DNA from: Okamejei kenojei
Lineage: Eukaryota
Reading direction: 5' to 3'
Length of the DNA stretch: 64,000 nucleotides
Assembly (NCBI GenBank): GCA_035221665.1
Contig: CM069162.1
Span: forward strand, 9,548,001-9,612,000
The translations under genes and the position numbers were made by a program. Within the stretch, counting starts at the first letter, position 1; each line of letters opens with the position of its first letter. Under the pieces are notes generated by a model that worked only from the letters and a program-made list of their open reading frames with translations, had not been told where the DNA came from and made no database searches. Below are positions 1 to 64,000 of the stretch, in pieces.

Positions 1-620
1 GAACACAGGTGAGGTTTGTTTTGATAAGCAGGTGGTTGGAACAAAGACCAAAGATTAAAACAGAAGGTGTGAGACAAAAAGACTGAAGAGTTCCAAATTG
101 TGAAACCTGATGAAGGGATATGGGTGGAGGGAGAAAGGGGGAAATAGGTGCAGGTCCAGGTGGGGCACAGAGGAGGTGGTGAATGGCGGGGAAGGGGGCA
201 TCTTCCATTGCCAGAGTGAGGCCACACGAGGAACAGCACCTTACAGCCCAACGATATGAACATTTAATTCTCCAATCTTAAGTAACCTCAAACAACCCCT
301 TGTCCCTTTTGCCCCCATCCCTCCATTTTTTTCCTTCCACTATCTTCCCTTCTCATGTGCTCCGTTTGGACTCTCACCTTTTCCTCCTTTCCCCATCCAC
401 TCACATTCCTCCCTCTGGTTTCACAATTTGCAACTCTTCAATCCGTTTGTCTCAGTGTTTCTGTTTTAATCCCTGGCCTTTGTTCCAACCATCTACCTAT
501 AACAAAAAAACCCTCGCCTGTGTTTACCTATCACCTGCCATGCTTTGTCCAGCCTCTTCTCTCTTCCAAGCTTTCATCGCCACTTCCCTGCAATCAGTCC
601 ATGTTGTCCGGAGATGCTGC
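1..620. mobile_element. Penelope-like element (PLE) 3' remnant in inverted arrangement
   Basis: About 200-285 (+) encodes a decayed GIY-YIG C-terminus (HCQSEAT..EEQH..LQPNDMNI). About 380-530 is the reverse complement of about 1-170 (e.g. TGGTTGGAACAAA / TTTGTTCCAACCA). Confidence 0.75.
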
Positions 621-659
621 CAAATCCGATATGGAAAATGGGGCATTTTTTCCAAGGGC

Positions 660-880
660 CCTATTTTGTAGGTGTTTAGTACAAACCCCGGACTCACGTA
701 TGTTTCAGTGAAAGAGTCAATGATAACTTTGTACTTGGCCTCCAAAAGTGCATAAATGCAAACGTTATCTGCATACTGCATCTTGATACGAGGTTGGAGT
801 GACCTTGGTTTTGGCGAGAAGGTGATGAATGTTTAGAAAATGCCATGTTTTCTTCATTACAGTGACTTGAATGTCCTGTA
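660..880 (-). mobile_element. RTE-clade LINE reverse transcriptase fragment
   Basis: Frameshifted peptide LLAKTKVTPTS / QYADNVCIYALLEAKYKVIIDSFTETY..GFVLNTYKI resembles the RTE RT LQYADD motif and the GLxLNxxKT segment. Confidence 0.7.
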
Positions 881-1282
881 CCTTCTTTCACCAGAGAACC
901 ACTAGATAGTGTGGGGTTGCTTTGTCATAATTAGAAGAAATTTAGTATTTTAAATCAAATGTAAACTGGCTTGTGCAATTTGGTGATAGTGCACGATGAT
1001 TCCTGGTTCAATATTTTTCATTGCTTATTCATTCGGACAGCTTTGCTCTTCATCTTTCTTTTCATGCTTGCATTTTGATTTTGTGATTTAGATAAGGTTT
1101 GAGGCAAAAATCAAAGCGTAACAATCCTAGACTACATTTGATCCAAATACTTTACAGCATTGCAGTAAAGCCAACGTCTTTCAAAATCTGTAAGACCAGA
1201 CGAAGACTAGAATCAATTCTTCAGCAGACGTCAGCACATGTTCGAATGATGCTTCGGTTGGAGTAATATGAACGAGGGTTGT

Positions 1283-1422
1283 CTTCTTCTTCTTGCGTAT
1301 GGCGTGCACAGCCTAAAGTTGTACGGCAACTTGTTCTATTTGATCTTTTTGTTTGTGCACGTCGGGTTGATTGCATTAGTCGAAACAGGGTGGACCATGT
1401 GAAGGTTGCAATTTCCCACCCC
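1283..1422 (-). mobile_element. 140-bp non-autonomous retroposon with ribozyme head and (GAA)n tail
   Basis: Perfect 12-bp TSD AACGAGGGTTGT at 1271-1282 and 1423-1434. Minus-strand 3' end is ...CGCCATACGCAAGAAGAAGAAG. No tRNA A/B boxes seen. Confidence 0.9.
1370..1422 (-). ncRNA. Minimal HDV-like self-cleaving ribozyme (53 nt)
   Basis: GGGGUGG-GAA-AUUGCA-ACC-UUCACAU-GGU-CCACCCU-GU-UUCGA-C-UAA-UGCAAU. P1 is 7 bp with a G1.U wobble, P2 is 6 bp, P3 is ACC/GGU, L3 is 7 nt, and the catalytic C lies in CUAA. Confidence 0.85.
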
Positions 1423-1894
1423 AACGAGGGTTGTGCTGACTCACCTGTAACTATGCCTTTGGAATTGATTGTTTTGATGCATGGGAAATCCTAAACATAC
1501 ACTAGGATGATACCAACATTCTTTCAAAGGGAGGATTATTGAAAATTGGGCGTATATCTTGTTTGGGCTGTTCTATGACCCCTCAATTACTTAACTAGAC
1601 TAACTGCCCAAGGTAACAATTCCTGTTATCAGGATTCTGATTCAATGTGATAACCACCACAAGGGAGGTGGAAGATGTATGAATGTAAAATCCTGAATTG
1701 AAAACATAGTGAGGATGAAAAAGAAGTTAAAGGAAAAGTTTTCAAATAATTTCCCAACAATTAAAAACAAATCTATAGGAATGAGCCTCTTGCTAATACT
1801 GTGTCTGAGCAAATTAATTGGTTATAATTTGGTTATAGTAATTTATTTATATTTAAAATTCCCTTTTTCTTGAATGACAGAACTAGCTTTTGTC

Positions 1895-1975
1895 TTTAAA
1901 AATAAAACACAATGTGCTGAAGGAACTCAGCGGATCAGGCAGCATCTGTGGAGGGAATGGACAGATGACGTATTT
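1895..1975 (-). mobile_element. PLE 3'-end fragment
   Basis: ACACAATGTGCTGAAGGAACTCAGCGGATCAGGCAGCATCTGTGGAGGG matches the family seen at 41665-41890. Confidence 0.7.
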
Positions 1976-2157
1976 AACTATTCACCCCTGGGATCATTCT
2001 CGTATACTCCCTCTGGACCCTCTCCAACACCAGCACATCTCTCTTCAGATATCGTCCAAAACTACTCACAATACTCCAATATTCCACATTTTCACAATAC
2101 TCCAAATGCAGTCTGACAAGTGCCTTGGAAAGCCTAGGCCTTATAAAGACTCATCTC

Positions 2158-2287
2158 CAGTCTGAAGAAGGGTCTTGACTCTAAACGTCACTTTTTTTTT
2201 CCAGTGATGCTATCTGACCCGCTGGTTACTCCAGCATTTTGTGCCCAACTTCGTTGTAAACCTGCATTTGCAGTTCCTTCCGACACA
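2158..2287 (+). mobile_element. PLE 3'-end fragment with degenerate hammerhead motif, inserted in CR1
   Basis: CTGAAGAAGGGTCTTGACTCTAAACGTC (GAAA mutated to TAAA), ending GCAGTTCCTTCCGACACA. Confidence 0.75.
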
Positions 2288-3080
2288 CTCAGCATTATAA
2301 CCCTGTTTTTATATTCTAGTCCTCTCGTAATAAATGCTAACATTGCATTTGCCTTCCTTGCAACCGATTCAACTTGCAAATTAACCTTTTGGGAATCCTG
2401 CACCAGCACTTGCAAGTCCCTTTGCACCTCCGATTTCTGAATCCAGTCGCCATTTAGAAAATAGTCTATGCCTTTTATTCCTACTGCCAAGATGCAGGAC
2501 TCCACACTTTGATAAGCTTCTCCTTAGTAATAGCTACTCCTCTCTGACTCTTGCATTTTTGGCATGTTGCTGGTGCCTTCTGCTGTGAAGACTAACACAA
2601 AAAACGTATTCATTTCATCTGCCATTTCATTATCATTCTTTTGTGCAATTTTCCAGTGGTCCAATGCCCACTCTTGCCTCTCTCTTACTCTTTATATATC
2701 TGAAGAAACTTTTGCAATCCTCTTTTATATTATTAGCTAGCTTACCTTCATTTTTCAAAATTTGCCACTAATCTTTGTAATAGTATATGCCTTCTCTTTT
2801 AGTTGTATGCTGTCTTTGACTTCCATTGTCAGCCACGATCGCCTCATTCTCTCCTTATAATCTTTTTTCATCTTTGGGTTTCAATAAGATTGCCCCTCAT
2901 TCTGCTAAATTCTTGCGAGTAGAGTCCCTTGTTTAACATTTCCTTGATGCACAATCTCTCCATACCTTGGATCCTCAGATTGAACTTCTCTGAAATGCCT
3001 CCAGTGAAATTAATAAGGGAACCCAAATTGTTTGCACTCCTCTAGATATGGTCCACTATCACCTTGTGCAGTTATAGTAA
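2288..3080 (-). mobile_element. CR1 LINE ORF2 fragments
   Basis: Peptide EVQRDLQVLVQDSQKVNLQVESVARKANAMLAFITRGLEYKNR is typical of the CR1 post-RT region. More decayed CR1 sequence follows. Confidence 0.8.
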
Positions 3081-4686
3081 GCTTTTACACTCCATAATTG
3101 TTTTAGATTTAGAGCGAGCATTCTATTTGTAATATTATGGTATCTTTCTGTGTTTGTGGACAAGGATCTCTTCTGTGCAGAAGCTTTCTGCATTTCTTTT
3201 CCATTTCAATAATACTTTATTCTTTTGTTCTTCCTACCAAAGTCAATGACGTCACATTTTCTCTCTCTTCAGCCACGTTTATACGTCTCCACTTCCAAAC
3301 AGATTCACTGAATGTTTCCATTTCTTATACCTGCGATTCTCACACCATGCCTGAGTGAGACAGATAAATTGCATGCAGTTTAGTGCTGAGGATTTGTGGC
3401 CAACAGGAATTTAGATAATTTGGTTAAGATGCTCAAACTCATTTTGCGCCGAACTTGTACAGCTGGCAGAATGAGAGGAGTCTTTCATCTCATCAGTCTG
3501 GCCTGTATCTGAACCCTGGTCTCGGATGAAAGGGCAGCATGTTAATCCACTGTGCTAAACAGTCCAACCCTTTAACGTTTCTAAGCAAAAGATTCACCCT
3601 GAATGTATTAAGAAAAACTCTCATGTTTTGTTTATTTTTTAGAAAAATAATCCTTGCCTGTGTCTTGCTTTAACAAAACCTTTTTCATATCAGTATTCAT
3701 ATTAATTTCCAATCTGCTGCACTCTTTCTAATGCTTATGATACTACTGTCCATTCTGCTGTTTGTAGCACATTTAGTAAATCAATTTTAGCTGTCTACTG
3801 AGCTCTTTCCTTCCCCCGTTGCCCACTCCCTCCCTGCTCTCTTCTAGCACTCACTACTCCACCCCCTGCCTGCCCACTGTTTCCCCTGCTTTCTTCCTGA
3901 TCCCATGCTGCAAATACTCCATGCAGCCGTTTGACTGAGTGAACTAAATGATTAGCAGTAGGGAGGAGTAAAGGCAAGGCTTATTTGTATTTGAAAGATC
4001 TGTTAATACATGATATTATGGCATCTTAAATTATAGCTCATTTATGGTATGTAGACCAGCGTGTTTTAAGAGGAATAATAACGAGTCGTCCAAGATTTAA
4101 GATATGTTTCGTAGAAATTTCATGATGGAGCAAGAACAGGATGGTGAAGGACGATAACATTTAACTTTGTCGGGAATGTACAGTGTCATTGCCAGGTTGT
4201 AAACATCCAGCTTAACTCAACTGGTATTAAACCACAAGAGGTTTGAGGTTTACAACTGTACTGAAGTTGTGTTCCATTATGTGTTAAAGCAAATTAGCAT
4301 GTAAGTGTCCAGACAGGCCTGATTTATGTTTGTCCTATACATTTGCAAATGTATGGAAACTGCTTCAGTAAAATTGAGGTGGTGGTGTTTATCTGATGTG
4401 TAGTTTTACCGTTGGATATGCTAAAAAACACACAAATGTTTCAGCTTTATGAAGTGACTAATTATGATTACAATTTGTATTTTTCATTTAGCTTCTGTGC
4501 TGCATATAGTGACACTGATTAAGGCATTCATTTCTGACCTACACCCACTTAATGTGATAATTACACTGATAAATGTACTTAAATGTTGGTTTATGTCGTC
4601 ATTTGTCCCCTCTTGTCAGCTCTTCTCCATTGTCTTGGATCTGTCCATTGGCAAGCACAGTTACTTCCTCAGTGATTAGGACTGGC

Positions 4687-4723
4687 AGTCAGCAGCACTC
4701 CAGCCCATGCACTGCTGACTCAT
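4687..4723. promoter_or_regulatory. CNC-sMaf (NRF2/NF-E2/BACH) consensus site with a second inverted Maf half-site
   Basis: TGCTGACTCAT at 4713-4723 is a perfect RTGASTCAGCA on the minus strand. AGTCAGCAG (4687-4695) is the inverted repeat of CTGCTGACT (4712-4720). Motif only. Confidence 0.3.
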
Positions 4724-6339
4724 GAGAATGGCTTCAAAATTGTCAGCCATCTTCTAGTATCCTGCCCAAATGAAAGCAGTTGTCTATAATCTTGTTGAAA
4801 TAGTTTTGGGGTTTCAAGTTTACCACTTGGGTCTTAGTTTTTAGGTTTACCACTTTCAACCGAAAATGAGAGTCAAGAGTTTTATTGTCCTATGTCAGCA
4901 CCACAACAGAATATGTAAATGATTGAAATACTTTACCGAAGGCCTGATTTTTAAAGAGTTTTATTTTGTTCACAGTAGTAGTGATGAAAGATGATAGATT
5001 CTTTTCATGATTTGTGACATATTTCTAAATATTTATTTTCAAGATCTGTCATCCTGATTGTATGTACACGTTGATGCAGGAAAAAGTAGTTGGCCTCTCT
5101 TTAACCTTCTGCAGTCTTAATCCTGGTAATCTGCACGTTTGATTCCTTGCCAGTGCACGTACGCAAAGCGGTGGCATCATGACATCAACATCACTGAGCG
5201 TATGATATTTGAAAGTTTAGGAATTAAAAAAGAAAATTATGACATGAAAGTAAAACTGCACTCATTGAGCCTTCCTCTGCCGTTCTCCCAACCTCTTTGA
5301 CAAGCGCTGAAGACTAAGGGCTATTAGGAATCCCTAGCTATTTTTAAAAGAAGCAATATCTTAGCTTTGTGATCAAATTTACCATCAGTATTCCTTTCTC
5401 TTTGTTGACCCTATGGAACTTGCATATTAGAAACTGGCACTATTACTGAATTTAAAATATTCTGAAAAATAATTTGATACGGCTGCCATCAAATGTGAAT
5501 AGTTGAAACAGTGTTTTAATATCTTGGGAACTGTGCATAGAAATACTTGTAAGTTTTCCTTCAATTGAGTGGGTAAAACCAATTGTAGAATGTTGTGAAG
5601 TATGACTTGAACACTTACTGAAATTTCAAAAAGTCTTTTGTGATTCCTGTTTTTGTTCGTACTTAAAAGGAGTACTTGCCTACAAAGACTTATGCAACTG
5701 TTCATTATTGCACCAGTTACTTAGCTTTTCCTTTTGTAATTGTTTGTCACACAGGAAGATAATGATATTTTAAAGGCAGGAGTGCAGCTGTGCTGAGCAA
5801 TGGCTCCATATTGTATGGAGCCATATTGTATGGAGCAATGGCTCCATGTTTTCCTTGGTTTCCTTGCAGTGGTTGCACTGAGAAGTATTTTGTATTCCAC
5901 TGTTAAAAAGGTAGAGCATTTGTTACATTATAATCCACCAGTCTGTCAGAAAATGAAAATCGAGGTGGCAGAATTCCACTGGTGTAATTGTATTTGGCAA
6001 TGATATCTGAATATTAATACACCCAGCAGGAAAGCTCAAAGTTGATGTTTAGATGAAAAATATTAAATTGTAGAAGTAATGTGAATGCTAAGTATTGTGA
6101 CTGGTTGCATCTTGGTCTATTATGGCAATTCCAACAACACAGGAGCACAAGAGGCTACAGATAATGGTGGACTAATCTGTGCCCAGTATGACCAACAAAT
6201 CCCCCCCCCCCCCCCACCCCCCCCACCATCACTAACATCTGTTTATAGATGCTCAAGCAGGCAGCATCTATCATCAATGATCCTCTCCAACTGGGCCATG
6301 CCCTCTTCTTGCTGCAAACATCAGGCGGGAGGTGCAGGA

Positions 6340-7390
6340 GGAAGAGTGATAGTTTGATTGAATGATGCCAGAACAACATATTTGCTCACAACATTATCAA
6401 GACCAAGGAACTAATAATTGACTTCAGGAAGCGAAATCTGCGAGTTCCATGAACCTGTCTTCTTCAACATGATAGCATTGGAGAGACAACAGCTTAAAGT
6501 TCCTGGTCGTTCATATCACTAGCAATTTGTCCTAAGCCCAGCACATTGCAATTATGAGCTTGCAGGTACAGTAGGTAGTGAAGAAAGCTAATGGCATGTT
6601 GGCCTTCATAATGAGAGGAGTTTAGTATAGGAGCAAAGAGGTCCTCCTGCAGTTATACAGAGCTCTGGTGAGACCACACCTGGAGTATTGTGTGCAGTTT
6701 TGGTCTCCTAATTTGAGGAAGGATATTCTTGCTATTGTGGGAGTGTAGCGTAGGTTCACTGGGTTAATTCCCATAATGTCGGGACTATCATATGATGAAA
6801 GAATGGAACGACTGGGCTTGTATTCACTTTAATTTAGAAGGATGACAAGGTATCTTACAGAAACATATAAAATTAAGGAAAATTATTAAGGATGCAGGAC
6901 ACGTGTTCCTGATGTAGGGGGAGTCCGGAACCAGGGGCCACAGTTTAAGAATAAGGGGTAGGCCATTTAGAACTGCGATGAGGGAAAGGTATTTCACACA
7001 GAGAGTTGTTGATTTGTGGAATTCACTGCCTCAGAAGGCAGTGGAGGCCGATTCACTGGATGCATTCAAGAGAGAGTTTGATGGAGCTCTTAGGGCTAGC
7101 GGAATCAAAGGGTATGGATAGAACGGGGTACTGATTGTGGATGATCAGTCAAAATCACGTTGAATGGCCGAAGGGCTGAATGGCCTACTCCTGCATCTAT
7201 TGTCTATGTATCTATGGATCTATGTATAAAGAAAGCTCATCAATGCTTCTACTTCCTTCGAAGTATGAAAAGGTTTGCCGAATACTCTATCAATCTTCTA
7301 CAGGTGTAGAGAACATACTGACTGGTTGCATCACGGCCTGGGTCAGTAACTTGTGATGCCAATTTCAAGAAGCTATGGACTTGGAGAAGT
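6340..7390 (+). mobile_element. Rex/L2-type LINE RT 3' fragment interrupted by CR1
   Basis: Decayed KTKELIIDFRK..KFLVVHITSNLS and KKAHQCFYFLRS segments flank the CR1 insert at 6558-7224. Confidence 0.65.
6558..7224 (+). mobile_element. 5'-truncated CR1 LINE 3' end
   Basis: [40 protein letters not shown], ending GGCCTACTCCTGC plus a (TCTATG)-like tail. Confidence 0.9.
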
Positions 7391-7562
7391 TCATGAGAAC
7401 AATTATTGTTAAAATAGTTCAAAATATTTTCCAACAAAGTTTCAACACACTAGTGAAGGGGCACAGTGTTGATGGAAATATCATCTTTCAAATTAGGCAG
7501 TAAACCAGATATGAAGCAGTGATGTTCTCCTGGTATCAGTGTTTTTGCGATTGTATGTACTG

Positions 7563-7833
7563 GCAAACACCTGTGACAGAAGCCATGTGTCCCAAACATT
7601 ATGGTGCCCTGAAATTTGGGGGGGGGGGGGGGGGGGGGGGGGAAACTATGTATAGACATAGCTGTGATTTCTACATGGTGAAACAAAAATGTATAAAAAT
7701 ACCCTTTAATGAAATCTGACAATGTGCACTTAACCACATGTGATTTTTTTTCTATTGCAAATCTCAAATTGTGGAGTACAGAGGCAAATAGATAAATGAT
7801 GGGTCATTGTCCCAAACATTATGGAGGGTACTG
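7563..7833 (-). mobile_element. Solo left end (IR/DR TIR) of the Tc1 family found at 38094
   Basis: Reverse complement of about 38094-38335, ending GGAGGGTACTG followed by TA. Contains an expanded poly-G run. Confidence 0.85.
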
Positions 7834-8124
7834 TATATGCATACTGATACCTTTTTGTCTACAAGACGCTGTCTTGTTATCATGGACAACATTGTCCCTT
7901 GGCCATACACTCAGGAGAAAGTTTGCCTTTTCAATGCATAAAGTAACTGCCTCATAAAAATTGCCTCCTGCAGGTTTGTCTGTATTATAATTGAAAATGT
8001 AATTCTTGTAAAGAATTTTGCGGCATTGAAAATATGAAAGGTGCTATTCAGTTAAATTATCAAGATTTCTATGCTTTGATCAACTATGGTTTGAAAATAC
8101 AGTGTGTTACAACACATGCTGGGT

Positions 8125-8272
8125 ATATGGTACCAATTGCCGGAGGAGGTAGTTGAGGCAGGTACTATAGCAACTTTTAAAAGACATTTGGAACAAACTG
8201 CCAGAGGTGGTGGAGGCAGATATGACAGTGGTATTTAAGAAGCTTTTGGATAGGTAATGGAGTATGGATCAC
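8125..8272 (+). mobile_element. CR1 3'-end fragments (host of the Rex insertion; continues at 9987-10097)
   Basis: CTGCCAGAGGTGGTGGAGGCAG..TTTAAGAAGCTTTTGGATAGG. Resumes after the TSD as GTGCAGG..TGTGCTGAATTGTTCTGTGTTCTA. Confidence 0.75.
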
Positions 8273-9986
8273 ACACTAGGATCTGAGGAGGAAATACAGG
8301 GGATGCTGGTCTGGAGTAAAACGGCTTGCAGAGAAAAGGAGGAACAAGCCATACTTGGCTTCCAGCACAATGGGGAATGTGAGATTGCTGGCTAACAAGA
8401 TGGACAAGCTAGTTGCACTAGTGAGGAACCAGAGGGAGTTCTTTGAGAGCAGTGTGATGTGTTTCACTAAGACATGGCACCAAGTGTGGTAGGCTTTCAG
8501 ACTGTTCGGGCGGTCAGGGACTGCACAGAAAGTAGCAAAAGAAAATGTGGAGGACTTGCTATTCTCGTTAACAACAAATGGTGCAACCCTGGTCACATCA
8601 CGGTTAAGAAGCATGTGTGTAGCTCTGGCATTGAACTGATGGCTGTGAGTCTCCGTCCATACTATATGCCCAGGGAATTCTGACATGCCATTGTGATGGC
8701 TGTTTACATTCCTCCATCTGCCAACCCGCTGCTCGCGAGTGAAGTCATCCACACAGTCACCACGAGACTCCAGACCCAGCACATGAGTGCTTTCATCGCT
8801 ATCTCTGGGGATTTCAACCATGTGACTTTGGATGCTACCCTACCCACTTTCACTCAGTTTGTTGACTGTCCCACCAGGGATATGAAAACATTGAACCTGC
8901 TGCATGCCAATGTTAAAGAGGCGCACAGCTCCCTCGACCTTCTGCTTGGAAAGTCCGACCACAACCTGGTTCATCTCCTACCCAGGTTTGGCCAATGATC
9001 CAGAGGCTACCTGTGACCACAAGGTCAGTGAGGAGGTGGTGGTGAGCCCCACAGTGGATGGTCCTCTCTTCCTTCCGGTTCACCATCTACACCTCAAACT
9101 TCATATATACTTCGTACTACTGCCACCTGCTGAAGTTCTTGGATATCTCTGTAATTGTGGGCTGCATCAGTGATGTGAGAAAAGCTGAATACAGAGGTGT
9201 AGTCAACGACTTTGTTGTGGTTTGGGCTGAATCACCTGCAGCTCAACACTGACAAGACTGAGGAATTAATGGTGTACTTTAAGAGGAGAGAAACACCCCT
9301 GTCCCCTGTCTACATCAATAGTGTGGATGTACAGTTTACCAAGGAGTACAAATACTTCAGAGTTTACCTGGACAGTAAACTGGACTGGTCCAGGAACGCT
9401 GGGGCCCTGTACAAGAAGGAACAGAGCCGGCTGTACTTTTTGAGAAAGCTCCGCTCCTTCAATGTCTGCAGTAAGACGTTGCAGATGTTCTATCAATCGG
9501 TGGTAGCCAGTGCCATCTTCTTCGCTGTCATGTGCTGGGGCAGCAGGGTGAAGGCGGCAGATGCCAACAGGATTAAAAAGCTCATCATGAAGGCTTGCAC
9601 CGTCCTGGAGTTGGGGGTGGAGTTGGATTCATGAGGTGGTCTGGAGGGGAGGATGTTCCTCAAACTGCGGAGCATCTTGAACATGCAGCTCACCCCCCTC
9701 CATGACACACTGGTCAACCTGAGGAGTACCTTCAGCAACAGACTGGTTCCACGGAGATGCAGTACAGAATGCCAGAGGAGATCCGTTTTCCCCTGTGGCT
9801 ATCAAACTGTACAACTCCTGCCCCTTTGGTCGTGGGGTAGACTGATTTCAACCTCCCCATCCCAATCTTTGCACATCCCCAATCGCTTCCACTTGTCACT
9901 TTAATTTAATGTTGCATGTATCTTGTGCTTTATGACTGTTGGCATATCAATTTCCCTCCTGGGATGAATAAAGTTCTATCGTATCG
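8273..9986 (+). mobile_element. Rex1/Babar-clade LINE, internally deleted (APE joined to RT C-half)
   Basis: APE motifs GNVRLLANKMD, GGLAILVNNKWC, AVYIPPSA, SGDFNH and LGKSDHNLV. RT motifs FTIYTSNF..HLLKFLD, LQLNTDKTEELMV and SRLYFLRKLRSF. AATAAA plus (TATCG) tail. 17-bp TSD AATGGAGTATGGATCAC at 8256-8272 and 9987-10003. Confidence 0.9.
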
Positions 9987-10677
9987 AATGGAGTATGGAT
10001 CACGTGCAGGTGAGGAGATTAGTTTAACTTGGCATTAGATTTGGCCCAGTCATTGTGGGCTGAGGCGCTTATTCCTGTGCTGAATTGTTCTGTGTTCTAA
10101 CTGACGGAAAAGTGCATGGAAGCCAAATTAATACTAATAATTGCACTGTTAAGTAAGTTTAATGTAGGTAGTATGAATGTGTCAGGTAATAACCATACTC
10201 TTGACAGGCTGCTAATTTGACAAACAACCTTCCAATTCCTCTGAATCTTTACAACAAGCCAACTTTGTGTCCAATTGGCCATAAAATCCTGGATCCCTTG
10301 TGACATTACCTTCCCAATTAAGTAATACAGGATATTGTCAAAAGCCTGACTAAAGTCCGTCTATTGCCTGGCCCTCGTCAATCTTTTTGTTCACCTCCTC
10401 AGAAAACTCAATAACATTTACGAGACACACAAATAGTTGACGAATGTGAATCAACACCATCTCCTTAAGGAGACTTAATTATAGGCAGTAAACTCTGGCC
10501 TGACCAGAGGTGTCCATATCTGAGAAAACAGACATCAATGAGTTTTAATGAGTCATTGGAAAGTTGAAAGTTGTGCACAGGAGGGAAGAATTCTTGTGAG
10601 TTCATTTATTTTATTTTCATCCTTTTTTCATTTTGCTCTCTTGTATTCTGAAGTTATTTAAGCTTTTATCTTGTCGT

Positions 10678-10870
10678 AGGCACAAAATACTGGAGTAACT
10701 CAGCGGGTCAGGCAATATATCTGCAGTAGACAGATAGGTGAGGTTCCCTCGGGTTGGGACCCTTCAGACTAATTGAGGGGGTAGAGGTTCCTTTTTTTTC
10801 CATTTGAGATGCTGAGTTATTCCAGCATTTTGTATCTTTCTTTGGCATAAACCAGCATCAGCATTTCCTT
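10678..10870. mobile_element. PLE-derived palindromic insert
   Basis: CACAAAATACTGGAGTAACTCAGC and GCTGAGTTATTCCAGCATTTTGT form inverted arms. Confidence 0.75.
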
Positions 10871-11819
10871 TTTATTTCATCGTGAGTACAGTTTCCTTGA
10901 AGCTGATGGTTCTCTGATACTTAGTCGATAATGCATAACAGCTAATGCAGCTGCATCCATGCATAACACTCAATGTTTACTGTTTCCAGAAGAACACCAA
11001 TTGAGGTAGGAAATCATTGTTTGCTGCTTAGCTACATTATCTTCACCCTTTGGTAACAAGAACACTCCAAGCACAAGTTCAACCTGCAGTGTCCATTTGG
11101 CTGTGTAGCTTTGGAACACGTTTGTGCTGCATTGTACGTTTGGTCACGGAACGATTGAGGATGCATTGCAAATGTCACTGTGAGAAATTAAAAACTAATG
11201 ACCAATGGAAAACATTATAACTAAAATGGTGGAAGCTGCCATGTGGAGTTGACTTTTGCTTTCATTTTGTGGTTTTTGTTTGTAAATTGTTAACACAAAA
11301 AATGATGCTTGTAAGTCAGGGGAGAAAAACATCATCATTGGAATTAAGCTATGGAAGAAACAGTAAGATTTGGATCTGGTATCTGACAATGGAAACGCGA
11401 GCTGTTGTGTGGAGTAGTGTGGATCGAAGTTGAAAGTCAACTCAGCTGCTATGATCATTGTTCACTTTCAGAAATTTCAAATTCAAGAGCTCTGGCAAAT
11501 AAATACTTGCTACAACTCTGTTTCCAATCCAGAACCTTAAACTACTGTTGCAAAAGGTTATGTAAAATCCATTGAAACCTACATACAATTGTCCTGGGAA
11601 ATTGCTTTATTCTGTACTTGTACAAGGTATTTTTGAGCCTCTATGGGCCCAAAGTCTTTTAATTTTGTCGGTAACCAGAGATATTTATCTGTAGCTCTAT
11701 CCTTTCCGATATGAATAGAATGAAAAAATGTGGGATGCTGGTAGAACTAAAAATATTATTAATCAGCAAAGCTGCATATGTTTTTTTTAATTGAAAATCC
11801 AATATTGCTGCTTTCTACT

Positions 11820-11977
11820 GCTGAGATGATAACAGTGTTTAAGAGGCTTTAAGATAGGCATCTGGATATGAAGGAATGGAGGGACATGGATCATGTGCAA
11901 GCAGATGAAATTAGTTTATCTTGGCATGTTCAGCACAGACATTGTGGGCCGAAGGGCCTGTTCCAGTGCAGGACTGT
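11820..11977 (+). mobile_element. CR1 3'-end fragment abutting the assembly gap
   Basis: TTTAAGAGGCTTTAAGATAGGCA..GGGCCGAAGGGCCTGTTCCAGTGC. Confidence 0.7.
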
Positions 11978-12162
11978 NNNNNNNNNNNNNNNNNNNNNNN
12001 NNNNNNNNNNNNNNNNNNNNNNNNNNNNNNNNNNNNNNNNNNNNNNNNNNNNNNNNNNNNNNNNNNNNNNNNNNNNNNNNNNNNNNNNNNNNNNNNNNNN
12101 NNNNNNNNNNNNNNNNNNNNNNNNNNNNNNNNNNNNNNNNNNNNNNNNNNNNNNNNNNNNNN
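11978..12162. other. Assembly gap (185 N)
   Basis: Run of n characters. Confidence 1.
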
Positions 12163-13199
12163 GTTTGCTTCATTTGTACTTGTAATAAATTTGATTATTT
12201 ATTTTTAAATATTGTTTGGAAGTAGATAAATGAGATTATATTTCAAGGAAAAGGGGTAGGATCTGCAAAGAGAAAATAAGGTCAATGGATAAGAATGCAT
12301 ACTTTGTTACAGCATGAAGCTAGAAACATTTTTCAAAAGATAATCTCTTGTGAAATTGTTGCAGATGTCAGTTTGACATGCGCAGTTGATAAGATAGTAG
12401 TTAAACTACCTAGATTGCTTCAATTTGTGTATAAATAATCAAATCAATTAAACAGTATGTACTGAAATTACATTCCAGAACTCAGAAATTTAAAACATTT
12501 AGTTGTATGGCACCTAGATAAATAATGGTAAATTTAAAGAAGGGTGGTGCAAGATTTATTCGGATGTTAGCTGATAGGAGATAAACTGCCAAGATTGATT
12601 CAATGTATGGATAATTCAAGTTTCATTGAATCTAATTTCCATGACACATGTGTAAAATCTTTGGTTTTATAAGGAAACCAAATTGTAGTAAGTTTAAGGA
12701 AACAATGAAACATTGTTTTAAAGTCATAATCTGATATCCTGTACATTGACAAACGTGTCTCATTCTCCTCTCCTCATTTTACAATGTAAGTTTTAATATG
12801 CTGCATTCTCACCAAACATTTTACCAAAACAAATAAAAAGTATTAATTACATTTGCTTTCAATCTGTTTTTGTGCCAACTGGCATATTTGTCATAATACC
12901 AATGCTTCAAAATGCATTCATTCTTGCATTCTGGTTGTTGCCAATAATGTGTCCCCCTGCCTATTCAACACCTAAAGCTAAGCTTTCAGTAAATTCACTT
13001 TAAGTGTTCATTATAAAATGAGTAAATGTTTTTACTGAAATCTGGCTACATCATTGTGTGAAAAGATTTAAGTCTTATAAAGTTCAATGTCTTATTGATG
13101 TAGAAACATAGGAGGAATATGCTCTTTGGACCTCTAAGCCTTCTGTGCCGTTCTGTAGAATGGTGACTGATCCTCCACCTCCGTGCCATATTCTACCTT

Positions 13200-13900
13200 T
13201 CAGGTGTCAAGAGTGCTTTGTTGTCATTTGTCCTGAAACTGAATAATGACATTCTTATTTGTAGCAGCACAACAGATATGTAAATATGTTACTCAATATA
13301 TATCATAATAAATAACAAAAATATGTTCAATAAATCAAAAATGTAATTCAAAAACAAAGACAAAGCCCAAAGTCTCGAGTGCAACCCAGGCTGTTTGTAG
13401 TTCGGAGTTAAGTTGGAGTTTATAGTGTTCAATATTCTGATGGTTGTTGGGAAGAAGCTGTTCATGAACTCTTACGTTAGTTTTCAGGCTCTGATGCCAC
13501 CTTCCTGATGGCAGGAATGAAATGAGGGCAAGGCCAGGGTGGTGTGGGTCCTTGATGATGCTGACTGATTTTCTTTGGGGCAGCTTCTCCTGCAGATCCC
13601 TTTGAGAGGCCAGTGCCTTTGATGGATGTGTAAGAAGGAACTGCAGATGCTGGTTTAAACTGAAGATAGACACAAAGCTGGAGTAACTCAGCGGTGCAGG
13701 AAGCATCTCTGGAGAGAAGGAATGTGCGACGTTTCGGGTCGAGACCCTTCTTCAATGCACCTGATGGACCAGGCAGTATCCGGCACTTTTTGTAGCCTCC
13801 TTTGTTCCTGGTGGTTCGAGTTGCTGAACAAGGTTGTGATGCAACAAGTCAATATACCCTCTTCTGTACACCTGTATAAGTTCACGGGAGCTTTCTCTAT
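13200..13900 (-). mobile_element. Rex/L2-type LINE 3' fragment with nested PLE insert (13627-13754)
   Basis: LYRCTEEGILTCCITTLFSN..RRLQKV and SIIKDPHHPGLALISFLPSGR. The nested PLE piece carries TTGAAGAAGGGTCTCGACCCGAAACGTC on the minus strand. Confidence 0.75.
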
Positions 13901-14254
13901 AAATGTCCCCATCGCGGCAATTCTGTTTGCGGACATGAATTTTGTTTTGATGCTCAGTTTTGATTGGTGTTACCAATTGTTAAATGAGTTAATATATATT
14001 TTATGGATTTAATGGAAAAAAAAGAGAGCATAAGAAACTGATTTTTCAGTCTTGGATCTGATTGCTCAAACAAAGATTTAAGCATTAGCCTTGCCTACTA
14101 GCTAATGTAGAAACCCTTCTTCTAAAATAGAATATGTCTTCACTCTATCTTCACCTTTTATCTTCTATTGATTTTTTTTCATGCTGCTATTGGTATCTCG
14201 TTCAAGTGAACATTTACAGGCATGTAGTGTCGTGTACTTTTTTTCCTTTTTGGA

Positions 14255-14690
14255 AGTTAGAGTGCAGAGTAGATTTATGAGGATGTTGCCAGGACATGAG
14301 GGCATGAGGGCCTGAGCTATAGGGAGAGGTTGGGCAGGCTAGGACTGCAGTAGGATGAGGATGAGGGGAATAGATAGGGTGAATTAACAGTTTTTTAACC
14401 CAGAATAGGGAAATCAAGAACCAGGGGACATAGGTTTAAGGTGCTGGAGAAAAATTTAGTAGAAATCAACTTTTTCACATAGGAGATTATGGGTATATGG
14501 AATGAGCTACCAGAGGATGTACTTGAGCCAGGTATTACAACATTTAAGAGTATTTGGACAGGTATATTAATAGAAAAGGTTTAAAGCGATATGGTCCAAG
14601 CACTGGCTGATGGGATTAGTAGAGTTGGGGCATCTTGGTCGGAATGAGCAAGTTGGGCCGAAGAGCCAGTTTCTGCGCTATATGACTACG
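14255..14690 (+). mobile_element. CR1 3'-end fragment
   Basis: GATTTATGAGGATGTTGCCAGGAC..CAAGAACCAGGGGACATAGGTTTAAGGTG..GGGCCGAAGAGCC. Confidence 0.8.
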
Positions 14691-14804
14691 ATTTTGTAAT
14701 TAAAAAAAAAAAATCAAAATCAGGATAGATATAAAAGCTATACCTAATTCTTGTGTACCCCTATATATTTTTATGCATTATATTCATAAATGTTTATATT
14801 TTAG

Positions 14805-14842
14805 GCACGCTAACCTCAGACCACCAAGAGGTGTAAAGAAAT
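14805..14842 (+). CDS. Candidate 38-nt exon of an unidentified gene
   Basis: Acceptor TTTATATTTTAG and donor GTATGT around a GC-richer island in AT-rich DNA. Open frame HANLRPPRGVKK, or TLTSDHQEV* in another frame. No homology recognised. Confidence 0.45.
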
Positions 14843-15820
14843 GTATGTAAATGTATTTATTAACTATAAATAAGTGGTGTGTGGCCCGCAAGTTTGTTAA
14901 TCACCTTACTTTGCAAAAGGCTGACACCTTCCCATAATTTGAATTAACTGTTTGGAATTCAAGGAAGTTCTGTAAAGGCTATTTTCCTCCCGGTCTGAAA
15001 AATACAATTGCTCTTTTTTATACACGAGACCTTTGCGGGGAAATAACATTCTCAGCAGGAGTGCCACCAAGTTCAGGATTCTTTGGTTATTTTCCCATTT
15101 CACTCTGACGCGGGTCACTGTTGCGGGGGCATTTGCCTGCTGAACTTTCAGTAGGTCTAGTCTAACACAGTAGCAGCAAGTCCAGTTCTTTGAAAAGAGA
15201 GAAATGGTTGCAAGATTCAAGAAATGCAAGGCAGTTTAGATTTTGTAATTAATTTGCCTGATGTTTTAGGTATTTTAATTCTTCATTTTTTGAATGTTTA
15301 CTTGTTTTTTCATTGTCTATGCATGTTTTCAAATGTCAGGAACATTCAGAAGCATTTTAAATGCTTGACACTTTTGAGAGCAAAGCCTGGGGCTGTGGCT
15401 CGGGTGGCTCTAAAAGCTTATTTTCAGGTATTTCACAGTAATGCTTGTACTAGTGCTCCCAGGCGATAATGTCATTTTGGATTGTGGCAGTTTTGAAATG
15501 GAGGTATCAGAGAAGAAAGGTAAATTTGTTGGTGCGTTTGTTAATGCCTCATTGTTGGCAGCAAATTCTAGCCTACAATGTTTAAGCGCTGATTTAAAAT
15601 AATATGTCAGCAGCAATGAATAATTCAGATACGATGAAGGATAAAGGGAAATGACAACCGAATAGCAATCTTGTGAGTAAATCTCAGTCTGTGAACCTAA
15701 ATGGACAACCTCTTCTCCCTTATTTTGTATAGGGAAACAGAAGTCATTGTCTTTAAGACTGCCACAAATCTTATTTGCTTTATACTAACACTATCCCCTT
15801 GCCTGATTGCACCTTTTCAG

Positions 15821-15989
15821 ACACTTCAAGGATGGATTGAATCCCCATGGGTTTTTGCCGATTTCTCCAACGTCGCATCCTTCACAATACAACCAACCTT
15901 TTCCCTGTCGTCATTTGCCAACTGTCTCCATCTCTGATGTTGTTCAAGTAGCGCTGAAACCATTATCTTTTCAAGTCAAATTAAATTGA
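15821..15989 (+). CDS. Candidate alternative exon with consensus branch point
   Basis: TACTAAC at 15783-15789, pyrimidine tract and CCTTTTCAG acceptor. Frame HFKDGLNPHGFLPISPTSHPSQYNQPFPCRHLP is open to 15989. The 3' boundary is uncertain. Confidence 0.3.
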
Positions 15990-16660
15990 GTTTATTGCCA
16001 TAAAGTACGGTCAGGTTCAGATACAATGAAGATTTTGCAGCAGCATCACAAGTACATAGACTCAGATGACGCACAAAAACCTGAATTACATAAGTTATGC
16101 ATAAATCACACACATTCTACAAGCTGGTGAAAAGAAAAGTACTGGAAGGAAGAGACATTATTGCAAAACAGATTTGGAAAAAAGACCCCATTAATGCAAG
16201 AGGTGGTCTGTAGTATTCTGTTGCTAAGGTAGGATTAGGATTCTGCAGGTTGATTCAAGATCCTGATGGTTGAAGGAAAGTAGCAGTTCCTGAATCTGGT
16301 GGCACAGGACATTGGGCTTCTGTACCACCTGCCAATGGTAGAAGTAAGAAGAGGGCATGGATCGTTGATGATAGATGCCGTTATGAGGCAGTTCCCTATA
16401 AAGATGCTTTTGATGGTGGGCAGGACTGTGCTTGTGATGGACTGGGCTGAGTCCACCACTTGTGTTCCTGTGCATTGGAATGCATACCAGGGCATGGTGC
16501 AACCGATTAGGATACTTTCTACAATGCATCTGTAGAGGTTGGGTAGAATACTCTGAATCTTTTTAAATTCTAAGAAATTAGAGACATTGGTACACCTTTG
16601 TGATTACATCTATATGCTGGATCTAGGACAGGTCATCTGAGATATAAATGGAATTGAGGG
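15975..16660 (-). mobile_element. Rex/L2-type LINE 3' fragment
   Basis: VVDSAQSITSTVLPTIKSIF..ASIINDP..GRWYRS..TRFRNCYFPSTIRILN. Confidence 0.75.
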
Positions 16661-16704
16661 TGGTAGCTCTTTGGGCTGCAAACGCTACATAGAAAACTAA
16701 CAAC

Positions 16705-17005
16705 AAGGAACTGCAGATGCTGGCTATCAAAGAAAGAAATAAAACGCTGGAGTAATTCAGTGGGTCAGGCAGCATCCCTGGAAATCATGGTGTAGATTGT
16801 ATGTTGTAGTCGATCATTTGCAAACACATGGAAAGGTGATGTTTCAGGTCAGGACCCTCTTCAGCTTACTTTCCTGTTCTCCCCCCCCCCCCCCCCCCCC
16901 CCACCCACGTCTGAAGAAGGGCCCCGACGCGAGACGTTACCTATCCATGTTATCCAGAGATGCTGCGTGACCTGCTTAGTTATTCCAACATTTTGTGTCT
17001 ATCCT
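16705..17005. mobile_element. PLE-derived palindromic insert with poly-C spacer and two opposed degenerate hammerhead motifs
   Basis: AAGGAACTGCAGATGCTGG.. arm. CTGAAGAGGGTCCTGACCTGAAACATC on the minus strand and CTGAAGAAGGGCCCCGACGCGAGACGTTA on the plus strand. Confidence 0.8.
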
Positions 17006-18541
17006 TAAATAAAACTAGCATGTGGTATCCCCTTCTTTGAATTCTGTCCCCCTCTTTGAAGTTGACGATTATTTGTTTGGTTTTGTTGACTTAGAGTGAG
17101 AAATTGTTGTGTGACACCCCCCTGTAATAATTTAGGCTGGAACAATGTCACTTCCAGTCTGAATTATTACAGTCTGCTTTCCATTCCAAATACACAATGA
17201 ACTCAACTCATCCAAAGCTATAGCCACCAAAATTATGTCCCACGTCGTTGCAGCATTTTTGTTGCTAATCCAAGTCCTCCAAAGTTTGCAATTTTAAATT
17301 TGCAATTGCTGTTTTTGAACCCTTCATTCTCTTTCATTTTATAATCCCCTTTTCCTCTGTCCCTCCATTCCTCCTCTCCTAACCTGCCTTCAAAATTCTT
17401 CTTGCAGCACTGGCTTTTTGTGTGTTGACTCATGATTTGGTGAATCTGCTGTCAATGCAGGACCCACATGGATCCTTAATTTCCTCTGCCTCAGAGATTT
17501 AAGATGCTGTATCCCATGAAAGATTTTTTGATCTATAAATTGCAATAACGCAAAATGTCATGGATATAAATTAGCTATACAAAAAAATTGGAAATTTGAA
17601 ATTAAAGTAGAAAATACTGTAAGTCAGGAGGTCTGGCATCACAGTTAATCTGTTTGTCCACGTGAAATAAAGCTTGTATAAAATGAACGCAATTTTGAGA
17701 AACTTATGGTCTAGGTTGCAACAAAAATTGGTGAGAGAGAGGGACTAATTGCAAAGTAACAAATATATCTGTTACTGAGGGGTCTCTGCTACTGAGAAGG
17801 TAATGGATGGAGGACAAAAATGTTGGCTGAGTATTCTACAAATGTGAGCCTCTATGGTTCTATATTGCTCCTAGAAGCTAATTTGTTAGCCTCTCCAGGG
17901 CTCTCACTTAACTTTTTTTCCCTGTTGACAGCCGAGCAACCTAAGCAGCTTTTTAAGTTGCCAAATGACAGTTTAGGTGGTCATTTAAGACGGCTTGCAT
18001 GACGCGTGCAATAATGTGGTCAGACGAAGTGCGTAGTTACGTCGGAATTATGCTCAATGTAGCATTCACATATTATTTCTGCTTCAAATAAAGTCACAAA
18101 CTAAACATATTCACCAATCAAAACATGATATATACCACAATGACATGCAGCAAAATTATAATACAGTATCTCAACTCTTTTTACACATTGCAATTAATGC
18201 AATTTCTATTTCTTTCCACTGTCAAACAAAAATTGGTTGGATTATTCAGCGTATGATCAACCTGTGTTAATAAATCCTGGATCATGGTAACCATGCACAC
18301 TACAGATTGCTTAACCATGCACACTACAGATTGATGCAAGCATGTTTTCTGTGAAGAACGAAAAATTATCATGACATGGCCATAGCATGGGTTGTTATTG
18401 CTATTGGTACGGAAACACTCTCCCTTCCCACATAATTTATCCACAACAAAATATACAGTTTGCAAGGAATTTTCTCAAGGCATTTTATGATAATAGCTGT
18501 GAAAACCGACTACCCATCTGACAGGTTAAACATTACACTTA

Positions 18542-19199
18542 CAGAGATGCCAAGTGTCCCAGATTCGCCGTATTTTGTCCCGGCGAAATAACCTTTTTAC
18601 GGTGTTCCGGCAGCCAAACATGCTGTTACGGAACACCGCCGCGCCGGTGTTCCTCCCGTGGTGAACGCCGGCGCCATGTGCCCCCGGTTTGCCGGCCTGC
18701 GCGATCAGCGGCACTTTGCCGGGCCCTAGTGTCCGCGCCTGCGCAGTTGGGGAGGGTTGCCGGGCCCCAGTGGCCGCGCGTGCGCAGTGGGGGAGGGGGT
18801 GCCGGGCCCCAGTGGCCGTGCGTGCGCAGTGGGGGAGGGTTGCCGGGCCTGGCGCCATATCGAGCCACGCCACGCCCGGCCCAGAGCCCGGGTGGCGCCG
18901 GCCCGCGCGATCAGCGGCACTTTCTTGCCGCCAGCCGGCCGCTCGCGGCAGCCCCATCACCGGGCCTCCCCCCCACCCCCACCCAGTGCGCAGGCGCAGA
19001 CCCGCCGGCAACCTTGCCAAGTGCGCATGTGCCGCACCCGCCCGCCGGCAGCCCGCTGATCTGCACCAGTGCGCAGGCGCATAGCCGCCGGCAACAACCC
19101 CAAGTGAGTATGTTACGGAGAGAAATGCATTTAACCCCATTTGTTACGGACAAATGGGTTGAATGTTACTGTGAACTAAATTTAGGGTTGGCATCTCTG
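18542..19199. mobile_element. GC-rich non-autonomous DNA transposon (hAT-like MITE)
   Basis: 12-bp TIR CAGAGATGCCAA / TTGGCATCTCTG, flanked by CACTTA on both sides (18536-18541, 19200-19205). Subterminal TGTTACGGA repeats and internal ~39-bp GC repeats. Confidence 0.85.
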
Positions 19200-19909
19200 C
19201 ACTTACTGACAAGAGATGGTCAAAGGACATAACTGCAGCAAATGTTCTTTTGGTAATATGTTTAAAGGTGTCAAAACGCCACATTACCGGACATTCCGGT
19301 TAGGTGTATGTGCTGTGAACAGCAATGAAGATACCCAGTTTGTACGCACCAGATTAAAAAAAAATTATTGATAAATGCTGTTTCCATCATTCCCACTTCA
19401 GAATTAACGTTAAAATTTCAACTGAAATATCTCCTGACGAAATTTGTGATGTATATGACCGACTGTAGAAGTAAAACCTGGATAAATCCAACGTATAGTT
19501 GTGAATGTTGCTCAATAAATAACAGCACTGTTACTCCATATTAAGAGCATTAACTTGCCGTTAAAATTAATTCTGTAATAACGTGTCAACGGTAGCAGTG
19601 ACAATCCAACATTTCACGAGTTAACAATTTAATTAATCCATCTTTATGGATTAAAACAAATAATAACATTGTGAATTAAAACATATTTGATTGCATTCCA
19701 TTATCAAACATAGTCAATGTTCCCTCTGAAGACATTTCCAGCACAATAGGGTCGGGGGTGGGATGGTGTGAATCAGTGCGGGGTAGATAGGTGGGGGGTG
19801 GGGTTGAGAAGGTAATCGTTGCGGAATGGGTGGATTGAGGCAGCGGAATTAGTGCGTGTTGGTTGGAGTAGGTTAAATTGTGAGGGAAGAGCGCGGGGGA
19901 TGTCAGAGG

Positions 19910-21020
19910 AGTTGAATTGGGGGATCAGTACGGGATGGATGGCGGGGATCTGTGCAGGATGGATGGGGGGGGGATCAGTACAGAATGAATGGGGGGGGGG
20001 GGAACCAGTACAGGATGAATGGGGGTAGACAAATGCTGGAGAAACTCATTGGTTGAGGCAGTATATATGGAGCGAAGGATATAGGCAATGTTTTGGGTCG
20101 AGACCCTTCTTCAGACTGATCCCCCCCCCCCCCTCCATTCAAGAAGAATCAGTACAGGTTGGATGGGGCAGGTGGATCAGTGCAAGATGAATGGGTGGAT
20201 CTGACCCCCCCTCTCCCCCCCCCCCCCCCCATTCAGTACTGTGTGGATTGAATGCTACAGGATGAATGGGGGGAATGCTACAGGATGAAAGGGGGAGAAT
20301 CGCTACAGGATGATTGGGGGTGATCGCTAGAGGATGAATGGGGGGGGTTCGCTACAGGATGGATGGGGTGGATCGCTACAGGATGAATAGGCGGATCGCT
20401 ACAGGATGAATTGGGGGATCAGTGCAGGATGAATGGGGGGTCAGTACAGGGTGAATGGGGGAGATCAGTAAAAGATGAATGGGGGTGATCACTACAGGAC
20501 GGATGGGGGGGATCAGTACAGGATGAATGAGGGGATCAGTACAGGATGAATGGGGGGGATTTCAGTACAGGATGAATGGGGGGTAGTCAGTACAGGATGA
20601 ATGGAGGGGATCAGTAAAAGATGAATGGGAAGATCGCTACAGGATGGAGGGGGGATCAGTAAAGGATGAATAAGGGGAATCAGTAAAAGATGAATGGGGA
20701 GATCACTACAGGATGGATGGGGGAGATCGGTGCAGGGTAAATAGAGGGTGGGACAGTATGGGAGGAATGGGGGGGGATCAGTACAGGATGGATGGAGGAG
20801 AAGTGCAGGATGATTTGGGGGACCGGTGTAGGATGGATGGGGAGTGGCAGGAGAATCAATGCGAGGTGGATAGGGAGATCATTGCAGGATTAATAGATTG
20901 GGGGGGGGGTAGGTGAGGAGGGGAGCACAGGGGATGTCAGTGAGGACTGAATAGAGGCGGGAATGGGGATCAGTGCGGGATGGAGAGGAGGGGTCTCAGG
21001 GTAACGGGGGGGGGGGGGGG
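19910..21020 (+). repeat. G-rich minisatellite, ~21-bp unit GGGGGATCAGTACAGGATGAAT
   Basis: Tandem degenerate copies, most regular at about 20250-20840. Interrupted by a PLE fragment at about 20023-20118. Confidence 0.9.
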
Positions 21021-21797
21021 GAGGAAGAGAGCGAGAGCGCACATAGGACACGGATGGAATCACCGCCCCGTTGCCTTGGCCGTCCCTGTCTGTCTGCTAG
21101 CAAAATTTCCCACGGCATCTTGCATCATTAGAAAGCAAAACTTGATATTCAACAGCTTAAGCAATACATTAAAAGATTTACGCAAGCACGTATTTCATGT
21201 CATGTTTTTCCATTAGAAATCCCTATGCTCATATTTAATATTTAATAGAAACTGGTTGTGTAAGCTTGCAAAAGATGTTTTGTGCACCACCAATGTTGGG
21301 AAGGTTTTATTTCAGCACAACATTTTTGCTCAGATTTCCCATTATAAATTTAAGATGAAACTGTAGTAATGACAATCAATGACTTTCAAATGGAAATTGA
21401 ATTATCTATACTTAATGACCCAAATATTGCCTTCTGGTATATCTTCTACCTCATTTGGTCTTGACCCCCTGTATCTAATAGCAATATATAAAAATTCTGC
21501 ATTTTTCTGTTAATTTTTCCATTGCATATTCATTTGTGTCATATTGATAACTGTATTCGACCCGAGTTGGTACTTAACACTTTAGTTTTAACACTTTAGC
21601 TTTTCCTTGCGTACTAGGCAGATAGTGCACAGAAGTTCTGGTGTTCCAATTAACTTTCGCTTCTTCTTGTTGCCATAAATTCTGCTGTTTAATTATAGCT
21701 AATAATGTATACTCAAGGCATTATGACACAATAAGAATATTTAAAAATAGGAACTGAATTACCTTTTGCCTTTACTTCTTGTTTCAATTATTCTCAG

Positions 21798-24750
21798 GCT
21801 ACACCAAACCAGAAGTTCACACCTGACAATGACACAATAAGTTGACTAACATTCTGAATATTGTTGTAAATGAATATTGGTGTATATAATAAAGCATTTA
21901 TTTCAGAAATGTAGATATTGTTGGTGTACTGAGCACTACTAAAATGTGGGTTACTTTGTGGAGAGTATAGCTTGTTCTGAGAACTAACCTTATCCCTTGA
22001 AGGTGATTTTTTTTTTAAAAAGGTTATTTTGGTGGTTTCTCTCAGGTGTATGTCAAACTATGGATAGTATTGTGTTTTTGTTCTAAACCTTCACATGACT
22101 GATGTTCTTTCATATAGGAAATGCATTAAAAAAAATTACAAACATGAGGCTTCCGCATCTGTTTTTTGAATGATTTGCTTTCTGTTGACACGTATCAGAA
22201 GTCTTTTGTCCACTGCAGGCAGTTCATGCTCAAAATTTCTGGTTGAATAGACCCAAACAGCATTGTTCACCCCGTTGCTTTATGGTCACAATGCTGCCTT
22301 GCTGTGTTCCTAATGGTGCATGTATTGTGAAGAAATCAGCTATTAAGCCTGTTTCCCATGAATAATTGTCGTTTCTCAATTTGGCTTGGTTGTAAGGTGA
22401 AAGATGAAATCGGTGAACCTTGTTCAACAATGGATGTTGCACTGGAGTTTATTCTGAGAGCAACTCTGAAGAATATTATATGATTTGATATATAAAAAAT
22501 GGAAATAAAGGCACTTCTGTGATTTAATCGTATCACTAATGCAGTTTGATATTAAACTACAGTAGACTGATTCTGTTCTCAAGGAGCAGTTTCTTTTTGT
22601 AATAATACAACAGCTTGAGTCCCATGATGAAGAATTACATGGAAATTCCTAAGGGAGAAGATTGTATCAGAGTGATATCAAAACCATGAATCATTTATAT
22701 TGATCTGCAGCTTAAGTAATGTTTGCATTTTTAGTTGAGGGGGATTGCATTTCATGACACTTTTTTAAAGTCAATATTGAGTGTTTATTAGTAAAATAAT
22801 ATCAATGTTTTTCCTGCAACTAAAAATAAGAGACATCTTCCTGAAATATAGCAATTTATCATGAATAGGTGACCAGATCAAAGGCCTGCATTAAAGATTT
22901 GCTGTAGCACATTTTCTGCTCTTCTGTGCCCAAATGGTATTTGAATATAAAGAAAGAGGATAATCTCTGAAAATGAATGCACATTATGGCTGAAAATTAT
23001 ACAATATTGTATAACTCTTGAAGTCGTATCTGCTTGTTATTTAGCCATTAAAAATGTTGTGCAAATTCTTCCAGCCCTTTACTGTCACTGTTCAAACTAA
23101 ATTGAGAATGTTTATTTCATCCAGCTGGAATAAGTATTTTTAGCTTTATTTTGCTATTTCAATATATTTAAAGAATAATATTCAGATTTATGACGTGGGA
23201 CCTTGTAAACAATGGCAGTTAGATGAAGCGTAAAATGCCATTTCGGGATAATGTTGCTTTAACTTTATACTCCTTCAAGATTGTTTCAACAGTACAAAAA
23301 TTGAAAGTTTTCTCTGTTCATACATTGAATAATATTCCTATATTTTCTCTAGAAATTATCTGGAATTTTCTGAAGAATTTTTCTTGGTGAATATCCATCT
23401 TTCTGAGCTTTTTGAAGCTAAATCAAAAATGTCTTGCACAATGTACACCAAAGCTGCTGCAAAGCACACTTGATTTTTACTTCTTTAAATTCCCTATATG
23501 AATGTATCATTGATATAATAACCTTATCTTACTATATTTAAAAGACATATCAATAATTGGTAGTAAATTGCATGGAGTCGTTGTAGAGCATTGATGTTGT
23601 CAAAATCTTCCGATAATATCATGACAGGGGAATTAACGTAGGAATGGTTTGTAATTGTCATACAAGCACACAGATGCTGTGGCCACACTTATCCCATGTT
23701 ATTTCATGTTTGTGGATACTGATGTCATAATGGATATTGGGTAAGGCAGTTGATAGAGTTGGGTAATAAGCTTGAGGATCGGCTTTGGAATTGAGGATTT
23801 GCAGCAAAATTAGTAATTGTATTCCTGTCTGGAGTAAATTTATGAGGTAGTCATTACAATAGGAAAAGTTTATTTCTTATCCTGATTAAATGGTTGCCCT
23901 TTCGGCACATCTGGGGTTTATTTAAATCGTTCAATAACTTTTTTTCTGACTTACGAGATTTTAGCATATGGATCAGCTATACAGATTTACTTTTACTTCT
24001 TTACTATAAAGACTTTCATTACAAAGGATTCCATGTACACGCTAAAAAAGAATGTTATAATTAAAGCGCTAATGTCCATTTTACAGTTGTACCGTTCTTG
24101 CTCAGCATAACATTTATGTATTTATCACTATAATAACTTATTGTATAGCTTGTCCTATTTTGCTGTTTGCAAAATTCATGGTTTTGATATCACTCTGATA
24201 CAATCTTCTCCCTTAGGAATTTCCAAGTAATATAAAAAAACTTCCAATGAATAAACATATAATTGATTCTTGTGTAAATCAAATAACTGAATCAAAGTTT
24301 AAATATGCCAGAAGTAAATATTTTGAAATAAACTATTTTTGGATTAAACTTGTTATTTTAGGCAATTCAGATTTATAAAAGGCTGATTTTATACATCCAT
24401 TATCTGTTCAAATAATATTTTAACATTGAATATTTATCAGGATTATATTGTACATTTTGGATATTTAGACACTTCATTCTTTCAGATGGAGAGCATGGAT
24501 GCCTTTATCGCACTTGAGAATGGGTGTTATCTTGAAAATGAATGTACTATATTCCAAAGTATAGCACTGAATTATAAGCATTTACTTTAAGTATGTACTT
24601 AAATATAATGCGTTGTGCAGGGATGGAGGGAGGAATGTAGATGCAATAAGCCATTACTTGAGCTAACATTTACTCAATATATTTTGCTGTGTCTTTATAA
24701 AAAGATTTCTGTACACTGATCAACTTGATCCTGGCATTAAGAAAACATTT
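21798..24750 (+). other. Candidate terminal exon and long 3' UTR
   Basis: Pyrimidine-rich acceptor ..ATTATTCTCAG. All three frames stop within ~50 nt (e.g. YTKPEVHT*). About 4 kb with no recognisable repeat, TGTAHATA-like motifs and several AATAAA. The end is uncertain. Confidence 0.45.
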
Positions 24751-26224
24751 GAGTAATTGGCTGTGACAGATGCCCAAAGATCTCTCTTGAGTGCAGTCTT
24801 TGACGGTTACAGAAGGTGTACATATAGCACAGTCCTGGCAGTAGTAACTCCCTTGGGTAATTGGCTTTGATGGATACTGGTTTCTGCATTAATACAGATC
24901 TGTGAGCTTGCGTGAGCTGAATAATGCCATCTAATGTCTTGAGGATTCTTCAGCTATCAATATATTTAGAGCTTGCAGTAGTTTATTTCCTTTTTCTACC
25001 TACCATCAGATTGTTTTTATGTATCAATTGTCCCCTAACCCTTCTCCCTCAATACTGTTTGTGCCTTTATTTTAGATTAATTGAAGCCTCTTGTTTTTGA
25101 CATTGAGAAGAATAAAAAGGGATTTTAGCAGGCATGACGCCCAAATATAACCTTGCCCTCAGCTAATACCTACAGAATTACAGTCCCAGTAGGAATAACG
25201 TGATAGCTATCAGGAATGGGAAGCCCGGATGATTTCCTTCCCCTTTAATATCTCTCTTTCTGCTTCTCTCACCATCTCTTCCAGTTATTTGCTTTCCCTC
25301 TTTGTCTTTTTACTTTCTCTCTCATTTTAACTAAAGAATGCCAAAACTAATTTGAGTTGCCTTTCACCAACCAGGTTGATATTAATAAATAACACAAGCA
25401 CTGATTGAGCCATGAGTTTTCATGATTTGCAGAACACGATGCAAGCAAGTTGGTTAACAATTGACAATTGGAATTGTTTAAAATATACCTTTAAAATGGT
25501 CATTGTTCAGTAATGTGGAGCCATTCCATGATTGTAAGGTGGGATTTCCCTGCAGTATTTTATAAATCTTATCCATGAGCATCTTAACTTAAGAACATCA
25601 CCCCTAGTCGGTTTATTGCTTTTTTTCTTGCCTTCTGCAACGAGTTCTCTGTTTTCTTATTCATTCTAAACTTCTCCCTCCACTTAAACTCTGCTGTGTG
25701 AATATTGCTCCAGAGCGTTGCCATATGGTGTGGCCTATTTACTCGGACAGCCCTGATCACTTCCTTGAGGCCATCTCTAATTACTTCCTTGTATCCCGCA
25801 ACTGCCAGATACCAATCCTGCTTTTATCCATCCTGTATTGTCCAACTCTCATCCAAATGTCCCCCACCTTTGGTGCAAATTTTAACCAGTTGTTGAAAAT
25901 ATATACTTTAGTTATCCATCTATGACTTTGGTGGGATCGCATCAAAAAATTTGGCTGCAGTTTACATTGCCATAGCAGTCTCCCCTCTTTCCTCACCTAA
26001 AGATAAGTAGGAGATGAACACAGACTATTTTGTCATCTGTCTGTTATCCTTCACATCCTTCCTCTGCTTTTAAGAACATAAGAAATTGAAGTGGGGGTAG
26101 ATTTTTTGGCCCCTTTAGCCGCCTTGCCAAGACATTAAGGCTTCCCAAATCCTGGCTGTGAATCCATGGTACTTCCACATTCGGATTTTGGCTAGAGCCA
26201 GAACACGGAAACAGTCATAATCAA

Positions 26225-26430
26225 AATTGGACACGCAGTGCTAGAGTAACTCAGCTCTCAGACACGTGATGTTTTGGGCTGGGACCCTTCTTCAGTCAGT
26301 CTGAAATCCTGATCAGGATCCGAAACATCATCTATCCACTCTCTCCGGAGATGCTGCCTGACCTGCTGAGTTACTCCAGCACTTTATGTCCTTTTTTGTA
26401 AGCTAGCATCTGTAGTTCTTTGTATCCACA
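26225..26430. mobile_element. PLE-derived palindromic insert
   Basis: GTGCTAGAGTAACTCAGC and GCTGAGTTACTCCAGCAC form inverted arms around GACCCTTCTTCAG. Confidence 0.75.
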
Positions 26431-28759
26431 CAGGCAAAGGTACGCTAACATGGTGTGCCAAACAGTCTTCCTCCAAAACTTGTTTTATCCATTTTTGTTC
26501 AACTGCCATTACCTGATTCTAATTTTAGAGTCCAATTATAGATAAAGTATCTGAACAGCAGTAATTATAACAGAATTAAAAGATTTTAATGTAGTAAAGC
26601 AATGCAAGACACTTCACCAGGGCATAATTAAATATGATGTTGAGATAGTTAGCTAAAAGCTAGGTCAAAGAATGAGATGTTGAAGAATCCTTGGGAGGAG
26701 AGGGAAACGGACTGATAAAGAGTTAGAAGTAAATATCGGATTTTAGGACCCACGTAGCAGCTAAAGACAAAGTCATTAATGTAGGGCGATGGAAATAGAG
26801 GCCAAAATTAGACACTGGAGATTTGATCATGATTGGGCGGGAGGAGGTTTTAGAACTGAGGGAACTGGAGCAGTTATTCTGAGAGTCAACCTGAGAGAGC
26901 AAGTGAGTGATGGATGAACAATAACTTCTATGTACATGGGTTCATTATCGGAAGTTAGAATTTGGGTGACCTTAACCATGCTTTCATTAGATCTGGATTT
27001 AGTTGTGTAGAAATTGCCAAGAGTAACAAAGGTGTGGACGAGGCTTTCAGCAGCTGGTAGCTGAGCTGAGGCAGAGGTCCCATGTGTGCAATTTACCAAA
27101 TGATTCTTGTAAAGGTAGGAATATCTGAATCTCAAACAATAAAACCCAAATTCTTGATTTGTGCCGTGTGTGTTTATCTTGCAGCAGTTTACATTTGTGC
27201 CAATACGTAAAAAGATGTAAAAGTCCACATAAATTTGGCGTTCTTGGTTTGATGTGCTAAGCTATTTTATTTGCCCTATAGTTAATGCAAGACAGACTGC
27301 GATTTGAATCTGGAATCTATCTCATCTTAACCAGTTTACCATGTGTGACACTAAAAAGAAGTTATGGCGTGTTTTATAACATTCATTCTCCTCTAAGTTT
27401 TTGGCTTGAAATTAAAATCTTGTTCAAGGAAGCTTTTCATTTCTAACATGAGCCAGTTAGTCTTTTTTATGGAGATTTGTTGGGACTTGCATAACTCTCA
27501 TGGTTGAATAAAACTGATGTGTGATCATGTTATAACTGCCACACTGGTAGCCCCCATAAGTCACGGTTTGTAATGCTAATAGTTAAATATATTAAAATCT
27601 GCTCAAACTCCTGGATATAATGACCAAAGAAAAGCAGGAACATTTGCCTTGATGGTACTCACTGCTTTCATAATAATGTAAAAGTTGATGAACATTATTA
27701 CCATCTTTGAATAATTGATGTTCTAATTAATCATGACATACAAGTACTGAGTTGTTCAGCTCCAAGAGATTGAAAATTCAAGATGTTGTGCAGTTTTTCA
27801 CTGATACTTATTCACCTTATGGGTGGTGTCTTGCAAATACATAACAGCAACAATTTATACACTGAAAAAACATTTATTGGATGTAAAAACAGGCTGCAAA
27901 CCTGAACTAAAGCATCCCTGACCATAGGTGCAAGTAGTTCAATGTTTTCATGCGTATCAGGTTTTGTAAACCTGAGATCCTGTGCAATGTTACAAAATTG
28001 TAAATCAGTCCAGATTGGAAGCCAATGCATTGTGCTCTCCTACATATCTTTCTATCATCAAAGAAGCATGTAAAATGAAATAATCTGTATGATCTGCTGC
28101 TGCATGTAAAAATGACTGGTCTGTGCCAAACAGTTTTTAACTAAGGTCGGCATCACCTGTGGATAGTCAGTGAAAGTGTGCCAGGCCAATTTGAATTAGT
28201 TGTCCAAATTTTTGGCAAAAATGGAATTAATGTTTTCATACATGAACTTTAACTCAACCATTATCACATTACATTCTACCATAGAAAATGACCTGGAGTG
28301 AGAATAGCTCAATCCTAAACCAAAGCCTGGATCAGATGATAGGCCAGCTGGCAAAGATCCCTACTAAGGCTGTTTATCTCACTTTGCAAAGCTTGCTGTG
28401 TTTGGCTTCTGTGACGAGTTTCCAGATTTGACTGAAACGTGTCTTAAGAACACAAGAAATAGGCAGCTCAATGACATAATTCACAATGCGTTAGCAGAGT
28501 AATAGAGCTACTGCCTCACAACGCTGTTGACCTAGGTTCAATCTTTGCAAGCTTTGTTTGGAGTTTGCATGTTCTTCTTGTAACCACATGAGTTTTTTCT
28601 GGGTTCCTTCTAGGTGTCATGGATGTGCCGGTTGGTAGGTTAATTGGCCACTGCAAATAGCACCTTTAGTGTGGGTGAGTGTGAAAAACTGGGGTAGTTG
28701 ATGGGAATGAGGGAGAATAAAAATTGAATTAGTGTAAATGCATGCTTGATCGTCTATGG

Positions 28760-29189
28760 CAGGGGTTGGCAACCTACGGCCCCCAGGCCGAATGCGGCCC
28801 ATAACCCAAAATCACATGGCCCACAGGCGGATTTTTTCCCCCGTAATCAACCATCCCGCTGGGCGCCCCGAGCAGCGGTCGGGCTCTGGCTTCACCGCAT
28901 CCTGTGCAAAGCCGCCGACATGGCTGCGTACCTTCTGTGAACATGTTTAAGAAAGAAATGCATATGCTGGAAAAATCGAAGGTAGACAAAGCGCTGGAGA
29001 AACTCAGCGGGTGCGACATGCAAGGATTCTCCAGCATTTTTGTCTACCTTCTGTGAACACGTGATTTGATGCCTGCCATCCGGGGCAGGATGGGAACGGG
29101 ATCCATGTGGACACGTGATAGATGTGGCCCGCCATCCGCGCACAGATATGCGTCCTGGCCCCTATGCAGAACAAGGTTGACGACCTCTG
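28760..29189. mobile_element. hAT-Charlie-like MITE
   Basis: Imperfect TIRs CAGGGGTTGGCAACCT / AGGTTGACGACCTCTG. Perfect 8-bp TSD GTCTATGG at 28752-28759 and 29190-29197. Subterminal CGGCCC motifs. Confidence 0.9.
28944..29050. mobile_element. PLE-derived palindromic insert nested in the MITE
   Basis: GAAGGTAGACAAA..GCTGGAGAA / TTCTCCAGCATTTTTGTCTACCTTC arms. Direct repeat TACCTTCTGTGAACA at 28929-28943 and 29044-29058. Confidence 0.8.
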
Positions 29190-29429
29190 GTCTATGGGGA
29201 CTTGTTGGGACGGAGGTCCTGTTTCCAAGCCATACGACTCCATGAATCTTGGAACGGGCAGAGGCCGCATGCCTTTCATCTTGTCCACAAAAGCCTGCTC
29301 TACCATTCACTAAGATCGTGGTTGCATTGAAGGTTTGCGCCAACTGTCTTCCTGTGTGATCTCATAATCCCCATATCCCATAGTATATAAAAATATATGT
29401 AATTTCAATGTCTCAACATCCACTGGATC

Positions 29430-29880
29430 ATGATGCAGAGAATTTCAAAATTGGACAATAGATATTTCTTCTTAGTCTTAAATGGGTGAACTTTTTTTTA
29501 TGCTCGGCCGCTGGCTCCACACTTCCACAGGGAAATTATGTTCACACGTCAACCATCACAATTAAATAAGCATAAAGAAGATTGCCTTCTATTCATCTAA
29601 ACAGAAGCCAGTATAGTTCCAGTCTGCTCAATCTTTACTTATAAGAGAATTATTTCATCCCAAGAATATACCTTCTGAACTTTTTCTGTACCACCTTGAA
29701 GGCGTTTATTGTTAAATAAGGAGATTAAAACTGCACCAAATACTACATCTGTGTTTTTATTAAAACCATGCACAGTTGTAGGAAGTCTTCCCTACTAGGA
29801 ACTGTCTACCTTGCATTAAAGTCTGACATCTCATTTGCCTTCCTAATTATTTTCTCCACTTGCTTGTATACTTTGTGTTT
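29430..29880 (-). mobile_element. Old CR1 fragment
   Basis: Decayed reverse-strand CR1 signatures (AAACTGCACCAAATACTAC, ATTTGCCTTCCTAATTA). Confidence 0.5.
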
Positions 29881-30729
29881 CTCAATGTCCAGCATCACAT
29901 GTTGAGAGGTGAAAGTAAAACTGCAAAAGCAAATTTGATTTGAATATGTTGTGGAAAAGTTTTAAAATTTTAATGTATATTTTCATATGTGCAACTTTTC
30001 CCCAATTACTGCTTTTCTTGGTCCATGTTAGAAACCTTTTAAAAAAATATGTAAAAGTGCTGATAATTGCCATTGGATTATAGAGCAAAATCTATTTCGA
30101 AACACATAGTTTTTATTTTCATTTTTTAATGTGCAGTTCGTAGGGTATTTGGTGAAAACCAAAGATGCTTCGTCTTAGTTGCATAAAATATTGTATCTGT
30201 TCGATTTCAGTGGTCTAGCCATGGGTCCTAAACCGCTGTATTGTACACTGTTATGATTAACATACGTATTTTGTGTGATTTACTGTGTTCTTTTTCTCAG
30301 TTTCTTCAACAGCCCTTTATAAATAAATTACACGTTTCAACATTATTTGGCAGTTATATCTAGAGCAGCATCTAAGGACAAGATCACATGCAGGGGAATT
30401 GGTGTGCAATCTAGAATTCAATGATCACATCAAGTTAATAATTCAAAGATTATGATTTTTTTCTAATCTAGGTTGCAAAGCAACAATCACATTTTCGTGA
30501 GATATGAGGGTATAATTGGAGTAAATTTATTTTAGCAGGCAAAGTTGCAGCATAATTGTCAGGGCACATTTCCTTTAGTATCTTTGTGTCGCTTTCTAAG
30601 GTCGTGGTTGGTTTTGAATTTATTGCGCTTCAAAGAAAAAGTGGGACTCACTTGAACAGACCTTTGAAAACAATATAAAAATGACATCTGTAATTCATCG
30701 AATTGTAAAATAAGGAATAATGCAGAAGG

Positions 30730-31760
30730 AAGCATTCAGCCTATGTCTGAACCAGTCAAAAATGAGTTACCCAACCTAATTCCCTCCAGCATAAAATCCG
30801 TAGCCCTTTAAGTAACGGCTGTTGAGTACACATTCAATCTGTTTTTCTTTAAATATGATGATCTCTGTCTTTACCATTCATTCAGACCCTGACCACCTCT
30901 AGGTGAAAATATATTTCTTCATCTCCTCTATAATCCTCCTACCAATTACTTTAGATCTGTGCCCCCTGGTTTTTGACATGTGCTCAGGGAAATAGATTGT
31001 ATTTATCATAATTTTATATGCTCCATTTAAGTCTCCCTTCAGCCTCCCCTATTCCAAAGAAACCAATCCTAATTTACCCAATCTTTCTTTATTGCTGAAA
31101 TCTTCCTTTCCTGGCAGCATTTTTATAAATGCCCTCAATGCTGTTTCAACTGAAACTATATGAATGTGGTGACTGGACTCATATACCACAATTTAACAAG
31201 TGTAATATTGCATAAGCTCCCAGATCTAATTTCACAGCTACTAAAGAAAAGCATCATAAATGTTTTTTTTTAAACTACCTTACTGATCTATTGTTATCAT
31301 TTAAGGATCTGTGAGCACCCACTCCAAGGTTACTCTGTGCCATTCAACATCTTCCTGTTTATTGTTTTTTTCCACTGTCTATGCACAACCTCCCACTTCT
31401 CTGGATGAAATCCCACTTGCAATTTTTCTGTCTACCCAATCTCAGTGTTTGTGTCTCCCTAAAATATATAATGCTTACTTCCTCACTGTCAACCACAGAG
31501 CCAATATATGCAACTTTGCAGACTCCTTTACCAAGTCCCCTATACCTAAGGCTAAGTAAGTAATGTAAACCACAAAAAGCAAAGAACCATATACTGCACT
31601 TTGTAAAACTTTAATGGCAATAGTTTTCCAGTCACTGCTTTCTTTTTCCTATCACTGAGCCAGTTTTGAATCTCTTTTACCACCGCTTTCGATCCTCTGC
31701 ATCCTCACCACGTGCCATTTAACACCTTGTCAATAGGCATGCTAAAATCCAGGTAGTTTA
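30730..31760 (-). mobile_element. Old CR1 fragment
   Basis: ACCACCTCTAGGTGAAAA..CCCCTGGTT..TCTCCCTTCAGCCTCC..GCAACTTTGCAGAC, a decayed CR1 RT/3' pattern. Confidence 0.55.
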
Positions 31761-33844
31761 TTATGCCCATATAATCAGTATCAGAATTGGTTTATTATTA
31801 TCACATGTTTCTAGATGCAGTGAAAATAGAAAAATGCCAGAATGCAGAATATGGTGTTGCAATATTATAGCATTACAACTACAGAAAAAGTGCAGATGAA
31901 AGTAAGTGCAAGGGTCACAATGAGATAAGTAAGATCGGGACTACATCCTCACTTTAATCATGGAACTGCCAGTATCCACGGACATGTATTTTGTGAAAAA
32001 TTCAAAGCGGCTCTGGTTCCAAAACCTGCAGAGATCAAGAAAAATTCAATGGAAGAGGAAATGGTTCACATTTATTCTTGTAAAGATTTGGAGTCTGAGT
32101 AAACTGTCCCTGAGTGTGCACAGTATCCACGGACGATTTCTATTTATTTGCGGATACCTGACACGCTGTGCAGTTGTATAATGACAATGTGCTGTTTCTG
32201 GGAAGTTGCTGATCTTTAATAAAAGGAACGCTATCTGGGCTGGAAGCAACAGAATAAATATCTTAAATTGAGAGATTTTTGTGATCTTCCTGGCACGCAC
32301 TCACTGGGTTTTATTTCTTGTTACAATTAAGATTAGCATGGTTGACAACAATATAAATGGTTACTTTGAGAACTCCCTATGCGTTTGACATCCTTTTCTG
32401 TTTCTGTTGAAAATGCTTTTTCAAAGTGAGTATCTGAAAAGTCCACATTGCTTACTTAAATTTAATGCCCAATTTAAACAGTATAAAATTACTTGCTTTA
32501 TATATGTCCTGGAAAATGATTGATGCCTGCTTAAAGCTATCCTTTTGTTTTGTTCCAAATTTAATCTTGCATTCCATGATACTTGAAAAACACCAGACTG
32601 CCTCTTCCCAGAATTAGGTCTCTTTGAAGTTTACTTTTCAGGTTAAACCTGGCTCATTTTTGAGAGGACTTGGAATTTAATTAGGCAAGCTGTGTAATAC
32701 ACAAAATTCTTGTTTAAGCAAGGACGATTAGTTTTAAATAACCGGCATAAGAGTTAGTGCTTTAGATTTATATGATTGTATTTTTGTCTGTATTGCCTTT
32801 TAGACCTCGCAGACCAGTACTATTTCTTCTGCAGCTGCAGAAGTGCTAAATGGATCTAATTAGAATATGACTTGTCAGCATGAATTGACAGGTCATTTTG
32901 AAATTGTCAGATCGGAGTATACTGACCGTCAATGTCCAGACCGTCAGTTGTCATCATCAAAAACGCCAAAGAAATAGACCAGTCTCCATAAACACTGAAA
33001 TGGTATATAACTGAAGATACTAAACTAGAATCTAACCTCCATTTATAGGAGGGCTGTAAAGTTCTTGAGCTTTGCTCTTCTGTTTGATGGTGTTATATGT
33101 ACCACTGTTTAGATTACAGCCTAGCAATTGTTATTATTATAACCCATCCCGATTCCCAACCTCTGCCACACCACAACTCTATTGCCATCTATTATTTATA
33201 TTTATAGACTTTTTTTTGCTGTTGCAGTTGAACAAATATACAGCCAAAGATTATGCTTTTTTGACCCAGTGGAGAAGTGCTTGTTTTCTTCACAAATTGT
33301 AAATTGACCATGGGGTTATCAACGCAGTATGCTTGGGGGTAAAAAAACCCTCAAGTTTTCCAAGTTGTTTGAAGCACATTCCTATTTTTACAGGTTCCTT
33401 GAAATAACAGTAATATGCCATAATTCCATTCACGGCTTCGCAGTAATGTTTGAACCCTTTAACTTGACTTTGCTAGATTCATTTTGTTAGGTTAGAACCA
33501 TAGAACAGTCCTTAACGAAGCGGACTGATGTCAAACCATAGCAATATTATAAATAACTAAATAATTTAATTGTTGTAAAGAACATTTATTTCCAGGATAT
33601 TAGCGATGATCTTTTTCCCAGGATCACAATATCTTGCAGAAGGTATAGTGAAGATTTGGCATTTGTTATTGGTTTATCATTGTTGCATATACCAAGATAG
33701 AGTGAAAATCTGTGTTTGTTTGGTATCCAGTCAAATCATACCATGCATGGGTACAGTTAAGTCATGCACAAGTACAATGAGTAGAGAAAATACCAGATTG
33801 TAGAATTAAGTGCCACCGTTCTAATGTTGCATTTAATTGGAGAC

Positions 33845-34030
33845 ATGAGACTGCAGATGCAAAAAACAAAATACTGGAGTAACTTGGCAAATCAGGCAGC
33901 ATATGTGGAAGGTAATGGACAGAGGATATTTCAGGTTGGGTCCCGAAAGACCCCAGTCAAAGGTCCCAACCTGAACCGTCAACTGCCCATTTCCATCCAG
34001 AGATGCTGCCTGGCCCTCAGAGTTCCTCCA
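33845..34030. mobile_element. PLE-derived palindromic insert (old)
   Basis: CAGGCAGCAT..TTTCAGGTTGGG / CCCAACCTGAA..GATGCTGCCTG inverted arms. Confidence 0.65.
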
Positions 34031-35677
34031 GGTCTTCGAGGTTCATTGCCTTTTCTTGGCAGTATAGTAACCCTTTCTCTTTGATCTAATACATTGTCTA
34101 ATTTCTCTTGATAGCTATTTTTCCTGCATTTTACTTTAAAGTAATCATGTAAACTATGTATTAATTGTATAAATGTTAGCTATTGCTTGTTTGCTGTCAT
34201 CCTTTTTAATTTAGTTAGCCTGTCTACTCAAGCCAACACATGCATCACGTTACCTTTGCTCCAATTTAAGACTTAGATTTCAGATCAGGTAAATAGCTTT
34301 CAGTTTTTACATTAAATAATTTCATTTTATGATTATTATTCTCTGAAGTTTAATTTACAGCACAGCATGCGGTTGATCTTTACTGAGGCTTGCTTTTGCT
34401 TCTTCTGAGGCTTGCTTTTGTTCTTGTCAAAGTCTACAGTAGAGGACACAAAAGTGCTGAGTCCTGAAGAACAAGGTTCAATCTTATTAGGTATTAAGGC
34501 TGAACCATAACCACAGTTAAATAAACTCTCAATTTATACTATTTGGACCATGTTAGGAACGATTTGGCATCAAATAGTTTGAGACTTGTTGTTCAATGCA
34601 AACATGGTAGATTGGATTAAACTAGAAATTGAGTTAGCATTCAGTTTATGATCTCCAAATAAATATATTATAAAATCAAGTTAACGAACCTCCAGCGCAT
34701 TACATTATAAACAACATGTGCTCATTGAGGTATGTGCAAATTGTCAGGTAAACCACCTGGTTCACTAGTTTTCTCTAGTTAAGGAAATCTGTCATCCTTG
34801 CCCCTATTTGTCTTTCTATGAGCCGGAAACTCGTGGTTGGGTTTAGGTTTATTTATTTTTATCACTGGTACCAAGATACAGTGAAAAGCTTTGTTTTGTA
34901 TGCTATCCACACAGATCAGATAATCAGTTCAAACTCAAGTACAATAGATGGAGCAACGGGGAAGATGCAGCGTGCAGAATATATTTCTCAGCATTGGAGA
35001 GCATCAGTTCCTTAGACAAAGTCCAATGTCCTCGTTGGCATAGAGGTGAATCAAACAGCACTCTAGCTTATGGAAGCCTGTTGAAAGAGGGGAAGAAGCC
35101 GTTCCTGAGTCTGGTGGTGCGTGTTTTCAAGCTCTGTACCCTTTACTGGACAGGAGCCACGAGGACTAGACTTGCATTTGCCGCAGTTCAGAAGCAAATG
35201 GAGATAAATAATAATTGCAAACCTTGCCAGTGAATTAAGATAAAAATGTAGATACTTTTCCAATTAATAGTATTGTGGGAAGGAACACCCTTAGCATAGA
35301 GAATATAGAGGTCAAGATGGCCCATTGTCATGGCAGGAGCAACAAGGAATGCATCATATCCCACAGTCAAAGAGCAATAAGAATGATCCTTCCTGGTTTG
35401 GGGTGATTAGCCCTCCTGAGGTATATAGTCTATAGAACAAAATGAAATGTTGATGCCAGACAATAGCTTTGATCTCCTGAGTTTGAAGGATTAAAAAAAT
35501 AAATAAACCAGTTAGAAAAGTGAAGGCTTTATATATTGCCAAACATTTCAGCATGTAATGAACACTTCCAAATATTGAGAGGCCATTTGGATTGCTGAGT
35601 TTAAAAAAATAAATCCAAATCATAATCCCATTAATCCTAGTGTTTGCAATTTGCCAGCTCGCAGTCATTCAACAGCG

Positions 35678-35730
35678 GAAGGTTTAGGTCTGAAGAAGGG
35701 TCTCGACCCGAAACGTCGCCTATCTCCTTC
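35678..35730 (+). ncRNA. Minimal type I hammerhead ribozyme motif, intact core
   Basis: UAGGU-CUGAAGA-A-GGGU(CUCG)ACCC-GAAA-C-GUC^-GCCUA. Stem I is UAGGU/GCCUA, extended by GAAGG/CCUUC. Stem III is reduced to the palindrome ACGU. Confidence 0.7.
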
Positions 35731-35818
35731 GTTCCTTAGATGCAGCTGCACCCGCTGAGTTTCTCCAGCCTTTTGTGTACCCTTGATTCTCCAGCATCTG
35801 CAGTTCCTTCTTTAACAC
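35687..35818 (+). mobile_element. PLE 3'-end insert
   Basis: Ends CCAGCATCTGCAGTTCCTTCTTTAACAC. Direct repeat AAGGTTTA at 35679-35686 and 35819-35826. Confidence 0.85.
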
Positions 35819-36497
35819 AAGGTTTAACGTTACTACGTTTTAGATGGGATTGAAGTTTCCACTTCATGCACTTGTGCCGATTCTTGAATGTATATTTTAA
35901 AGATCTATGGCTTTCTTTTGTACTACACTCCCGCACCCGAAAGAGGCCTAATTTAGAAACGATTAACAAAAATGTTGGGATATTGAGACTTCCTGTGATC
36001 AAAATAAATGTTTTCTCAGTCAAAGTGCAGCATAAATTGAGGCCTCTGTGATAAGGTAATTATAGTTTCAACACAGCAACACTTCTTACAGAAGATCCTA
36101 TACTTTAGCATATCTCAGGGAGGATGTACTGCCGATTTGTGTTTCATGGTGGTTTATTTTATAGTAGCAAAATGCCTGTTAAGATTTTGTTTAGACTGCA
36201 TAATGACTACATAAGTATGAACAGTGACTGGATGAGCAAGATTATAAATGACTAAGATTTACCAGCGGCAGCCTGGGGATGAGTTCTTCATTTGTGTCTT
36301 GCTGAGAGGACTGAAATCCTTTGAAGTTTCCAATCATTGCTGGATGATGTGCTGCGAGGGCATTTTTTATTGAATTTGGCACTGGGCTTTTAGACTAAAT
36401 ATATAACTGGATTCATGCTATTATCTCAGAAGTATCTTTGCCCGCAATTAGAGGTTTTGCTCTTTGCTTTAACTTCATGCTGAAACAAATGTCATGT

Positions 36498-36516
36498 TGA
36501 CACTAGAGGGCAGCGC
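36498..36516 (+). promoter_or_regulatory. CTCF core motif candidate
   Basis: TGACACTAGAGGGCAGCGC, a 14/15 match to CCACTAGAGGGCAGC, in unique DNA. Confidence 0.5.
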
Positions 36517-36791
36517 AACAGTTTTTAACCATAGAGTTTTTCCACTAACTTGCAGGCTTTGTAGAATTAAAGGGAATCATATTTGTTCTAAATATGACAG
36601 TAATCCTGCAGAGAAACAGCTTTGAATTTGTCAGCTGTTTTCAAAAGTCTGTTTATAGCGATGATTTTCCCTCAATATATCAGATTTCTTTCATTTTTTC
36701 ATGAAAAAGGCCATAGGCATTTAAAAAAAATACAATTCCATTTAATAATTATTTGAATTTAGTTGGAAATCCTTTAACATCTCATTCACAA

Positions 36792-36955
36792 TCATCATCA
36801 TCATCGGTGAAAACATCAACGGCACGGTGCCCTACAATGCTATGTACGACAGTGATTGTAACTTCTACCGAAGTGTTAATGGCCTTTGGCCCGCGAGGAG
36901 TTCATCAGCCTTTTGACAGGTCTTGTTTTTGGTCCTGCTGGGGGTCCACAGCCCC
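36792..36955 (-). mobile_element. 164-bp structured short retroposon with (GAT)n tail
   Basis: 11-bp TSD CTCATTCACAA at 36781-36791 and 36956-36966. The minus strand begins GGGGCTGTGGACCCCC and ends CACCGATGATGATGATGA. Confidence 0.85.
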
Positions 36956-38093
36956 CTCATTCACAAGAAAAAACTTATCTGGCTTCTTTGGAGTTGCTGA
37001 TGTCCAAGTCAGATTCTTGATACAGATTTTTTTTTTTAAGGTCATATATTTGAATTGATTTTAGTTGATATAGTATAAGGTTAATCGTATGACTGTTTAT
37101 ACTTATAGGAGTTCTCAAATAAACAATATATTCTACAGAGGTAGTTATGAATGCTGAGCAAACGGTGACAGCATTTGCAAGAGGGGGATGATAGAACAAT
37201 ATTGACGAGTTAAGTGTTTAGCAGGCATTTGAAATTAAGAAAAGAGGTCGCAAAATGGAAGGAAGAGGGCTCCAGAATAGTGTAATAGCTGTAAAAATTA
37301 CATTGATCACTGTATATTGACTTTTGTATTTCATTTTATGTTACAAGATGAATGTTCACTCAGAGTTGCCTGGTAACTGAGGAAGCGCTGTATCTGCCAT
37401 CTATCTAGTTGTCAATAGATTTAATTCCCATGGCTACCTCACTGCTGATTGAGTTTCATCAGTTCTCACTCAAGTCGCCAAATGGGTGTTGTATTCTGTT
37501 TGGGTAGGGCATTGCAGTATGAAAAGGCACCATATATTGATAATTCATGGAGTGCATCTTTTATCTTCAAAGTTGAGGTGGTGGGCCAGAATTGGATGTG
37601 AAGCTGTAGGAGAAGGGAATTGTGCGAAGTATTTGTACAACTTGTTCTTTCAATAGTGCCACTGAGTTATTTACCTCAAATCTATCAGTGACTGAGTTGA
37701 AATTACATTATCGATGCATCTTACTGTCCATATCAGTTTTTTTTTAAATTACACTTACAATTTGAATTGATTGTAGCTTTGTGGGGAGAGGGGGAGGAGT
37801 GGAAAACTATGATAAAAAAATTGAATTAGATTAAAAACAGCAATAGTCAGCTCTACAATAAATTAATTAAACTAAAAGATGTAAACCTCAGTAGGGGGTA
37901 TCTGAATACAAATGTAACATTCATCTTCGTATATTGAACAAATGATTGAGTGCTTCCTGTGTAGTAGATTGTGTAGTAAATAGCAAAACTAGTAATAGCC
38001 TTCCTTACATTTTCAGGTCTAAAATCTTAGCATAAAACTGTTGCCAATGCCGAAGGAAATATCAGTCTAATTCTTTGAAGTGAAAACTTCTGA

Positions 38094-39725
38094 CAGTGCC
38101 CTCCATAATGTTTGGGACAAAGACCCATCATTTATTCATTTTCCTCTGTACTCCACAATTTGAGATTAAAAAAAAAAAAATCACATGTGGTTAAAGTGCA
38201 CATTGTCAGATTTTATTAAAGGGTATTTTTATACATTTTGGTTTCACCATGTAGAAATTACAGCTGTGTTTATACATCGCCCCCCTATTTCAGGGCACCA
38301 TAATGTTTGGGACACATGGCTTCACAGGTGTTTGTCATTGTTCCCGTGTGTTTAAATGCCTCCTTAATGCAGGTATAAGAGAGCTCTCAGCACCTAATCC
38401 TTCCTCCAGTCTTTCTCATCACCTTTGGAAAGTTTTATTGCTGTTTATCAAAATGAGGACTAAAGTTGAGCCAATGAAAGTCAAAGTAGTGATTATGAGA
38501 CCGAGAAACAAGAATAAAACTGTTAGAGACATCAGCCAAACCTCAGGCTTACCAAAATCAACTTTTTGGAACATCATTAAGAAGAAAGAGCACTGGTGAG
38601 CTTACTAATCGCAAAGGGACTGGCAGGCCAAGGAAGACCTCCACAGCTGATGACAGAAGAATTCTCTCTATAATAAAGAAAAATCCCCAAACACCTGTCT
38701 GACAGATCAGAAACACTCTTCAGGAGTCAGGTGTGGATTTGTCAATATCCACAGTCCACAGAAGACTTCATGAACAGAAATACAGAGGCTACACTGCAAG
38801 ATGCAAACCACTGGTTAGTCGCAAAAATAGGATGGCCAGGTTCCAGTTTGCCAAGAAGTACTTAAAAGAGTGACAAAAGTTGTGGAAAAGGTCTTATGAA
38901 TAGATGAGATGAAGATTAACATATATCAGAGTGATGGCAAGAGCAAAGTATGGAGAAGAGAAGGAACTGTCCAAGATCAAAAGCATACCGCCTCATCTGT
39001 GAAACACGGTGGTGGGATGTTATGGCCTGGGCAAGTATGGCTGCTGAAGGAACTGGCTTACTTAGTGTCATTGATGATACAACAGCTGATGGTAGTAGCA
39101 TTATGGATTCTGAAGTGTATTGACACATCCTATCTGCTCAAGTACAAACAAATGCCTCAAAACTCATTGGCCATTGGTTCATTCTACAGAAAGACAATGA
39201 TCCCAAACATAGAAGTTTTTCAAAACTAAAAAATGGTAAATTCTTGAGTGACCAAGTCAATCACCCGATTTGAACCTAATTGAGCATGCCTTTTATATGC
39301 CGAAGAGAAAACTGAAGGGGACTAGCCTACAAAACAAGCATGAACTAAAAATGGCTGCAATTCGGGTCCTGAAGAGCACCACCTGAGAAGACACTCAGCA
39401 AATGGTGATGTTCATGAATTACAGACTTCAAGCAGTCATTGCATGCAAAGGTTATGCAACAAAATACTAAACATGACTACTTTCATTTGCATTACCTTGC
39501 TGTGTCCCAAACATTACAGTGCCCTGAAATGAGGGGTATAAACACTGCGGCAATTTCTACACGGTGTAACAAAAATGTATTAAAAATGGCCTTTATTAAA
39601 ATCTGACAATATGCACTTTAAACACATGTGATTTTTTTTTTTTCTATTACAAATCTCAAATTGTGCAGTACAGAGGCAAATAAATAAATGATGGTTCTAT
39701 GTCCCAAACATTTTGGAGGGCACTG
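38094..39725 (+). mobile_element. Full-length Tc1 (IR/DR type) DNA transposon
   Basis: TIRs of ~220 bp, CAGTGCCCTCCATAATGTTTGGGACA / TGTCCCAAACATTTTGGAGGGCACTG, each with an inner direct repeat. TA on the right flank and GA on the left. Confidence 0.95.
38453..39470 (+). pseudogene. Tc1 DD34E-type transposase, disrupted
   Basis: HTH region, GRPRKT, DEMKINIY, VKHGGG, QKDNDPKH, PSQSPDLNLIEH, ending GYATKY*. Multiple stops and frameshifts. Confidence 0.95.
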
Positions 39726-40729
39726 TATGTGGAAATATTTGCTTCCTAGTTACAAGAGGCTTATACAAAGAGGACTTAAAAAGTGGAAAACTTGTCTTTT
39801 GAATTCATGTCACGTGTGAGCCATAACTATTGCTGGGGAATAGAAATCTTGGAGAACTAAATGTGTGATGACACTAATAGTACTTTAAGACATCTGCACC
39901 TCTGAAAGGGCTGAGTTTTGATCAGAAATGTTGCAATCCAGCTTTAATTAGGAGGCCCATACCATAATTAGTTTAAGGAATCTGAAATAAAAGATATGGA
40001 GTCAAAACCCATAATGATTTATTTTTAAAAGATAAAATATTCGGAATGTGCAGTAACTCCATGATTGAGTTTTAAAATTGAATGTTTGTTTATATTCCAT
40101 TTTAAATTTGCACAATCTTGTGTGCTTTTTATTCCTCAGTTATCATCCGTTAACACATCTTTGAGCATTAATTCCATGTGACCAGTTTTATAACCAGTTT
40201 TTCATCAAATACAGAGTTGCGTGCATCAATATAAAACCAGCCATCTGGCCAGATCAGCCACCCCCCCCCTCATACTCCACTATGGCACGCAATGTGGGAC
40301 AGCTGAACCCATACAATTTCTTTGATTCTTCCCAGCATAAAATGTAGCCAACATTTAAAAGACAACAGTGGCAAAAAGTACTTTAGGAGTTAGTAGAATG
40401 AGCTGAATCTGCTTGTGCCACGTTGTATTCAATAAGTATTGTTCTGTTGTATAAGTTAAAGGTAATAAGATGTTTGACAAATGTTCATGGGTTCCCCTTG
40501 CTAATTATGCTTGATTTAATTAGTGTTCATTTATTTTCTAAATAATTTTGATTTCCAATCTTTGCATATCTCCTGTTATCTCATGAAACATATTTAAATG
40601 TACGATCAAAAAAAAACATGGATCATTTTGGTCGCTTCCATAAAATAATGATGTACAATAATACTGAGAAACTGCCAATAAATGTCTGTTTATTACTTCA
40701 GATAGTATCGAACCTTTTCCGTTTTTTTG

Positions 40730-41036
40730 AATTGATTGATTGATTGAAAGATACAGCATGGAAGCAGGCCCTTTGGCCCACCGAATTCATACTGACCATC
40801 GATCAGCCGTTCTCACTATTTCTCTGTTATCCCACTTTTGCATCCACTCCCCACCCACCAAGGGTAATTTACAGCTGGCAATTAGCATGAACATCTTGAA
40901 GGTGTGCGAGGAAACCAAAGGAAATTTGTGCTGCCATGGAGAACATGCAAACTCCACCTAAAGAGCACCTGAAGTAAGGATTGAACCTAGGTCTTTGACT
41001 CTATGAGACAGCAGCTTTACTAGTGGTGCCACTGTC
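40730..41036 (-). mobile_element. tRNA-derived SINE (HE1/V-SINE-like)
   Basis: On the + strand: (TTGA)n tail, AGATACAGCATGGAAGCAGGCCCTTTGGCCC, GAGAACATGCAAACTCCAC and GGATTGAACC (B box). Confidence 0.8.
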
Positions 41037-41664
41037 CATGAGTATTTTAAAATAGATATAGAGATTGAGAAATCATCTTAAAATTTTACTGTCCATACTT
41101 TATTGGGCGTTTTTCAAATGTCGGCACTTGAATTAATGATTTCCAGTTATTCCTGGGAACACAAATTCTTCTATTGAGCAGCTGACTATGGACAGAGTTT
41201 TTTTGCATGAAAGTTAATTGAAAACTATTTTGTAAGCCTGCAAAGATTTCCAGGTGGCCGGTTGAAACATTCTGTGTTGATGTATTGTCGCAAGTTTACT
41301 TAAGCAAATAAGAATGAAATCTCTTAATAGTCCATGTATGACTATTGATTCTGAAAATATACATAATAGATCTGAACTACGAATTAAACCTTGAAAGAAA
41401 TCACAATGATAGGGTCAGAAGAAGGGTCTCGGTTTCTACACAATTCTACACCTTCCTACACAATGCTATAATGTTAGTTTGTAAATATTGGTCCTATAAT
41501 AAATCAGTAAATAAAATTCTCGATCATATATTAACTAGTTGTTTAGAATATTTTTTTCCTTTCTAATAAGTCCGCTACTATAAGAGCTGTGGGAGAAGTG
41601 TCTGGAAATTGAAGAGGGATGTAAATCCCAGCTCGGAGATTGGAAACCATTTTGGAAATATCCT

Positions 41665-41890
41665 TGTGTAGGAAGGAACTGCAGATGCTGGTTTAAACCG
41701 AAGATAGACACAAAATGCTGGAGTAACTCAGCGGGACAGGCAGCATCTCTAGAGAGAAGGAATGATGATGTTTCAGGTCGTGCCTCTTCTACAGGCTCTG
41801 AAGAGTCTCAGAGTCTAAAGAAACATCACCCACTCCTTCTCTGCAGAGATGCTGCCTGTCCCGCTGAGTTACTCCAGCATTTTGTGTATC
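41665..41890. mobile_element. PLE-derived palindromic insert with TSD
   Basis: Near-perfect inverted arms of ~55 bp. 14-bp direct repeat TTTGGAAATATCCT at 41651-41664 and 41891-41904. Confidence 0.9.
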
Positions 41891-42384
41891 TTTGGAAATA
41901 TCCTCTTTGAATACATTCCCAGTAAAGACATGAAATAACAACATTGAAAGCATTCAAGACCGATATAATAAATTCTGATAAGGTTAACATTGTAAACAGG
42001 AAATTGTTCCTCAATATTTGATACTTTGGTATCAATAGCCGGACATGAGTGGTTAGATATTTTTATGACTGATTCCCATCATGTCCGGAGGAAAATTTAA
42101 AAAGTACCTCACTGTTGAAAATAAGACGGGTGAAAAATTCCAAAGTACAAACTAGCCACGTGCCTGATCAGTGATGGTGCATGCATTGTAGATTATGTTA
42201 AAAGCATTATGAAAAGATCAAAAAGCCCACAAATTGAACTGCAACACAATTCAATTACAAAATATTGTTTTATACTTCACTGAAGTAGAGGCCTGAAGGC
42301 AAATGGGAAGAGATTCTACTGTGAGCTTCTGCAGATAATTTTAATAGTATTGTGAAATTAATAAATTTTTCAATAGTTAAGTCT

Positions 42385-42580
42385 ACCGATATAGCATGGA
42401 AACAGGCCATTTGGCCCGCCGAGCCCACACCAACCATTGATCACCCATTCACATTAGTTCTATGTTATCCCACTTTCTCATCCACTCCCAACCCACTAGG
42501 GGCAATTTACAGAGGCCAATTAACCAACAAACCCGCATGTCTTTGGGTTGTGGGAGGAAACCAGTGCAGAAGCCACAGGG
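42385..42580 (-). mobile_element. SINE 3' part (HE1/V-SINE-like)
   Basis: GATATAGCATGGAAACAGGCC..GGGCAATTTACAGAGGCCAATTAACC..TGTGGGAGGAAACC. Confidence 0.75.
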
Positions 42581-43200
42581 ATAGTGCAGGAAAAGAATGC
42601 AATGGCTGTAATGAGATAGATTGGAAGTTGAGGAATTCATCCCTAGCATATGAGAAGTCAGTTCAAGAGTCTGATGATAGTGGGGAAGAATTTGTTCTTG
42701 AATTAGTGATATGTGCTTCAAACGAGTGCCCAACAGTAAAGGCGAGAAGAAAGAATGTTTGGTTAATGTGAAGTATAGATGAAGTAATTGGTGAGGGCGA
42801 GGGAAGGCTGGTTCATTTGATGGTCTATGATGCATTCACAACTCGCTGAAATTGTTCGCGATCTTGGGCAAAGCAATTGCTAATCCAAACTGTAGACATC
42901 CGGATAGAATGCTTTTTTGTGGTTGATGTGTAAAAAATGGTAAGGGTCATTGCCGACTAACCTTCTAAGGAAGTAGAAATGTTTGTGCTTTCTTGGCTAT
43001 AACATCAATGTGGTTAGGACAGGATAAATTGTTGATGATAGACCTGGGAACTTGAAGATCTCGACCATCTCCATTTCAACATCGCCCTTTTCCTGAAGTT
43101 GATGACCGTCTTCTTCATTTTCCTCATATTGAAGGAGAGGTTGTTGTCTTGGACACAATGCTACCAAGCTCTGTATCTCCTTCCTGTACTCTTGTCATTC
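42580..43200 (-). mobile_element. Rex/L2-type LINE 3' fragment
   Basis: CCTTCTAAGGAAGTAGA, CCTGGGAACTTGAAG and TCCTGAAGTTGATGACC correspond to the YFLRR, FKFPG and VINFRK motifs on the minus strand. Confidence 0.6.
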
Positions 43201-43634
43201 AAGATAATCCTTCAAATCCTTCCTCTGTTTCACAGAGCTTGAAGTAGTGTACCTGTTTCGGAAGTCTGGCGCCAGGTATACAACACGGACTTGTGTATCA
43301 AAATGTACACTGACATTCTAATGTACTTCTCTGGTCCTGCATTGTCAGAGGTGTCAGTTTTGAGATGAGTAGCTGTCTGCTCTCTGAGATGTATGTGAAA
43401 TATCTCTTGGCAAAATTTTGAACAACAGAGGAATAAGTCATGGTGTTCTGGCTGATACCTATATCCTCAATCAATAGCACTAAAACAGATTTTCTGGACA
43501 ATATCCTGTTGCAATTTGTGGGAGCATAACAGTGTGCAATTTTGGTTGCGATAATTTCTTACATTGCCATAGTAGCAGCGCTTTATTGGTTGTAAAATGT
43601 TTTGGGACATGCTGAAATAGCACAGTAAGAGTGA

Positions 43635-44160
43635 AACATAGAACAGTCCAGCACAGGAACAAGCCCTTCAGCCCACAATGTCTGCTGAACATGATACCAA
43701 GACCATCTCCATCTACCTGTACATAATCCATATCCCTCTCTTTCCAAATGCCCATCTCTCTCTTGCAAGGCACTCACCACCCTCTGTATAAAGAAGTTGC
43801 CCTGCAAATCTCCCTTAAACTTTGCCCCTCTCATCCTGAAGAATGCCTTCTCGTATTTTATTTATTCATCCGTGGAAAAAGGGCCTGACAGTCTATGCCT
43901 CTCATAATTTTATATATTTCTATCAAGTCTCCCCGCAGCTTCCGGCATTCCAAAGAAAACAATTCAAGTCTGTCCAACCTCCCCTTGTAGCTATGCCCCC
44001 TAATCCAGGCATCATTGTGGTAAACCTCCTCTGCACCTTATCCAAAGCCCCCACATCGTTCCTGTGATGGGCACGCAATACTCCAAATGCTGCCTAACCA
44101 AACACTATAAACCAGTATCATGTGTTGCTGACTCTTATATTCAATGCACAAACTATGAAA
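43635..44160 (-). mobile_element. CR1 3'-end fragment
   Basis: MRGAKFKGDLQGNFFIQRVVSA, with tail CATAGAACAGTCCAGCACAGGAACAAGCCCTTCAGCCCACA. Confidence 0.8.
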
Positions 44161-45199
44161 ATAAGCATAGCAGACTTGCATACTAGACAAGCTTACCAGA
44201 CTGATTAGTCTTGCAAGAATGACACAATAAGTATACAGGTGGTTTGTTCCCAAGGTGTAACAGAACATACACACATCTGCATATTACCTATAATGAGCAA
44301 GTGAGAATGAAACTGTACTGATAGGGTGCAAAATAGGCTTACTTTCTGGATCCAGGTCACGACTTAAAGCAACTTTGATAGGCAATTGAAATGTTCATTA
44401 TTTTTCTTTTTACACTAATCATTTTAAATGTACAATAAATAGTTCTGCGAGCATGATCTCTGAGGTTTTATACCTCCTGCTGTTCCTTAATAAGATGTAT
44501 TTGTTCTCACAGTTAGAATTGAGATGAGTGAAGGGACTTATTCAAAGAAACAATAAATTATTTGATATTGTTATAGTTTTGGTTGTATTTCACCTATTTG
44601 AGACAGTTATTTATGATAAGCTCCTGAAGATCTGTCTGTAATTAGGTTTGAAAAAGAGAACGACTATTTTCAAAAATCACAGCACATTACATATCAATAC
44701 ACCATCTTTTCAGATTTAAAAACTATTTAATGCTCATAATTCTCTCGCAATATTCTATTTAGTTGAACAAAGTAAAAATTAATTGTTAGAGCCTTTTTTA
44801 ATTTTTAATGTATTTCTAACTTTTTTTCAATAGTTTAGCATGCATCAATATTTTGTCAGTAGTCTTTCAAAACAAATTGTGTGCAGAATTGATTAAATGT
44901 CAGGTTTGAGGCAGAGTTTTTACAATTTGATCTAATGCAAATTTAAAAATGCAGCGTAATGCTTGAGCAAAATGACAAAGATATTTTTAGTCCAAATTCT
45001 TGCCTAACAGTTTTAACCTGGGCTTGTCATAAATCACAAAATAAAACTATTCAAAAATAATTTGCTTTATATTTTCTCCCCCTTCAATCTGCTTGAATTC
45101 CCTCTTAGAACAAAGGTGCTGGAATGCAGGGGTTCATTTTTTATTTTTTATTTTTTTTAAGCAAAACTCACTGATCTATCACAGCAAAAGACAACCAAA

Positions 45200-45706
45200 A
45201 GCTCCTGTCCCACTTGGACGACCTAATCCACGAGTTTAGAAGACCCTAGATGAGTTGAAAAAAATGTCAAGGTTGTGTTGACTCGTTGAAGTAAAAGACC
45301 TCCTACGACCCCCCTCGACCTCAGTCTTCCACACCAAAGACCAGCTACAACTAGCTACGAGTGGAAAATGATCACATGATAAAATGATGTCATGTTTGCT
45401 TTTTTTTTTTTTCTCGGGCCAGTTACCTACCTACGACTATCTACGACTACCATCACGACCTACGAGTAAAAATTTACCTACGAGTAAAAAGTATAAATTG
45501 TTTCCATGCCAACCTTTTATTTACTCGTGGACATTTTTTATCAAGCTGGAAAAAAAGCCGCAACCTACTTGAGGTCACAATTACACGGAGACCACTCACA
45601 AGCATGAGGAAGAGTTACGAAGACCTCCTACGACCTCGTGGCGACCATTCTGCTAGTATAAGTCGAGGGCAAACTGGGCAGAGGTCGTGAAAGTGGGACA
45701 GGGGCT
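45200..45706. mobile_element. PIF/Harbinger-like MITE
   Basis: TIRs AGCTCCTGTCCCACTT / AAGTGGGACAGGGGCT. TTA on the right flank and AAA on the left. Many internal (C)TACGA(C/G) repeats. Confidence 0.75.
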
Positions 45707-46149
45707 TTACAAGCAAATGTTTGCCTTCAATGGGGGTTGTTGCCTTATGATCAGAAGCAAGTATCTATTGAGTCAAATAGCATTATGGATAAACTTTTAC
45801 TGTTATCCTGGCTGAGATCTATGGTTGCTGTGTGGAATTAACTGGAGACCCGAGTCTGATGGAACCCATTTTCTGCATTTGGCTTTGATGTATATTCTGT
45901 ACATTAGTGGCCATACCTTATAAGTACATTTCAGCAATTGCAAGTATTTTTCCTAGTTTTCTGCAAATACTTCCCAAAATTGCTTTTCTTGAATTATCCC
46001 ATGTGAACAACAACTGGATTGAGAATATTTTGTTTGGAGTGATGGGTTGGTCACTTTTTGAGAAATGTCATAAAGTTAGATTTGGATAGGTTGTGGTCAG
46101 GACGTTCAATTTTATACCCCTTGAAACAAATACTGGAGACCCACCCAAC

Positions 46150-46275
46150 CTTTGAAGAAGGGTCCCGACCCAAAACCCAGCAGCTCAAGCGGTTTTCTTT
46201 TTCCACAGATGCTGCCTGATCCACTGAGTTCCTCCAGCGCTTTGTTTTTTGCTCAAAGTTCCAACATCTGTGGTT
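46150..46275 (+). mobile_element. PLE 3'-end fragment
   Basis: TGAAGAAGGGTCCCGACCCAAAA..GATGCTGCCTGATCCACTGAGTTCCTCCAGC. Confidence 0.7.
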
Positions 46276-46721
46276 ACGTGTATTTGATTGACCTAACCCC
46301 CTGTTGGATCAACAAGATGGCCTTCAGAGATTGTTAAAGATAGGTTGTATGTTTATAAACAAATTATATGGTGAAGTGATAGCGATGAAGGAAATTCCAT
46401 GTTTGAGAGGTAACAATATATATAATTATGATTGTTCCCTATCTTGCTTTTTCTTTCATGAGAGCGACTATTTCCATGGAAGGACACACGTTTGAGGCCT
46501 AGCAACAGTGTTATCTTGTCCGAGCAACTGATTCTATCTAAGAGGCTTTTTCAGCAGTATGAAAAGCATCATCACTAAGCCAATGGTAGCGTCAGTTGAG
46601 ATGTACATGCAGGCATCATAGCTATGGTCAGTGAGTAGGGATCATGCATAGGAGCCCTTGTTGTTAATCACTGAATACATCCATCGCATTTTTGATCTGA
46701 ACTGTTGGGTGTTCTATGGAG

Positions 46722-46830
46722 GCACAAGGAACTGCAGATGCTGGAATCTTGAGAAACACAAAGTGCTGGAGGAACTCGGCATATTCGGCAGCATTTGTGG
46801 AGACGGAATTGAATGTTTTGTCATAAATCT
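46722..46830 (-). mobile_element. PLE 3'-end fragment
   Basis: CACAAGGAACTGCAGATGCTGGAATCTTGAG..AAAGTGCTGGAGGAACTC. Confidence 0.7.
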
Positions 46831-49800
46831 GGATTGAACTGTGATCAAACAGAATTGAAAATGTTGTTCGAAATTTGACAAAATTGCGTGTCATGAAACA
46901 TAGTTCAAGACACAAGTTGCACTCCTTCAGCCTTAGATTTCAAAATGCCACAAATAAAATATTGTGGTCTTGGGTCGGGTGCCATCTTCAGAGTGGATGT
47001 TTCAGGTTGGGACTCTACTTCAGGCACACTTTCTGTGATGATGGATAAAACCAGCAATCTTTCTGTGGTCAGTGAATCTAACTTCATATTTTCAGAACTG
47101 TATGATTTAGCATTGTGTCAGATGTAACACATTTTTACACTGATCTAATTAGGAAATTAGAGCACAGGTATAGCTCCTTTGGCCTACAATGGACCAGCAT
47201 ATGCCTTGGAGAATCATGTACCTGCTTAGATTCTTCCAGACATATGAAAGTTACTACCCCTTCTATCCACTCATGCACTAACCAATGTTTTAAAAAGTTG
47301 TGTCATTATCTCCTCGCTTTCATCCAGTGGCTTGGCATATGAAAGCAAGTATCATTTATCCTTATTGACTATTGCCTGCTGTGATTTGCTTATGTATCTC
47401 CACCTCCAATGCCTGTTTTTTTTTAAGTGCTGAGATTAAGATAGTTGTCTACATGAAATGTACCTAATTTGAGGCTGTTGGCAGTCTTAAAGAAAAATTA
47501 ACAACATTCTTTTTCTTGGATATACGAACATTTTGAATCAATAATTTTCTCGTAACATGTATATTTTATCTTTCAATTTTTAAAAGATCCATCATGTGTT
47601 GCTTGTTTTTCCACTTGTAAATTGAATCACGAATGTGGTTTTTGATAATGGTAATTATTTTAACCTTTTTACTTGACACTAGCATTATTCTTCTGTTCAG
47701 TGTTTTCGTAGGTGAAGACTTGAATGTAGATTGTGTCCTCAGATGGGAGTATGCAAAGGTTTAATTTTAGCTGTGTTTAATTGATAGATAATGAGACTGA
47801 AATAGGTATTTTTGTCAGCACAATTTGTTTTTAAACATGCAGGATTGATTTATTTTAAATCATTGAAATAGGGTCATGGATTAAATTCATGTATTTTTTA
47901 CAGAAAAAAATCATATTATCCAAAAAATAAATTTACTGTTGCTTTATTATAAATCTTAAATAGATGTAATCTACATCTGTTTAGATCTTTCCCAAGAATA
48001 GAGGCAGCATTACTATGCCTCCAACAGGCACTTACCATTTCATTTAGTTTTATCTTATGGAAGGTTGTAGCATTGTTTTATTTTTATTATAATAAAATAT
48101 TAATCTGTATTCTGCCTGCAGAGTATAATTTCTATCTCTGTTACCGTACTGTGAGCTTCCTCCCAGCTGTGCACAGAGAACATAAATGTTAAAGGGCAGA
48201 ACACTTGTGCCAAGTTGTTTTAATATTTTATTTGTGGTGTGTTGAAATACAAGGCTAAGTGAGTGTAACTTTTGTCTTGAACCAGGTTTCATGTCAACAC
48301 AGTTTAATCCAGATTTATAACAAAACATTCAATTCTGTTCTGGTAAAATACTTGTAAATATATAAATAGTACAAAGTTACAATTGTGATGTAAAATGGAC
48401 AGTTGGTCTGAATAATAATCAGCATGCATTGTGATATTTCTATGCAGTACATGTTTTAAGTAACTGGTATTAAGTTAACACTGTATGAATTTTTGATTGT
48501 TTTTATCAGTACAATATTATTGTTGGCTACCAATGATCCTGTGGTGCTGGTATGATTCGGTTACTCAATTGGATTGTATAATGTAAATGAGTTTATCTGG
48601 CAGTACCAGATGTCTCCGCGATTACTGTACTTGGAGTTAACTCTCCTGCTTCTATGGGAAAGGTTCATGGATTTGAATACTATTTCATAAATGAACATAT
48701 ATTATAAATGAACACCTCAGGGTGTTAGTATAATGCTACTGTATTGTTCAGTGGTCACTTTTTTGGCAGAACAATTAGGCTGTAACTTCATGTGTTTGAT
48801 TAGGATGGATCAAAAGTGACCAAAGGTTTTAACCCAATAGCACTGTTGCTATGTGACAAAAGGGTAAATATCTTCTCTTCTTAAAGCATTTTGCACAAGG
48901 CTTAAGTCAGGACTATGGTGGAATATTCGGTATACGAATGACTGCAATGGCAGAGAATTAATATTATGTCACATGCTATAGTTGGCACGGTTGCTGAATT
49001 AGGCTCTGGATTCATTGTTCACAAATACCACCAGCTAATGAGGGGTGTCGATAAGGTGGATGGCTCAGTCCTTTCCCCAGGGTAGGGGATTGAAACTAGA
49101 AGGCATTGATTTAAGGTGAGAGGGAATGATTTGTATGGGGCCTGACTGACTGGCAGTTGTTTCCATGCTGCATAACATCAATGATAATGACTAGTAGTAT
49201 ATTTTGTTTGCACTGTGATCTGTTTGTAGGATACTTTGCCTTGCATGCTACAACTAAACAGTGCCTCCCTGCAAAAAACAATAAATGGTTAGGAATCTCA
49301 TCAGGCCCCACTAAGCTGCACATGGTTAGTGTGCACTGATACTGTCACAATCCTTGGTTTCTCAAAGTTTTGTGAGTGATGTCCACGAGGATTGCAGACA
49401 TTTATGGTAACCCACTAGAGCCTTCTCAGCAAAATTAGAGGTGAGCAATAAAAGCAACTTTGCCAGCTTTGATAACATTCCAAGAAAAAACTAAAATAAA
49501 TTACAGAATTTGACGGGTAATATTTGAGGCATAGAATTCTGGCCAACATTTATCCTGCAGATTATAACACCAAAACAAAGTGTCTGGTCCGAATTATAGG
49601 ACCGCGTTCTATATGTAAATTAGTTCAATAATATTTTGTACGCAGCATTTTGAGCTGTGATGCTTGCAATTTGGTTACATTTGTAGACTGTGGAAGTATT
49701 TATAACCAGCAGAAGTAAATGTATATTGTGCTTGTTATTTTCTACGTTTTGAAGTAGCCTCTCCTAATGTAACTGTCCTTATTGGCGATCGATCCTGTGT

Positions 49801-50675
49801 TCCACAATTTAGTTGATATGTCAGGGAATATGAGGGTTCACGTCCATAAGTTTATGTGAAGATATCTATTGACATCTTGTAAGCATATTTTTAATTATCT
49901 ATGATTGTTTGATTTAAGCGCACTGAGTAAATTAGAGTGTATGATATAAGGAAATGAAAATCTGAATGTTGGTTAGTGGCTGGACTTCTGCTATATAAAT
50001 GTGCATTGACGTGCACAGCAATTGAACTCCATTGGCAAATGTTTGTTCTTTTGGATGTTTAATGGTAAACACATGCCGATTTTGTGAAGTTCTAAAGACA
50101 GAAAAACCCATGCTCATAATCTTGTTTAAGGTCAAACTTGTATGATGGTTTAATTGTCTATTGTCTATCAAATGTAGCAGTTTGTGCAGCAGGAAATTTA
50201 TGCTTTTTTTGGAGGGAAGGGAAAATCAGCTTGAATTGATACGTCGAAAGGAAACATTTGGCAGGCACATTTCCTTTGGCTTTCTGTGTTGGTAAGAGTT
50301 AATTTAATGATGCTAAAATCACAAAGAATACTTTTTATAGAATGTTTTCTTTGTCTTTTAAAAGTAATTGCATAACTTAGGGTAGATTTTTTTGTTTCAA
50401 AGAGGTCAAGATACGAGACAGGTAGACTCCACTTTGTCTCAGCTGGAGTTTCCTTGAAACTGTTTGAAATGCTGTAACTGACTGGGCAGTTATGTATATT
50501 ATCAAGACCATCAAAAAAATGCATTAGCAATAATTGTAATTGTTTCGTAATTCGTTGAAGAATTCTGCTGTTCTTCTAGTGTTTGTAGTTTTGTGAAATT
50601 TAGGAAGGCGTCATGGTGTGAAAGACTGCCATTGATGGAAGGCTTTCCACATATCGATTGAATATTTAAAATCTG

Positions 50676-50780
50676 TAGGGAGGAACTGAAGAAGGATCTC
50701 GACCCAAAATGCCACCTATTCCTTTTCTCCAGAGACGCCGTCTGACCCACTGAGTTACTCCAGCCTTTTTGTGTTTGTCT
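50676..50780 (+). mobile_element. PLE 3'-end insert with TSD
   Basis: 18-bp direct repeat TTGAATATTTAAAATCTG at 50658-50675 and 50781-50798. Contains CTGAAGAAGGATCTCGACCCAAAA. Confidence 0.85.
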
Positions 50781-53700
50781 TTGAATATTTAAAATCTGCT
50801 GGTTTACAAGTGATAATAAGAAATTATTGTAACTAAGAATTTAATTGTTCCGTTTCGGTACATGACAATTAAAAACACTGGACTCGCTCTTTTGACTGAT
50901 CTTTTTAAAATGACTTTTGAATATTAAAAAAATCATTCACAGAAATGATAGTTAATATTTTCTGTAATTTATAAACTTCCTTCCTTTAGTATGTCTACTT
51001 TCATGCTGCTTGGGTTCATCTGGATCATGCTTGTCTCGTCTTTATTGCTTTATTAAAACTTGGACATATGAGCTTGCTGTTCCTATCAAATGAATTTGTT
51101 GGATATCAGCGGCCATCTCTTCGACGGCTACCCTAATCCCGAGCTGTGGTGGTCAATCATCCATATGATCATCACTTCTCATTTCCTTACAATGCCCAAC
51201 TGAGTGAGGCATCACTCTTCCTGTGTTCATTCAAAGCTTGTTGATTTCCTTGAATCTTTTTTATCAGTTTCAGCAGACTTCAGCGGGTTTTACAGACTGA
51301 GTTAAAATAGATCATAACTGTCTGATTTAAACAGTCACTAAACTAGTTACACTATTCTTGCTTATCTTTCATTCTCTGGAGCCACCCCACATAGCACAAT
51401 GCCCACTGTTACACCAAAACAGTTCAAACAAAAGATGTTTTGATTCAAGAAAAGTAAAGTTTTATTGTTTCAGTTACAGAGACTGTTAAGTGCCTAGGAT
51501 ATTCAGTTGAGGCTGTCAGCTCCCCTGGCTACATGCTTAGGCCTGTAGAATGCAGAGTGCTTTGCTTGTAACTGCACCCGTTGTCTCCTTTCATTATCTG
51601 TTAATGGTGCTCAACATGACAGGGCTGTGTGATAAATGGAAGCTGCAGTGAAACCCGGAGCTGGATTCTTTGTGTCTGAAAGTGGTGTTTGTGCTTGCTC
51701 TGGAGCAAGCCACAGAAACGTGTAGTCACTTCTAACAAGATATACTTCAAAGTGCATTTTAAATATTACGCTCAGAATCATTACATTGCAGCTTATTTAA
51801 TAGAAAATTACAGTATGCTTTTTTCAAAGCCTGAAATGACTTTCTAATAAACTGCCTGTTATTGGTCCCTACAGACACAAAACTATAATAAAGGAAGGGA
51901 CTTGTATTTAGCTCCTATCACAACCTTGGGATGACCTACAGCCTTCACAGACAATTTTGAAACGTGGTCACCGTTGTATTGTAAAGAATTCAGAAGCCAA
52001 AGCCGTGTCTTAGAAATGAGGTGTTGGATCAAATGTTTTTTGACGATAGATATTGGCACCTATAGATCGGACACCAGAATTCTATTCTCTTGGTATTTTC
52101 AGATGGGATCTTTCACATCCACGTCGTAGGGTGGATTATTAAAAAGATCCTAAGAATGCCACACTCCCTCGGTGTACTGCATGGTAGTGATAGCTTGGAC
52201 TTTGTATGTGTCTCAACTGAGGTTTGAATGAACTCATGACCCGAAAGTCTTAAGATAAAGAGTGCCACCTTTCGGCCAAAGGCTCACACGTGATACTTAT
52301 GAATGAATTTTGGCACATTTTACACTTGCATTAAGCCATTTTGGATTGTGGTGAGCAGACAAATGCTAACTAATTTTTGAATGGAATGTTTTAACTTGAT
52401 TCAGTATTTTAGAAGCTTCAGGTGAAAATAGCCAATGTGCAATTTATTTTAATGATGCAAGCTTTTATTTCTCTTTCAATTCGGCTCAAAGCAGAAGACG
52501 GCAGTGTTGTTGATACTTAGTCTTCTGAGCATTAAATAATTGGAAAAACATGTCCCATTTGAAATATAAATGTTGTACACCAGTAGTGATTGAGACTAGT
52601 TGAATATAATTAAATACAGGTGTTAGATCGGGTATGGTGAACATTTATTTGTTGTAATGTTGATACATGGTCATTTTGTATGGTTCAAATATTATGCATT
52701 CCCCTCATAAAAATACATTGCAACATTGTCCATTCAAGAAAGCATTTTAAAATGGACCATTTGTCTTTTTTTGTTATTAAAATTCTTCCATTAAATAAGT
52801 TGCATTGTTTTATAGAATACTAATGAGTAATTTGAATTCAACTTTGGAATGCGGAATCATTTAAAAAAACGAATTTGTCACATTGAAAGGAAAGGGTTAA
52901 CAGTGCGATTGAATATTTGTTTATTTTCTTGGCTGTTGTTGTGGTACCCTCCTTACAGCCAGCTACCTGAGGACACCTCAAATCAGGTTTTAAAAATATG
53001 ATGGTTCAAACAATGGGAAACAAAGTTAATTAATGCTAATATAGTCAAGTGGTTCTGTTTACTGATCTGGTGAAAGGTTGTTTGAAAAACCCAACACAAA
53101 CTATTTTGGAACATTTCATCTTAACCTCTCTGGTGAGCATCAATCATAGTACTCAAGAATGAATGACTGCTTTCTTGTTACAAGTCATAGCGTTCATTGC
53201 ATCTTTCTTTTTTTTTTCCCCCATGAACTTCCATTGTTGATTAGAGAAATTGTCTTTGATTAATTCGCAGTTGAAAATGGCATGTCTGCTTCTGTGGTTT
53301 TGTGAGTTTGGGATTGATTTCAACTGTGACAGGTGTGGAGCACTTACAAAGCCACTTGGTTATGGAGCTTATTTTCAAGCGGTGTTTTTCCCATGAGGCG
53401 CCTCTTATTGAGTAGCTAATGTACAGTGTGTCTTCGCAGCAAGCCAGAGCAACGTGGTGTTCAATTTTTATTGATCTGTCATGCTTTCAGGGTGAGACGG
53501 TCATAACTGTTGATAAACCATCTTGATTAAAATTATTTTGTGTTTTAAATTATGCTCATAAAACCTGTGTTTTTGAGACTATTTTGATTAGCTTGTATTT
53601 AAACATTATATCCTTATTCAGCCGTAAATATGCTGAAACGTGGCCTATGTCTGCTGCTTTGAATTGTCAAGAGACATTTGACAATTCCCCCCCCCCCCCC

Positions 53701-55707
53701 CACGATCTGTGTACATTCATCTGAGCAGTGCATTAATATTCCGCACAATAGCTATAGATCTGAGATGCAGATGACTCCGGGGATATTGTCTCTAATATCT
53801 TGCTTGCTGATGCATTTCTGGCTGACCATGCCATTAAGAACAGTCATCAATCACAATCTAGTTCTTTCTGTGCTTGACTCCAGTCCTGGTTTTTCCTGGT
53901 ACTTGTTGTTGGAGGTTTGTTCTCCTTCACTGGTGTCTGGATAAAGAAGACTACGTCAGGCATGTGGAGTGTCTGCAGCACAGCTGAGCATGGAGTGTGA
54001 AAGAAACCACAATCTGCACTGACTCCGGTAACCATTCAGCTCTGATTTCCTTCGCTGTATATGTACAACGGTGTGCTCTTTTTAACTTGCCAGCTCTGTC
54101 CTGGCCAAGCTTGATTGAGAAGCAAAGCAGCAGGCCTCTTTGTTATCAAGTGCCTTCTCTCCATGGGCTGTGGCTGTTAACGGATACAGCAGCGCTGACA
54201 TTGTTTAGCCTGGTTGTTGGATTAGGCCCAGGCCATGAAGAAGGTCCGCTGGGGTCAGCTGAACAGCTGCTAGAATTGCGGTAAAGTTGTTGCTGTCACC
54301 TCAAGGAATTTTGAAGATTAACAGATTGTACTGACTAGGTTGCGGGGAAGAGCTGGCATGGAAAAAAATGAAAGCTGAAACAAAAACCATTTCCTCTCGG
54401 TTATCTCTTTTATCACTATTTTTCTCATGTTGCTGAACTTGTGTGGGAGTGTCTGGAAGTGGAATGTCTTTTATGTTTTTGTCTGGTAACTGTGCAAAGT
54501 ATGCGATTAGTTTTTTATCATGTATTTACACAATACCGTAAAGCCAGCAAGCACAGGTCGTGAAAATAGGACCTGCTTGACCTGTTTACGCATAAGGTTT
54601 GTTTTGTGGGGGAAATCAAAAAGCTTTATTGCCTTTGTCTCATTGCCATCTCCATGCTACTGTGTGCACATGTGTCTCCGATCACTGTGGAGCACAGCGT
54701 GCCTCGTCAGCCACCCCCAGCAGTATTAATTATACACAAAGAGAAAATTATCAAGAAAATAGGAGACTGTTTTGTGTACACACAAAAAAAAACACTTCTC
54801 GGGAACTGTTGATAGAAAAGCTTCCGAAACATAGAGTCCTTGAGTGATTGTTATACTTTGGCAATCGGCGCTTGGCAGACAGCTCCAGGAATGTCATTCG
54901 ATCTGACTGCATGATAGAATTGGCTAGGATTACATTAGTGTTTTCTATGGCTGTTGAAAGTGATGCATCAGCGAGTGGTCTTCAGTAACACATTTTAACT
55001 CTTTGGTCTGTTTGTTTTAGTTGCTTTATGCATTAGGGTGTTTGCTTGAGTTTGTAGTATTTTTCGGTTTTGTCTCCAAGTGTTTCTGAGATTAAAGCAA
55101 GCAGGATGTTAACATACAGCTCACAGTTTCCTCTTATTTTTGTGTCATTGACGAGAATAAAATATCACAAGAAAACAATATCAAGTTCTTAATTACAGAT
55201 GCAAAATGACTTTTTGTCTTGTGTTGCCTGAACTTACTGTAAAACATCCTGCATTTGTTTTTTCCCCTGCTCGGTTTTGATGTGTTGGATTATGTGATGT
55301 TTACACCAGATTTGCTGTAATGCACAGGATGCAAGTATCAGAAAGATTGTGTAAATGTGACTCAAACTGATTTATAAGGCTGATGCCTAAAAACAACATA
55401 TTACTTGGACCTATTCTTACCTTCAACGTTGTTTTTAACTTTTTAATTCATTCGATATTTGTGTGAAATCAAATTATGAATTCTGAATTCAGTACACCAA
55501 TTTGTTCTGTACTTTTTGGAAAAAGAGCACTCGGTCAACAAGCAAAATTTAAAATTGCCTGTGCCAGTGTATTTTTTCAAAATTAACAGATCCACACCTT
55601 ATAGTTTTTGGCATATTTTTAAAAAGAAGCTGAGGAAAAACCATGCAGTAACTTGGGTTTTTCGACCACATGTTGCAAGTTTATCTAAGGAAGTTATTCA
55701 ATGTTAA

Positions 55708-55806
55708 ATGAAAAATAAACTGCTGGAGCAATTTAGCAGGTCAGGCAGCATCTGTGGAGGGAAATAGATAGATGATGTTTTAGGTCAGGACCCTTCTTCA
55801 ACACTG
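55708..55806 (-). mobile_element. PLE 3'-end insert with TSD
   Basis: Direct repeat TTCAATGTTAA at 55697-55707 and 55807-55817. Contains GGTCAGGCAGCATCTGTGGAGGG..GGACCCTTCTTCA. Confidence 0.75.
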
Positions 55807-56569
55807 TTCAATGTTAATCTTAATTTGTATCAGAATTCCATCGAGGAGGTGTGATTGATACCACAACGCAACAGCTTTAAAATGTGAAACCTTAAAAGCA
55901 GCTAAGGCTCCACGAATAAGACGTTCACAGAAGGAATACCCTGGACAAATGGCAAGCAATTCTTTTTCCGATTAAGTTTTAAATAAAGTAATTTGTGGAC
56001 AGTTCCATCTATGCATTCACTTTCTGAATTGGGGTCACGTAATGGTGTTGGTTAATACAAAAAAAAAGATTTTTGTGATGGCATTCATAAGCCATTTCAT
56101 ATTTGGTTTCTCAAACGTTAAACTTATTATTGCAAGTTTATAAGTTAATTCAAAGAACTTAGTCTAACATGTGCACCATTTTAATGCTTTAATTCCTATG
56201 GCCTAACCAATTTTAAATTTAGTTGGGTTTTCGACCTAAGACATTAACTCTGTTTCTCTTTCCATGCATGCAGCCTGACCTGTTGATATCTCCAACTGAG
56301 CCAAATAGTAATGATTTGTCTTCTAATGTCCACAACTTTCTTCCAGCGCAGTTGCCCAAAATGCCACCTGTCCTGGATCATATTCATGGGACATCAAGCC
56401 TGAAGTAAATTAAGCACATTAGGTTGAATTGGCAGAAAATGCATCGAAGTGCTGATGATTTTGCATAACTCTGAAATTAATCCAGGTTTCAAGTAATGTA
56501 AAAATGAGCTGTGAATTTGAGCTAAAGAACAAGTGTGTTGTATTTTCAGTAGATTTCAAAGCAACCTAA

Positions 56570-56780
56570 ATTTTGGAAATAAAGTAGAAAATGGTGGGGA
56601 CACTCAGCAATTCAACAGTGGAGTGAGAAATGCCGTTAATGTTTTTGGGTTTGTCAGAATTGAACATTTTCTGATGAAACTCTTCCAGTTCTGAAGAAAA
56701 GACATTGACCTGAAAATGTAACTCTTTGTTTTTCTCCAGATACAGTTTGACATGCTGCGTGTTTTCAGCATTTTCTGTTT
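56570..56780. mobile_element. Old PLE-type palindromic insert
   Basis: AGAAAATGGTGGGGACACTCAGCA / TGCTGCGTGTTTTCAGCATTTTCT arms. Contains CTGAAGAAAAGACATTGACCTGAAAATGT. Confidence 0.55.
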
Positions 56781-57443
56781 TTTTTTAAATTCCTTAAATC
56801 TATTCCATTGAACCTTTTACCATGTTTTCCACTGAACTAAGCACTGATACTTAGCATATTTTTTATTAAAGTAAATTTCCTGATTTGTGGTGCTGAATGA
56901 GCCCAGGGTAGCATTAATTCATGGTGTCACTAGTGTCAATATGCACACTTCTCTTGTAGTTCTGTTAAAGCCTTTTATGTGAATTTCAACACTTCAAACA
57001 TTCTCCTTCAAATCGTATCTCTAAGTCTTTGAACCCAACGAAAATCTGCTTTGAAAGTACACGTTTAGTGTTTTAAAAAAAATACTTTTCTCTATGTAAT
57101 TATGAAAAAACATTAAATCATTATGCTGAAAACTCTTAAACAAGGAATACTCAGACCATAGGAATTGTGCAGTGTTTTAATATTTAACATCTGCAACTGA
57201 ATTATTAAAAAATATATACAGATTTAAGTACACATTAGAAAAAGTATTTGGAACCTTGGATAAAACGTTATTTTATTTTTAAGTTTATTTTTCCATTTGG
57301 TTTAGATTGCACTTAGTGACACTGCTAAAATGAATTCTTGGTGCGACTTTAATTATGACATTTAAGCTGTAGTAAGATAAAATTAACCAAGTGCAGTAGT
57401 GACATTTGAACACATGGTTGTTGAAGGATTAAACTATATTTTT

Positions 57444-57822
57444 AAGGTAGATAAAATGCTGGAGTAACTCAGTGGGACAGGCAGCATCTCTGGAGAGAAG
57501 GAATGGGTGACTTGTCAGGGGAGTGGGTGGGACAGAGATAGAATGTAGTTGGACACAGTAAGACTGGTGGGAGAACTGGGAAAGGGGAGGGGATGGAGAG
57601 AGAGGGAAAGCAAGGGCTATTTGAAGTTGGAGATGTCAATGTTCATACCGCTGGGGTGTAAGCTACCCAAGCAAAATATGAGGTGCTGTACCTCCAATTT
57701 GCACTGGGCCTCACTCTGACAATGGAGGAGGCCCAGGACAGAAAGGTCAGATTGGGAATGGGAGGGGGAGTTAAAGTGCTGAGTAACCGGGCGATCAGGC
57801 GGACTGAGTGGAGGTGTTCACT
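57444..57822 (-). mobile_element. Penelope-like element 3' end including the GIY-YIG C-terminus
   Basis: EHLHSVR..PVTQHFNSPSHSQSDLSVLGLLHCQSEAQCKLEVQHLIFCLGSLHPSGMNIDISNFK* (stop at 57617-57619). It is followed by the same 3' sequence found in the short inserts. Confidence 0.9.
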
Positions 57823-58786
57823 GTGTTTGGTTATAACAACACTTGCTTCCAACATATGGCAGCTAGTGGAACTTCACTGATTCAAAAGATGTGTGAAATA
57901 TGTTTTGTAAAAGCTTGTGTATATTATTATTTTTTTTAATGGATTGGGATACTGCTTTGTTTCATGGATACGTGATTAGGATATATGGTCATTGGATGGA
58001 TGAGTTGTCATCTATTTTGAGAATTGAAGCTATTCAACGGCAAATTTCAAACAAAGAATGACTTTTTAAAAATATAGCTACGTTACTTTCCTTGTATACG
58101 ATGCCATAATTTTGATTAAGTTCACAAACTTTAAGGCAGTCACATATTGTGAACATTATCATATTTAAATGCATTTTGTGAATGCTACTGATTCGAACAA
58201 CAGTCTTGATTGCTATAATCTCATCATGGAATATGAAGAGGGTTTCTGATAATTTGAAGCTGTTTGAAACACTGCTGGTGGAGGGTCTTTGAAGTGGCCT
58301 CTGTCTCACGTAGGATGTGCAGCAACATTCAGTGGACAGCAAACGGATAATTTCCCGACAATTGATTGATTCAGAGATATCTGCGTTATTCAGGACACTA
58401 GAATTAACAACCCTGCACATCTTTGTACAGAATATTTTATATTAATTGAGAAACCAGGTTCAGTATATATCTTTAAATCTGCCTGTACTAGACAGTAAAA
58501 CTAGATTGTCTCAAGTCTTTGGCTTAGGGTTTGATCCCACACGGTTCTGACTTGCATGTATCGGCCACAGGTGAGTTTCATCAGCTGCAGATAATATTAA
58601 ACATAGTTTAAAATAAAAATAACAAATTCATGTAATATATTAAAATTGCTTAATATTTCATGATGAATATGTGTTATATACTGAGGTTGTCTTTAAAGAA
58701 TACAAGCATGAAATTGATAAACTCGTTGGAAATAATTTAAACAAGTGCTAGATCACTTCAAAGGCTGGCTTCAAAGTAAGATGGTC

Positions 58787-59070
58787 TTTAGAGATACAGC
58801 GCGTAAACAGGTCCTTTGGCCCACTGAGTCCGTGCCGTCCAGCAACCGCCCTGTACATTACCACTGTCCTTCATGCTAGGTACAATTTACAGTTTTACTA
58901 AAGTCAAGTATTCTATAAACCTGTACATCTTTGGAGTGTGGGAGAGCACCCGGAGAAAACCCATGCGATCACAGGGAGAATGTCCAAATTCTGTACAGAC
59001 AGTACCCGCAGTCAGGATTGAACTCGGGTCTCTGGTGCTGTTAGGCAGCACTCTTATCACTGTCACTTTG
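58787..59070 (-). mobile_element. tRNA-derived SINE (HE1/V-SINE-like), near full length
   Basis: TTTAGAGATACAGCGCGTAAACAGG..GGAGAGCACCCGGAGAAAACCCA..CAGGATTGAACTCGGGTCTCTGGTGCTGTTAGGCAGCA. Confidence 0.85.
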
Positions 59071-59799
59071 CCGTGCAAGTGTTGTTCAAAAATGTGCACT
59101 ATCAGTCTGGTTTGATTCTGCACAGCTAAATTTCACAAATTAGGCCAAAATTATGGATGTATTTTGTTGGTAGCACCCAGTTTGGAACTGCAACACATTT
59201 TGAGAAACAACCATTGATTTAATATTGGTCTGTCATTTTGACTCTAATGTGCAAGCTGGAACACCTGTTGGGACTTTGTTAGTAACTGCAGCATTTCAAT
59301 TGAACTGTTAAATCTGTGTTCTAGATTTTAACTAAATAGCTACATTGGGACTTAGCCAAAGTCTAAGCACATCTGTTCTATAGAAAATGCTTCTTCAATA
59401 GCTCCTTATTGCCACTGGTTATTTCACCTACGCATGGGAGAAAAAAAGGTTTTGAAATACGCTTTCAATTTACTGATGGCCATTGATTACTTCTTGATTT
59501 CTCATGAGGCACATGGTTTTAACAATCTGTGATTTTAGCAAATTGGACATTTGTGTTAAAGTAGGATTTTGTAATTCATTTGAAAATAATTTTGGACATT
59601 ACAGATGAACTTGTTTTGCCAAAAAGGGAAAATGTGCTTAAAGTACAGCTCACATAGGTATTCATATCACAAAGCCAGTGGTATACAGTGTACCATGGTT
59701 TGAAGAGAGATTTCATGAGATTATGATTCATGGAGGGCTACTTGTTCAAATTTGGATGTACTATCAAAGAAAAAAAACATGCCGATTTAAAAAAAAATA

Positions 59800-60686
59800 T
59801 ATATATATAATAAAGTTGGGATCCCATTGTGATGTTCTTGTGACGTCGAACTCGTGATGGTCAGGGCAAATGGAAAAGTGATTTTTGTAACGTTTAAAAT
59901 GTGAATAACTTGTAAAATATACCTTCAATCTGAACAAAATTTGTTTCATTTGCATCACATAAAAATGGTCAGTAAGGTGGGCCGAAAATTGTAGCGCTAT
60001 CGTGTACCGTTGTGGAGGGATATTGATCGGACGCACACATTCACTCACACACACTCACAGGCTCTTCTAACGTATATTTATAAGTGGGACCAGTTGGGTC
60101 CCTGTCACACAGGAGGTCTGGTCCCCCAACACAACTTGTTCCGCCAACGCAATATTCAACCACTCGCCGATGGCCCCCATGGGAGGCCTGGTCCCCAAAC
60201 GCAGTCCGTTCCCAAACACAATATTCCACCACTCACCCATAGCCCCCAACTTGCAGGGGCAGCTCATTTCCCCTTATGCACCCTCCCTCTTTTTAAACTT
60301 AAAAAAAAATCCAATTGCACTTGCTGCCAGGTAAAAAAAATCCAATTGCACTTGCTGCCTGGACTCGGTGTCCTGGGATTTGCAACATTGTAATGGGCAG
60401 GGCCAGCAATTAGATTCAGATTTTTTACAGTGAGATGTTAAGTGAAAAGTTAAATGTGTAAAGTGTTAAATGTGAAAAACTTGTAAATATATAACATCAA
60501 TCTGAACGAAACTTGATACCACGCACCAATGGTGAGTAAGGTGGTCCAAAAATTGTAGCGCTATCCTGTACTGTTTTGGCATAATTCAGGGCATTGGGGC
60601 ATGAGTCACAGACAGACACACAGGCAGACTCACAAACAGACAAAATGAGAGTTTTAGTAATATATATATAATATATAGAAGATAGA
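59800..60686 (+). mobile_element. Helitron/Helentron-like non-autonomous element with duplicated modules
   Basis: GGGACC-AGTTG-GGTCCC hairpin at ~60086. A ~110-bp module repeats at ~59895-60010 and ~60465-60580, each copy followed by a CA/ACAG microsatellite. Ends TTTTAGTAATATATA..TAGA. No TIR or TSD seen. Confidence 0.6.
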
Positions 60687-63600
60687 TGTGCTAAGAGCAG
60701 GAAAATGGGACTAATTTAATACCTTTATCGAAGGACAGGTTTGACCAGGATCCCTACTGTTGCCAAAGTGGGCGTTTGCATGGGTATGCTTCTGTGAACC
60801 CCGTAACCATTTTGCCCGTATCATCCGCAAATTAGCCTTTATAGTGACTATTGGAGGTTAATCAGAAGTGATGATGATTCATCCTTAATCATTGACCAGA
60901 AATGTGCATTTTCAGCAAGTGAGGCTGGAGAGTAGCAAAGTCCTGGTCGAAATACCCAGCTAAAATCCACGAACTTGGCAAAATTTTGGTTTTCAGCCTG
61001 GGTCCTTCCTTATCAGTACGAGATACCGACCGGATATAATTCTAAATTAACAAAGCAACCGATAACCAAGTTTTTAATCAGTTCTTTTTAGCAGCAGTGA
61101 TTAATAAAAGGTTCATTTTGTATGCTTGGAACAATGCAGCATTTCCAAACTTTATTTTTTCTTTATTGACAGTTTTGTAATTACAGCCATATGTTCTTTT
61201 ATTCATGTTAGCTAACTGTTACTTAAATATTTAAAGATGAAACTGGCAGAGGTTTTTGTACGATGTCTGCTTTTGAGTTCTAGTACATAAATGCTCGCCA
61301 TAATATCTTTGTTGCACTGGCAATTGGTGCTGCTTTACCTTGCAGCAGCTGTCAGTCGTTACCATTACAATATTGTCTAACATCTGAATTAGTAATAGAC
61401 TGGCATCATGTAAAGAGTGGTAGAAAAGTTTAATAATTATATGGCTCTTATTAAATTAATTTAGAAGTAAATTCTAGCTCAGATACTCTGGGAAAGGTAT
61501 CTATTCAGACGTATCTAATATTTTTGTTTTGCTTTGCAATTATTTTAAATAGGCACTGAGGAAATGATTTCAGAAAGTGGAAAAAAAATCTAATACTGTA
61601 AAAAATGTAATTAGCCATGGAATTAACTAAAAAAATTAAGCTATTTACATGTCGATGCACTCATTTTCAAGTTATTACTGTTTTCTTCAATTCATTGGTG
61701 ATCTCCGTTGGTAAATGCAACTGAGTCTTATGTAATGAATGGTTGTGTGGCTGTTGATTATGTTGGGGTTGGCACCATAGAGGGTAGCAGGTGCATTCAA
61801 TGGTCAAAGTGACTTTTGCTACAAGATAATGCTCAGTGATATTCTTACTGTAAATTGTCAGAATGTTAAATCATGCATACTTGTGTCCATTTTGAAGTTG
61901 TCCCAAATTCCCAAAATTGAGATTCCCCCCTCCTTGTATTTTGTAAGCAAAAATAAGCTAAATTTAAACTTCAGATTTTTCTGTTATTGTATGACTGATA
62001 TGTTTAGAATATTGCACAAATGACTGAATATGATAATATCTAGACAAGGATATTTATAATATTATAAAACTAAGGGGTAAAATTGAACTGGTTAGTAATT
62101 ATAAGGATTGCTTCATGAATCATGTTTCATTTCCTCTTTTTAACTGCAGGAACTCTTTCTTGTGGTGTTTGTAGAGGTGTAAGATATTTCAGGAATCTTA
62201 CCTCTGGGTATTAGGGGGTTTACCTTAACTGTAGTAGATTGGCACATCATCTGGTCCAAATGGTGAATCATTTTGATTTCAGAGCTATTATTCTGTTGTT
62301 TAGTGATCAAAATACATAAGCTGTTGTGGCTACATCACAGTTGTTCAGTCTTGTCCCATGTAATTATGTATTAGAGCCCTGGTGATAAATTTTAATGTGT
62401 CAAACTGTCATTTCTTAAATATATTTTATTTCGTATTTACGTGCCGTCACTAATGAGGCCATTTCTATCTTGGCACTGTACGTCCCTCCCCAGACATTCC
62501 TGTTTTAACACATCAACCTTTTACATGGGGGGGAAAACTCAGGTTTGCAAAACCTAATTTAATGTACTACCTTTTCACCTCAATTCCTTACTGATACTGC
62601 TCAAGATGGATTGGGTAACTTTTAACAATTCACAGTAGCTATTATTTAAGAAATTAATAGTGGCCAATGTAGTTAAACCTTTTCTAATCAGATGTAAGAG
62701 TTGCTAGAAAATTCTCAATAGTGTGATCTTCTTGGCTTATTCTTCCTTCGTAACATTCCTCCCCTTCACCTCCCTCACCCCAATAATGTTTGGGTGTGCA
62801 TGACTGACCGCCATTCAATGGATAAATTTGAACGCCCATCGGAGAGATGGCCCTAAATTTAGTCATACGTTCCGATTGATAATAGTATTTGGCTAACATT
62901 TTTAACTAGGTTAATTTTCTTTTGATTAGCTGATGGTAGCATCAACTATCTTATTTTCAAAATATGATGTGTCATCATATATCAACAAATGGACATATAG
63001 CATACATTAAATTTGTAACGCCTTCCTTTTGTCTTTGTAAGCTTGTTTTCATTTGCTTGGTTTGTATTCAGTTTAATTTATTGCGTGAATTGTGTTTTTA
63101 AGAAATGGCAACATATTTGATGGAAATGTTAGCATTGGACTGTTTTCAGGTGAATATTTTGAGGAATACAGGCAATTTGTTTTTGTGGTCACATTGTTAG
63201 TTCTGGATTACATCTTTTTTTTTTTACCTTGGAAAGGTGCTTTATGTTCTTTTAAATCAAAGGCTTCCCCCATGGGCAGTGATTGGCAATTCAGAATCTG
63301 TTTACTGTAGAATGCATTTTGTATTTTCTTTCAAGTCACTTCCATAAAAGAGTGTATGTCTGAATTTTAAATTGCAGTTTTGGTTCTTAATGGGATCTAT
63401 TAAATGAGATTTGTGATTTTGGGTCAATGAATTTTCAATGAGCAGACATTTTGGTGCGCCCTTTTCTGATCGGCCACGGTTTATGAAATGCTTTATATTT
63501 GGGAAGAGAAGAAGAGATGGTTATTGGGGATGTTTTAAGTAAAAATAATTTCCACGATGATACCAACAGTTAATGTTGAATAGTCAGGATAATTTCCATT

Positions 63601-64000
63601 ATAGATGTTTCGATTAGTTCATTGTTGCTAATTAGTGAACAAGTTGCATCTGAAACATGTTCTTTTGATGGGATTAGTAATTGAATGAATAGAAATCCTG
63701 AAATTTCAAGCTTTATTGAACTTTTTAATGGAATTCATTAAAAATGAGATGAAAAGCTACTCTGCCATTTCTGTACTTTACATACAGTAATATAGCTGCA
63801 TAATTTATAACTAGATTATAGACCTCTTTGAAATGTGCGTAGTCTGGTGCTCTTGCTCATGAAGTGTCCTTTACTCCATTAAGATTAAAAAAGCAGATTT
63901 TCCCATTAAGAGAAATTTGTGATCTTTTCCAGTGTTTTAATGGACTGACAAGCCTGCCTGTCTACTGTAATGTTGCAGTCTTGTTTATAAAATTGTTGCC

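Follow-up and report, generated by a model that had tools for sequence, protein, structure and literature searches.

What fixes the 5′ end of a short retroposon that carries no Pol III head? The question is raised by a mini-retroposon of 140 nt on the minus strand, at positions 1283-1422 of the 64-kb stretch of DNA analysed here (the window). The original prediction, made from the letters alone, had placed it between perfect 12-bp target site duplications (TSDs), which are exact (Table 1), and had seen no Pol III head. Our searches agree: neither a tRNA gene nor a Pol III A box was found in the element, and B-like words occur in it only with one mismatch. A classical SINE, transcribed by Pol III from a tRNA, 5S, or 7SL head, was rejected as there is no small-RNA-derived head with A and B boxes. 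Our answer, which we hold to be quite probable, is that the element derives from a LINE and that its first 54 nt are predicted to fold into a minimal HDV-like ribozyme, likely to have cut just before G1 while the family spread.

Table 1. Features of the mini-retroposon, in positions of the window
Feature	Position	Strand	Basis or remark
5′ TSD, 12 bp	1423..1434	.	same sequence as 1271-1282
3′ TSD, 12 bp	1271..1282	.	same sequence as 1423-1434
Predicted P4-less HDV-like ribozyme, element nt 1-54	1369..1422	-	descriptor and shuffles; covariation among Vingi heads
Predicted cleavage site, 5′ of G1	1423/1422 junction	-	fold prediction
P1	1422-1416 with 1393-1387	-	G1.U36 wobble; sequence
P2	1412-1407 with 1375-1370	-	5′ strand extends to 1413 (nt 10, A here, G in family)
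P3	1406-1404 with 1396-1394	-	sequence
L3	1403-1397	-	G25A at 1398
G37, predicted P1.1 partner of C22	1386	-	sequence
6-nt remnant replacing P4	1385-1380	-	between G37 and C44
J4/2 with candidate catalytic C44	C44 at 1379	-	CPEB3 numbering (PMC4836649, excerpt); C44 invariant in alignment A2
AUG from last A of J4/2 and first two bases of P2 3′ strand	1374..1376	-	first in-frame ORF AUG in parent LINE
Segment common with 5′ end of parent Vingi-type LINE (nt 1-80)	1343..1422	-	89-97% identity to L124, L156, L160, L161
13-nt junction, unmatched in LINE ends	1330..1342	-	comparison with LINE copies
Segment common with LINE 3′ end (nt 94-140)	1283..1329	-	89-100% identity
LINE-3′-derived final ORF codons and stop, short 3′ UTR, (AAG)n tail	stop 1315-1313, tail 1294-1283	-	
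Predicted 8-bp stem linking 5′- and 3′-derived parts	1361-1354 with 1310-1303, span 1303..1361	-	folding, z only -1.5
Inner 6-bp hairpin within linking stem	1332-1327 with 1321-1316	-	folding

Origin from a LINE

Both ends of the element come from one LINE. In a family D copy of 3,044 bp (L124), the first 80 and the last ~47 bases match the mini-element, and other LINE copies of the same genome support both breakpoints at 89-100% identity. Of the LINE the mini-element keeps just these 5′ and 3′ ends; it has no coding capacity, and it is bipartite, having arisen from a 3.0-kb Vingi-type LINE by internal deletion. Such derivatives are a described class (Kojima 2018, PMC5786205), and Vingi is one of the four clades known to yield them (PMC5786205). 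Seen by eye, the junction between the two parts repeats in part the bases just before the breakpoint. Folding weakly predicts a stem that would join the 5′- and 3′-derived parts; it is retained in most copies, with zero two-sided changes in a set of 81. A SINE-like family borrowing the reverse transcriptase (RT) of a LINE had been proposed, with a Vingi or Ingi partner suggested by the 3′ end and a search for an autonomous LINE sharing both ends as a check. A LINE partner of the suggested kind exists in the same genome (L124 and the other copies), but the notion of an independent SINE falls, since both ends come from the LINE.

The partner was reached through a Pfam endonuclease search (PF14529), whose matches came for the most part from CR1-type elements and from an unrelated LINE that bears RNase H; only L075, a decayed copy with a similar tail, pointed to Vingi and led to the related LINE families. 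None of the families A, B, C, E, F, and G matches the mini-element at either end, and all six were therefore rejected as its partner. In other LINE families, long open frames of 1,276 aa (the RNase H-bearing family) and 1,000 aa (CR1-type), found at L042, L054, L061, and L062, suggest recent activity.

Family D fragments match the Pfam RVT_1 and APE families; a search with the LINE 5′ region gave 197 candidates, and all copies translated are broken. An intact relative of 1,019 aa, P0001 from an ENA contig, has 75% identity in the RT stretch; it shows APE, RT, and a weak zf-RVT match, and no RNase H. Vingi elements are laid out compactly, with one ORF that encodes APE and RT and lacks RNase H (PMC13708176, excerpt), and the partner LINE fits this layout with its 3,044 bp, APE, and RT, the absence of RNase H being read from P0001. 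In an RT tree built without named Vingi or Ingi proteins, one clade (support 0.996) takes in families A-G together with many elements of a single ORF, and both CR1 and the RNase H-bearing LINE fall outside it. To the eye, the 5′ end of Vingi-2_Gav (Kojima 2018 supplement) looks like the head of family F. P0001, P0121, and P0122 are 75-79% identical to family D, and the other Vingi families of the genome only 36-47%; the closeness of P0001 to family D may reflect horizontal transfer.

In 16/30 family D loci (L137-L158), counted by eye, the 5′ arm is inverted relative to the 3′ part, and a large deletion is often present as well. In this sample, chosen with a 5′ query, the inverted arms often extend to nt 1-13, a twin-priming-like arrangement. 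At L159, a copy of the parent LINE has itself received a mini-element, with a TSD.

The predicted ribozyme fold

The head of the element, which is the LINE's own 5′ end, carries the nested double pseudoknot of HDV-like ribozymes with P1, P2, and P3 in the right order, as judged by descriptor and covariation. The three helices, L3, G37, and the candidate catalytic C all lie where the original prediction had put them. A strict descriptor, built from generally known features of the fold, matched once in the whole window on both strands, at 1422, and gave 0/5,000 matches in dinucleotide shuffles of the element and 0 in three shuffled windows. Over loci L001-L180 it yielded one clear chance match (L161), one shifted parse (L121), and otherwise retrotransposon heads. 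The P4 helix is absent, with 6 nt from G37 to C44, which makes this a minimal HDV-like form. P1.1 comes down to a single possible pair, C22-G37 (C22 in 78/81 copies, G37 in 80/81). The G1.U wobble at the predicted cleavage site has G1 in 70/81 copies and U36 in 72/81, and the catalytic-C position, first in J4/2 and followed by N-A-A, is occupied by C44 in the window copy and in 74/81 copies.

At nt 10 and nt 25 the window copy has A, where most of the family has G. G at nt 10, found in 79/81 copies, makes P2 7 bp long, and with the majority G25 (73/81) L3 reads UUCACGU. The window copy, with A25, lacks the U20.G25 wobble, which places the catalytic Mg2+ in CPEB3 and HDV (PMC4836649, excerpt). 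Because G25, the partner of U20 at the Mg2+ site, is A, this copy is by analogy probably impaired (G10A, G25A), being either slow or dead. Its self-cleavage is doubtful, and that of the family is likely.

Comparison with the Rfam HDV and CPEB3 models, proposed in the original prediction, came back negative: the window element and copy L002 gave no Rfam ribozyme match at E≤10, the gathering thresholds of the HDV, CPEB3, and HDV-F-prausnitzii families were not reached by the element, and an Rfam scan of the 64-kb window returned no ribozyme match. The minimum-free-energy z-score from ViennaRNA, a program that cannot form pseudoknots, is an unremarkable -0.5. That z-score is the one result that would suit a fold arisen by chance in an ordinary tRNA- or 5S-headed SINE. 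Such an origin is refuted by the match of the element to both LINE ends; the missing tRNA gene and A box, the shuffles, and the covariation described below also speak against it, and we give it practically no credence.

Copies, 5′ ends, and transcripts

A search of the same genome with the element gave 2,822 candidates, of which 40 were scored, with 94-96% identity excluding the query. A 20-base motif taken from the 3′ part has 5,700 exact matches and its reversed control 0, which puts the family at 5,700 copies at least. The initial 30 copies were the best full-length matches and were biased to intact 5′ ends; they were therefore rejected as a 5′-end sample in favour of the first 92 motif matches in order along contig C1, picked on the 3′ motif alone (one of the 92 is, by eye, a LINE 3′ end). 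In this unbiased sample the 5′ end falls at nt 1 in 65/92 copies and within nt 1-5 in 81/92, so that the expectation of a multi-copy retroposon family with 5′ ends piled at G1 held. The upstream flanks are unrelated: only 2 of 3,240 pairs share at least 11 of 15 bases, one being a local duplication and the other an 11/15 match. The LINE 5′ ends are more ragged, with ~18/30 reaching nt 1-13 and 4 reaching nt 1 (by eye).

With the local duplicate dropped, the TSD abuts G1 in 55/64 full-length copies. The base at -2 agrees with the TSD in 53 of these 55 and the base at -1 in only 41, the 14 extra -1 bases being T (7), A (5), C (1), and G (1). Over all full-length copies, the -1 base is T in 39/65 and G in 5/65; in the target sequence, T stands at -1 in 32/55 and G at +1 in 27/55. 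We infer from this junction pattern that RT may add untemplated bases and that joining may proceed by microhomology. As T is at -1 in 39/65 copies, the true RNA start is uncertain by one base. In the targets of L181-L270, A is enriched 11 bases upstream of the 5′ junction (36/65).

About 6% of a raw poly(A) RNA-seq run (X23) from a carrier organism was read. It holds 858 reads on the element, of which 249 continue past 1422/1423 into unrelated flank, and among the matches listed no pile-up of read ends was seen at G1 or any other place. As a cleavage test this run is weak: the library is fragmented, ~2/3 of the reads are probably antisense, and most copies are decayed. First mates are ~2 times commoner on the minus than on the plus strand, and given the usual stranded library antisense copies would outnumber sense ones. 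A contig of run X20 spans the 3′ junction of the window locus with ~7% differences, so the insertion is likely common to another species.

The 5′ end could also be set from within, by a promoter in the first ~80 nt, transcription starting at or one base before G1 and the fold being a second function or unneeded. L1Tc and NARTc carry both functions in the same 77 nt, the dual promoter-ribozyme Pr77 (PMC3383444, excerpt). Here the element retains 80 nt, 26 beyond the need of the fold, the T at -1 in 39/65 copies could be templated, and the RNA shows no pile-up of cleaved ends. However, the copying of capped RNA is expected to leave an extra G at -1, and no excess of G is found there (5/65; 1/14 untemplated bases). 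Moreover, 20/55 TSD-bearing copies lack T at -1, untemplated A is also seen, and a promoter leaves the compensatory changes in three helices unexplained. We therefore regard a promoter in place of the ribozyme as unlikely, although not far-fetched; as an added function beside the ribozyme it is compatible with our reading.

In the ribozyme reading, a donor copy lying in sense within a host transcript would be transcribed through, and the ribozyme would cut, leaving a 5′-OH RNA that begins at G1. The LINE endonuclease and RT would bind the 3′ end with its (AAG)n tail and copy the RNA to G1 through target-primed reverse transcription, with the RT often adding one untemplated base and joining via T or TG microhomology. 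Each full-length daughter would thus receive an intact ribozyme and no donor flank, and inserted copies would decay neutrally. In the parent LINE, the same fold would hold the first in-frame AUG and double as a cap-independent translation start.

Divergence in 81 copies is 78/2,416 (3.2%) at paired sites, 23/878 (2.6%) at unpaired sites, and 130/3,451 (3.8%) in the body; this comparison gives no sign that the fold is selected in inserted copies, and all pairs and the core are intact in only 23/81. Three ribozyme variants reach the level of subfamilies: one at the unpaired nt 8, one at nt 32 that turns U-A into U.G, and one at nt 45 (CUAA/CGAA). All three leave the pairs and the core intact. 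G1.U36, U20, C22, G25, G37, C44, A46, and A47 are the majority bases in every subfamily. Five copies (L004-L007, L018; G000:C9:69198415-69206555) lie in a ~2-kb tandem array in which the flanks are duplicated too.

The fold in related LINE heads

Families A, B, C, E, and F have differing 5′ sequences and the same HDV-like fold. Among 18 metagenome relatives in which 150 nt or more precede the endonuclease, 6 fit a relaxed descriptor, for which an antisense control gave 0 matches in 265,960 nt; the other 12 fail it (3 outside the clade, one with a sub-threshold CPEB3 match). Eleven heads were aligned with MAFFT (alignment A2), the rows being picked for fitting the fold and the window copy and D counting as the same family. 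In A2, 98.9% of cells are paired, against 40-55% in slid controls, and 14/17 pairs have changed on both sides. Family G and descriptor-negative elements are excluded from A2, which makes the shuffle control lenient: its 0-1/500 overstates the case since the rows were preselected, but the two-sided changes are plain. The forecast that the pairing of P1, P2, and P3 would be conserved with covariation is thus borne out across related Vingi heads.

A second P4-less, ribozyme-headed mini-element of ~165 bp with TSDs occurs in this genome (family J, L388-L393; e.g., G000:C1:8173675-8173739). It has the same P4-less design as the window family and other helix sequences. In all 6 copies, T stands immediately before the G run.

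The fold might instead be a relic, P4 and activity having been lost in the parent lineage and the pseudoknot serving to block 5′ exonucleases or to mark an RT stop. The cutting of P4 to 6 nt and of P1.1 to one pair, the lack of an Rfam match for the element, and the absence of visible selection among copies would all suit a relic, and some trypanosome SIDER heads fold well without cleaving (PMC4035085, excerpt). Against this, the core bases named above are the majority in all subfamilies, P4-less ribozymes cleave in vitro (PMC10879173, excerpt), and family J repeats the P4-less design in the same genome with different helix sequences. We consider loss of activity in the parent lineage to be quite improbable.

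A start codon inside the fold

In the parent LINE, the AUG at the border of J4/2 and P2 opens the ORF: it is in frame in L134, the translation of L160 is consistent with it, and L156 and L131 are frameshifted downstream. The first in-frame ORF AUG has this place in families A, B, and D, and in A and B it is the sole Met ahead of the endonuclease in copies that keep the frame, several copies being frameshifted. Families C and E have ACG at the position. The same in-frame AUG is found in 3/6 descriptor-positive metagenome elements. Further loci that show the ORF AUG inside the ribozyme are L174, L176, L308, L335, and L353, beside the window at 1376-1374. An IRES-like role has been proposed for such ribozymes (PMC6765202, excerpt), and an AUG inside the ribozyme would, by analogy, be consistent with it.

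Relation to the CPEB3 ribozyme

The element and the mammalian CPEB3 ribozyme (RF00622) share the numbering, the core to nt 38, G1.U36, the single C22-G37 pair, and U38, and the majority of the window family also has the L3 sequence UUCACGU. In contrast, the window element has other P1, P2, and P3 sequences, no P4, and no RF00622 match; the matches belong to the sister families F, H, I, and J. Family F includes a mini-element of ~190 bp with TSDs and 2,339 candidates (L283, L290, L291, L295, L300; e.g., G000:C5:95179810-95179969), and its heads exceed the RF00622 gathering score in 5/5 tested copies (36.8-42.0 bits against 35). By eye, its tail is similar to what is called the "unknown 3′ part" in alligator SINE2-1_AMi. 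When the genome was searched with RF00622, 59 matches were scored and 30 of them exceeded the cut-off, with a top score of 66.8 bits. Families H and I (L376-L387, L405-L412) are retrotransposon heads with scores up to this value; the H heads lead into an endonuclease start, and four of the I heads lie next to inverted Vingi-type coding pieces. Sister heads of the element thus pass the gathering score of an Rfam family of tested ribozymes.

By eye, L377 equals the RF00622 consensus at 44/46 of the first ribozyme positions. The Kojima 2018 supplement prints the 5′ ends of Vingi-2_Gav, Vingi-4_Crp, Vingi-2_SPur, and Vingi-1_BF (PMC5786205); nt 2-74 of Vingi-2_Gav agree with the consensus at 52/54 positions outside the inner P4, and alligator SINE2-1_AMi agrees at 57/66 positions with the P4 stem included (both by eye). 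Such CPEB3-like identity points to descent because the fold leaves its helices free in sequence. Human DNA contains old traces of Vingi, X12_LINE (PMC5753468, excerpt). From these sequence comparisons we think it probable, with some reserve, that HDV-like ribozymes are the standard Vingi 5′ end, P4-less at least twice in this genome and often holding the ORF AUG, and that the mammalian CPEB3 ribozyme is a domesticated Vingi-type 5′ end. The origin of a ribozyme that is among very few in humans thereby becomes directly testable by sequence comparison.

In the searchable literature, CPEB3 together with Vingi gave no true match, the sole match being a false one ("Tvingi"), and the words origin, retro, and transpos are absent from a paper on ancestral CPEB3 (PMC8233481). 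The element itself has no account there by title or abstract start, and "Vingi" is absent from a 2026 preprint on ribozyme discovery. Webb in 2009 reportedly described ribozymes in lancelet and sea urchin. These may be the same Vingi heads, in which case the link may partly be in print already.

Comparison with known elements and ribozymes

Ribozyme-headed bipartite elements are already known in NARTc, RIME, and SIDE. The trypanosome pairs NARTc/L1Tc and RIME/ingi are alike with the present pair in that a short non-coding derivative takes its ends from a LINE. NARTc has ~77 nt at its start and ~30 nt at its end in common with its LINE, and its HDV-like ribozyme cuts before nt +1 (PMC3383444, excerpt); it is the closest model for the mini-element (PMC3383444 and PMC4035085, excerpts). 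The window family differs from NARTc and RIME in its vertebrate host, a partner without RNase H, a length of 140 nt rather than 263, and the absence of P4, and cleavage is here a prediction. Vingi-1_EE, a non-autonomous Vingi, and bipartite LINEs show the same internal deletion with the 5′ and 3′ ends kept. R2 SIDE likewise combines a ribozyme head with a 3′ RT-binding end after an internal deletion (PMC3414825, excerpt), but SIDE is site-specific in rDNA and has an RLE-type partner, whereas the window family is dispersed, with TSDs of ~12 bp.

Minimal HDV-like and theta ribozymes share with the element the absence of P4, the catalytic C as first base of J4/2, and the cleavage site at G1, predicted in our case (PMC10879173, excerpt). 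Nearly 99% of these ribozymes are in phages, beside tRNAs, and the origin and function of the minimal ones are called open in the excerpted text (PMC10879173). In contrast, the window family heads a vertebrate retroposon with thousands of copies. This would give a likely job in a vertebrate genome to a P4-less form reported almost only from phages and with no known eukaryotic role, and it supplies thousands of natural variants to assay.

Three things are new within the searchable papers: the Vingi clade, a P4-less form found in a vertebrate, and a ribozyme that contains the start codon of an ORF. The family may already have a name in Repbase or Dfam. The larger novelty is the clade-wide pattern with the CPEB3 link, above the element alone, and ribozyme-defined 5′ ends would be extended to the Vingi clade. 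Vingi now serves to insert genes into human T cells by RNA alone, with templates that keep the native 5′ UTR (PMC13708176, excerpt), and a self-cleaving, AUG-containing 5′ UTR would bear on the design of such templates.

Surroundings of the element in the window

No host gene was found by Pfam among the 150 longest of the 230 frames of at least 62 aa in the 64-kb window. The sole match among these 150 was ALKBH8_N, and such matches are presumably common in LINE remnants. A CpG-rich island with 100 CpG in 2 kb lies at 18001-20000 and is possibly a promoter.
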